DNA from: Kondoa subrosea
Lineage: Eukaryota
Reading direction: 5' to 3'
NCBI GenBank assembly: GCA_039545335.1
Contig: BCIN01000005.1
Coordinates: 772,641-836,640, forward strand
Length of the DNA stretch: 64,000 nt
The position numbers and the translations under genes are program-made. The stretch's first letter is position 1; each line of letters begins with the position of its first letter. Shown here piece after piece: positions 1-64,000 of this stretch. The notes beneath the pieces are model-generated. The model made no database searches, was not told the origin of the DNA, and saw nothing but the letters and a program-made list of their open reading frames with translations.

Positions 1-1117
1 TATACCTACATCATCGCAAAAGGTAGTAGCAAAGAGATCAGGTGTCATGAAAGTTTCTGTATGTTCATGTCAATGAACGCCAGGAATCGTCAGAATAGAT
101 GCATACCTCGCAGATCCCAGATGAAACAATCTCGAATGTTATGCGTCTCCGTTTCCAGGTCTATTCGTATTGGTACCAACATAGCTTTTTGCTCTGCTCG
201 GAGTTCTAAATTTTGTTCAGACCTGTTCAATACGTACCAATTGATAACTCGAAAGATAATGATTGGATCGCTACGAACAGATAGACATGCCTAGCTCGCT
301 TAGCAGGTTCTGCGATGACTAGATTACCCGGCACATCTTTACCCATAAAGCTCTTCAAAGGCGGTGTAGGTAATGCCGGTTCAGGTGGACCTTGAGGTTG
401 AGGTGTCGCTCTTGAACTTGTCGGTGCGCTCAGAGCTGCTACCGCAGCTGCAGCTTCAGCCGCTTTTCTGGAAGCCAGCAGTTGTCTTCCTCTAGCAGTC
501 AAACCCGCCGCTTCAGCTTCATCCAATTCCGTAGGATCCGCTTCCAAAGGATCAGGTTGATCTAAAGATTCTACTTCTGCATAATTGATAGCTGATCGAT
601 TTCTTCTACTGCCTCCAGATTGGACGTAAGTGAGAACTTCTGGTTTTTGAGCTGCTAGGACTTTGGCTATATTGGGTTGCATGAGATTGGTAGTGCCTAG
701 TTTGATACGCGAAGGATAAGTGGTCATCCCTGCTTGTACAGTAGGATGAAGCCGAGTGAATGGAGGAAGAGGGTCTTCTGAATCGGTAAGGACATGTGGT
801 CTTAGGGACGAAGCTGTAGTGGAAGGCACAGATGTGGGAAGTGAAGGACGAGAAGTGGAAGCAATTGGTGTGCTAGCGTTCGAGGGAGGTAAATATAGCT
901 GAGGCGCTGAAGAGCGAGTCGAGCGTTCTGGAAGGGTAGAAGACCGTTGCTGTTGCTGGACTGCTGTGTTCGGCGGCTGTAAACCAGTTTGATTGACAGG
1001 CAGAGTAAATCTCGTCGAGAGTTCAGCTACAGCATTCGCGTAAGCTTGTTCGTTGTTGCCATGTATTTTGCGTAGTCTTGCAATCTCAGCATGCCAGCTG
1101 CTCGTAGCTAGCGACAT
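1..1117 (-). CDS. SFH1: SNF5/SFH1-family chromatin remodelling (RSC) subunit; 3' end runs off the window
   Basis: ORF 227-1126 (ATG at 1117; RRNRSAINYAE motif). Downstream exons read LVPIRIDLETETHNIRDCFIWDLR and FMTPDLFATTFCDD, the SNF5 repeat. Confidence 0.85.
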
Positions 1118-1413
1118 CTTCGCCAATATTCAATCCACTGATTCAATCCAAGACAATGGCCAAAACAGGTATCACAGCCCTGGTATATAGGCTTATGGGT
1201 AACTGACTGTAGTTTGCGAGCGTGTTCCGCCTAGACTTGGCCGAAGGTAGACAAGAAATCGAAAAATCAATAATGCGCTTTGTCCTATGGCGAGCGAGCG
1301 GCTCTGCGCTAGAGTAGTCCAGTGCGCATAGTTCTGTGCCCGAGATACCCTTTTCCTCTCGTCTCAAACTCGTTCTTTGTCTTGCTCCAAATAATTTGTG
1401 AAGTTCATCTGAC

Positions 1414-4400
1414 ATGGCAATTTTTGGGTCTGCTGCAATTGTAGCTAGCACGCCAGCTCGTCGAGCTCCTCAATCAAGTCGTCAGAGTTCTTTGCGCATC
1501 ATTGTTCCTACATATGGTTCTACTCTCGTTCGCCATGCATCGAACAATACATCTGGAGAAAGTAAGGGAAAGAAACAGTCAATACTAGAAGAATCAACTC
1601 GACGCTTCTCTCATTGGTCTGTGGATCGTGCTCGAGTGGCAGAAGATACCGATTTTGGTGATCTTGCATCTACTTACCGTCATGCAGCGAGCAAAGGTCT
1701 TCCTCCCATTCAGTCTCCTGCTTCACCTACTTCTCCAGTGACAGACAAGTTGAAGAACACTGCTTCTCTTTCTTCACCTATCGCTAGCAGCAGTAAAGTC
1801 AAGATTGAAGATTTGGACCCTTACGATGCACCAAAAGTTCAAGAACATGAAGATTACGACAATCAAAGTTGGCGCTTTCCAGACAATGTCGAAGGAGAAT
1901 ACTCAATTCACGCCGTAGAGAAGAGTCAGGTCAAACATCAGCCTTCAACGTCCACTAACGCTTTCGAAGCATTCGAACCCCAATCTCCTTCTCTCACATC
2001 TGGACCTTCTTTCCATACCGAATACGTCGATATGGATCAAGATTTTAACTACAATTCTATAGATATCTCTGCAACCTCCGACTTCACACCTGAAGAAATC
2101 AAGAAGTTCGAAGCTGATATAGCAGAACACGAAGATCTCGATTTAGGTTTCAATCGAGAACCAATGCGTTTTGTTCCTCCATTGATACAAACACCTATTA
2201 AAACTGGGATAGAACAAGATCCAGTTTTACCTTTACCTCATTACCAACCTAAATCGAATGACTTGGTCTCGTTGTACGATATTCGATTAAGAGCTATTTC
2301 ACAAACTGGGAAACCAAGATTATGGATGAACAGAAGGAAAGAACCAGATTTAGCTAAAGAAGCTTCTCATCCCCTCACAGCAAATCAAGCAGCAAGTTTA
2401 CAAGCTTACTCTGACAAACAAATGAGATTGATTGATATGGAACGTGAAACGATGCAAGATTTGGCGGACAAAAGGTTGAAGACTAGAACGCCTTTACCAG
2501 GTGATAAGCTTGTCCTGTTCGATCTGGCTACTAGATGGGATTGGCCGAAATCACAGTTGTACTGGAGAGAACGCTTGGAAAGATCTACTGGTCAACCGTT
2601 AGCTAAAGGATCAAAGGTGTTGGTCTGTGAAATTGGCAAAGATAAGCAAGAGCATGATTTGAGGTGAGTTTTCTTCAAGGTAAGCGGTCTGGAGTAAAAT
2701 TAATCTCTGCGCAGACCTGGTTCCAAGATACGGATCACTCAATTTCCAAGACCGAAAGGTCCTGATGGCGAAAAGGTCGAAGAGCAAGACTTCATCATGG
2801 CAGATCTTCTCAAAGTTGACTCTCAGCGACTACAACTTATGATCGAGGAAGCCGATGTACCCAAAATGAATTGGTCACGTGTCAGGCGAGTTCTTCCTTG
2901 AGCATGACAGCCTAGTTGAGCTGACTTTGCGAAAAGACTCGATTATGCTTGGGATGATCGGGTATACCAACTCATGGAATCAGCTCAAGCGAAACTTTTG
3001 CTTGACTTGGAGGCTCAAGAAGAAGCTCAAAGATTCATCGATGCGAAGGCAGACTATTCTCAATCCACTTGGCATACGTCTCTTGTCCTTTCCGGAACGC
3101 ATCTGCGGAATATAATAATACCTGCACCAGATCCTACAATACGCATCAAAGCTTCTCCGCCGTCTTCACTCTTGACTGACGATGCGCGAGTCAACAGCTG
3201 GGTCAAACGACACCTACATCTACCTTTCCTATCCATGCCTGGTGATCCCAAACTTAATCTCAATGCAACCCAAATTCAAGCTATTGCTACCGCTTTGAAT
3301 TCTCCACTTTCTCTAATTCAAGGACCGCCTGGTACCGGTAAATCAGCTACCATAACTAATCTCATCCATCTGCTCAAGGTCGAATTTCAGCTGCCTCTTC
3401 CTATTCTCGTCTGTGCTCCAACACATGCTGCGGTCGATCACCTTACTGCAAGCATGTACAAGAAAGGACTTCGACCTTTACGACTAGGAAGAGAAGAAGC
3501 AGTTCGATCTGATTCTGTCAAATGGACAATGGATCGATGGCATACGCGACATCAGAAGTACAATGTTCTACTTTGGGCCAAAAGGCAAGAAGTAGAAGCT
3601 AAAGCGAAACTTGATGCTTACTTGGAAAAGGACGCTTTGGCTGATGCTGGGATTCACCTTGATCCGAAAGAGATGGATCTACCTAGTCTTGAGAAAGCTC
3701 ACAAGAAGGCTAAGTCGGCTGCTTGGGGACTCTACGATCGAATATGTCAAGACGTGTACAGTCATGCTGATGTGGTACTTTCGACTGCTATGGGAAGCAC
3801 TGGGTACTTGTCAAGACATGCTGATTTCCCTTTGGTTCTGCTTGACGAAGCTGCTCAATGCAATGAGGTAAGTAATTTTCCAGATTCAGGATGCGAAGTG
3901 CTGATTTTCTTATAGGCCACATCTCTTATACCGCTCATGAAAGGTTCACGACATGCCGTACTAATTGGTGATCATAAACAATTACCTGGTGTCTGTCAAA
4001 GCAAGGAAGCAGCGGAAGCTGGCTTCAATGTCAGCCTATTCGAAAGATTGATGCACTCTGGTCGTGAGTTGGTTTTTTCTCTGACATTTGCGTATGCTGA
4101 ATGGACGGGATTAGACGTGCCTTCTGTTATGCTTGATACACAGTATCGTATGGCTCCTGAAATAGCAGAGTTCTCTAGCGGCGAGTTCTACGACGGCAAG
4201 CTTAAGAATGGCAAATCTGTCAATCGAGTCACGCCTGTCAGTTCTCAATATCTAGACCATTTGCAAAAAGTAGCTATGGTGAATCACCAATTTGTCGAAT
4301 CGCAAGGATCTACAAGTCGTTTCAATCAAGGTGAAGCAGATCTAGTAGTTCAGCTCATTGAAGATTTATTCAAGCGAAATCCTGGTATTCGTCAAGGAGA

Positions 4401-4930
4401 TATTGGTGTCATTTCCCCTTATGTAGCCCAAACTAGAGTCATCAAGAAGCTGCTGGGCAAGAGAGCAGACCCACAAGCGAACGCTTTCAGAGATGTGATC
4501 GAAGTCCGCACGGTCGACGGATTTCAAGGAAGAGTAAGCACCTACGTTTGCTTTCGAAAGTCTGCGCTGACTAGCAGAGTAGGAAAAGGATGTGATCATA
4601 TTTTCAGCGGTTAGATCTAACGCTGGCCGTTATATTGGCTTGTAGGTGTGCTTTGTCAAGACTAAAGTTTGACTGATTAAGTCTCTTCCAGCCTGGCTGA
4701 AGCTCGTCGCTTGAACGTCGCACTTACAAGAGCTAAAATGGCTCTTTTCGTGGTTGTAAGCTTAGTCCCTCTCTAGCGATTGTCAGATCTGATGTCGCTT
4801 GCAGGGCAATGAATTGACTTTAGGTCAACCGCGACCAAACGATCTCAATATTCCCAATTCAGGAGTATGGGAGAGATACATCAACTGGGCGAAGCAGAAG
4901 GACTTCGTCCGACCTTGCATAATGAAATGA
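1414..4930 (+). CDS. Upf1/DNA2/NAM7-like superfamily 1 helicase with long N-terminal extension (multi-exon)
   Basis: Motifs in order across exons: IQGPPGTGKS, CAPTHAAVD, LDEAAQC, LIGDHKQLP, SLFERL, LDTQYRM, GVISPY, TVDGFQGRE, RRLNVALTRAK. No Upf1 CH zinc domain seen. Confidence 0.9.
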
Positions 4931-5314
4931 TGTAAAATAGTATCTTCTTGTAGAGCAAGCACCGAAATCCCAACTCTTTCGAATCTCTGGTCTGCGCGTG
5001 CATTCATATACCTGACCAACATGATACCTCAGACTGCCGTTACCCTGCAATAGTAATACTTTCGCACAAGCTGTCGCGACATGCGTCTATTCGGTTTGGA
5101 CTGGATGTTTGGACAGGACAAGGCACAAACAACCGCGGAGAGCGTCTCTCATCAATCGCGAGCCATTGTAGAGCTTCAAACGTCCCCGCCGTAAGCATCT
5201 ATTGTGTTTCACTGATTTGCACGCTGAGTCCACTCCAGCAACAGCAACACTGCTATCCCTATCCCAGAGTCTTCATCAACTGCTTCTTTTCAAGCTGAAC
5301 CTATCCAGGACAGA

Positions 5315-7408
5315 ATGCCACATTCCAAGCGAGATCGTGACTTTCAACATCAACCTGCTGGTGTTTCTCTCGCATCAGATGCTAAATCTGACTCCTCTAC
5401 TGAGGAAGAAGACAATGCCTATGAATCTGAATACGGAGACGAGGGAGACGCCGACTCCCAACCTGGGAGTCGAGACGACCGGAGAAAATGCTCGAATTGT
5501 CGAAAGGTAGTTCTGGGAAGTATGTGTGCCGATCGATGTCCAGTATGTTACATGTACCATCGGCGTCATGCTCAAGAAAGGCCAGAACACATTCTGAAGC
5601 GAGGGAAATATACATCTGGCTTCAAGGTCGCCAGCCAATACGGGCCTAAAGTCGCTCCTTCTATCGCTGCTCCTGCTTACTCTTCTTCTACTATTCCAGC
5701 AGAGTCTTCGACGCCTGGATTAGCGCGTCAAGGTGTGAATGTGCGATCCGGCAATAAGCGAAAGAAAGGCTTAGCTCGTACAGAATCAGAAGATTCGAGT
5801 AAAGACGATGCTTCCAATGGCGGCAGCGGCTCTAGGCCATGCACGAATTGCGGTGGCACGGTAATTCAGAAGCGCAAAGAGGGAAACTGCAACGCCTGTT
5901 ACCAATACGAACGAAGAACTGGCAAAAGACGACCACCAGGTACTCGGCCTAGAGGTTCTGTAGCACAACGTCTAAAACAACTGCAAGCTGCTTCAGAAAG
6001 TCCTGTTCCTACTGCTTCTACCCTCGTTCTCAAACCCAAAATTACAATGAAGGCAATGGACTCTCAGCTCGGTGGCTTGCGACCAAGTCATTACAGGCCC
6101 AAACGGAAAAGGCAATCCGTGTCTGTTGATTCAGACTCAAGTGACAGCGAAACGTCTTTCGATGACTCTGATTCTTCTTTCTCCTCTACTTCGCCATCTG
6201 AAGACGATAGAGATGAAGGAGAAGAGGAAGGAGTGGAGACCGATGCGCCCATCTGCGCCAATTGCAACAAGAGAATCAGTCCTGGTACACCTCGTTCCGG
6301 CTTCTGTAATGCTTGTTATGATTGGCAGCGTTCTCATGCCGATCCCAGACCTACATATCTCTGGAGCACAACGAAGTTCTCTCGAGGCAGAGTCGATAGC
6401 AGACGAATTCGGCGCTCCAAGCAGCAGACCAAAACTGCATTGCAGATTATCAACTGCGACCACACACAAGCTGAACAACCTTCTGCTACTGAAGAGCTTC
6501 AAGTTTGCTCAAATTGCTGCAAAGGAATCTGGCCTGGCAAAGCTCGTTCTGGATTCTGCAACCCTTGCTATTCTTACCAATTGAGATTCTCGGGGGTGAT
6601 GAGACCTTCATCTCTGTGGAGCAACACCGAATTCTCTCGGGGGAAAATTCAGACAAGGCGGGCTCAGCGCTCGAAGCCAAAGTCAGCAGGAGAAGAAGCT
6701 GGATCTGATCAAGACTCTGAGGAGAAAGCGGCTGAATTGGAAGAGGCTCAAGTATGCACGAACTGTGAGAAAAAAATTTGGCCTGGACGAGCAAGAACAG
6801 GAAGATGCCAAGCTTGTTACAGCTATCTGAATTTTCATCAAGTCGAAAGACCTGATCGGTTATGGAGCGATTCAAAGACTTCACGTGGACGCTCTCGTAA
6901 CTCAAAGGCTGGTCGATCGACTTCTCGCAAGTCTCTTCCGTGTCGGAAAAGGCTCAAAGGCAAGTCAAGTGTGTTATTGGATGAGAAAGGATCGGAGAAT
7001 GATGCAGAAGCCTCGGTCAATTTATTTGCTCCCTGTGCTGCAGACCTTCCAGCACAGCTTTCCAACGCCATGCCTTCAAGATCAGCTTTCCCAGCACATG
7101 AAACGTCGCCCGCTGCAGAAGACAATGTTCTCCCGAAGCTTTCCCTGGAGGGACTTCCGCTGTTCTATGCTTCTTTACAGCATCTGAACCCTCTTTTCGG
7201 TCCAGCAATGGCTATGAAACTTTGGAAACTTGGTGTGAAGGTGGTCGAGGATTTGGTGTTTCTGAGAGACGAGGATATGCTCGATCTAACAGAATTTCAT
7301 AGGTGAGTTCAAACCCTGTTATAGCTTATACACCGTATTGACGAGCCCTACAGACGCTTGCTTCAAAACCACCTTGCTGAAATAGCGGACAGAAGAATGG
7401 CTCCTTGA
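5315..7408 (+). CDS. Protein with five GATA-like C-x2-C-x12/13-C-x2-C zinc fingers and a C-terminal SAM-like helical domain
   Basis: 663-aa ORF plus a short last exon after an intron at ~7303 (stop 7408). Five CxNC...CxxCY.(Y/W)...RP units separated by acidic/basic low-complexity linkers. Confidence 0.75.
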
Positions 7409-7458
7409 CAAATACCACAATTATAATACCGTTCAATGTAATACATCATGCGAATAAA

Positions 7459-9094
7459 TCATGCTGTTCTCCTCAGACCAATCTTCATAGACTTTATGCC
7501 GAACCCCGGCTTGAAAAAGTCGATATCGCCTTTCGAGTATTCGATCTCGATAGTATTACTTTGACCCAACTCGTATGATGGTATGAACCAACAGTAACCG
7601 ACTGAGAGCTGTAAAGAAGGCAGAACGAGTTCAGCGAAAGATCTTTGAATTGAAGCAATCTTACGAAGTCAGGCAACGACGAATGTGAATTGCCTTCTTT
7701 GCCTATTAAGATTTTGGCCTGTAATTCCCTTGCACAAGCGAAAGCAGTGATGACACCCGCTTGTGGCTGCAATCGACGTGTAGTGAGATCTTCTTGTTCT
7801 TTATTTCCGCGCTTTGTCTGCCAGAAAGTTAGAGATCGCTTTCAAAACTTAGGAAGGACTTACCTCCACAAAGACAACTTGAGACTCTATAACATCCGTC
7901 TGATCATCCCACATATCATCATTCCAGTCAGACGAGCCAAATTCCGTCGCTGCGCGCTTGCCCACTGAATCAAGGTACGATTGCTTGTAAGCTGAAATGG
8001 AAACAGAGAAGTGTCTCAGTAAAGTCTTCTGCAGTAGCGGAACCTCTTCTGCCGATGTCAACTCGATAAAATCAATCCTACCCGCCATTCAGCAAATCTT
8101 TGATTGTGCAGATACAGCTTCACTGACTGAATTCGACCTTCTTGTGACATCAGAGCATTGTTCTGTAATATACGACTAAAGTATCCAGCAAATCTCCTCT
8201 GAGACGGTATTGAAACTCCACGAGCTCCTTCGATCGGCTGCATCCGCTTTGAAGTATGAAGATCGAAAACAGATTGAAGAAGGTCGACTGTCGCTCTTGC
8301 TTCGCGTCCTGAATCACTAATATCTTGAGGCTCATCTGAAGTACCTCCAGTACTTTGTAGTTCTTCGTTATTGGCAGCACCAGTAGTAGCTAGGTTAAGC
8401 TCTTCTGAGGCTGTAATGAGATAACAGCAAGTCATTGTTCCAGATCTTCCTTTACCAGCCTACTCGCGCACGTCAGTATGCTTTGTCGAGCTTGAAACAG
8501 TAATAGCTTACCTTGCAATGTATAACAACAATGGCTTGCGGATCAGAATTCAGAACCTCTCGCATACTTTTGACGAAAGGAGGAATCATTGCTAAAGGAG
8601 GCGGATGGTGATCAGGAAATGGAAAGCGAGAAACTCGATTATCGAAATAGCTAGTGTCGTATTCGTTCTCACTTCGAGCTATCTCGTATGATTAAAGCGA
8701 GCAATGCTCATCAGGTGAAGACAACATACGGCAGAAGTTAAAGATATGATAATTGCTGTGCTTCTCGTGCAACCAGCGCTTTACATCTGATCTTCGGTTT
8801 CTGTAAATGCTTTCGAATCCGCTTGATGGCCAGCCCTACATGACGCAGACGAGAGAAAGGATGAAGAAGAGAAAAGAAAGAAGAGGACCATCGTATCAGC
8901 CAGTATCGAGCAAATGCTAACAAGTCTAACCATAATAACAATCCTTGGAGTGATATAGCATAGATCAAGGTTGTAGCCTGCCTCTTTGTCTACATAGCGA
9001 GCCTTGTTTCCTGTGATTTCTCTTCAACCCGCAGTCCTGTGCGCGATGCTACAGCTAGCTGACCCGAGACCTTCGTTCGTATCAGATTCGACAT
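7459..9094 (-). CDS. TEP1: PTEN-like phosphoinositide 3-phosphatase
   Basis: Spliced reading gives LDLCYITPRIVIMGWP, YRNRRSDV, FPFPDHHPPPL, catalytic HCK|AGKGRSG (split by an intron), GVSIPSQRRF and C2-type CWFIP. Confidence 0.9.
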
Positions 9095-9299
9095 TGCAGA
9101 CGCGGAATCTTTCAGCAAGAACACGAGAAGGGATATGTGAGGAGGCGGCTTTAGGGTATATGTACAAGTGTGTGTCTTTTGACGTCGCTATAAGAGGACA
9201 ATAGCGGATCTGAAAATAGGTGACGTTGCTTATTAAGCAAGCAAACTCTTTAGAAGCCAGCGAAAACATGTACAAGACTCTACTTGTCATGCCGACTAT

Positions 9300-11026
9300 T
9301 TATATACTTGCAAACAATTCCTCGTACTTGTCCATCGCATTTTGTATACAGTCATGAGCATACAAGGTTTGCTGGGTAGTTCTGAAGAGCAATGTGTCAA
9401 ACAATGCGCAACAGCGGAAGACATTTGCTCGACTGACTTATCAACAGCTTTATCAGGGTTCTCTCCGCCGGTGCTGCTTGCTTTTCTGAATGCTTCATTA
9501 CGTGCTTCTGCCGCACTTTTATCTTTCAGATGCATAGCTTTGCCATTAGCCGCTGCAGTCTTGACGGCCCAGTCTGCTCTTTCTTTTCGCAAAGCTTGAT
9601 AGACTCGTAGAGCTTTGTTGATGTCTTCCTTCGACTTGACTTTGCTTAGAACGACGCCTAATACAGCTGCATCCTAAATGGCACATTTAGTTCAGATTCT
9701 GGCAATCCGGATGCAAGTGCCTACTTCTATAGCTAATGCTGCACCCTGTGCCAGATCTAACAGAGAGTTCATCAAGGCTGGTTGTGCGCATTCCCAGTGT
9801 TTGCTTACGAGGTAAAGTTGCGTGACAAGCATCACCTACTAGAGCTACATGGCCATCAACCCAAGAAGGTAAAGGCTCATGTACTCTGAGCTTCCATTCA
9901 AGCACATTTTCACTCGGGACTAAATGTAAGAGTTTCTGAACACGAGGGTTGTATTCTTTGAACGTATCGAGCATTTCAGCTTTCGAGCCAGAAGTGGTCC
10001 ACTTAAGAAGTTTGTCAGCAGAAGAAAGATGATGTATATCAAAAGAGTGCTTACACTGTCTGATTCCGCAAAATGTATATCCTGCAAGACGGCATCAACT
10101 AACGCACTATACCTCATCACAGAAACTTACTGGATGAGCAGTAGACATGTTGAAGACAGTCCCTCCGCAGATCGGATAAGCAATGATATGTCTGCCCGGA
10201 GCAATCCATCGATAAGATGCTATTATCGTATTAGCGATATTATACGCAATTAACAAGAAAACTCACTGCTATCAGTGAAGAAGGGGATTAATTCTGGATC
10301 CTCTTTGATCTGATCCCGATGAACCAAGATTCGATAAGCTGCTTGACCAGTATCGACTACACTATCTACTTGTCCTTGTTTTGCCAACATTGTTCCCCGA
10401 GCTTTCGACTTGACTCCATCTGCTGCGAGAATGATATCATAGTCGAACCAAGTTGATTGACCATCCTTGGTCTCGACCTTTATTCGAGGTGAAGTGCCAA
10501 AGACATGCTCTGTAACCCTATGCCCAACATGTATTTTGATCTTGTCGCCTTGTCGTTTGACTCCTTCCAGTAGAGCTTTCTGCAAGTCTTTACGATGAAG
10601 TACCTGTATATCTTGTTGGCCTGAAAATATCTTCAGAAATATAGGCATACGATGAAAGGATAACCGAATTCCTTCTGAATGTAAGAATAATCGACCCGGG
10701 ATAAGATTTCATCACTCGTCGCATCTAGAACTTGTACGCCTTTAAGAAAAGTAGATTCACGAGTAGCAACATCCCTAAGCAAATCATTAAGCGCTTTTGC
10801 ATTTTCCTTATGAGATGAGATGAATTCACAATATGCCCCATCTCTCCAATACTCTGGAAACATTCGGAGAAGAGTTGATTCCTGCTCCTACTTCCCCAAT
10901 CGCACTTGCTGCTTCATGCACAGTTACTGAAAAGCCTTGTTGTGCTAGAGCTATTGCACAACTTAAACCTCCTACACCTGCACCTATGATTCCAATTCGA
11001 CAAGTCTCAACGAAAGAGGCCGCCAT
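9300..11026 (-). CDS. FAD-dependent monooxygenase (salicylate hydroxylase-like, class A)
   Basis: GAGVGGL Rossmann motif, EVGAGI, ADGVKS (DG motif), LVGDACHATLP..AQGAA (GD motif). Confidence 0.9.
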
Positions 11027-11377
11027 TCCAGCCAAAGTTAGCTCGACGAGTAGAAAGTGTCAGAGTTGGAGCTCCGCGTCGCGGCACCAAATACGCGGAA
11101 CTGATGGCTGCGTTCAATCGCGCCTGTTTGAGACAGTGCAGACACAGTAGAAGCAGTAAAGGAATGAGGGAAGAGAGGCAGATGTTCAAGAAAGTGCGTC
11201 GGAATGATTGTTTATCCATCGCATTCGAGGTCCACTGCTATTTGAAGAGCATGGGCAAATTGACAGCGCGACAAGGGATCCAGCTAACTCTTGCAAGCCG
11301 TTGTGTCATTTCAAGCAGATTAGCAGAATCCGATTTTTCTCTTCTCGAACCAATAAGTCCTGCCAATACTGTTCAAG

Positions 11378-12437
11378 ATGAGCCAGAAACGCAAGCCAGA
11401 AGATCAAGAGGAAGATGTAGAAATGAAGGAGCTAGTGGACGTGGATTTTGACTTTTTCGACTTCAAGGAAATTGACTATCATTCGCTCGGTTTGCTGCTC
11501 AGGCAACTCTTCTCTCACGACGCTGCAGAATTGGATATACCTGCTTTAACCAACTTCATCATCGAAACCAAGTTTGGCAGTACAATCAAATGCGATGGAG
11601 AAGAAAGCGACCCTTATGCTTTTTGTACAGCGATCAACTTGAACGCTCGGCAACAGGTATAGTCTTTCATAGGTCGTCGTAATGATTCACTGACTCCTTG
11701 GGAATTGGCAGAATGCAGCCATAGCCCAATTGACAGCTTACTTGCTAGCGAAAACCTCTTCTTCACCTAAAGCCAAAGCAATTCATGATCTACTTTCAAC
11801 ACTCTCAACTCCTTCTGAAAGACATCTAGGTCTCGTTCTCAACGAAAGACTCATCAACATGCCTGCTCAAATAAGTGCACCGTTACTACGGATTTTGGGT
11901 GAAGAAGCACAAACAGCTACATCGGAGGTAGGCTTTCTTACTCATTTGCTGTATCAGCTCTGCAGATTTTGAAATGGCTCCAGGGCAAAGCATACAATTT
12001 CTCCCAGCTACTTTTCTTCTCCCGAATCTTCGTACCTTCATCCAGCAACTCGATGGAAGAAGAAGACACAACCATGACTGGATCAACAGATCAACAACCA
12101 GTAAAGAAATCTAAAAAGAAGAAGAAGCATCAATCGGCTACAGAACCTGTCATTCCATCTGCGCAGGCGGGAAATGAATTCTTCGCTTACCATCCTGAAG
12201 ATGAAGTTATTGAAAAGGTCAGTAAAGTTTGGGCGAGCATCAGAGTCACTCTGATCTTGCCTTTGAACTTGTTGACAGTTCGCAACATGTACTTATGATT
12301 TCAATTTCACTCACTCGCCGGAACGAGGAGAAGATGCATTTGGTGTCGAAACCAAAGGTCGCCTTATGTTAGTACCGTTTGAGAAGCTGTCAGAGGTCGT
12401 AGCCGCATTAGAAGCAGAAGGTGCAAACACATCATAG
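11378..12437 (+). CDS. BCP1: BCP1/BCCIP family protein
   Basis: VDVDFDFFD..IDYHSL..LLRQLF, GSTIKCDGEESDPYAF, GLVLNERLINMP, YHPEDE across 4 exons. Confidence 0.9.
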
Positions 12438-12538
12438 ATTCTTTTTAGTATGCTAGTAATATATGCGAAACTTGTGAATGTATTATATGAACAGGCATAA
12501 AATGGTTTCTTTGGTATACTCCTTTACTCCTCGCTACT

Positions 12539-13991
12539 TCAAGCAGCAACCTTTCGCTTCTTTCTCGGCTGCTTGACTGGTGCTTCTTCCTCCTCAATAG
12601 GATGATCTTGTCTCCACTTGGTATCGACTAACCATTCTGGAGTGCCTTCAGGTGGGACAGCATCAGCTTTAGGTTCTCCGACAATCCGTCGGTATGAACG
12701 TTCGGGCGGTTTGATAATGTCCAATCGGTCGTAGAGATCTTTCAAAGGTTTGCTTCGCCAAGAAGGGGGCCGAACGAGGAAAAGTTTGCTGGTATGACCA
12801 CCTCGAGGTGCAGGCTTCTTCTTGGAAGTAGATGCTTCGGCGACCGGAAGATTATCTTCATCTCCAGCTTCAGCTTCCTCTTCGCCTGGACCACTTTCTC
12901 GCGAAGATTCATCGGTAGACATGTACTTGTTCTGAATACCCTCTTCGAGTGATTTGCGTTGCTCTTCATCGAAACCCAGAGTTTCCAAATCTTGTTCATA
13001 CCCTTCGACGGCTTTCAACATTTCCCAAGCTGCTTTTCTCCTCTTGGTCTTTTCCTCCTTCATCGCTCTTCGTCGATTACGCTTTCTGGTTTCCTCCTTC
13101 TTTTGTCTTTTCGTATCATCTTGTCTAGCATCCCTCTCTCTTCTCAAATTGATGTAAGCGCTTTCAATAGCTTTCTCCAAAGCAGGCCAATCATCTTCAG
13201 GGACATCATTCCATCTTTCACCTTCCTCTTTAGCAGCCAAAACAGCATTCTTGATCGCATCAGAGAATCTTTTGTTGTCTTGAGATCCACCTAAAGTCTT
13301 CTTCCAGTCCCAGTACCATACTTCTTTCGTTCCTGTCTTGTCATACTTCTGTTCGGTTTGTGGTGAAGTACCAGGAAAATCAGGTAGTGGTTCAGCAAAA
13401 GTTTTCAAACCCATCAGTTCGCACATGGTCGTTCGAACCGCTCGAGAGAGTTCAACTTTCCGATTTTGAGCTCGTGCTTTAGCTGTAGTTGTTTTGCTTC
13501 CAGAAGTCTTGCTCTCTTCGACTGCATTGACTGGTCCTGCTGGTGCTGTGAGAGGTTGAATTTGCGCTGTATTGGCAGTCATTTGATCCAAAACGGCATC
13601 GATTCGCGCGTCTTGTCCACGTAATGGATCAGCAAAGTTTTGAATGTCTTGACGAAGATTAGCGGCATCTGCTGGAGATAGATTGCGCTGTTCGAACATG
13701 TCGAGTCTTCGAGAAAGGTTCAAAAGCTTCCGTGCAGCGTAAGCAGAAGCCATTGCATAACGTAGGAGAAGAACTCACAATACCGCACAGAGGTAAGAGA
13801 GCTTGCGTCAGCTCATCAGATGAGGCAACAGCGCGAGCTTCTGCCAAAGTATGCAAGATTTTGCGGGTGTCGTCAGAAAGAGGACGTGCTGAAACTTGCA
13901 AAGCTGGATCCACATTGGGATCAAATGCGAATTGATTAGGGAATGAGAGTCCAGGAGGAGAGCCAGGGCCAGTAGGAATGTCCAAATCCAT
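12539..13991 (-). CDS. Hypothetical nuclear protein (coiled coil, acidic tract, RPPSWRS motif, C-terminal PRKKRKV NLS)
   Basis: ORF 13659-14054 (ATG 13991) joins the 404-aa ORF through a GTGAGT..AG intron at ~13778-13727. Confidence 0.7.
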
Positions 13992-14363
13992 GGCTTTTGC
14001 GCGAATTTGTGAAAGATAACGAAATTCGAGGAAATATTTGACTTTCACTTGCAAATGTCACAGAAGAGACAGCTTGCGAGACAGTGAGCTCTCGACCAGC
14101 AGCCTAGGAAAACTTGTCGACGTATCGCTGTAAAATGACAGGCTTCTCTAGAAACATCGCAGCATGAAGAATCGGTTCTCGGCGGTTGATCTCGACAGTT
14201 CTGACAGAATATGTGTACAGCGATTACTGCTGACGCAGTTCGTGCTGAGTTATGTCATAATTCGTCTACATTAATTAGCCAACAGCCTTTTTTCACGAGG
14301 ATGTGCGATACCAGCACCAAGCTACTACCGTGCATATGATTGCAGCGCCTGGCATACGACCAG

Positions 14364-15975
14364 TCAAAGATTCCACAAAGTAGTCTGACGCATCGGAGTA
14401 ACCGCTTGCGGTTGATACGTGCCGAGCAAAACCTGTAGAGAACTGATCAGCAACAAGAAGAAGATCGACCCTCAAGTACGTACTTGTGAATTCTCAATCA
14501 GTAGCTCCAGTAGCTCGTCCTGCTTTTCTTCTTTCACCTCTACATAAATGCCCGCTAGGTTGAATTGTAAAACGAGATCCTTTATGATCCTTAGCTTGAG
14601 ACTGGATAATTCCGTATCAAAAGCATAACCATATTTCTGCTCATACTCTGCAACTTCCATGTAACCGGAAACCAGCTTGACGTAATCGATCTTCTGTCCA
14701 AACATTTCGTTCGCTATTCCGTCTTCGTGCAACGGTATTTCTGAGTACAAGAGCGTATCTTCCACAACTTCTTCATCGTCCGCGTCATCTTCCCAATCAC
14801 TTGTGATGATCAGGCGGAAGAAATCGAAGTCAGGCAATGCTTGAGTATGTCCTGGAACTTTCTTGCGGCGAGCCAGTTCGGGCAAATCGTCGATGTACCA
14901 CATGAGCGATTCGGCGCTTGCATCGATGTAAAGATTTTTCAGAGAGGAAGGTAATGTGGCATAGATGAGCTCGATGACGGAGCCGTGACAATCGATAATA
15001 AACTAGTCAGCTTTGAGCAACTCGACCAAGAGGTAGGCCAGTAGTCAAAGATTTGCAGATGAAGTTCTTCTATAGTAGAAGCGACGGCAAGCAGAACATC
15101 TTCCATATATTCATAGAAATGCGTTGATTCGTCTGGATCGAAAGAGAATCTCAACTTTCTTACGTGCTGCCCCAGAGTTGATGCACAAGATATTGTAAAT
15201 GCGTCAAGATCCCACGCACCCAACCATTTCTTCCCAGAAAACAACATCAATCGGTCATCGTTTTGTGCCAGATGATACTCGGTAAGTTGAGGTGTGTCGA
15301 AAAGGAGGGATGTTCTGAAATATCCACTGGTGTCTTCGAGATAATATGCAATTTTGAAATCTTGCAATACCTTCTCTGCTGGATCGAAGAAATCCCTTGT
15401 GTTGCTATGATGGTATGGAATGTCGACGTAGATGGATTCTGCAGCAGTACATGAGATGACCAGAACGCTAATTAGCGATACCAACTCCAGTAGCCCAGCA
15501 GGACCTTTTGTCCCAAAGCTGATGCAAAGTCGACGAACATAGCGAAAGAGAATATGCGTTGAAGGGTACTGCAAAAGCTGCTTGACTTGTTCGATGTTGT
15601 GAAGAACCGATACCTCGTAGAACAGAGGAGATGCAGCAAAATAAAACTCTTGATTCACCAAACGTAAGGTGCAAAGACTTGCATAATGCTCTTTGGGCAT
15701 AACGCTGAAGGGAGTGTTGACAAGACCATAAACTGTTCCATTGCATACAGTCAGAAAGGATGAAGTACTGTAGCCGACAACGCACTGTCATCTTCTTTCA
15801 AGGGATTGGCAGCCGCAAACTCGATGACAAGCAACCGCAACTCCGGGGGAAGACAAATAAACTTGTGGATGACTGGCTTCCTCAGGAAGTACTTGTATGT
15901 CTCCAGAGCCACCTGTCTTGCGGCTCTTGCCTCTGCGTCGAATTTGGATTTCCAAGCCAAACAAAGGGCACGCAT
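14364..15975 (-). CDS. F-box/LRR-like protein with one apparent 1-nt frameshift at ~15001 (possible pseudogene or sequence error)
   Basis: LPPELRLLVIEFA...LCTLRLVNQEFYFAASPLFYE F-box pattern and LRR-like segments. Two breaks are explained by GT-AG introns and one is not. Confidence 0.65.
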
Positions 15976-16209
15976 AGTTGAAGGTAGATTTGTGAAAAAT
16001 AGAGATGAGCTGACTCTTTACTCTAAAGTGCGAGGTTATGCTTTTCGCGCGAACTCAAGCAGCCGTCAATAGAGGCTATCTTGCGTCGCGGTGTGAAGCA
16101 AGAGCCAAAGTCATGACATTACATCAGCATGATGATGGCGAGGTTCACACTTCAAGCAGGTAGTCTCCAGAGCATATATACAGCGAAGAAGCCAGTAGTA
16201 CTAGCATAT

Positions 16210-16967
16210 CTATAGTCTCACTTCAGCAGCCGAGCACACTTCTCCAGCTCAGCACCGAGTATGGTGTCCGATACAGGCAGGTTTTGCTGCAAGACATTAG
16301 CTATCATTGAAGAGGAAGAGACGCGACTCACTTGTACAGCTTCGGGGTGCAATGAACGAGTTAAGCGATGTATTGCCTATGCAAAATCAGCTTGATACAG
16401 GATCCCTGATACCAGTATATACCTCGTACTGAGCTCTCTGCGCAAGTAAAGCGTCTCTCTGCCGCCGTGTTTCGTTCAAGCGTTGCAGCGCTTCGGCATA
16501 CTCGTCGGCTGCATCTTCTTCCACAGGCCAGCTTTCAGGCAAGTCAGAGTACCATCTTAGCACCGCATAAGTCAGACATAGTTGCTCTTTCAAAAGACAT
16601 ACTTGGGTTTCGTTAGATCCAGCTTCACAGACCCATCCTTGCTGATCTGTTTCTCGACTCTCCGCTTCTTTCTCTGCTGATCATCTTGCAGTATCTCAAG
16701 CTGGTTGACAGTTTGTTTGATCACACTGCTCCTTATATCAGGCTGAGTCCAATCAATCTAAAGAACGACCTACCTCGCACTCAGTTTCGCAGAGCGCCTC
16801 TCTTTCTGTGTCGCAGCTAGGGATTTCACAGCTGTAGTCAAGTCTTTGCTAGCTATTGCTGACAGTTCTGGACGCGCTGCTGTGCCATCTGGTAAAGTCA
16901 AGGGTGTTTGCAGCAATTTGACTTGAGCGTTGAGAAATTGTGTGTAGGGGTTTGTGGAAGGGGCCAT
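16210..16967 (-). CDS. FTA4: Kinetochore Fta4/Nkp1-like protein (3' end approximate)
   Basis: FLNAQVKLLQTPL N-terminus, LPESWP, coiled coil, VQQNLP...LGAELEK match the Fta4/Nkp1 pattern. Confidence 0.65.
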
Positions 16968-17258
16968 TTCAGATGGTAGAGCGAGTAAAAGGTATGTAGC
17001 GACTTTTCTGGGCAGTCAGCAAACGAGCAGGCGGTAGTTCGAGGACAGGCTCAAGGGAACAACATGTATAGCGATTACGTAATCTTGGGTCATCTCGTCA
17101 GGACAAGTTTCCATAGTTATGTTGCACTAGATACATCGCTTTACATTATGCAGATATTCATACATCAAAGCCCTCTTTCAAATGTTTCTGAAAAAGCGAA
17201 TGTCTAACCAAACTCATCAGCAAGAGGACATTAGCAATCTGAAACAAGCTTACTTCAA

Positions 17259-17640
17259 TCATTGAAGCATACTCTGAACCTCCAGCTCATACTCGACTTT
17301 GAGCATCCACATCGCGACGTTTTGCATTCGTGCATGATCTTTCGGTAATCCAACTGGAATCTAGAAGGCAAGAGTTATTAGGATTGCTTCTAGGCATGTA
17401 TGCGAAGATGATACTCACCCAATCCCTCCTCATCTGATCCCTTTCACTCTCGAAATCCCCAGCAAGAATAGCATCAGAATCCAAACTGCTCTTGACACTA
17501 TCTTTGACCAGCCGGATACAATCTTTCTGAATTTTCGTCCCTTTAGGTTTTCGAGTAGGTAATAGAGAGCGGAAGTAGGCGGAAAGGCTGCTTTTGCTTG
17601 AAGAAGTTCCGCTGGAGGAAAACATTGAAGATCTGGACAT
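17259..17640 (-). CDS. Small hypothetical protein (~107 aa, 2 exons)
   Basis: ATG 17640. A GTGAGT..CTAG intron joins ...RRDW in frame to IPVGLPKDHARMQNVAMWMLKVEYELEVQSMLQ*. Confidence 0.5.
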
Positions 17641-18371
17641 TGTATTGGATAATTGAGAGGAAGTGATGCAGTGAAGAAGAAAGAGAAGGAGCAGCATGGC
17701 CGTGTTACGTATACTCGATCAGCTTGATGTGATGTGATTGGATTTGATTTGATGTGAGCGGGTTTCAGAAAATGACAATAGACCAAACGAAAGAGATCAC
17801 AGCGGCTACGCGTCACAGTCCTCTTGACATTACTTATGACCTTATAGACGAACAAAGCCGTGCTGCGCAGCTGTAACAGCAGATTTGAAGTCGTGCGACG
17901 AGACAACCAAATCATCGTAGCGAATCAGAAACATTGACTTTTCTTCCAGCAAAGTTTGTGCGCACGAAGAATACGCAGAGTAAGAGTATACAGACAAATC
18001 AGATCATAAGACAGTCATGGCAAGCATTTTAGAGACATTTAGCTTGACACACATGCAAGGCCAATCAGCAGAAGAAACGCCGCAGTACACTTGCAAGCTA
18101 CGTCCAGAGCAATGCAACACCACCGCGACAACGGTTTGCTGTCAAGGGAGAAACCGGGTCTCAGCCAAAAGTGGCTGATGTCTCCCCGACGCAAGAAATT
18201 TTTTAACTTGAAGTCGAACAACTCCCGAGCCTATTCTTCTGCTCGCTCTATCTCTACTGGTTTCTCTGTAATCCACCTCTCTCTTTCAAGTGCGTTGCAT
18301 GTCCAGGCGAGGTCCCGTCAATGCTGAAATTGCGCATGATTCGCACAGCCTTTATCTAACCCAAAAAAAAA

Positions 18372-19980
18372 ATGGCTCAAGCAAAGAAGCAAAAGTCCGT
18401 AAAGGATTTCGCCGTATGTGTACATCTGTTGCATCCATTGCGAAAGCTTATTCGAAGGTCTTCAGACCGATTTCGTATGTTGCAATGACCCGTCAAATCA
18501 CTACATATCTCATATCGACTCGTAGATGATTGGTGGTGTCTCTGCCGGTGTGTCCAAGACCGCTGCTGCCCCTATTGAACGTATCAAGCTCTTGGTTTGT
18601 CTACTGAGGATTCGGCCTCGCGGAAATTGATATTGTCCCGCAGGTCCAAAACCAAGGTGAAATGCTCAAGACCGGTCGTCTGGCGACTCCTTACAAGGGC
18701 ATCAGCGACTGCGCTGTCCGAACTTACCAAGCCGAAGGTCTTGCTGCCTTCTGGCGAGGCAACACTGCCAACGTCATTCGTTATTTCCCTACCCAAGCTT
18801 TGAACTTGTCTTTCAAGGATTTCTTCAAGTCGATGTTCAACTTTGACAAGAAGCAATCTTATGCCAAGTGGGCCGCTGGTAACTTGGCTTCAGGAGGAGC
18901 TGCCGGTGCAACTTCCCTTCTTTTCGTCTACTCTCTTGATTTCGCTCGTACTCGTCTGGCTGCCGACGCAAAGGGAAAGGGTGGATCTGAACGTCAATTC
19001 AACGGTCTCGCCGATGTTTACAGAAAGACTAGTCAGTCTGATCAACCCTTTGTCAATCAAAGCTCAATGTCTATCCAGTTGCTACCGATGGTATTGCTGG
19101 TCTCTACCGTGGTGTACGTATCTATCATCTCTTATGCTCACTCATACTCACAGCTTTGATAGTTCCTTCCTTGTTTGTCATGCTTCGCCGTGCATTAATG
19201 GTTTAGCTAATTTTACTTCTCCTATAGCCGTTGTTGGTATTGTAGTATACCGTGGTCTTTACTTCGGTCTTTACGACTCAGTTAAGCCAGTCGTCTTGAC
19301 CGGTTCCCTCAAGAACAACTTCCTTGCTTCTTTCGGTGAGCTTCTTGAGCTTGATCAGCGAACGATTCTGATCTTCAAAATTCAGCCCTTGGATGGATCG
19401 TCACTACTGTTGCTGGTATTGCTTCATGTTAGTTCTCGTAGCTTCTCCTTCTTCATTGATCTCACGTCATTTGAAGACCCATTGGATACCGTACGAAGAA
19501 GAATGATGATGGTGAGCCTCAAATATAACATATCGAGATTCAACTGATGCTGATCTCACGTAGACGAGTGGTGAGAAAGTCCACGTATGTCTTAATTTCG
19601 CTTTTCTCTATTTTCACCCTAATCTTTTTTCTGGTTCAGTACAACGGCATGGTTGACGCAGCTCGCAAGATCGCCGCCGCAGAGGGAGTCTCCAGTTTGT
19701 TTAAGGGAGCGGGGTGCGGTTTTTTCTTTGTGCCCGTTCATATCTTTCGATGCTGATTATTGCCGTTTTTAGTGCCAACATTGTGAGACTTTTGATCCTC
19801 TGTGACACGAAGATACTGACTGTATTGCTAACAACAGCTTCGAGGTGTCGCAGGTGCAGGTGTGCTATCCATTTACGACAAGGCCCAAGAGTTGTGCGTT
19901 CCAGTCTTTTCATATGTTTCGTGATCATGCTGACCCATTCCACGATTAGGCTGCTTGGCGCAAACGCAACTGGAGGGTAA
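18372..19980 (+). CDS. AAC: Mitochondrial ADP/ATP carrier (~13 introns)
   Basis: [63 protein letters not shown] and the RRRMMM signature. Confidence 0.97.
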
Positions 19981-20595
19981 GTCCCGTTCACCTGTCCGTC
20001 TCTGCATTATCTGACTTCGGACACCAGAAACGTCGCTGCCTAGAGGAACCAAGCGTTTTCAGACGGTATTTGGGCTATATGTTTTTCAATGCATGGTTCA
20101 TACATTCAAGCATATTGTTACTACTACTTCCCTGTTGCTCTTGTATCCTTCCTGCTTTCTTACCGTCCAGTGCAGTAAGACGAGCTGACGGGTCGACTTC
20201 AAAGTACTCTTCACAGTACCGTTTCTGGCCAGCTGTGCTCGCAAGCCCAAAGGCCAGCGAGAGTATTGCCTTCTCTATGGATCTCCCACGTTTCCCTACG
20301 TTTCCTTCTGCTTGAAAAGCAAAACCTGCTTGTGAAAAACCGAGACCTTGTTGATTTCAACCATTCAAAACAGCCGAATCTTACCTCGAATCTACACTTC
20401 TGCTGGTACTGCCCCATACAGACCCTATTGCACCGAGCAAACCAGGTTATTCCCAAGCCTTCCAAAGTCTAATAATCCCGAAAGCTCATAATGCATTCAT
20501 TTAGTTGAACTCTCAGCTCTCAAGACCTCGCTCAGCCGTAGCGCTGCAGCTTTCATCTGTCGCTTCTTCATCCTTTGCTTCCCGCCCACCAAGAA

Positions 20596-22966
20596 ATGAC
20601 TGAAGTTTCCTCTGATTTTGGGTCTGCTGATGAAAGGCTCGCTGCTTTGGGCTACCAGCCTGAGCTTCAGCGTACAAGATCAACGTGGCATGTATCGTTC
20701 ATGTCATTCGTTTTGGCTTCAATTCCCTATGGTCCGTTTTCCATGCGGCATTGGTACATCGTGGGATTGTTCTCAACCATGTGCAGGACTCACTACCACC
20801 ATGTACTACTCAATAGCTAATGGAGGTGAGTCATCTTGTGTGAAGAGGCAGTTCTTTGTCTGAGTTGCCCGATACAGGTCCCGTAACCGTGTAGGCTGTT
20901 TGCTCATAGTGTGCTACCAAAGCTAAAGGGTCTATAGCATCTGGGGTTGGGCTGTTGTTTGTGGGTCTCTGCTCTTCTTCCTCCTCACCCTCCTGGTGCA
21001 TTCTGATGCTTCCTGATTGTCAGCCTTCTTTACACTCGTTTGTTGTCCACTTAGCTGGAAGCTTTGTACGCGATTGACGTGCTGCGCAGTGTATCGCTAT
21101 ATCACTGGCAGAAATCGTCTCAGTCTATCCTTGCGCCGGAGGTGTTTACTATCAAACTTTTATGCTCGCCCCTCCAAGCTACCGCAAGATCCTGTCGTAC
21201 ATCTGCGGTTGGTCGTTCTTTGTTGGAAATGGTAGGTCATTCACACAAGCTTCTTTACTCGCTGATCTCGACGATTAGTTACAATCACTCGTAAATCTGA
21301 CATTCAGCCGATTAAATGAGGCTCACTAGTGTATAGTGGCCGTAAACTTCGGTACTTCTCTACTCTGGGTTGCCTGTATTCGGCTGTTCTCCGAGAATTA
21401 TCTTACCGAAACTTACCAAACTTACCTCATCTTCGTTGGAATCACCTTACTCTGCTCAGCTATCTCGACTTTCGGTAATCGATACTTACACATCTTGGAC
21501 ACCTTTGCTATTTTCTGGACTTTTGCTGGAACGATTGCGATCGTAGTAGTGATTTTGGCATTGGCTAAAGGTGGAAGGAGACCTGCTTCGTATGCATTCG
21601 GTGAATTCGACACCGCCAATATTACTTGGCCAGCTGGTTGGGCATTCTTGTAAGCTGCTCCAAACAAGTTGCCACGACCATTTCTTATCGAATTGCAGCG
21701 TCGGTCTTTTGCAAGCAGCCTATGCCTCATCTTCCACCGGCATGATTGTATGTCTAGCCTCAGCCACTGCCATTGCGCTTGGGTCTTTGTTGCTCATGTC
21801 ATTCTGTTGTAGGTTTCAATGTGCGAAGAAGTAGCTCATCCGGAAACTCAAGTACCTAAAGCTAGTAAGTTTTAGGCTCTCTGTTGCATCTTAGCTGACT
21901 TGCGTAACAGTGGTCGGTACCATCGGACTCAACTTCATTTGCGGCATGCTCTTCATGATCCCTCTCATGTTCGTCTTGCCTGATATTGCCGATCTGCGTA
22001 TGTTCTGCGCTCTAGCTTGTGCAACGATCCGCTAATTGACTTCCAGTCGCTCTACCAAGCGGTCAGCCTGTGCCAGCGATTCTGCTTTCAGCTGTGGGTG
22101 GAAGTGCTGGAGGCGCCTTTGCTTTGATGGTAAGTCTGTCCTCTTCCAGTTCTAAGAGGAACAGAAGTAATGATCTTCCGAGGTGCCTATTCTGGTTCTC
22201 TCTATCTTGTGCGGTACTGGATGCACAACCGCTGCAACTCGCTGTACTTGGGCTTTCGCAAGAGATGGTGCTATTCCTGGTTCTAAGCTATGGTCTAAAG
22301 TCAACAAGAAATTTGATCTGCCACTCAACGCTATGATCTTCGTCACTGTAATCCAGATCTTGTTCGGCTTGATCTACTTTGGTAGTCCTGCTGCATTCAA
22401 GTCAGCCTTTGCCTTCGCAGCTTCATTGCCGTGTGCTGATCTTCTGGGCTTTGACAGTGCCTTTGGGTTAGTGTTTCTGATCCAAAGGCCTGCCATATAC
22501 TTATATATTCAAACTAATCCAGTGGTGTCGGTGTCGTTTGTCTTGGTCTAAGTTATGCTGTACCTATTGCAGTCAGCTTCTTCCGAGGGAGAAAAGACGT
22601 GAAGCGAGGCAAGTTCTACTGTGGTATCGTTGGTACGATCGCAAATGTTGTTGCTATCGCATGGACGATCTTGGCCATTCCTCTCTTTTGCTTCCCAAGT
22701 GAGTTGTGTCAGTCCCGGGATGGTGAAAATGCTCACGGCCACCCTTAGCCACCAATCCACCCACTGCTCAATCTATGAACTACGCATCAGTCGTTTTTGC
22801 ATTCAGTATTTCCGCTTCAGCAGCCTGGTACTTGGTGTGGGGACGCAAATACTACGACGGACCACCAGTAGACACCGATCCAGCGCTTACGGCCCAAGGA
22901 ATAGTGCATCCTTCGACCCAAGAAGAGTTCGCAGCTATTCGCGAAAAACACGATAAGAAGATTTAG
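20596..22966 (+). CDS. APC-superfamily amino acid/choline/GABA permease (UGA4/HNM1-like), many exons
   Basis: LAALGYQPELQR, SLAEISSVYP..GGVYY, MCEEV..PE..VPKA, TRCTWAFARDGAIP, MNYASVV. Confidence 0.9.
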
Positions 22967-23197
22967 AGGTGTTACATAAAAGCAAATCTCTAGTTCCGGG
23001 CATTATGAAAACAAAACAAAATAGATCTGTATCCATTCCTTTGTAAGACTTCCGGATAGACGAATAAAGTGTAGTTCCGTTTTGAAACGCAGATATGTAT
23101 TCAGAAAAACATGCATCTCGACGTGACGTAACGTCGATAATGAACAAAGATGCACTAGAGATTGGGAATGATCATGTAGGGTATACATTAATGCTGT

Positions 23198-26007
23198 CTA
23201 CTTGCGCTTCTTAACTGCTCCTGAGCTTTTCTGCTTTGCACCTTTCTGAAAAGTACTGCCTCGACAGATCAGCATGAGATCGGCAAACGATTAAGCCACT
23301 CACGACTTCTTTTTCCCTTCTTTAGGCGCGCTCTTCTTGCCCTTCATAGGTTTGACAGGACCAGGAGCGAGACTGTTCAACTTGACCGGTCGAGCGGCTT
23401 TCTTGGCTTGACGAATCTGACCACCTGAAGGTCCATCCTTCTTGGCATCTTCCATAGCTTCTTGACGTCTGCGTTGCTTGTGATTGAGATTCTTATCTTT
23501 ATCTTTGCCTCCTAGTCTTTGAGCGCGAGATAAAGGCTCGCTGCCGTCTGCCGTAGGTGTACGAAGAGCCTTGGCGCCAACGTCTGTATGTGTCATCAGA
23601 TGACAACGAAAATGTACGGCACAAACGGGCTTACTTTTTGCCCTGTTCTTTTCGCTCTGAGAAGCGAACCAAGTTCGAGCAGGTCGCGCCTTGATTTCAT
23701 CAGCGTGCTGGATGAGATTTTGACCTTTGGTCAGCTCCATCTCCGTTCGACGCATCTATCATTCATGATCAGCTCTGATCTCGTTATCAGCTTTCGTTTA
23801 GCTTACCTCCTTCTCCTCCTTCTCTTCTTCGAGAACACTAGCAATTTCCTTTTGCATGCCTTTGATCTCTTCTAAGCAACTCTTGATCAACTCAGGTTCG
23901 AGAACTCTTTGTTTGACTGTATCGTTCTTCGCATGCTTGATTGCAAGTTTCACTAATTTTCGATCGGTCTCGCCAACAAGAGTCAAAGCTCTTCCTTTCG
24001 CTCCCGCTCGAGCTGTTCTTCCTACTCTGTGTAGATAGATTTCGACCGATGCTGGCATTTCAGCATTAATCACATAGTCCTATTACCCCTTGTCAGCTTA
24101 TACTGATACTGACATTAAGGTGAGAAGAAGACAAACGATTCCTTTGATATCCAAACCACGAGAAGCCAAATCCGTAGCTAAAAGGTAATCCACTTCACCC
24201 GTTCTGAAATGTTGCAAACTTTCCAACCTTTGTTCTTGGCTTAAGTTTCCATGCAATTCGTCCGCTCTTAGACCGCAAAGACCAAACAATATCTTCATCT
24301 TATGAGCAGTCACTTTGTTTCGGAAGAAAATGATTGTTTTGCCTCTGAAGGTACGGCGACAAATGGCGAGTAAAGTAGCTTCTCTTGCTAATGAGTCAGC
24401 TTTAGAAGCAGTAGATTTGATTCGAAGGAATTCTTGAGTTAGAGTAGAGGAAGAAGCACCCAATTGATCAACTTTGATGCGAACCGGTTTTGATAAAGAT
24501 AAACGAGCTAAAGCAGAAACGTCTTCCGTTATTGTTGCTGAGAATAGGAGAGTTGAACGAGATCGGGGACAAGCGGAAATGATTTCGGTTAATTCGTCTC
24601 GGAAACCCTGTAGCAATCATTCAGCTGATGAACAGCCTGAGCAATACAAGTTGACAAACCTCTTCGAGAATACGATCAGCTTCATCGCTGTCAATACGTC
24701 CAAATCTGATGAGCTTGCGAAGAAGCAGAAGAGGACATCAACTGACATGATCAAAACCTCCAGACTGTCCAATGAAAAACTGTTTGTATTCCTAACATGA
24801 TCAATTAACCTTCCCGGCGTGCAGACCACAATATCCGGTCTTTTCTTGAGTTCCATTTCCTGAACTTTCAAGCTCAACCCACCCACACAAAGAGTGAAAG
24901 TGATATCCGTATATCTAGCCAAAGCTTTGCCCACATTGCAAACTTGAACTGCTAATTCTCTTGTAGGACAAACAGTCACTACTCTAGTTGCTGGAGTTCT
25001 TTTATCTCGATGTAGCAAACGTTCTAGAACGCCAACCCAGAAAGCAACTGTTTTTCCTGATCCGGTCACAGAAGAACCGACTACGTCTTTCCCCAGTAAG
25101 ACTACTGGGATAGTTGATGCTTGAACAGGTGTAGGAGTAGTCAGACCTAAAGCTGATAAACCGAGTAAGATTTGACGAGAGAGTTTAGCGTTTGGTAAAG
25201 AAGAGAAAGGTGGAAGATCAGTATGTTTTACTACTGATGGAGGAGCAGAGAAGTAAGATGCGTCTGTTGTATTTTTATTCTCGGCTTCTGCATCAGAATC
25301 GGAAGAAGAATCTTGATGTGTTGAAACAAGAGCATTTGTTCGCTCGAACGCTTCTTCGTCAAAGTTCCCACCATCTTCCGCATCGGAAGCATCTGATGGG
25401 ATATCACTAGCTTCTTCTAGTTCAGCGTCATCTGAAAGATCTTCTTCATCTTCATCATTTCCAGGATTAGGTAAATCTTCTTCCTCTTTTTCTTCATCAG
25501 AAGGCAATTCTTCAATAGTCGCTTGCGTTGTAGTCATAGTAGGACCAGTCTTGAGCCGTTTAGCAATGATTTGATCCACATCAACTCTAGGTAAAGCGTT
25601 CTTCTTTCGAAACAGGTCAATAGTATCCGTCAGGTCCTGATATTAAGATATGCTGGATCATTACGACGGCCTACTCTTCTTCAAATTGTTGAAGCACGCA
25701 CCCATATATCGCCTTTAGTATTTTGATGACCAGATTGATAACCACCGCCTAAACCATCGAAATTGAAATCAGCCTTCCATTCCTCTTGTCCTTCTCGCAA
25801 TCCTGCATCTTTCTCTACATCTTCTTCCACTTCTTCCAAAACTTCTCTCTTGCGTTTTGAAGCTTTCAACTCTTTTTTCGTGAGTTTCTTTCCTGGCTTC
25901 TGCTGTGGTTTCGCTTTAGATTTCTTGGAGGTATGTGAAAGTGTAAGGTTATCATCTAATTGTGGTATCTCATCATCCGATTCCAGCGTCCCTATGAAGT
26001 CAGACAT
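23198..26007 (-). CDS. DRS1: DEAD-box RNA helicase Drs1/DDX27 (60S biogenesis)
   Basis: Q motif [25 protein letters not shown], spliced [26 protein letters not shown], and the Drs1-type RPARTWF C-terminus. Confidence 0.95.
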
Positions 26008-26058
26008 CGTTGCAGGACAAGCGCTCGTTTTTTTCGAGTGTAATGTTGACGAAAGACC

Positions 26059-27057
26059 ATGACTTCTAGTGCTTCAGAATCGTAGGTCTGACTTCTATGA
26101 ATGTGGAGTCCATAGATAGCTGAATGCGCGGAACTCAGAGGCAGCGAAGACGAGCAAGAATTATTAGAGAGATTACAAGCTCAATGTGCTGCCTCGTTAG
26201 GTTTGGCAGTGAATCCGGCAAAGAGAAGGAAATTGTCACTTGAACCTACTGCTGATGCTGAAGAAGAGGATGAAGATGAAGAGTGGAATGGATTCAGCGA
26301 TGTTAGCGAGATTGAAGAGCAAGTAATCACTTTCCAGGATCCTTCCTACAGCTCTCTACCGGTAGAAGGCAGTTCGAAAGAGAGCTATAGAGCGTTCATG
26401 GTATGTCACTTCATGCTGGTATATTCCGTATTGATATGTAAAGACAGTCACCAAATGTCAGTAAACAGCTACAAAGTGCTAAAGAACCTCGCGCATCTAC
26501 TTCCAAAGTGAAAGAAGATACGGACGAGATGTATGTGATCTTTTCCTTCCTCTCCCTTCCAGTCTTCTGAATTTCTCGAGATAGCGAAATGCGGAAATTA
26601 GACAGCACATTGCAATCCTTGATAGCTACTCTGCCCAAATCCTCCTTCACTTCTTCTACGGATCGATTAGTCCACGCTCCTATACAGAAGAACACTCCTT
26701 TACCAGTGCGCTTTCCTTGCGCTTCATTTTACGTGCTTACCTAATCATATTCATCCTGTAATCCAGATCAGAAGAGCACTTCAACAGACTCGATTAGCAA
26801 GACTTAAAGCTCAGTCAGCTCAAGACAAAACATCAGGTCGAGTAACTTCTTCAACCAAATCAGAAATCGGATTGACCAAGAAAGAAATGAGAGAGCGGAA
26901 TGGAGAAGAAGATAAAAGGAGAAGGAAAGCTAAAGGGATTGGTGGGAATATGGGTAGTATGAGAGGCGGAACGCTTGTCTTGAGTAAAGAAGAAGTTAGG
27001 ATGGGTAGTAAAGGAGAGCAAGCCGCTAGTCGACCGCAAAAGAAGCGGAAGAAGTAG
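26059..27057 (+). CDS. FAF1: Faf1-like 40S ribosome biogenesis protein
   Basis: Spliced ORF from ATG 26059 with an acidic N-terminal region, YRAFM, and C-terminal GIGGNMGSMRGGTLVLSKEEV resembling the Faf1/C1orf131 motif. Confidence 0.6.
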
Positions 27058-27345
27058 TCAAGTGAGTCAATGGCCTGTCATATGAGTGCATGATCTGACT
27101 ACATACGCAGTGTTCGCTGCATGATATTTCTTCTCGGGCTTTCTTCACTTCCCTTTCGCGCGATCATTTGCCGGCCGACGCGCGCGCGATGCACATTATG
27201 ACATTTTCTCCGGCAATTCCCCACTCAAGCTAGTCAAACTCAACTTGGCCTTTCGCTGTATCTCTTTATGCGTGAAGCAGCATGCTTCCATTCTCTCTCT
27301 TCCCGTTCTCCTTTCACCTTGAACTCGGACTAACATTACCGAGCA

Positions 27346-29835
27346 ATGATCAAACTCACTTCCCTGCTACTTCTCGCTGCGTATACCACTGCATCACCTC
27401 TGATCGCAAGACATGATTTACCTGATCCTACTGTCACAATCAAGAATGGTACCATTGTTGGATTGACGCAAGAACAATTCGGCCAAGAAATCTTTTTGAA
27501 CATTCCTTATGCTGATCCACCAAAAAGATTAGGTCAATCGGTACCAGTGTAAGTTGGCATTGCTTTGAATTAACTAATCGAGAATTTTATATTAATGAGC
27601 AATATTAGATCTAAATCATTTGGAACTCTTCAAGCAAAAGAATATGGTCCTCATTGTTGGTCTCGAGTGCCCGCTAGTGGATTTGATGACAATACTGGAT
27701 TCGAGAACTCGGAAGATTGCTTGTCGCTCAATATCATCAGACCTTAGTATGCGATTCTCTCTTGTTGCGGCATCACAGTAATTGGTGTTCTAATTCTTCT
27801 TTGAAGCGGTGTTTATGACGGTCAAGATCCTGTTCCTGTTGCGTTCTGGATTCATGGAGGTACTTTAGCGACCATTGCAAGGTCGCTTTTGACACTAACG
27901 GAACGATGTGTCAGGCGGATTAACTACAGGCGGAGCAGCTGATAAAAGATACAACGGCACAGCTTACGTCGCTGCAAGTGTTGCAAATGGAGAACCGATG
28001 ATTTTCGTCTCAATCAAGTGAGCTTGCTCTTTTACATTAAGTTTGACACTTGCTCACTTCTTACAGCTACCGTTTGGCCTCATTCGGATTCTTGGCTGGT
28101 AGTGAGCTTGCTGATGCCGGACTACTGAATCTGGGTAGTGAGTAGTCAGCAAGGCTGGAGGCGCTGAGCTGATGTGCGATCAATTAGTACATGATCAACG
28201 CCTTGCTTTGCATTGGGTACAAGAAAACATTGGAAAGTTTGGAGGGGATCCATCGTATACTTCTTCCACATGTTTGACCAGACAATAGCTAATTATTGAG
28301 CTACAGCAAAGTTACTATTCAAGGCGAATCAGCCGGCGGGTCATCGGTTCACGCTCACATCCTAGCTTACGGAGGACGCAACGATGGTCTCTTCCATCAA
28401 GGTATAATCGAAAGCGCTGGCCCATCTGGTCCATTCCCCAAACCTGCAGCAGCCGCTTATCAATCCACTTATAATGCTTTGTTGGTTAATACGACTTGTT
28501 CTTCCACTCAGGACGCGTCCTTCGCTGATCAGCTGTCTTGCGTACATTGATGCCTTCCCGAGGCGCTTGCCACGTGCTGATGCGTCCCGGTTTTAGATCC
28601 GTGGTCTCGATATTGGTACTTTCCGAAATGCTACTGCTAAAGGCTCGACCGGTATTGTGCAAGATGGTTCTTTCATCCAGATCGCATCGGCTTTCGAAGG
28701 TTACGGTTCTGGTAAATACGTTCACGTGCCTTTGATTGTGAGTTGCGATCGCGCACCGAAACAATTACTAAAATCTGCTGCAGGTTGGTAGCAATACTGA
28801 TGAAGGAAGAAGTTTCGCTCGCCAAGGTGCAAACACTACAGAACAAGTCATTGCCTTCTTAGGTCCAACAAATGGCTCAAATGACACTGCAAAAGCTTTA
28901 GCACGAATTTATCCTACTGATCCTGTTCTTGGCTGTCCTTGTGAGTCGTATCGACCACAAAGATAACTTCTTGTCATTCATGCTTGCAATAGTCGATACT
29001 GGATCTTATCAACTTTCGCCTTACCAAAATGGGGGCTACAGTACGCCAGGAAAATTGAACAAACAAGTTTCTGCTATTGTGGGTGATGAATCGATGCAAG
29101 CTGGTGCAAGATATTTAGGAAGGGAGATTGGCGGCGAGGTGCCTTTCTACAAATATCTGTCAGTACTTCAATCGATATTGATGTACAGCCCATTCATTGC
29201 GACTGCTTAGATTCGATCATGTGCCCTACGACATCAGCTACGGAGTCTCTGATTATGTCGGTCATTTCCTGGAGGTAAGACTATCTCTGTCCTGTCCTTG
29301 ATATGCCCTGAGCAGCAAATCAGGTCTCTTATGTGTTCAACTTGCAAAATAATGAGTGAGTTGCTACCTAGACGTGATTGTAGTATCTTATACTGTTTCA
29401 GCACTGCCTTCTGGAAAACGTCAGTCAGGAATCATTAATCGCTTGATGAATGCTGACGATACAATCAGGAATCACTTCACTGCAACTTATCTTGGACCCG
29501 GCGCTCCCATCACTGACAGAGGTCTAGGAGAATATATGTCTCGTTCTTTTGCCGCTTTCATCTCTACTGGAAACCCAAATAACGCGAATTGTAAGTCAAA
29601 TGCGACCTATCAGACTTTCGATTAAAATTTGTTTCAGTCTCATCCAAGATCGAATGGCCTAAGTATACTCGGGATTCACCCAAGCAGATGACTTGGCGCA
29701 GCAAAGGCAGTACGATTGAATCAGACGTATGGTGTGATGCTGTTTGCTGAGGCCTGCGCTCACTTATTACATTCTCTCTAGACTTACCGTCAAGAAGGCA
29801 TGGACTACATTATCAACAACATCTTCCTCGCTTGA
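27346..29835 (+). CDS. Secreted type-B carboxylesterase/lipase
   Basis: Signal peptide, FLNIPYA, SEDCLSLNI, WIHGG, nucleophile GESAG, GSNTDEG (acid), GHFLEV (His). Confidence 0.92.
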
Positions 29836-30047
29836 GGGTCTTTGTTCACCAATAGGGACACAAACACGCGTCAGCATGATATGATTTTGAACATAAGATA
29901 ATTGTAAAATAGCTCATAGTTTCCCTTGCTTATATGATTCAATCATTACTTGTCTATGCAGTCAGTGGAGTGAGGCTTGTATTGACAAGATCTCGCAAAA
30001 CTCATCTCGACTTTGTAACACTGTCCGACTTGGACCATGACTTTGCA

Positions 30048-31696
30048 ATGCCTGTCTACAAGGAGCTCGTAGCCACGACCAACGCAGCTTATGCTACGAC
30101 GGAGACGCGCCGTTGGATGGAATCTCTTCTCCAAGTTGGCCCTCGAGGGACGTCGCTGCAGCAAGTTGCTTGTCACAAATGCAGCAGAGTTCTGATCGAG
30201 CAATTGCTGATCGAAGGCTCTAATCCAGACTACGAAGTTATCTTTCACTATCTCTTTGCTTCTCCGGACCGCACGGACGTGCACCATTACCACTCTGGCC
30301 TTTGTTCCTTCTCAGCCGCTGGCGGAGTAGAAGAGAACGAGCAGCTAAGACAGCAGATCTGTGACGATATCAAGATGTTCAGACACATTCACGGAGGTAA
30401 GCTCTCCCAGGCTGTTAAGTCATAGCCATGCTCAGTCTCTATGCTTCGCCAGATCCTCGACCGAACTTACGCAACTCTCAGACTTTGCCATTCGTTCATC
30501 CAGCAGAAGGCAGTGTGCTGAATCAGGGAAGAAGAACCAGGTCGACTAAAACACCTTCGTCAGCTCGTTCCGATAGTGGCATTTCGCTTGGTAGAGGCTC
30601 TTCGGTCGGTAGCACTACACCTACTGCAATTCTGCCAGTCAAGAAGAAGCAGAGTATCAGGAAACGGAAGCGCGAGAAGACCATCGCCAAACAAGCAGCA
30701 GAAGGAACCACGACTCTGAATGTTGTTGCGAGCAAGAAACGCAGACCATCTCTTATCGCTGCGGTCGCCGAAAAGGAACCAGCTACCATTGCCGGAAGGA
30801 AGAGGGAGATCTCATCACCGTTGACTTCACTATCTCCTTCTCCTTTACCTTCTTCTGCTACGGCTGCCGAACCAACACAGCTTGCAAACGATATGTTGCC
30901 CAGACCCAACGTCGCTATACAACCATCTGAAGAGGCAGTTCGCTTTTCTCAAACTAATACACCATCCATTTCTCAAGTAAATCCCTTTCGTCCAGTAGAG
31001 AAAGAAGATGGGAAAACCAAAGAATCAGCCTTTTACATTGATGTTCCCCCTACTGTTCCTAGATCTGCTCCCTCTCGTACTCCGCCTCGACCTCAGCATG
31101 CAGCTATATCAGACTTTTTGATCACTCTAGGCATTCGCGCTTCTGAGAAAGTCGGTAAAGCATTGCAAGTTTTCGGTATCTTGGTCACAACACAAGTCTA
31201 ACATCAGATATGTAGATTTGATCTCGGTCTTCAATCTTCAGAGGATATGAGGTTGTTTGGAGTTGATCGCACTTTGTGGCCTTCGTTTGTTGAGAGAGGA
31301 GTGCAAGGCTTAGATCCCCTTGCACGAGCTCAGGTGATTGTTGCTGTTGATGGATGGCTGCAGAGTCATGTTTTCGTTCCGCAAGTAGTCGTCCAACCGG
31401 AGGAAGGCAGTATTGGAGAGTATTTGAACTCGTTGTCCTTGAAAGGTTTGGGAAACGAGGAAGGAGTTGTGCGATTCTTGTGAGCTCTTCCTCTGTTATC
31501 GTACAAGAGACTTGCTTGATGTGGATACAGGAAGCATCTTGGGTTTAAAGATGTCAAGCATTTCGTTACATTGGACGAGTCAGTCTGGACCGTCTTGCAG
31601 CAAACGCCAGAATGGAAAGACTATGCTATACCTACTTTCCTCAAGATCATCTTGGCAGAAGTGATCGAGCGAAGCAAGCCTGATTGGCAGTCGTGA
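30048..31696 (+). CDS. Hypothetical protein: N-terminal Cys/His motif, basic/Ser-Pro linker, two C-terminal SAM-like repeats
   Basis: Exons joined by introns at ~30397-30451, 31165-31215 (GC-AG) and ~31480-31529. The C-terminus is homologous to that of the downstream gene. Confidence 0.65.
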
Positions 31697-31912
31697 CATT
31701 GTTGGTTAATTTCAAGGCATTCGGGTGATTTGTCTGATGCTCCTGTGCGCCAATAGTATACCCAACATCTTTTATGTCTATGCTTGCGTACCATGATATA
31801 TAGCATGTATACAGCCTTATCGAAAGTCGTGCATTTGATTTGTTTCTCGCATGTCTTTCCGTACCAACGAGTCTTGTTCAATCATATCAGAAGAAGTGAT
31901 ACACGTAGCAAG

Positions 31913-33081
31913 ATGCCCAAACGAGCTCGCGCATCAACAGCTGAAGCACCTTGCCCGAACTGCACGACTGCAACGAATCCAGCGAACGCAGACACTAATG
32001 CACCCTTGGAATTGCAATGTGAAGGGTGTCAGACTGATTATCATTGGCCTTGTGTTTCCAAGCGATCGAGATTGAGTTTGAATAGAATAGAGCAAGTGAG
32101 TTGCCCGAAGACTATGTACTCGATATTGGCTCAATTCTGGTCCAGTGGTTTTGCGACCCTTGTCAGGACAAAGGCGGTAGGAAAGCTACTATCATCACAT
32201 CGTTCGTGTCGCCGAAGAGTCGCAAATCATCTTCCCAGCTCTCGCCTGTTGGAAGCCTCAGAGTAGAGAAGCGGAAGAAAACCCCTAATCGCCCAGTAGC
32301 GTCCACTAGCAGACTATCTCCCGCGCCAGATACACCTGTCCAGCAAGCAGCTGCGCCTGTATCGAACCGCTTGCCTTCCGCCGTTCCACCACTTCCACCG
32401 CGCGCAAGTAGCAACCACCAAGATGGCAGATCATCGACGGCCGCAATTGATATAGATGACGAAGAGGAGGAGGAAGAAGCAGCGAACCAGTCTTCCGTTG
32501 TTACTATACAAGATTTCTTGCGTGAATTGGATAGTAGCTTTTCTGGCGATATTACAAAGGCTATGTGATCTCTCTCTCTCTCTCTCTCTCCATGCAGCAG
32601 CTATATCCAACGAGAATTCAGCCAGGATAATGGACTTATCACGATTGATCATCTACTGCTGTTTAAAAACCAGCCTGAACTCTGGAAAGCATTCATTCTT
32701 TCTTCTCTTATGATACCTCTATCGCCCTTCAGAAAGCTCGTTTGATCGCCAAAGTGTCGTCGAAATTAGCAGAAATGGATTCTTCCGAAACCGAGGAAGA
32801 ACAGGCATCAGAATTGGCAGTGTATCTGAACAATCTACCGAAGGGATTGGGTCGAACTGAAGTAGTAGACTTCCTGTACGTGCTGACAAATGAAAGACGG
32901 GTTGAGCTCATGACCTCCCAGAAATGACCTTGGTTTTCAAGATCCGAAAGATCTGATCAATTTGGACAAAGACGTCTGGACTATCGTCAAGAGTGATCCG
33001 TCATTCACGTCTCATCAGCTTGCTCCGTATCTTAAGTTTGTTGCGGCGAATGTAATCGAGAAGAACTTTTCGGAATCGTAG
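31913..33081 (+). CDS. PHD-finger protein with two C-terminal SAM-like repeats (paralog of the upstream gene; two junctions uncertain)
   Basis: CPNC..LQCEGCQTDYHWPC..WFCDPC is a C4HC3 PHD finger. C-terminal FL|NDLGFQDPKDLINLDKDVWTIV matches the upstream gene. Confidence 0.7.
32569..32590. repeat. (TC)n microsatellite inside an intron
   Basis: About 11 TC units directly visible. Confidence 0.9.
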
Positions 33082-34142
33082 CTTCGGCAATATTTTCTGC
33101 AAAGACGAACTTTTGCTTTGTAGGCCGCTTGCAATCTGCTTGGCACTATATCTGTTGCTTTCGTCATAAGTGCTCTCAAAGTGCCCTTTGTTCTCGTTTC
33201 GTCTTGAATCGAACTTCTTCGCAACCGCTTTCCTTCTTTCCATATCTTGCTCGTAGCTCTCGATACTCTACGCTCTCCATTATTCAGCTTCCGATAAGCC
33301 TTTATGAGCCAATCAAGCCATGTCCATACTTGGAATGCTTCTGACCTTGAAGAATTGAGAGAATTACAGCAATCAGAGCGCATTCGACATGCCCATGGGG
33401 AGATCTTGACGTGATTAGCATTGTCTCGTTGCGAGTCTGTTCGTTGAAGCTCATCATCGTCATTCTAGTCCTATAGAAACGCAAAAGAAGGGCAATTTGG
33501 AAGCTCGACTGCTTTCTCATCAGAAGCAGCAGAGAGAGGAAAAGGAACATCAGCGCCGGCAATTTGCTCAAGACGTTGCGGACATTTCACGCCTTCACGT
33601 TAGACAGAATGCGTAAGTATACATGTTCAAACGTCAAAATAACCGCTTATGCCTTCCATAGTACTGTTGGACTGTTGGTCAAACGCCCAAGTATGGGTTC
33701 TATCGCAAGGTAAGCTCTTTGCACAACTACTTTTCCTAGGTTGTAAGTTGAATTCTGTATAATAATAGCGCAGCCCTAGTACACGGCGTAAATCGTGAGA
33801 TCACACGTGAAGAGGCAGAAAATGATCGGGCTGCCCGAGCTAGGACTAATACTGCATCTACCGAAGGATCTTCGAAGCGTGTCAAAGCTCAAGTAGCCTT
33901 AGATTTAGCGATTCGAAAGGTCGTTCCAGATGTGGCTCAAAATGTTTACCGGCAGGCAAGAGACAAGATACAGGGGAAGAAGTGAATAGGCTTAGAGAAT
34001 TCTCGTGCTGCGTCGCGAAAACATTCTCTTTCTGTAATGACTGTAGACACCCAAATACAATACTAAATGTAAGTATAAGGTTATTCGCATGCCTTTCTTT
34101 GAGTTCTAGGCGGGGATGGTCAGAGACCGCGGTAAGCCACAT

Positions 34143-36133
34143 TCAGGCATCACCCATCTTCTCTCCATGCGCGCTCTTCTGATCAAAGGAGTCCAATCGA
34201 ATCGACAGATCCGGAAGAGGCGCGGGTATCTGCTGTGATTGTGAAGGAGGGATAGCAAAAGCCGCATGACTCCGCTTGAAAGCGGAGCTTCCAGTGCCAG
34301 AAGAGGTCTGTTTTGAGAATGACGTGCGGCAAGTCTTGATCGACACCAACAAGAGAACTACACTGATAGGTCTGTCAATCTTTCATCGTCAGTACCGACT
34401 TTCATATCGTTGGCGAGACAATTTACGTGCCAAATCTAAAGAAACGGTTGAGCATTGGAAGCGAAAAGCAAAAGGCAGCACTAACATTCCATACACACTG
34501 CTGCAGCCAAGAATGAACACTTGACCATTTATTGCCTTAGCAAACAGAGTTCCTGCTCCCAAGCTGACGGGAATGAGCAGAACCGCAACATAGCACTACC
34601 AGCAACATAAATAGATTTCAGTATATCTGGACGGGAGCGACTCACGACACCGATAGCGCAACCTAAGGTAGCATTCACAATCCTTTGCCGACAGAGAGAA
34701 ATCAGGTTATCCAAGCTAGCTTTGAAAGCGCTGTCTTCATGAGATTGACGTGAAAAATTCTTATTGTTGCGTTGCATGATCAGAATCTGCTGTCGAAGAT
34801 CTTTGACAGTGTAAATAACCATGGGCATCCAAAACTAGACACAGATCGTTATGACTTGCAAATGATACGAGATCATCAGCTTACTACGAGAAGACAGCAG
34901 TTGATGATGAGTTCGAACGTGAAGATAACCTTTTAGAACAACTTTCGGCTTTGTCTAATGAAGACCTGAGAATGGACTGACTGCCGACCAAGTAGCCAAT
35001 CCTGCGAATTTCTCCTCTATATTCTGAATCGCGCCAGAAAGCGATTGAAGTGCGATGAGAGGTAATTTTCCCCCAGTCCAGCTAGCTGCCTGCGCATCGA
35101 CAGCAGCCAAAGCGCCCCGGAGTGCAACCATGGTTTCGCTATAGTGTCTATCGAGTGTTGTCGCAATGACCACTGCGGCGCTCAGATACACACAGGGCAG
35201 TATGCAAAATACGCCATTGAACAGCCAAGCGGGACAGATCTGAAATATTCAAAAAACATTTGGATGCGGCATGCTGAGCAGACATGGGTTCTCACATTCC
35301 GACCATCTTTAGCGACCACGCTTACAGCGCAAGACCAGATTTCGACTGGAGCAGCACCGTGAGCCTATTTCAATAGTATTTAAGGCCAACCTACGCCAGG
35401 CTTGGAAAGTTAAGAAGATGAGAACGATGATGATTAAAGCCAATGATTCGTTTGTTAGAACAGGGAAAGAGTACAGAGCCATTCTATTGTGGATAATTGA
35501 GATCGTGTAAGGCAATAGTGAACTCCAGAAACTTGCCTGGCACAGCTGACGATCGATAGAATGGAATATACAACGCCGAATAAGGCGAAGCCGACCGCTG
35601 ACACAGGATCAGACTGTACAAGAGATGTCAAAGACATCAAACACACCGACGTTGGGCCTGAGATGAGCGAGGATTCAGTCCAAGCGTCGAGCAAAGGGGA
35701 GATAGCGTACGTGAGATATCTCTGGCTGCGCGAGTTGCTGACTAGAGAGCGATAAGTTCAAGTGTCATGCATGTGTATGCAAAGTACTTACTTCGCATAA
35801 CCCAGAAGCGACCCTGTATGATGATGTTAGCTGAAAGTAGAGGGTCAGAAACTTTCAGACTCACACTCTTGACACGAAGACCGATGGTACACGCATGGCA
35901 GACCAATGAGATGACATTTAAGCCGGCCGACGCCCAAAGAATAGCTTGATAGGCTGGTGTGCGGATGTTTGGAATCAACGAGCGCATAGCTAGACCGAGA
36001 TATTCGTAAGGGTTACTAGTGTGACTGATGAGTCATGCATAACAAGAGACTGAGAAACCACTCACACATCGCTTGGTAGTGCTAATACCGACGCAGCCAA
36101 AGCGTTGATTTTGTCTTCAGATATCAGAGGCAT
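34143..36133 (-). CDS. Orphan multi-pass (~7 TM) membrane protein, tandem copy A
   Basis: Starts MPLISEDKINALAASVLALPSD; contains QILIMQRNNKNFSRQSHEDSAFKASLDNLISLCRQRIVNA; ends LPDLSIRLDSFDQKS. Confidence 0.75.
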
Positions 36134-36705
36134 AACGACAAATATAAAATGATTGCAAAGAGAAAAGAGCAATCGCAAGATATGGATTGACGGCAAGCGA
36201 TGCACAGAGCGTGGGGTTGTGCGACGGCATCAGAACGGGACCGTGCAAGCACTAACATCCGGTGCTAAGATCGCCAGGCAATCCCTGTGCAACTAATGCG
36301 ACTAATGCAGGGCAGAGGCCGAAGTATAGGAGTACATCTCACAATAGCGAGGCCACGTAATAGGATACAGTGCAAGATTCAGATCTGAATTGAAGTTTGA
36401 TCAAGGCATGCCCAAGAATCATTGACAGCGATCTGATATTGCGAAAGGCTCAGCTGAGGCATAAGCGCACACGCCGGCGAGAGGTTCAAAGCATCCGCTG
36501 AGTCATCAATTGTAATCATTGAAGGGAATCAAAGACAAAGACATCGCTGTAGCAGTGAGGATGTTAACGTTCAACCAATATAGATGTGCAATGCAGTGAG
36601 TGGGTATTGTAAGCTTTCCTAACGTCCAGAGCAGACAAGCGACCCATTCGCGCAGTCTCGGATAATAATAGCGACTGTAGTAAAGATACAGCCCGCAAAT
36701 AATCT

Positions 36706-38690
36706 CTACATGTTTCCACTCTTCCTCGAATCACCCTCGATGCTCTTTCGGTTCCACGAATCTAGCTGAATAGGCCAATCTGGCACATTCGTCTGAGGAG
36801 CATGCTCTGATCGCAGAGGTGAACTTGGTGCAGAAGCCTTGTAACTTCGCTTGGAGGTTGTGCTGGACGCATTCTTTTGCATCGGCATGCGCGAGGTCTT
36901 GATAGAGACACTCAGAAGTACGATGCTAATAGGTCTGTAGGGAAACATAGTTAGCCGAGTACTAGGCTGAGAAAGATTACTTGCGTGCCCAATCTATACA
37001 AAACAATCAGTATTTAGGCAGGATAGTTGAAACTTAACGAACACTGCGTAGATGAGGCCACTGAGCAGACGAGAATAGACGTTCGCAAATGAGAAAGATA
37101 ATGCTAAAAAGAAGAAGAGGCTCACCTGCCAAGGATGAATGCCTGCCCATTCGCAGGTTGCCGGAACATAGTACCTGCTCCTAGTATGACAGGGATCAAC
37201 AGGACAGCAACGTAGCACTATCGTCCTATTTAGTCACGCCCTTCAACACGAGAGCAGCTGCTCACAATGCCAATGGTGCAACCTAATGAGGCGTTCAGGA
37301 TGCGTTGTCGACAAAGGGAGATCAAATTGTCCAAGCTCGCTTTGAAAGCGCTGTCTTCTTGGGATTGATGTGAGAAGTTTTTGTTATTGCGTTGCATCAT
37401 CAGAATCTGCTGTCGAAGATCTTTTACGGTGACGACGACGAGGGGCAGCCAGATCTAAGGTTCCAAGATGAGTCAGGGCCATTGCAAGGAATCGAACTGA
37501 CCGCCAGGAGAAAGCAATTAATGATCAGTTCAAAGGTGCAAATCAGCTGAAAGCTCATGAGCCTAGTCGTTGCACACAAAATAAACGCACCTCAGCCCAT
37601 TTAGATAGTTCCTTGAAGTTGACCTCGATTGTCTGCAATGCCTTGGAAAGGCCTTGAAGCGCAATCGCAGGCAGTTTTCCACCAGTCCAACCGGATGCAG
37701 CTGTATCGACTCCTTCCAAAGCATCTCGTATGGCAGAGATGGTACCGCTGTAGGCATTGTTGAGCGTTATCGCAATTACGATTGCTCCAACTAGGTAGAT
37801 GATCGGAAGAGTGGTGAAAATGCCATTGAAGAGCCAAGCGGGACATATCTGTAATTATTTGCTGACATCGGTGCAAGTCGTGCGATGGCTGAATTCTGCT
37901 CACATTGCGATTCTCTTTTGCGCAAACACTAACAGCGCAGGACCAGATCTCCACTGCATAAAGACGTAAGCATGTGCTCGATCACCCAGTATCGGACTTA
38001 CTCCAAGCCTGACAGGTCAAGAACAGGAGCACGATAATAATGCAGATGAGCAGATCGTTCTTGAGTTCAGGAAAGGCGTAGAGAGCCATCCTGTGTACCC
38101 GCGTCAACATAAAGCATAGTATACGATCGAATTGTATTACCTAGCGTTGCTCACTATAGCTATAGCGGAGTATATAATGCCAAATACCGCAAAATTGACG
38201 GCAACATTTGGTCTGCTGAAGATCTGAGTATTTCAGATTGTGCAAGGGAGATGCAACCTTACGTCAAGTATTTTTGGTTGCGGGAATTGCTGACTGATAA
38301 CGCTCGAACATCAGATATCTGCGACACAGCCATAAGATTTCGCGCATACATCGCATGACCCAGAAACGACCCTGCACAGATAAGCTCCGTGGAAGTCTCG
38401 CAAAACTCTTCGACATACTGCTTTGAGCCGGAAGATAATCGTCCCAATGTGACAGACAAGGGCAACCGAATTCAGTGCAGCAGCAGTCCAAAGTAGAGCA
38501 GAGAAGACTGGTGTACGCAAAAGTGGAAGGAAAGAGCGCATCGCTTGTCCAAGGTACTGATACGGATTGCTATAAATTCTGACACATCAGTCTGAGCGTG
38601 AGCGGGAAGAGAGCGGACTTACACATCTGCTGGTAACGCCAAAACTTGACCAGCCAGGGCTGCAACCTTGTCTGGAGTTATGAACGACAT
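36706..38690 (-). CDS. Orphan multi-pass (~7 TM) membrane protein, tandem copy B
   Basis: Starts MSFITPDKVAALAGQVLALPAD; same SAFKASLDNLISLCRQR block at ~37300-37420; ends VPDWPIQLDSWNRKS. Confidence 0.75.
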
Positions 38691-39566
38691 GATCTAGTCT
38701 AAATTGGCTACAAATAAGAAGAGGAGCAGAATATCATCAGACGGGTAAAGTTACGCACTGGGCACGACGGGCTGAAAAGGAGCGTGCATTCAACGATCGA
38801 TCGCCTAGGGAAGAGAGGGACGTGCGACCGGTCGCAGAAGCTTCGACTTGGCGAAGGGCCATGTAGCGGACAAACATATCCACGCGGAAGTATGCTGTGG
38901 TGCAGCGCATTCGCCTTTAATAAGAGTACAGGCAACTGCCCTACAGCAGAATATATAACAGACATATACTTGGATCGCAGAGGTAGGGCTACAAGTATCG
39001 CAGAGGTAGGGCTAGAGCGGTACAAAGTAAGGAGTACTTCTTTCCCGATTCTTAAAGGCAAACGCATGCAAAAGATCCAGATGAGCTGCATATTCAACTC
39101 CTTTGTCGATTAGCCATACAAGTGATCGCATCATAAAATTGAGAGGCGAAAGCGCCGGCAAGCGGAAGAAAGAGAAGAGACGATTTCGGAGTCATGCAGT
39201 TGAAGAGTTCTCGACGAGAGGGCAATTGCAGTATTGGGAAAGGATAACGGACAATATCAAATGGCCATAAGAAGATACGAAGGACTTATAGCAAGAGCAG
39301 ATTGACCGAAGTGGTCGAAATCTAATATATCTGTCATCTGGGCGCAGTACGGCGCACGGAGGCGAGCCAATCAATCGAGAGGCCAGTCTGGGAAGACTGT
39401 GAGCCTACAGACACACTGCCCAGACTTTGAGGTTTTGGACAAGAGCAAAGTTGCAAGTTGCAAGTTGCAACTTCACTTTTAGGATCTTTGTGACCGGCAG
39501 TCCCTTCCAGAGCGAACGTATTCATGCAATGTTCTATGTTATTATGCGGTATAATGAAGAGTCCGA

Positions 39567-41572
39567 TTACAAATCGCTTCCAATCTCGGCATTCATGGTA
39601 CTGCTCTTGTGATCCCATCGATCGAGTTGAATGGACAAATCAGGCAATTGCGGTGTCCCATTAGCTCCATATTTGGCTTGGGAATTCGACGTTGATGAAG
39701 ACATTCCTTGACTGCGCTTAGATGCTGAGCTGGTGAAATGCTTTTGAGCTGGCGTTAGACATGTCTTGATCGATACCCATAGAAGAACCATGCTGATCGG
39801 GCTATTATTTGTGAAGGTCAGGCACGGAGTGATGAGGTGAAGCGAAAAAGGCTTACGTTCCCAAGCTAAAGCAAGGATCAGTATAGCAGCGGAAATGAAG
39901 ATGAGAATGACTAACATGGCATAGATTGCAGCAGATCCGCAGATGAAAGCCTGGCCCGTCAGAGGCTTAGCAAACATTGATCCAGCACCCACTGACATAG
40001 CCGATCAGAATAGCGGGAGAAGCAAGATAGAAAACTTACAGATCACAGGTATCAGTAGCACAGCAACGTAGCACTGACAATATTGCTGAGTCTAGCCAAT
40101 AATAGCTCAGAAGCTCGACTTACGAATCCAATGACGCAACCTAGCGAAGCATTCACAATGCGCTGTCGGCAAAGGGAAATCAAATTGTCTAAGCTGGCTT
40201 TGAAAGCGCTGTCTTCGTGGGATTTTCGAGAAAAGTTCTTGCTGTTTCGCTGCATAATCAGGATCTGATGGCGAAGATCCTTGACAGTAAAGATGACCAG
40301 TGGTAACCAGATCTATCGATTCATGTTGAGTCAGGGTTGATCAGCATGCGATAGGCTTACCGCAAGGAGACAGCAATTAACGACGAGCTCAAAGTTGCAG
40401 ATTATCTGCCAATATGATTGTATCAGCAAGAACATCAAATCCTAGATCAGAAAACCACTTACACCTGACCACTTAGACAGCTTTTCAAAATTCGTCTCTA
40501 TAGTCTGAAGCGAACCAGCAAGCGATTGTAATGCGCTAAGAGGTATTTTTCCACCAGTCCAGCTGGCTGCTTGTTGATCGACCCCTTCCAGAGCATTTCT
40601 GATTGAAGCCATTGTTGTACTGTAGGTTTGATCCAGCTTGACTCCAATAACTATTGCAGCCGCTAGATAGATGCACGGAAGTGTAGTGAATATAGCATTG
40701 AAGAGCCAGGCTGGACAGATCTGGATCGTGGATGAGCGTCAAGGTACATTTTCAAGCAGAACTCGTTACTCACATTACGACCATCTTTAGCTACTACACT
40801 AACAGCACAAGACCAGATCTCGACTAAAAAAGCTGTTTGAGCCTAGTCTTCTCTGTCTCATCAGAGTATGGACCTACTCCAAGCTTGGCAAGTCAAAAAG
40901 AGAAGTACAATAATGATTGTGACGAGAGAGTTGTTCGTTAGTTTCGGGAAAGAGTAGAGAGCCATTCTATCGTCACCTCGTCAGCTTCAGCTGAAAGGAG
41001 TCGCTATATGACTCACCTGGCGCTGCTGACAATTGCAATTGCAGAGTACAAAATTCCGAATAGAGCAAAACCAACAGCAACATTGGGCCTGCACCAGGGA
41101 ATGAGTTCCTCAGCCTTGACTTGTAGAATGAGATAGCTCACGTTAGGTATTTCTGGTGCCGAGAATTACTGACTTCAAGGTGGATTTGAGTCCTGGGCCT
41201 TTGTGGGGGCTGAATGACGCCGACTTACTTCGCATAATCCAGCATTTACCCTTTGATATCAAATCCATTCAGCGCAGAACAACTCGTCGGTTTTTCTAAC
41301 GCTTACCGTCTTGATACGAATCGCTATCGTTCCCAAGTGACATATCAGAGCTATGCCATTGAATGCAGCAAAAGTCCACATGAGAGTGATGTAGACTGGG
41401 GTACCAATGACTGGAATAAATGATCGCATGCCCGCTGCAAGGAATTGATAAGGGTTACTGTATACGCATCAGCCTCATCCGAAGATGCAACCACAAAGAC
41501 TCACACATCGCTCGGTAAGGCTAGCACTTGACTTGCTAATGATGCGATTTTCTCTGGTGGTATCAATGGCAT
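39567..41572 (-). CDS. Orphan multi-pass (~7 TM) membrane protein, tandem copy C
   Basis: Starts MPLIPPEKIASLASQVLALPSD; MQRNSKNFSRKSHEDSAFKASLDNLISLCRQR; ends LPDLSIQLDRWDHKS. Confidence 0.75.
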
Positions 41573-42055
41573 AACTTAAATGAGGAATGGTGATCTGGCT
41601 TGGCGAACAGATAACGCAGAGAACGACAGAGATACCAAAGGAGTGTGTAGTACCAATGAATGTAAAGCAGTTAAACAGATAAGGGTTCGAGAAGAGCGAG
41701 AAGAGACAGTGGAAAGTTGTTAGGCCAAAAGCGTTGAAAGACCTGAGTGGAAATGCCATTGAAACTCTGGCATTAATTGCATAGGAGCGGGCCGAGGCAA
41801 TTAAACGAGCGCAAAGAAAACACCACCGAAGAACCGACACAATAGAATGGCGAAAGCCGCAAAAGGCTTGAAAGATCGCGAGCAGCCCGGTGAGAAACTT
41901 AAAATGTTAGTGAGACGACACTTGAAAGAGGTGACAGGCTAGCAGGAGACAAGGGTTGACTGCATACAGCATAGAGATAGAGCAATTGCAAGGTTTGGTT
42001 CGAGTTTGACTGTGAAAAAGTTGCGAATTTTTGTCTTCCTTAACGACCTTTCAAG

Positions 42056-42879
42056 ATGCCTATCAAGATTGTGAAGAAGGTGCATACCCCGCTGCATTTG
42101 TATTGACCTGCTCTAATGCTCTGGCTTGCAACAGAGAACTAAGCGTGAGTTTTGGCTGGGATTCGATTTTCAACGCAATCTCATGCAGATTTTGACTATA
42201 TGATGCAGCTTTCACGAGACATCAGAGCGACCGCTGTATGTGTCGCTGCTGGATACGAGGTTTACATCATGCTGAAATATCATGCGATAGACCCTGGGCT
42301 AGCGAAGTCGACATGGAGGAAACCTAAGGGTGCGCATTATTTTGAGGTAGAGATGCCTGGCCTAATATAAGCTGGTTCAACAGGTATCGACAAGTAAGGC
42401 AAATTACTTCAAGTCATCGTCAACGCTAATATGGCCTGTACAGTCGAGTCCGAAGACGTTTCAAGGGTGTACGTATCATTCAATAGTAGCCTGGCTCTGC
42501 TAAACCCTGCCACAGCAACGAGTTATGCCCAAGATCGGTTACGGATCAAACAGCAAGTTCTGACAATCTACATACATACCTAAGCTAATTCGATTTTCGT
42601 GAACAGAGGCTACCAAGCACCTCATGCCAAGTGGTATGCTTACATGCCGCCAATCAATGACAAAATGGGTGTAATGGGTGTAAAATGACAGGTCTCAAGA
42701 AATTCCTCGTCTCCAACCCTTCGCAAGTCGACCTTCTGATGATGCACAACAAGACTTTCGCTGCAGAAATCGCACACAATGTATCAGCGCTCAAGAGGGT
42801 TGCAATTATTGAAAAGGCAAAGGTGCTAGGCATCAAGGTCACCAACGCTGGTGCCCGCATCAGGACTGAAGAAGCATAA
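42056..42879 (+). CDS. RPL32: 60S ribosomal protein L32 (eL32), 9 exons
   Basis: Spliced reading: [51 protein letters not shown]. Confidence 0.97.
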
Positions 42880-43131
42880 GTATGTCAATATTTCTCGCCT
42901 GACAGCAAGATGGCATTTGCTTACATTCGGCATAGACAAGCGTTGTTTTTGCTCTTCGATTCTGGGACTTGGGATGACAGCGTACATCTTTTGATTATTC
43001 ATTATTACGATAAAGTACAATGCATCTCGTAGGACTAGTAGCCCTATGTACTTTTGCACTTTTGAGCTCTTGCGACATGACTTCTTTTTATGTCCATAAT
43101 GCCTTTTCTTCCTTCCAGGTGTTGTTAGCCA

Positions 43132-46100
43132 ATGCATTCCCAAAGACCCAATCAGAATGGGCAGACGCTGCAGAGGGGAACATACCCAGCTCCACTCCAA
43201 CAGCAGCAGCAGCGTTTCCAAGGAAACCAAGCTCATATTCAGCAAATGCAAGCTCAAGCTATGAGCTCAGGATTGTCCCAGTCGGGTCCAGCTTCAGCTC
43301 AAAGCTATGCTCAACAGCAGCCCTTGTCGCAAAGTATGGGCTTGTCCAGCTCCGGCGGGTTAGGCACCTCGTATGTAAACATCCGCTCTGCATAATTCAC
43401 CAATTTTAACTTGAGCTCTTCTCTTCTCTTCTTCCTTTCCTTCTCTTCTATCTATTCGTATTGGATGTGCAGCCTTGTCTCGAGCCTACCGCCCAATTCT
43501 TTTCCTCTACTTCCGCCCGAATTGCCTGCACCCGGTCAATCGCATCAGAATCAAGCTCAAATGCAGTCTATCCTCAATTTACATCCTGCTCTATTACACA
43601 GACTCGCTAAAGCAAACAACACACCAGACCAAAAAACTCTTGTCCATAACGAGCGGGTCGACGCTTACCTTCCATCTATGCAATTACCTCCTCCTAGTCC
43701 ATCAGATGAACGTTGGATGGGATCTGCAAATACAGCAAGTCATGCTGGAATTCCTCATTTACTAAATCAGATGTTCAGTCCTCATACTTCTGGTATTTTG
43801 GCTATCGCTCAAGATCCAATCGCTCCTCCTTTTCAACCAATTTATGGATCAATGGAAGAATGGGTATCGAATGAAGTTCGATTTATGGCAGCAAACAGTC
43901 AAAATTCAGATCCTCATTCAATGAGTATAGTTGCTTCCCAATTGAAAGCTTGGCAAACGGAAAAACAAGAAGTAGAAGTCTCGAAAGCTGTTTTGGATGC
44001 AAAAGGAACTGCAGTGAATTTAGCAGCTGCAGCTGCTGTACAGAAAAGAGCAAGACAGAACTCGGTTGGGAATCAGAATGGAAGTTCACCTATTTCACCT
44101 AATGCAGCTGGTCTTAATTCTCCTGTTGATTTATCTGCCTATGCTGAGCATTACAAGATGGAATTGAACGCTCATGCTCAGGGTTATTATTCGCAATTGC
44201 ATCGAGAAGCGCTCAAGAGATTAATGGAAGCGGAGCAAGTGTCCATTCAAGGAATAGCTGGACCCTCGAATCAACCTGAACCAGCACCAGATGCGAGCAA
44301 ACTGGTTCGAGCTTCTGCTGTTGCGGCATTAACGGCAAATGTACTGGCCGCACAAGATATGGCTGTCGCTGCTGGTCAAACATTAGCAAGTATGGGTGTC
44401 GAAGTACCTTCCGTCAGCGCTCTGATTCCTTCGCCTGGTCTGCAACAAGTCCCACCCAACCAAAGTATGAGACGCTACAGCGGCACTTCAGGCACACCTA
44501 CTGCTTCTTCTTCCTCTGCTGGGCTTGTCCCACCAATGAATTCTACTATGCCATATACTTCTGCAAATCAAGTAGCTGTCTCTGCGGCATTAGGATCAGC
44601 AGATACGGAGATTGTTCGAGTAGTGGACGAAGTTCAGCAAAATAATGGATGCACTATCGAAGCGAGGGATTATCTACTTTCCTATGCCCACGGGGCCTAT
44701 TCCTCAGGAGATCAAGCTACAGATCTTTTACCTCTTCTACATATGCTCGATAACTTGCACCCTGGTCATTGCCCTACATTACTTTTACTCAGCTGTGTCT
44801 ATTATTCGAAAGGCATCAAGGGCGACTTAGGTCCGGTGGAGAGCAAGAATATGCTTCATCTGAGTATTGCTATGAATCAGAAGATTTTAGAAAGGGATTC
44901 TACATATGTCAGTGCATACCAATGACAATTAGCCTCAGGCTGATTGTCATGCGGGCTTTTTGACTGACAGGTTGAAGCCTTGAGCAACATTGGTACAACT
45001 TGCCGAGCTCTGGGTGAAAGTGCCAAAGCAGAGATTTTCTGGCGAAAGGCCATCGACATCAGACCACATTATTTCGATTCCGTGGAAAATTTGCGTGTGT
45101 AGATCTGTTTGTTCAGTGTTCGACAGTCCTCTGATTCTTGGACAAAGTTGGCGTCCTTTGTCACCCTCAAGGTGGTTCTGCAGAAGGTGCTGGATCGCCA
45201 CGATATGCGGAAGCTCTACAATTATGCGACTTTGTCGAAGGCGCAATATTCGGGCCAGATGCTGTTCGACCTTATATTCTACCCAAAGAAATTCCGCCCC
45301 ATCATATTCATCGTCTGCAAAACCTTTTCTACGCTAAAGGCAATCTTCAAGCTGCTTTGGGAAAACCACTCGAAGCAAAGAACGACTATGAGAAAGGATT
45401 AGAAATCGTTTTTTCCACTGGTCAAGCTAATCAGGCGGACGTCAAACCTGTCAAGTACACAGTATCAGAACTGCTTGTCGCTACTGTTCTGGTTGGATTC
45501 GTCCTGATGGCAGGACAAGCACCAGGAACCGAACAAGAAAGTCGAGCATTGTCTGTACTTGGAGAGCTAGGTATCGCAAGACCGGGACCTGGTCAACCTC
45601 TCCCACTCGTCGACTATCTTCGTGTAGCTCAAAAGAATGGACCAAAAGTACTGCAATTGCTTCATCAGCATGGAAACCAATTCATACCTCTTGTTCTACT
45701 CCTGCCGACTGTATTAACGGAGATGAGGAGACTACTTTTCGTTGGATCGGAGAACCAGCTTCCTGTTCTCTACGGCGCATCTAAACATTCGACAGCACGG
45801 AAGCATAGTCCGGGCAAGACCACAATTGAACAAACTTGTCAGACTACAAGCACTCTTCTCCTGACATTAGCCAAATGCTATCAAGAAGCTGCACTCTCGC
45901 CTCAGGGTCCTGTCGCGCGAGAATTGATCGCAAAGGGCACTCCTGCTCATTCATCTATCCTTTTACCTCTGTATTATCTTGCGCTGGCTCTTCATCCCTC
46001 TCCTTCAACATACAATAATCTTGGCATATTATTGTCTACGGTGCCCGCTACCGTTACTATTACTACTTTGAAAGGCTTAGAAATTGCTACTGGTCAAACT

Positions 46101-48860
46101 TTAGCAATGGCCTTCTACAAAGCTGGACTCGAGAAAGATCCGAAGCATCCTCATCTCTATACCAATTTGGGCTCTCTGTTCAAAGACATGGGTCAACTTC
46201 CGCATGCAATTCACATGTATCAAAAGGCAGTCGAGTGTAATCCTGAATTCGATGTCGCTCTAGCAAATTTGGCCAACGCCATTAAAGATCAAGGTCAAGT
46301 TCAAGAATCGATTCCTTGGTATTACAAAGCTGTGAAGATTAACCCAAATTTTCCTGAAGCTGTCTGCGGTCTTGTCAATGCTCTTGGCGGCGTTTGCGAT
46401 TGGCATGGTCGAGGAGGTGTTGATGACGATGTAGCCGTCGGAAATAAGAACGAGATCCTCGATCTGAGCAATCCTGCAGAGGCAGAAATGGCTAGAAATG
46501 GCGTAGGTCATGTTATTTCGTACCGAATTCTCACTGATTGCACGATGCCAGTGGATGCCTCATATCAAGACTCTCGTCTGCAATCAGCTCATTGCTGGAT
46601 CACTCTTCGGACGCGGCATTATGAGGTCTACTGCTCCTGGTGAAAACTGGATGCGAATGATCGCGGCCGCTTTGGACATCCAGCCTGCCGCTCTCACGAA
46701 GCTTGCACCCTCGTACTATAAGATCATCTTATTACTTACCTCTGGCCAACCACCTACTACCATTAATGAAGGTGGTACTCTCATTCGACTCATAGAGCGC
46801 CTCATGCGCCGTATACAACGACGATGGTATGTCAGCTCATATGGAAAAGTGGTCCAATCCATACAACAATACCCTCGCATTCTTGTCGATCAACAGTCAT
46901 CGAAAGTTTTCGCTCGACCCATGCTACCAGCTACCCTTGCTCAACCCAATGTACCAACTGTTTTGCCCTTCCATACATTTACATACCCTCTCACAGCTCG
47001 ACAAACTCGACTTATATCACATCGTAATGCACTCCGGATCTCCCATTCTACACTCGTTCAGCCATGGATTCCCCATCATGTGTATCCTCCTCCCCCGCCT
47101 CCTGCTTCTCGCCTCAAGATTGGCTATGTTTCTTCTGATTTCAATAATCATCCTCTTGCACATCTCATGCAGTCCGTCTTTGGAATGCACGATCTTGATC
47201 GCTTCGAAATATATTGCTATGCTACTACACCTTCAGATGAATCAGAATACCGTAGAAAGATTTCTTCCGAAGCGCAGCACTTTACCGACGTTTCTGCTTG
47301 GTCGAATCAGCAAATCGTTGAGCGGATCCTATTAGACGGCATTCACATTTTAGTCAACATGTAAGTCGTTGCCTTAGATTGAGAGTATTAAGCTCAAAGT
47401 TCTTCAAGGAACGGCTACACCAAAGGTGCACGGAACGAGATCTTTGCTGCTCGGTCAGTTGTGGCTTGGATGCTGGATCTGTGTTCTCAATCATGCGCAT
47501 ATAGACCATGTCCGGTTCAGATACAGCAACTTATGGGTTTTGCTGGCACCTTGGCTAGCGGTTTCTGCGATTGGATTATAGCAGATCAAACCATAATTCC
47601 ACTAGAAACCGTTTCAGGTGAAGTCTGGCGCAAGCGTATTCAAGCTGGCACACCGCTTGCTAGCACAGCGACAGGCTTTGAAGGCGATCTCGATCCAGAA
47701 GAAGAGTCTGAGTCTTGGAGCTACACCGAGAAGATAGCTTATGTGCCCAAAACATACTTTGTGACCGATCACAAACAAGGCTTCAGGGACGAGCTGCCGC
47801 AACAAATATCAGACAGACCTTCTGCTTGGGCTATTGACGAGCAGAGAAGATGGCAAATGCGTCAAGAGCTTTTCCCTCAATGCCGAGATGATACGATTAT
47901 ATTTTGCTGCTTGAATCAGCTTTACAAGGTAATTTGTCATCACCCAGTATTACTCGATTGTGCCTGAGAGATGTATCAATAGATCGATCCTCTCATATTC
48001 AAGACTTGGCTCAATATTCTTGCGAGAGTGCCAAATTCGATACTGTGGCTGTTACGCTTTCCCGCACCCGGAGAAGCACATCTGAAGGAAACAGCAACTC
48101 TTTGGGCTGGCGAAGAAGTCGCCGCGAGAGTAATGTTCACCGATGTGTCACCTGTGAGTATAATTCAATCGCTAGAGACCGATTGACTAATCCTCTGCTC
48201 GACAGAAACAATTACATATTGCTAGAGGTCGAATTGGTGATCTTTTTCTAGATTCTACAGAGGTGCGGTCGCGCGTAAGCCGGATAAGGCTGATTGATCA
48301 TACTTACTGATCTATGAGATTAGGTCGGCGGCCATACCACTAGCGCTGAGTGAGTACATTGGCCGTATTATCGTATGACCTCTGACTCTGGTATCAGCGT
48401 CCTCTGGTCTGGAACGCCTGTGCTTACTTTCCCACGGCACAAGCATAAACTCTGTTCGAGAGTAGCAGCAAGTATAGCAAATGCCACAGGCTTTGGACAT
48501 CAGATGGTGGTTTCCAGCATAGAAGAATATGAAAACCGAGCTGTCCAGTTGGCAAACAGCTTGACTTATACATCAGATCGAGTCGGATCTGGCGAATTGT
48601 ATGATTTGAGGAGAAATCTATTCTTGTCAAGAGAAGAGTCTGCACTATTTGATACGCTTCAATGGACGAGAAATGCAGAGGTTCGTCGTGTGGAAGCTTC
48701 AGTTAGATTGTGCCTGAGGCAGTCCATGATGAAACAGCATGCATATGAAGAGATTTGGCGCCGTTGGGTTGAAGGAACTGAATTTGAGGACTCGATGGAA
48801 TATGCCAATCTAGAAGCAACAGCGGCTGAGAAGAGATCTGGCTGTATATTTTTGGGCTAG
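43132..48860 (+). CDS. OGT: O-GlcNAc transferase (GT41, OGT/SEC-like) with Q-rich N-terminus and TPRs
   Basis: TPRs (TYNNLGILL, YTNLGSLFKDMG, ALANLANAIKDQG), KIGYVSSDFNNHPLAHLM, NGYTKGARNEIFA, NQLYKIDP, LWLLRFPA, HTT..DVLWSGTP, SRVAAS. Confidence 0.93.
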
Positions 48861-48956
48861 AGGAAAATACAGTCGAATAATGTTAAATAGAACAAGTGTA
48901 CAATAGACAAGAGTTTACAATTAGATCATGATATTCGTTAACCTGATAACAACAAA

Positions 48957-50362
48957 TCAGTCGTAATATCTTCGTCGATCATCACCACTACTTGAGATGC
49001 TCGACCTGCGGTCTCTACTTCTGTGATCATCGTCCCAACGTTGTGCTTTCCAGCGATCTTGACCGCCTTCTCTTCGTCTATGTGCATCTCTTGTAGCTTG
49101 CTTGTTGAACTGCTCAGCATAACCTTCGCTGAATTCGCTTCGAGGTGTAGAAGCAGGAGAGGCAGCTGCTTTCTTCCTTGCTGCTTCAGCTCGCAAAGCA
49201 TTGGCACGAGATCTTTCCGAAGCGACTCTGATCTGGGCAGCACTTTGAGCATCTGGTACAGCAGAAGGTAAAGGAGGTGGTTTCATAGGACCAAATTCTT
49301 CTCCTTCTTCCTCTGCTGCTGTATGCCTTGCTACTTGTTTGCCTTTCCTCCTGTCCCTCAGCAAAGGAATCGAAACTTCTTCATCCTTTCTCAATATCAA
49401 AGGTGTAACATCCCATGGTCTTTCTTTCATTCTTTCTTGAGCAGATTGAATCTCACTCCTTTTCTTTAGGTATCCATTCATTAAAGCCATTGGATCTGAA
49501 GTTCTCTTGACCTCTCCATCTTTGAAGGTATCTTCCAGAATCTGATCTTGAGTTTTCCTCCTTTCTTTAGTTGAACGTAAATCTTTGGTAGCATACCAAG
49601 GATTCAAATCAGCGTTCGCATTTTCGGTTGCTTTAGTTGGTTTAGATCCAGATGGAGCACAGACGAGATACATTGGTGCAACACCAATCTGTTTTTCTAG
49701 TTTGGCTTGTTTCTCTGCTTTCTCGGCCAAGTAATCTGCATTGCCTGGTAGTGCACCGTTAGTAGGTGTGATCTATTTACCAGAAACATGTCAGTGCATG
49801 TACGGGATACGAGCGATTGAGCACGCACGCCTTTCTCCATATCTGCCCAGAAATTGATATGACCATTCAATTCTTGCGTACTTTCAACTTCAGGTCTGAC
49901 AATCGACACTCTACTTTCCTCTTCTTCTTCTTCTTCTTGTCGTCCTTTGCCCTTTGTTCGACCTGCAAGCTGTTGCTCCAATTCTACTTCCCCAGCATCT
50001 TTTGCATTCCTCTTCCGTTTCTTATCCACTTGAGCTGCTTTCTTCCTTAATGCTTCTAAACGAGCTTCAGCATCAATAGCTAGGGTTTGATTGGTGTCTT
50101 TTTCTTCTGCCAAACGAGCGAGTTCTTCATCTCGACGAACTCGTTCGATGTTCTCTGCTTTGTAGGCTGTTGGGAATAAAGGCCTTAGTATAGCACTAGG
50201 ATGTAGATAAAGACGACATACGATGATATGACTTGTGACTGAGCAGGGAGATCAGAACCGAAGTAATAAGATGCGACAAAGCTTACTGCGCGAGATGCAG
50301 CACCTGTTTGTTCACGATAATCAGCTGTTGATCTGCTTAGCACTGACGGATGAACTTACCAT
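48957..50362 (-). CDS. LENG1/CIR-N-domain splicing-associated protein
   Basis: Micro-exons give M-VLHLAHHKSYHPYKAENIERVRRDEE, followed by GHINFW, PWY, SDPM and YAEQFN. Confidence 0.8.
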
Positions 50363-50662
50363 GATGCACTGAGAGGCGAATCGCTGTGTTTGAAAGACAT
50401 TGCCCCTTGTTCCGAAATCGCATCTGATAACAAGTTTTTACTCATTCTCCACCCATCTCTCTCTCTCGGGCGCAGTCTCCCACAACCTACAAAAGCAGCC
50501 AATCGCTACATTCAGCCAAGCCTTTAAGCCTCGTGCTCACCTTCTTATCCTTCTGCTCTCAAACCCGATTGGCTCAAACGATCTTACACTACTTGTGGAT
50601 ACAGTGTGGCTCGGCGATTCTTGTCTTCTTCTCTTTCACTTTCAACTCTCATCAACAACAAA

Positions 50663-52713
50663 ATGGTCAACGCTCCTCCTTCTTCTGCTCAGATGAATGG
50701 GGTTCCAAAGGTGATCAAGAATTGTGTTGTGCTCGGTGGAAGTTATTCTGGTAAGCTATTATCTCTCAGTATGATGGACACGACCAATGTGTTTAACAGG
50801 GGCAAGAGCTGCTGAATTGCTTTCACATCAATTACCAGATAATTACCGTGTCATCTTGATTGACAGACAATCGTTCGTTCTCTCTTCTTCCGCTAATCTC
50901 CTTCTACTCTGTTGATACGTTGTCATATATACAGACATTTCTCCCATCTGTACAAGTTTGTACGATACAGTGTCGTACCCGGTCACGCGCATAAAGTATT
51001 CTATCCGCCATTAATCTGATAAAAAGGATCTTGTTATCTGATCTTGTTATTTCTCACAAACAGGCTTTCATTCCTTACACTAATCTACTTCACGCTCCTC
51101 TTATTTCATCCGATACTTGTCCAAAACCTGATACGATTTCACAATCCAAGAACCTAGTTTGTCAAGCATCAGTAGTAAACTTAACTTCAACCCATGTAGA
51201 AATCGATAAAGAATTATGTGAAATAGCAGGAATAACGGAAGCTGAAGCTGAAGTGATTGATGAATTAGGTGAAGTTCAAAAAAAATTGTGGGCTAGAGAA
51301 AAGGGAAAAGAATGTTGTGGAAACCCTGAAAGCTGTTTGGAAGCTATTACCCAATCTACTGGCAGAAGAACTTGTGCTGGAACTAGAATACCTTACGATT
51401 TCTTGGTTTATGTGAGTTTTTCTCTCCCTCTTCGCTGTTAGAGATAGGATGGCGCTGATCTGGAAGGGCAGGCTCTGGGATCACATTTACCTAGACCTTT
51501 GGCTTCACCTGCGCGGACAAAGAAGGATAACATAAACTTCTTGAAGGTGTGTGCCATTTGGCAGTGAGCTTTCAAGCTTGTCTCAAGTGTAATATTCGCA
51601 GGCCCAACAAGATGCAATCTATAAAGCCGATTCTATTCTCATAGTAGGAGGAGGAGCGCTCGGTATCCAATACGCAACAGACATCAAAGAACTATACCCT
51701 CACAAGGTCCGTCAAGATTGTCATATTTCACTTTTAAGGTGATATACGACTAATCAATGCTGGACAGAAAATCACCCTTATACATTCCCGACCTCGTCTT
51801 ATGCCAGTGTTCGATATAAGACTACACGAAGAAGCGCTCAAACGTTTCAATGAACTAGGGATCGAATGTATTCTTTCCGATCGAGTCATTTTACCTCCTC
51901 ATGCTGGTCCTCCATCAAGTGAGCCAGAAGGAAAAGTCATCACCAGAACAGAAGGTGGAAGAGTTATTGAATCGGATCTGAGAATCTTTTCAACGGGTCA
52001 AAAACCGAATTCGGCTCTGTAAGTCGCCTTTGAGTCGAAGTCACATCACAATTGAATTTGTTTGGGTAATAGGATGAGAACGCTTTCACCTACTTCTTTG
52101 GATGCTCAAGGCTTTATTCGAGTACATCGGACAATGCAGATTGATGATCCTACCTATCCACATGTCTTTGGTGTGGGTGATGTAGTAGATGGTCACGGAG
52201 CCATCAAAGCGGGACATACAGGTACGCTGCACTCTTTGCTGTCTGATTGGGAGTATTGCTGATTCGGACTATAGGCTGGAATCAAGCTGGCATTGCGGTC
52301 AACAATATTGTAGAAATGTGCAAAGCTCAAAATGCTGGTTTGCCTGTACCGAAATTGCAAGAATATTCAGCTGGTATACCAATGATCAAGTTGACTCTTG
52401 GTTTGGTGAGTCGTACCGTCTTCAGAGAAGAGGATTCAAACTTATCATCTGTGGTTTTTGTGAAACAGACTAAATCCGTTACTCAAACTTGTAAACCGGA
52501 TGATCCAACACAAATTGATATCAGAGTGGATGAGGATCATGAAATTGATCCATACTGGTGTGTTTCATTAACAAAGCTCTGGATTTTGAGCTGATTCGGA
52601 TTCAAGGGAATCGATCTGGGGAGCATTGAAAGCGGACGCGAAAAAGTGAGTCTTCCGTCTCCTCCTTCTCGATTAGCCAAAAGCTAATGTGCTTTTGAAG
52701 TCCGCATAACTAG
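50663..52713 (+). CDS. AMID/AIFM2 (AIF1-like) FAD/NAD(P)H oxidoreductase
   Basis: VVLGGSYSG, IPYDFLVYALG, IVGGGALGIQYATDIK, STGQKPNS, FGVGDV. Confidence 0.88.
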
Positions 52714-53267
52714 ATCAGATCTGCGGCGATAGGTTCTACGATGTACTAGAGAAATTAATCTCGTTTTCAACTGTATTACAATCTTTGGCATTCCTGCTGC
52801 TGCTGCTTGCTACCACATTGCAAGTAGAAGCAACAGACAATTTGTCCATCAATATCAATGTGTTTTTAACTCACGAATTTTATGACATGAACGACCTTTG
52901 AAATCAAATGTATACCCTACTTTGCGACGTATGATAATCAGATGTTGCTCTACTGCTACAGCCAATGCGAATCCGATGAGCGTGCCTCGCTTATGTGATA
53001 TCAGCCATTTGCACAACATTTGCAACTCCAACTTCCGCCCTTACTGTTGCAATGTCTCCCGCGCGACGGCAGATCCCTGACTAGGCACATGCCGCCGTTG
53101 GACCCGCCCCGATATCCATATTGCGACAAATTGTCATTTCGAGAAATGGCTCGAAGTACAAATTTCGAGTGCTTGCCATCTTGCTATGGACATCGCGTGG
53201 TGCCTACACTGGTATCCTTTGACAGAAGTCTCTCTTGTCCCGCTCATCACTCTTTCATTTTTCCATC

Positions 53268-55659
53268 ATGTTTTCGTCTAAGTCCAAAGACGAAGGTGGT
53301 TTGTCACCCAGATTCTCTGTAGTCTCTGTCATGGCAGACAATGGCTCTCGCTCATATGAGACATCTTCTTATCCCTCTTTTCAACAAGCGCATCCTTTAG
53401 CGAGAAGACCAACAACTCAAGGACGCTGGTCACCCAAAGTTGGAACTCTACCTGCTTCTCGAACGAAACCTCTTGGACCCAGTTTCAGCCTTCCTCTCTT
53501 TCTACCTCATTGGGCTCGCTCGCTACGGGGTTTTCTAGCCCTCCTGCTTTGTCTTTCTGTCAGCTCGCTTTACTTAATTATCCACTTTTCTGGCAACACT
53601 TCTGTACAAAGAGCTCGAACAGAAGCTAAAGCAGCTGAACTTCTTCTCAACGATCCTCACGAATACCGAAGACAAATGGCTAAACCCTCTGGTCGATCTG
53701 CTAAGGCTTATCATCATTTCAAAAAGACTTCAAACCGAATCAAAGCTCACATACAAAATTATCTACCTCAACAAGAGGTTGCTGCACCTGTTGTTGTTGC
53801 TGCACCTATAGTCAAGAAGATGATGGACAGCGAACCTATCATGCACAGGAATGGGTTGATGATGGCAAAAGAAGGCAGCAAACATGCTATTCTCTCTTTG
53901 ATTGAAAAGGGCAAGAAAGATTGGGAAGAATTGAACGCAAGACAGAGCAGGACATTGGATGAGGCAGTTCAGCAGTACAGAAGCAGATATCACAAGAATC
54001 CGCCTAAAGGGTTCTCAAAGTGGTGAGTGCTTGACATTTTGTTTTTTCCGATTTGACTGAACATCAAGGCTACAGGTGGGAATATGTTCAAACCAACAAT
54101 GTCCAGCTGCCAGACGAATACGACTTTATCAATCGCGATATCGAGCCTTTCGCTGCTTTGGATCCGGTTGATCTTCGCCATCGAGCTTTGGTTATGCAAG
54201 AACGAGAACATACTTTCACTCTGCATATCAATTCTGGTCTCGTTTCTATCTCTGGTCCTTTTGCGCATATCAGAAGAGCAAAAGATATTGCCGATATTGT
54301 TTCTCGTTTCAGCGAAAGTTTACCTCACGATTTGAACATGACTTTCATTGTAAGTTTCTAATGGCTTGACTGATAGTGTACTGACTTCTCTTGGATCCAG
54401 ATGGACGATCAACCAGCTGTCATGTTGGAACACGAGCGAAAGTCGCGAATGCTGGAAATTGCTGCTCAAGGGGAATGTTCGTCCATACATCTACTCTGAT
54501 CGCACCATAACTGACGTCTCATACTACAGACTTTGGACCTTCAGACTACGTCGATAATGAAAATTCTCATCTTACCAACTATGCTCGAGCTTGCCCTCCG
54601 AACTCACCTTTGCGCAGAGCCGAACAAGGCGACCCAAATCCAGAACTTGACCGACAAGCCGGCAAAAAGTCTTTCATTCACGACATGGACAAAGCCAATG
54701 ATCTTTGCACCCATCCTGAAATCCGAAAGCTACATGGTCACACTACCGTCACGGGCACTGAACTCACTCCTATTGTTCCTCTCTTTGCTTTTGCCAAGAT
54801 GCCAACCCATTCTGATATTCTTGCGACTCCTCTTGAGCAATATTCGGACAGCTATATTGGTTATGATCCAGCTTGGGAATCAAAACCTAAGAACAAGCTA
54901 CTTTGGCGCGGTGTGAGTAGTTCTGCCGCCAGTCTTGACCTAAGGCTCATCTTATATGTATAGTCTATGACCGGATCTGATTTCACTCAAGAAAAGCCAT
55001 GGCGATTGTCTCAACGTGCTCGTATTCACTTCATGGCCAAAGAAGCAGAAGGCACTCGTGAAGTCTTGTGGGCCGGTGATGATGAAATTGCTCACGTGTC
55101 GAATTTCACCAAAGCTTCACTCAACCAAATGTACTTCGACACCAAATTTTCTGGTTCACCTGCTCAATGTGATGAGGTCACTTGCAAATTGATGGAACCC
55201 GAAATGTCTGGGTTGATGGGTCTTGACGAAAGTTTGCAGTACAAGTATTTACTGGATGTAAGTTCGATCATATCTATTCCCTTTACCAATATTTATCATT
55301 CTGTCCAGGTCGATGGAAACGCTTGGTCAGGACGATTCCATAGATTGATGTCAAGCAATTCGCTCGTGCTCAAAGCCTCCGTCTTTCCTGAATGGTATGC
55401 TCAACGCATCGTTCCTTGGTATCACTACGTTCCGATCAAAATCGACTACGAAGATCTCACCGACGTTATGAGCTTCTTTGCGGGAACGCCTCAGGGTGTG
55501 GGCGCACATGATCATTTGGCCAAAGAAATTGCATCCAATGGCAAACAGTGGGCAAAAGAGCAATGGCGAAGACAAGACATGGCCAGCTATATGATGCGCC
55601 TGGTATTAGAATGGTCAAGACTCATGTACCCGGAAGAATCAGACTTCATTCATGCATGA
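53268..55659 (+). CDS. GT90 (CAP10/Cxt1-like) glycosyltransferase, type II membrane protein
   Basis: TM anchor, RQSRTL.EAV..YR.RY..NPP.GF.KW, DEYD.I, LLWRG, YKYLLDVDGNAWSGRF, PWYHYVP, MASYMMRLVLEW. Confidence 0.92.
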
Positions 55660-55843
55660 AGTCAGGAATTCTCAAGGGGAAACGGGCCATCCGGTATATA
55701 GACTCTAATGCTTACTTGTGTATATTATGCATCATATAACCACTGTGCTTCAATATTGACATGCACTCTAATGAATTTTGCTCGATGTCTTGGAATGCCC
55801 CGGTTCTCGTTCTTTTGCTCTCTCCACTGCTTTCTTTCTTCAT

Positions 55844-58838
55844 TCAGTCAAAGTAGTCTACATCTTCCCCTGATCAACGGTCTATTGTCAATACTTGGAC
55901 ACAGCTTCAAAGACATCTCTCGCACCTTCATCGTTATCCCTTTCCATAATTCGCCTCCATTCAAGCAGTAGCCTAAAGAGATGATCAGTGGTCCTCGAAT
56001 AATTCTTGGAGCGAAGATCTACCTGTACATGTATCTAGACAATACAGGTCAGGTACAATCTCAATTTTGACAAGAATTGCTCACGAAGCCATGTCCTCCT
56101 CTGCAGAGTGTGTCGAGTCAGTACAGGTCAGCATTCTCGCTAGCAGTGAGCTTACTTCGCCACTATATTCAGAATATCGTCGCATCAGTAGGGCTAGAAT
56201 AGCTTTGACTGATGAACAAACATGATCTCTAGCCCAAGCTTTTCCAGCTGTAGCAATCTTTTCTGCTAAGGCATCGTGATTATTCTTGTTGCCATCTGGT
56301 GTACCCATGAAGAAAGCAAGAACTACGTCAAATCAGCCATTGATAAACCAAGAAATCAACGTCCAACCCACTGTCATAGACATCCGAATAATCGATTTTG
56401 ACCCTTCAAGGTATATTAGTGACAGGTGAATAAGAATTAGTTGCTACTCACGGTACGTAATGTACCCATGGCATGACTCGCTCTTGATACCATTCTGTAA
56501 GAGAAATCAGGTATATTGATCATGCGGTTCAGAAATCGGCTGACCAGGGAAAAGAGTAGACTTCAAATGATATTCAGCAGATGTGAAGTACACCGTAAGG
56601 ATAGACTGACCTTCAGTACTAAACTCTTCGTCGACATCAATCTAAGGTAATAGTGAGACTCCGATAACAAAACGGCTCAATATCTTCTCACCTGTGGAAT
56701 CGCCCTGACCAACCATTTCCATCGATATCGATCAGGTACTTGTACTGACAAGCGGAATGAGATAGATCCTTTTTTCACACCAGAGGGTTGCTTACTTGAT
56801 AACTCTCATCAAGACCCATGGTATCGGCGACTACATCAAGATAAGCAATAAGGAAGCTTCCGTTTGCATTTACTAACAGTGGATCAGCTTCTCCATTACT
56901 TTGCAAGTTTCTGGATCGCATTGTACCGGTTTCCCAGAAAAGCTTGTGTCCTGTTTCGCACCGAATCAGTCATTGCCCTCATCCATACATTCGAGAAGGG
57001 CAGCACCATATATTGACTATTGAGCGCTTTGACGGAGAAAGACTTTTCTTGCTCCAACCCATTCTGATCAGCAAAAAGTACATTATGACTTCCTTTAGTT
57101 TCATGCGACATAAAGTGCATTCTTGCTCTTTGACTCAATTGCCAATCCACATGTTTAGCAAACTCTGCTCCAGTTGTACTTCCTCTCCAAAGCAATTTGT
57201 TGATCTTCTTGTTCTTCCAATCTGGGTCATCTCCTATATAAGTTGATGAATACTGTTCTAAAGGAGTGGCCAGAATATCGGAGTGGATGTTGGTTTTGGC
57301 AAAAGTGAATAGAGGTACGAGTTCACCAGGATTAGTTCCGATCGCAGTGGTGAACCCGTGTAAAGGCATGATTTCAGGATGTTCACAAATGTTCATAGAA
57401 GCAGGATGATTGTGAATGAATGATCTATGTTTCGCCAAAGGTGTTTTCTTGGTGCCAGATGGATCATTTCTTTCCCATCGACGTAAAGGAGAATCAGGAG
57501 GACATCCATTGGCCCAATTGGTTAGTGCTGGATCTTCATTATTAATATAATCAGAAGGACCAAAGTCTGTACCTCTTCTCAGAAATGTACGCAATACGCA
57601 AACACTCTGAAAGAGACGTACATTCTCCTTGTGAAGCCAATTCAATCATTCTCGCTTTATGCTCCCATCCCAGTTGACAAGCAGGTTGATCATGTTTGGT
57701 GAAAGAGATTGCAACTTTGCCAGGTAAATCTTTAGCGAAAGTATTGATGATTTCACCAAGATCTGAAGCACGTTTGAGTTTGGCTTCTTCTCCGGTGTAC
57801 TTTATCCGATCTTGTGGTTTAGCAGATGGATTGACATTGATTGTAAAGGTTTGTTCTCGGATAGACATCATTTCAGCTCGATGCTTCAGATCAGAAGGAG
57901 GTCTATTGAAGCACATCAGCAACTTCCTCAAATGCCGATGGTTCGACGAACAATGCCCAGAATGCCTGAAGATCTCTGTGAATTTGATCGTATTCGTCTT
58001 TCAGAACAATCTTGTTCTTCACTGCGAAATTCCACCACTTGTCGAAGCCTCTCGGTGGATTGCGTTTGTATCTTCTCCGATATTCAGCGGCGCATTCCTT
58101 CAAAGACTTACTTTGCCTTGCTAGCAAATCAGACCAGTCCTTCTCTGCCTTTTCAATAAGCTGCAAAATAGGATGTTTTGGCGCAGGAGTTGGTTTGACG
58201 TCAGGTAAGAGCATGTAGCCATTTGCAGCATAAGTGAGTTCTTGTACTGGTTTATCGTAATTAACATAAACATGACTCGCTGGTGCTTCAACTTCCGCTT
58301 CTCCTCCCGTTTCTTCAAATGAGTCTGAACCCTTTTCTCCATTTGCTTCCCAGAACGCGTCTTCATCATCTAACATATCATCTATCGTACCACTACCAGG
58401 AGGTCTTGATCCAGCAGGAGATGAATCAGATGAGCCGATCAAACTTCCAGATAACTTGTGAAAGCCCTCAGAGATTCCCAGCGCAGGCAACTTGTCAGGT
58501 AAAGGAATACCAGCTTTCGTTAGAGCTGAATGAGCAGCTTGTCTGTTGTTTGAAGAAGCTAAGACGAATACAAAGAGAGTGACACAAGTGCAAGTGATTA
58601 AGAATCTCGGTCTCCAAAACATTTTGAACCTTGAAGGTTTGGCAGTAGTAAGTAGCAAGGGACCGGAACCCACAGAGCCCAAGGCGCGTCTGTGGGAAGA
58701 GGCAGAAGGCAAGAAAGGAGTATTCTGATCCGCCTGCTCTTCGAAGACTTCAATAGACACTGAAGGTGTACCAGGCGGCGCGAGCTGGTTGGGCGATGGT
58801 CTTCTCTTGATATTCGAGCCTGCTGTGGCAGAAGACAT
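55844..58838 (-). CDS. Second GT90 (CAP10/Cxt1-like) glycosyltransferase, convergent with the first
   Basis: RQSKSLKEC..EYRRRYKRNPPRGFDKW, DEYDQI, HSDILATPLEQY, LLWRGSTTG, DIDGNGWSGRFH, PWVHYVP, RLLLEW. Confidence 0.92.
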
Positions 58839-60290
58839 GGCTGGCAAGCTCTCTGGCACAGTGAAATGGTTGTGTCCGGAAAGGGAGCAGAGCTTCTTGA
58901 CTTGAGTCGGCCTACAGTACCTTTAATGCCAACATTCTTCTAGTAGATACAGAACATCTCTGTACACGTCTTTTGGCCTGCAGTCAGCGCTCTTCCCTTT
59001 GGCTTCGACTCGGTCTGGTCATATCGAGCTTAAGTCTGCCTTCAGGGTTGCTGCAAGATGTTTTTGATCTGTATGCAAGTGTTGGAAGGCGTGCGCCGCT
59101 GTTCGACTGTGATAGCGACCTCGAGCTGGCGCCTCTTATCCGCAGATTCCAGATTGAAGAGCTCACATTCGATTTTGGCCCTTGAGCGCGAGAATGCGTG
59201 GCCTCTAGCAGGCGTGGAAGGTCCGTGAGGCTGATCAATCTCTGGCCAACATCACAAGATTATAGCTAAGCTGCATGCAATTGAGCCCAATCGCGTTGGA
59301 CCTCTCGCACATACTTTCCGTCATTGGAAATCTCCGACCTGGAAATCTACGGTGTATGCGCAGATCAAAGACCTCTTCTGCGCTCTCTTCTTGTCTTACT
59401 TTCCCCTGCTTCCTCCACCCGTAGAAGTACGAGTATTCTGTGGTTCTAGTTGCAGGCTGACACTCTATAACATCGTTCAGCACCGGCAACATGGATCTGT
59501 CTGATACTTTTCGTTTCTTCTCCTCGCAGGTCAATATCCCTCAGTTCCGCAACATCGAAGTCTAATCGCCGCCGAGCCTTATTGCTGGGATATACCTCAG
59601 ACTAGAAGAACCGCGAGAGACCAAGATATGTAATACGATCACCTATTGACCTTTATGTTTCTTTCTACTTGCGTTTTTGTATGGATCTTTTGTTTCACCT
59701 TTAGCATTCTTATTTCTACCCTCGATCCTCAGCGTTCTGCGATCTCGTGCCACAATACGCGCTTGGACTGACGATGAAAAAGATTCAACAGAGTCAAGGA
59801 GAAGGCGATAGCATTGTGCACATAGAGCTAATGATACTGCTTACATAATCTCGTTGACTGTTTCGGCGAGTGCTCTCTCGCCTATCATCCAGGCCCGCTA
59901 TAATATCGCCGCCTCGTTGCAACGACTGTCACATCCTCAGCTCATCGGCTCGAGATCTGATAGCAGCTTAAATTTAATCGTCGACTGATCTATTTCGGTC
60001 CAGCACTGCCACGACGGCCTGAGGTCTCACTGCTGCAATGCCAGTCTCTCTACATTCGTAACGATTCCTTGCTAGCGCACCCTTTCTCTCATTAGATCGT
60101 CTTTGATTTCGTTCATACTTTGATAATCGATTGCGCTCACTATGGGGCAGCCCAAGGCGGAGATGCATCAATCGACCGGTCATCGTCTGTTACTCTTTCC
60201 CTTATCTGATATAGGCGTCTGATATGCCCTTCAATAGACACCAATCAAGTCATTCTTGCTTCAACTTTGCGAGCGAAAGATGAAGTCGAA

Positions 60291-62552
60291 ATGCAGAATC
60301 TACTTCAGAATGCACAATATCAAGCCGGTATCCAGAACGTATGCTTGTGCATTCTATAAAGCTCATCTGGAACTGATGTAGCGATGGTCAATCTGCTGAG
60401 TAGGCTGATATAGAACCGGAGCACGATGTAGAGTACGCCTGCAGTTGTCTTACCTGCCAATATAAGTGGAAGAAGTATCAAAGAAGGGATGTTCACAAAG
60501 CTTGGAATAAAGCTGTTCTCTATCCAGGTTTGCTGCTTCTTTCCCATATCCATTCCCTGTCCACATCGCTGACTCCTACCCAGGCGAGAAGGTGTACAGC
60601 GATCTGTATGCGTCTAGCGGCGCTCTCTTCACTGCAAATCCATATCTGCGCAAAGTGGTTTCGCCTTATGGCTGGAATCAACGATCTAATTCTTGGTCTC
60701 GAGCTGTCCCTCTTCCGGACTATCACTATCGAAGCATCGTACAGACTGTAGCTCTCAATAAAGAGCTGAACGAGAAAGCTCAGGCGACCATTGATGCAAT
60801 GGAGCCGAAGAATAATGTTTGGCAACTTGAACCAACTCAGATCGATCCGGTGCTATCGGAGAAGACTAATGCGTCGACTTCAGATGATAAAACTGTCAAG
60901 CAGAAGAGACCTAATTTCCTTTCTCGCCTTTTGTCTTCTTCTTCAAATACTTCTTCTTCAGGCAAATCAGCCATCAAAGGTTTACCCGAACCATCAGAGC
61001 TAGTGCATTTTATATTGCAAGAAGAAGCCGGGCGATGGCCATCTCAGATATGTCAAGATATTGTCCGCCAGTACCAGCTCAAGACTGGCATGCTAAACAA
61101 GATTGCACATTTACGTTTGGTGGCTCCTCTGCAATACCTACATCTGCTCAGAGCTGGCTATTTCGAGCCTATTCCTGTCGGTCAGTCGGCTTTGTTATTG
61201 ATATCGCCTTTATTGATATGTTTGATAGCCTGGGCCAATAACGCATCTAATCCGCTAAAATTCTCGATCGAAGCTGCTAGTGGATGGAGAGGTATAACAC
61301 CTAGTTGGAGAGGATACGAAGATACTGCTGAAGAACGGCTCTACTGGGTTCTCAATCATCGAGAAGGTGTTGCTGGAGTTCGAATGAAGCCAGACCTAGT
61401 TAGCGAAATTACTATGGCTCGGCAAAGGATGGCCAAAGCTGTTGAACCTCCACCAATCTACTTCTCCAAGAATGATACATGTCATTTGCAACATACCGAT
61501 ACGAATGGATATTCGAAGCAAGTTATGCCGGCTGAATTTCATTCCTATGATCGTCCAGAAATGCCCACTGATGATACGTGAGCTTGGCGCGATACTTCAG
61601 TCCTTATGAAGTACTCATTTGAACTTTAGGATGATCTTGCTCGACGTTTCTGGCAGCATGGATTTCACTCCACTTCGACCTGTCTACACTCAATATCTTA
61701 TCACGGGCAATGTAAAATCAAGTCAGCCGAAGAATAAAGGTCAGTTCTAAGATCAGCTGCATATGACTTCACTGATCTGACCAATCTCCTCAAAGATCTA
61801 GCCAAGGCTATTGTCCGTCGCTTCACTGACGCTATGTCCAACTACGATCACAAAGAAAACGCTGGCTACGACCTCGTCACTTTTTCTAGTTCCGCTACAT
61901 ATGTAGGGGAACTGAATCATCGCAACTTCGAACAAACATGGAGTAAAGTTAGAATAGGAGGCGGTACTAGGGTCATGACTGGTTGGCAGAAAGTTAAAGA
62001 TTTGCATTTCAAGAAACACCGCGAATCAGCTACCTACCATGAAGTCTAGTAAGTCTATAGTATCAAGGAACCTTGAATAAGTTTGACTGAGTTCCTGTCA
62101 CAGTGGTTGGCAAGCTGGACCTGAGACGCCTATGTTGCGCTTGCTGCTTCTCCTGGATGGGGAAGCAACCGATATGGACGAATTCGAGCTGGATCTACTC
62201 GGCTTATCTTGGGCTCACGTCACGGTCTTTTTGGTCGGCGTAGACGGATGTCCTCATCATCACCGGCATGCAAACGAGTTGCAGCGCATTTCCGATGTCA
62301 ATCATCATGTTTCGGTAAGTACAATCTTCGGATCTCGAAGAATTTCAGGTACTGACTCAAAAGTATAGTTCGTTGATGCTCAAGGCAATACTCCTGAGCG
62401 TTTCGTCACTCACGGTGAGCTTGCTTCCTCTCCCTCTCTCTCTGGACTCTGCTTAGTAATCATCTATAGAACTTCTCAAGAGACATCTCGGTGTCGATTT
62501 GACTTTGAAAGAGTTTGAGAAGCTTGAGGAGCTGCCTGCTTACACGGTGTAG
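60291..62552 (+). CDS. Fungal vWA-domain protein (start approximate)
   Basis: MIDAS motif LLDVSGSM, LVTFS, GGGT and LLLLDGE in the C-terminal exons; N-terminal CSCLTC motif. Confidence 0.75.
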
Positions 62553-62815
62553 CAGCATTTTAAGTATGCTTATGTAAGACCTTTTCATTGTGTATTATGA
62601 TTTCAGCTTGTATAGTTTCAGCATTTCAGTAGTGTTATGAGTGTATGATCTTCAGTTATATCTTGTAATCTCCAGGCGACGATGGGTCAAAACATGCGAT
62701 TTCTTTGATTCCATCTCTTGCTCTTGAGCACCGCTGCTTCTAGACTTATGTGTGCCATGATACTCCTTTATAACCCATACTGGACTGATTTAAGCGCGTT
62801 GTAGCTCTCGCAAGC

Positions 62816-63300
62816 ATGGGATCCCTTCAGGCAGTGCTTTTCGCTTGTCTGCTTATGTTGGCCGGAGTATTGGCTCAAGAGACCACGAACAGGCCAGAAC
62901 CTGTCGCAGCTCAACCCAGCTCAACTAAGTGCGTCTGGAATTATTCTTTCAGATTTGATCGGGCGTGAAAAAGCTAATTTGAGCACACGGTAGCAATGTT
63001 TCGGTTTCTGGCAATTCCAATACTTCAGCTTCTGCTACTACCGCAACTTCAGCTTTACCTATCGCTTCTCTTCCTGCTGGATTGACAGAATCCCACGATA
63101 GTACGCTTCTTGGGCACTCTGCAATGAAATCGAGCTGAACTTGTATTACAAAAGTCACTGTTTCTGCTCCTGTGCCGCCTCAAACGAAAGGAGGTGCTGG
63201 ATATGGTCCGCCTGATACATACATTGCCAAAGATGGAGCATTGCAAGCGGGGTTATCTGTATCTGTGGTAGGCGCAGCAGTACTTTGGCATTTGATCTGA
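62816..63300 (+). CDS. Small secreted Ser/Thr-rich, probably GPI-anchored protein (3 exons)
   Basis: Signal peptide MGSLQAVLFACLLMLAGVLA, N-glycosylation sequons, GPPDTYI, hydrophobic C-terminus GLSVSVVGAAVLWHLI*. Confidence 0.7.
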
Positions 63301-63392
63301 GTTGATCTCGGGAACACGGACACTCTCGTTGTTTGTACGCATTGCATGATTGAATTAGCATCGATATATCGTTCGGTATTGCATTTCTAGAT

Positions 63393-64000
63393 CTAAAACG
63401 TTTCAGCCTCTTCCTGCTCTAGCTCGTCCGGTACTTCGAATCCTTCCTATAGTTCAAGCATAAGCGCAGCAACAATGCAAAGGAGAAGAACACGCACCTC
63501 TGTTGCGTATAGGATGTCTCTTATTGCTACTAAAGATTTCGATTCATCGTTTTCCGTTTCTTCACCTAGCGCTTCCAGTCTTGCTCCGACAATAATTTCA
63601 ATGTCCCGCAGCTGCTCGACGTATTAGCTGGATCGGTATTATGCAAAGCATAATCTTTAGCTCACTTTCGCAAAGTAGAAGTCTCGCTGTACGTCAGGGT
63701 AGCAAAATCTATCAGCCCCGGACTGAAGATCAGGCTCTCTTTCTACGCACCTCCTTTTCCAAATTTTCTACGCTCATCTTCATCTCATTCATCTGACCAG
63801 TTAAAGCCTGAATAGCTAGATCCGTTGCTCTGTTTTGACCTGGTAAAGCAGCAGGTGCCGCTCTCCGACTTGCTGCCATAGCTGATCCTGATCTTGCAGG
63901 TGCACTGGAATGTGAAGTGGATCGAGAAGTACTTGCTGCTCCCCCTCCTCCCGTTGAAACGGTTTGAGCTTGTCTTCTGCTAATACTGTATGCCCGGAAA
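63393..64000 (-). CDS. BIM1: EB1/Bim1/Mal3 microtubule end-binding protein, 3' part only
   Basis: Spliced LEKE|RDFYFAK|LRDIEII..ILYATE..EGFEVP..EEAETF*, the EBH domain with an acidic-aromatic tail. Confidence 0.92.

Follow-up and report, generated by a model that had tools for sequence, protein, structure and literature searches.

PHD fingers in general bind the histone H3 tail, and proteins that carry one (PF00628) include, for example, small fungal chromatin adaptors with an N-terminal finger. SAM domains (SAM_1, PF00536; SAM_2, PF07647), to which the polymerising domains of Polyhomeotic and Scm belong, are all-helical units of about 70–85 aa with roughly five helices each. The WY/LWY units of oomycete RxLR effectors (PDB 5zc3) are tandem helical bundles with a local LF-x5-W-x2-(F/Y)V motif. 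Finally, there are orphan tandem duplicates, pairs of neighbouring genes with few relatives, one copy of which decays. The locus described here resembles all of these in some respect and departs from each of them in another.

It lies in a window of 64,000 nucleotides, by which we mean the whole stretch of DNA that was analysed, and consists of two neighbouring genes, A and B (Table 1). The reading that we prefer, and that we hold to be reasonably probable, is that A and B code for proteins, arose by tandem duplication and are restricted to one lineage within the fungus-like eukaryotes with many introns, A being the intact copy and B a copy that is decaying, truncated (249 aa) or remodelled. 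The window is eukaryotic and intron-dense. Its stop-to-stop open reading frames (ORFs) contain fragments of housekeeping neighbours, namely a DEAD-box helicase, a carboxylesterase, an SF1 helicase and a mitochondrial carrier, together with an O-GlcNAc-transferase-like gene (TPR + GT41). Among the 69 intron candidates defined by the pattern GTRAGY..YTRAY..YAG, 48 measure 45–59 nt and a single one is shorter than 40 nt, and from this setting we infer a compact, fungal-type genome. Rfam, a repeat finder and Tandem Repeats Finder returned nothing relevant.

Table 1. Predicted features of genes A and B, numbered from the first letter of the window.
Feature	Position	Strand	Description
Gene A	30048–31696	+	4 exons, 496 aa, TGA at 31694–31696; intact
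Gene A exons	30048–30396, 30453–31164, 31216–31479, 31531–31696	+	predicted splicing
Gene A intron 1	30397–30452	+	56 nt, GTAAGC..CAG, phase 1
Gene A central region	30453–31099	+	Ser/Pro/Lys-rich (translation); Pfam family none
Gene A basic cluster KKKQSIRKRKREK	30641–30679	+	translation
Gene A basic cluster SKKRR	30731–30745	+	translation
Gene A repeat 1	31100–31405	+	aa 333–417, split by intron 2
Gene A intron 2	31165–31215	+	51 nt, GC-AG (GCAAGT..CTAAC..TAG), phase 2
Gene A repeat 2	31406–31693	+	aa 418–496, split by intron 3
Gene A intron 3	31480–31530	+	51 nt, GTGAGC..CAG, phase 2
Gene B	31913–33081	+	TAG at 33079–33081, provided that the frame is restored
Gene B exons	31913–32095, 32146–32564, 32598–32875 (frame break within), 32922–33081	+	predicted splicing
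Gene B PHD-type C4HC3 zinc-finger pattern	31952–32163	+	C14..C67, ligand spacing in the spliced translation
Gene B intron 1	32096–32145	+	50 nt, phase 0, splits the zinc-finger pattern
Gene B acidic run DIDDEEEEEEAA	32449–32484	+	translation
Gene B repeat 1	32500–32804	+	degenerate; 28% identical to repeat 1 of gene A (E 0.017)
Gene B intron 2	32565–32597	+	33 nt, GTGATC(TC)n..CATGCAG, phase 2
Gene B frame break	32698–32705	+	within a pyrimidine run, in repeat 1
TGA ending gene B	32743–32745	+	after 249 aa, absent further splicing
Gene B repeat 2	32805–33078	+	open, split by intron 3
Gene B intron 3	32876–32921	+	46 nt, GTACGT..CAG, phase 2

Gene A has well-formed splice signals, and its spliced ORF of 1491 nt is free of internal stops. 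When the introns were instead read straight through in order to gain whole repeats, three stops appeared. The intron that splits repeat 1 requires a GC donor, a feature absent from the preliminary description of the locus, and has a CTAAC branch motif 13 nt upstream of its TAG acceptor. The sole GT option at this place is an intron of 39 nt, whose donor reads GTTTTC and whose acceptor comes four bases past CTAAC; the GC-AG model is preferred. One report (PMC7072748) gives GT-AG as 98.7% of fungal introns and GC-AG as the main non-canonical pair. Automatic gene callers may miss such an intron. The predicted protein consists of an N-terminus of 116 aa, a Ser/Pro/Lys-rich linker of about 215 aa, which is probably disordered, and a two-part, predicted all-helical C-terminal module of about 165 aa. 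Judged on its sequence, gene A is probably the functional copy as well as the intact one. The N-terminus gave no match in Pfam, only chance or very weak matches in the PDB, and none that was usable in the ESM Atlas, in which exons 1 and 3 of gene A were looked up (best value 0.80). It had been read before as a PHD remnant, an idea to which the statistics lend no support: comparison with the PHD finger of gene B revealed no similarity, the observed score being matched by 697 of 2000 shuffles.

Measured against the canonical ranges of PHD ligand spacing, the spliced N-terminus of gene B contains a complete C4HC3 pattern, C14-x2-C17-x18-C36-x2-C39-x4-H44-x2-C47-x16-C64-x2-C67, with all eight ligands in place as had been claimed, and Trp62 precedes the last Cys pair, two residues ahead of the seventh ligand. 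Exon 1 alone, a query that misses the last Cys pair of the finger (encoded in exon 2), reaches 16.4 bits against PF00628 (E 0.0095; the Pfam gathering cutoff is 24 bits), and a PDB search with the N-terminus returned weak matches to the PHD chains of TAF3 and EBS (E 0.37–1.2). In its ligand spacing, its Trp and these weak matches gene B is thus like the known PHD-finger proteins. It is unlike them in what follows the finger, which is an unclassified helical module, and Pfam finds no domain known as a PHD partner. The linker between finger and module is Ser/Pro/Lys-rich like that of gene A and contains the basic cluster EKRKK.

That A and B form a tandem paralogue pair with a common C-terminal module, as the preliminary description proposed, is borne out by blastp between the spliced models. 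Repeat 2, which makes up the last ~70 aa, is identical at 30 of 68 positions (44%, E 7e-16), and repeat 1 adds a weak match with 15 of 53 identical residues (28%, E 0.017). The peptides that had been quoted from both genes are indeed present at their coordinates. A third copy was not found in the window, the remaining tblastn matches all having E values of at least 0.76. All four introns that split the repeats are in phase 2 and sit at equivalent positions, after the codons for ..KAL/..KAI in repeat 1 and ..RFL/..DFL in repeat 2. Because these phase-2 introns occupy matching sites in A and B, the earlier observation of conserved introns is valid between the genes.

We then have to ask how widely the module is distributed. 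Exon 3 of gene A was compared exhaustively with 1,835,955,588 representative proteins at a cut-off of E<=0.001, and a single relative was obtained, P0001, with 94 aa, E 2.6e-9 and 47–49% identity. Its cluster holds two members, both without names. The ORF of P0001 stops at ‘..VVDF’, the same boundary at which exon 3 of gene A ends, and this is consistent with a conserved intron. A word-based search for longer proteins with exon 3 as the query gave 112 candidates, none of them at E<=0.01, and the same type of search with exon 4 and with exon 1 found nothing. A pattern-only match in a metagenome locus (L001; 38 aa, 39%), which lies beside an unrelated ORF of 211 aa, was judged to be due to chance. 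On the evidence of the exhaustive search, with exon 3 of gene A as query, the family would be nearly orphan, and it is apparently unannotated. The present value of the locus is mainly one of annotation, as an unannotated, almost orphan pair with a GC-AG intron and a second copy that is probably decaying, and it has no bearing on a long-standing open question.

The condition of gene B depends on a frame break in repeat 1 that the preliminary description overlooked. The alignment with gene A, like that with the outside relative, passes from one frame, ..LFKNQPELWKAFI, which ends at 32697, into another, SYDTSIALQKARLIAKVSSKL.., which starts at 32706, and the homology to gene A accordingly crosses frames, from ..LWKAFI to SYDTSIALQKARLIAKV... 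Because the reading frame shifts within repeat 1, the simple model of gene B ends early, at the TGA listed in Table 1. Logan contigs from two sequencing runs, at depths of 142 and 53, show no difference from the window in 30000–32448 and 32600–33100, with 32449–32599 passed over as repeat; the two runs share a single sample, possibly the source of the window, and are hence not strain-independent. Since the break is seen in the contigs of both runs, it is no assembly slip of the window. Additionally, intron 2 of gene B is atypically short at 33 nt, a point also absent from the earlier account, consists almost entirely of (CT)n and has no CTRAY branch motif. From the sequence we consider gene B to be probably decaying. 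The pair thereby resembles orphan tandem duplicates with a decaying copy, being adjacent and on the same strand, with A intact, B showing a broken frame as well as an aberrant intron, and one outside relative for exon 3 of A. It differs from them in that B, although damaged, has a complete zinc-finger pattern in addition and a repeat 2 that has stayed open and conserved; this copy may not be dead.

As splice solutions with an open frame do exist, gene B may still yield an altered full-length protein. A first listing of frame-restoring solutions contained 13 introns, 12 with GC donors and one with a GT donor (32740–32795), and a second listing contained 29 GT-AG solutions, among them 32565–32689, which starts from the conserved donor. 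It is accordingly conceivable, and in our estimate possible though unlikely, that gene B is functional at full length, with splicing removing the break to give a PHD protein in which repeat 1 is shortened and repeat 2 is intact. The intron responsible would be one of 125 nt (32565–32689), a GC-AG intron of 44 nt (32689–32732) or a GT-AG intron of 56 nt (32740–32795). These introns lead to an uninterrupted ORF up to 33081, repeat 2 has stayed open at 44% identity to gene A, and the stretch 32690–32732 is pyrimidine-rich with a CAG at its end, much as introns are at their 3′ end. However, each solution drops or misreads residues that have counterparts in the alignments with gene A and the relative (LF..LW..F, or IALQKARLIAKV), GCATTC and GTTTGA make poor donors, and a length of 125 nt falls outside the 45–59 nt range that holds 48 of the 69 intron candidates. 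Whatever the product, repeat 1 of gene B, as translated, no longer resembles that of gene A. If B is a remodelled copy, as the reading that we prefer allows, alternative splicing would leave out part of repeat 1.

What the two proteins might do can be sketched from their composition. The basic clusters KKKQSIRKRKREK in A and EKRKK in B look like nuclear localisation signals, and this composition, taken together with the general behaviour of PHD proteins, makes it probable that both proteins are nuclear. They could then serve as nuclear adaptors, in which the PHD finger of B would, by analogy with other PHD fingers, dock on the histone H3 tail, and the helical tail would offer a surface for protein–protein contacts.

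The tail itself had been explained by a domain duplication followed by a gene duplication. The agreement in intron phase and position stands; a relationship between the profiles of repeat 1 and repeat 2 is not significant. All four repeat introns fall immediately upstream of x(D/H)LG(L/F), and the repeats have in common the local motif L-(intron)-xDLG(L/F)Q at the intron site, where repeat 1 of gene B contains eight extra residues. The second-half helices predicted by AlphaFold2 have a similar spacing, with H8–16, H20–27 and H34–50 compared with H16–24, H26–29 and H35–48. Alignment of the repeat 1 and repeat 2 profiles is not significant (hhalign P 0.14), and its score was equalled in 111 of 500 column shuffles. 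Among the four repeat pairs compared directly, only repeat 1 of A with repeat 2 of B beat the shuffles, two of 2000 matching the score; this number was 204 of 2000 for the two repeats of A, 478 of 2000 for the outside relative with repeat 2 of A, and 897 of 2000 for the outside relative with repeat 2 of B. Homology of the two repeats is hence only suggestive, and an internal duplication is plausible in view of the common intron phase, the motif and the similar helix pattern. If true, the locus would be a neat example of a domain duplication and then a gene duplication that can be tracked via intron phase.

The preliminary description went further and regarded both genes as intact, each with two polymerising, five-helix SAM-like domains, so that a PHD reader and an oligomeriser would co-assemble on chromatin. 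We find this quite improbable. The size of the repeats, about 75–85 aa each, would suit it, and so would the PHD pattern in gene B, the phase-2 introns at corresponding places and the score of repeat 1 of A against repeat 2 of B (two of 2000 shuffles). The AlphaFold2 models of the single exons 3 and 4 contain helices as their only elements and are of low confidence (pLDDT 56.5 and 57.5), with an arrangement of helix, helix and long helix in both exon-encoded second halves; three helices per second half plus one that opens the next repeat are compatible with about five per unit. Against these points, nine exon translations, each of which is part of a unit and therefore a query of low sensitivity, retrieved no SAM family from Pfam at E<=1, and no SAM chain appeared at E<=10 in three PDB profile searches, which returned six unrelated chains, none and none. 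Foldseek with the low-confidence exon-3 model was likewise blank at E<=0.001, and the ESM Atlas offered no lead for exon 3. These negatives are weak because introns split each repeat, so that only half-domains were searched and folded. The size, the predicted all-helical character and the approximate helix number of the tail units are compatible with SAM domains, whereas no sequence or profile match to them emerged from these searches, the resemblance having been proposed by the earlier account and not by a test; a SAM-like fold is left unsupported by Pfam, PDB profiles and single-exon models. A literature search on PHD and SAM in fungi gave nothing relevant. Moreover, the frame break lies in repeat 1 of gene B and interrupts its module, which weakens the idea that A and B co-assemble. 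Complex prediction with three exon-encoded pieces of gene A gave no answer (score 0.01, mark 0.34) and speaks neither for nor against any of the readings.

One may also speculate that the tail of about 165 aa is an undescribed, lineage-restricted helical family that arose by internal duplication, of which two phase-2 introns are the lasting trace, forms homo- or hetero-oligomers, is maybe SAM-like, and couples the PHD reader B, rescued by unusual splicing, to the PHD-less A. We regard this combination as very doubtful. Were the tail confirmed as a new oligomerising domain that accompanies a PHD finger, fungal chromatin biology would gain a small, lineage-specific addition.

A relationship between the tail units and the WY/LWY helical-bundle repeats of oomycete RxLR effectors is highly improbable and is kept as a lead only. 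It is prompted by the best PDB match of the exon-3 profile, 5zc3_B (‘RxLR effector’, E 0.027), which derives from three stretches with LF-x5-W-x2-(F/Y)V, so that the local motif and the tandem arrangement of helical units are shared. The single stretches are, however, insignificant (i-Evalue 160–1000), which leaves the statistics marginal, and the repeat-2 profiles gave no match. In addition, the organism is of another type, and A and B are intron-bearing genes without an evident signal peptide and stand among the housekeeping genes of a fungus-like genome.

Finally, that the ORFs are not genes at all and their similarities are due to chance can be set aside as extremely improbable, for although most of the sequence has no Pfam family, the copies match each other at E 7e-16, exon 2 holds its frame open over 260 codons, the splice signals are consistent, and a relative exists outside the window at E 2.6e-9.

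Downstream of the gene pair, stop-to-stop ORFs on the minus strand between 34100 and 40000 fall into three sets with mutual resemblance (two groups are listed in the table) and are hydrophobic, with the look of membrane proteins. Because these ORFs are alike and share this character, they suggest a second tandem paralogue array. It overlaps a strong purine skew of the plus strand at 34–42 kb, and the submitted ORFs of at least 55 aa from 33.0–38.6 kb gave no Pfam match at E ≤ 0.001.

Within the pair, the exon-3 profile of gene A (31217–31477), which covers part of the helical tail, weakly matched PDB 5zc3_B (E 0.027), an oomycete RxLR effector, at three repeat units; the match is based on an LF-x5-W-x2-(F/Y)V motif. 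In gene B, the tandem paralogue carrying the PHD-type finger, a GAN-rich run (32449–32484) encodes the acidic DIDDEEEEEEAA, and a (CT)n microsatellite fills the 33-nt intron (32565–32597). The comparison of reads and contigs with the window left out 32449–32599, which was classed as repeat. Genes A and B are separated by a spacer of just 216 nt, in which a TATATAG motif lies near 31798.

The ATG of gene A lies about 210 nt beyond the end of its upstream neighbour, a carboxylesterase-family gene that is split into many short exons. Short introns separate the GT41 fragments of the O-GlcNAc transferase-like gene.

Features around the gene pair (window coordinates)
Feature	Position	Strand	Remarks
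692-aa ORF, unbroken	5228–7303	+	no Pfam family at E ≤ 1e-5
Carboxylesterase-family gene	27574–29835	+	PF00135 fragments
ORF group one	34143–34382, 36706–36993, 39567–40004	−	mutual resemblance
ORF group two	34955–35248, 37555–37854	−	mutual resemblance
O-GlcNAc transferase-like gene	45135–48857	+	TPR repeats, then three GT41 fragments
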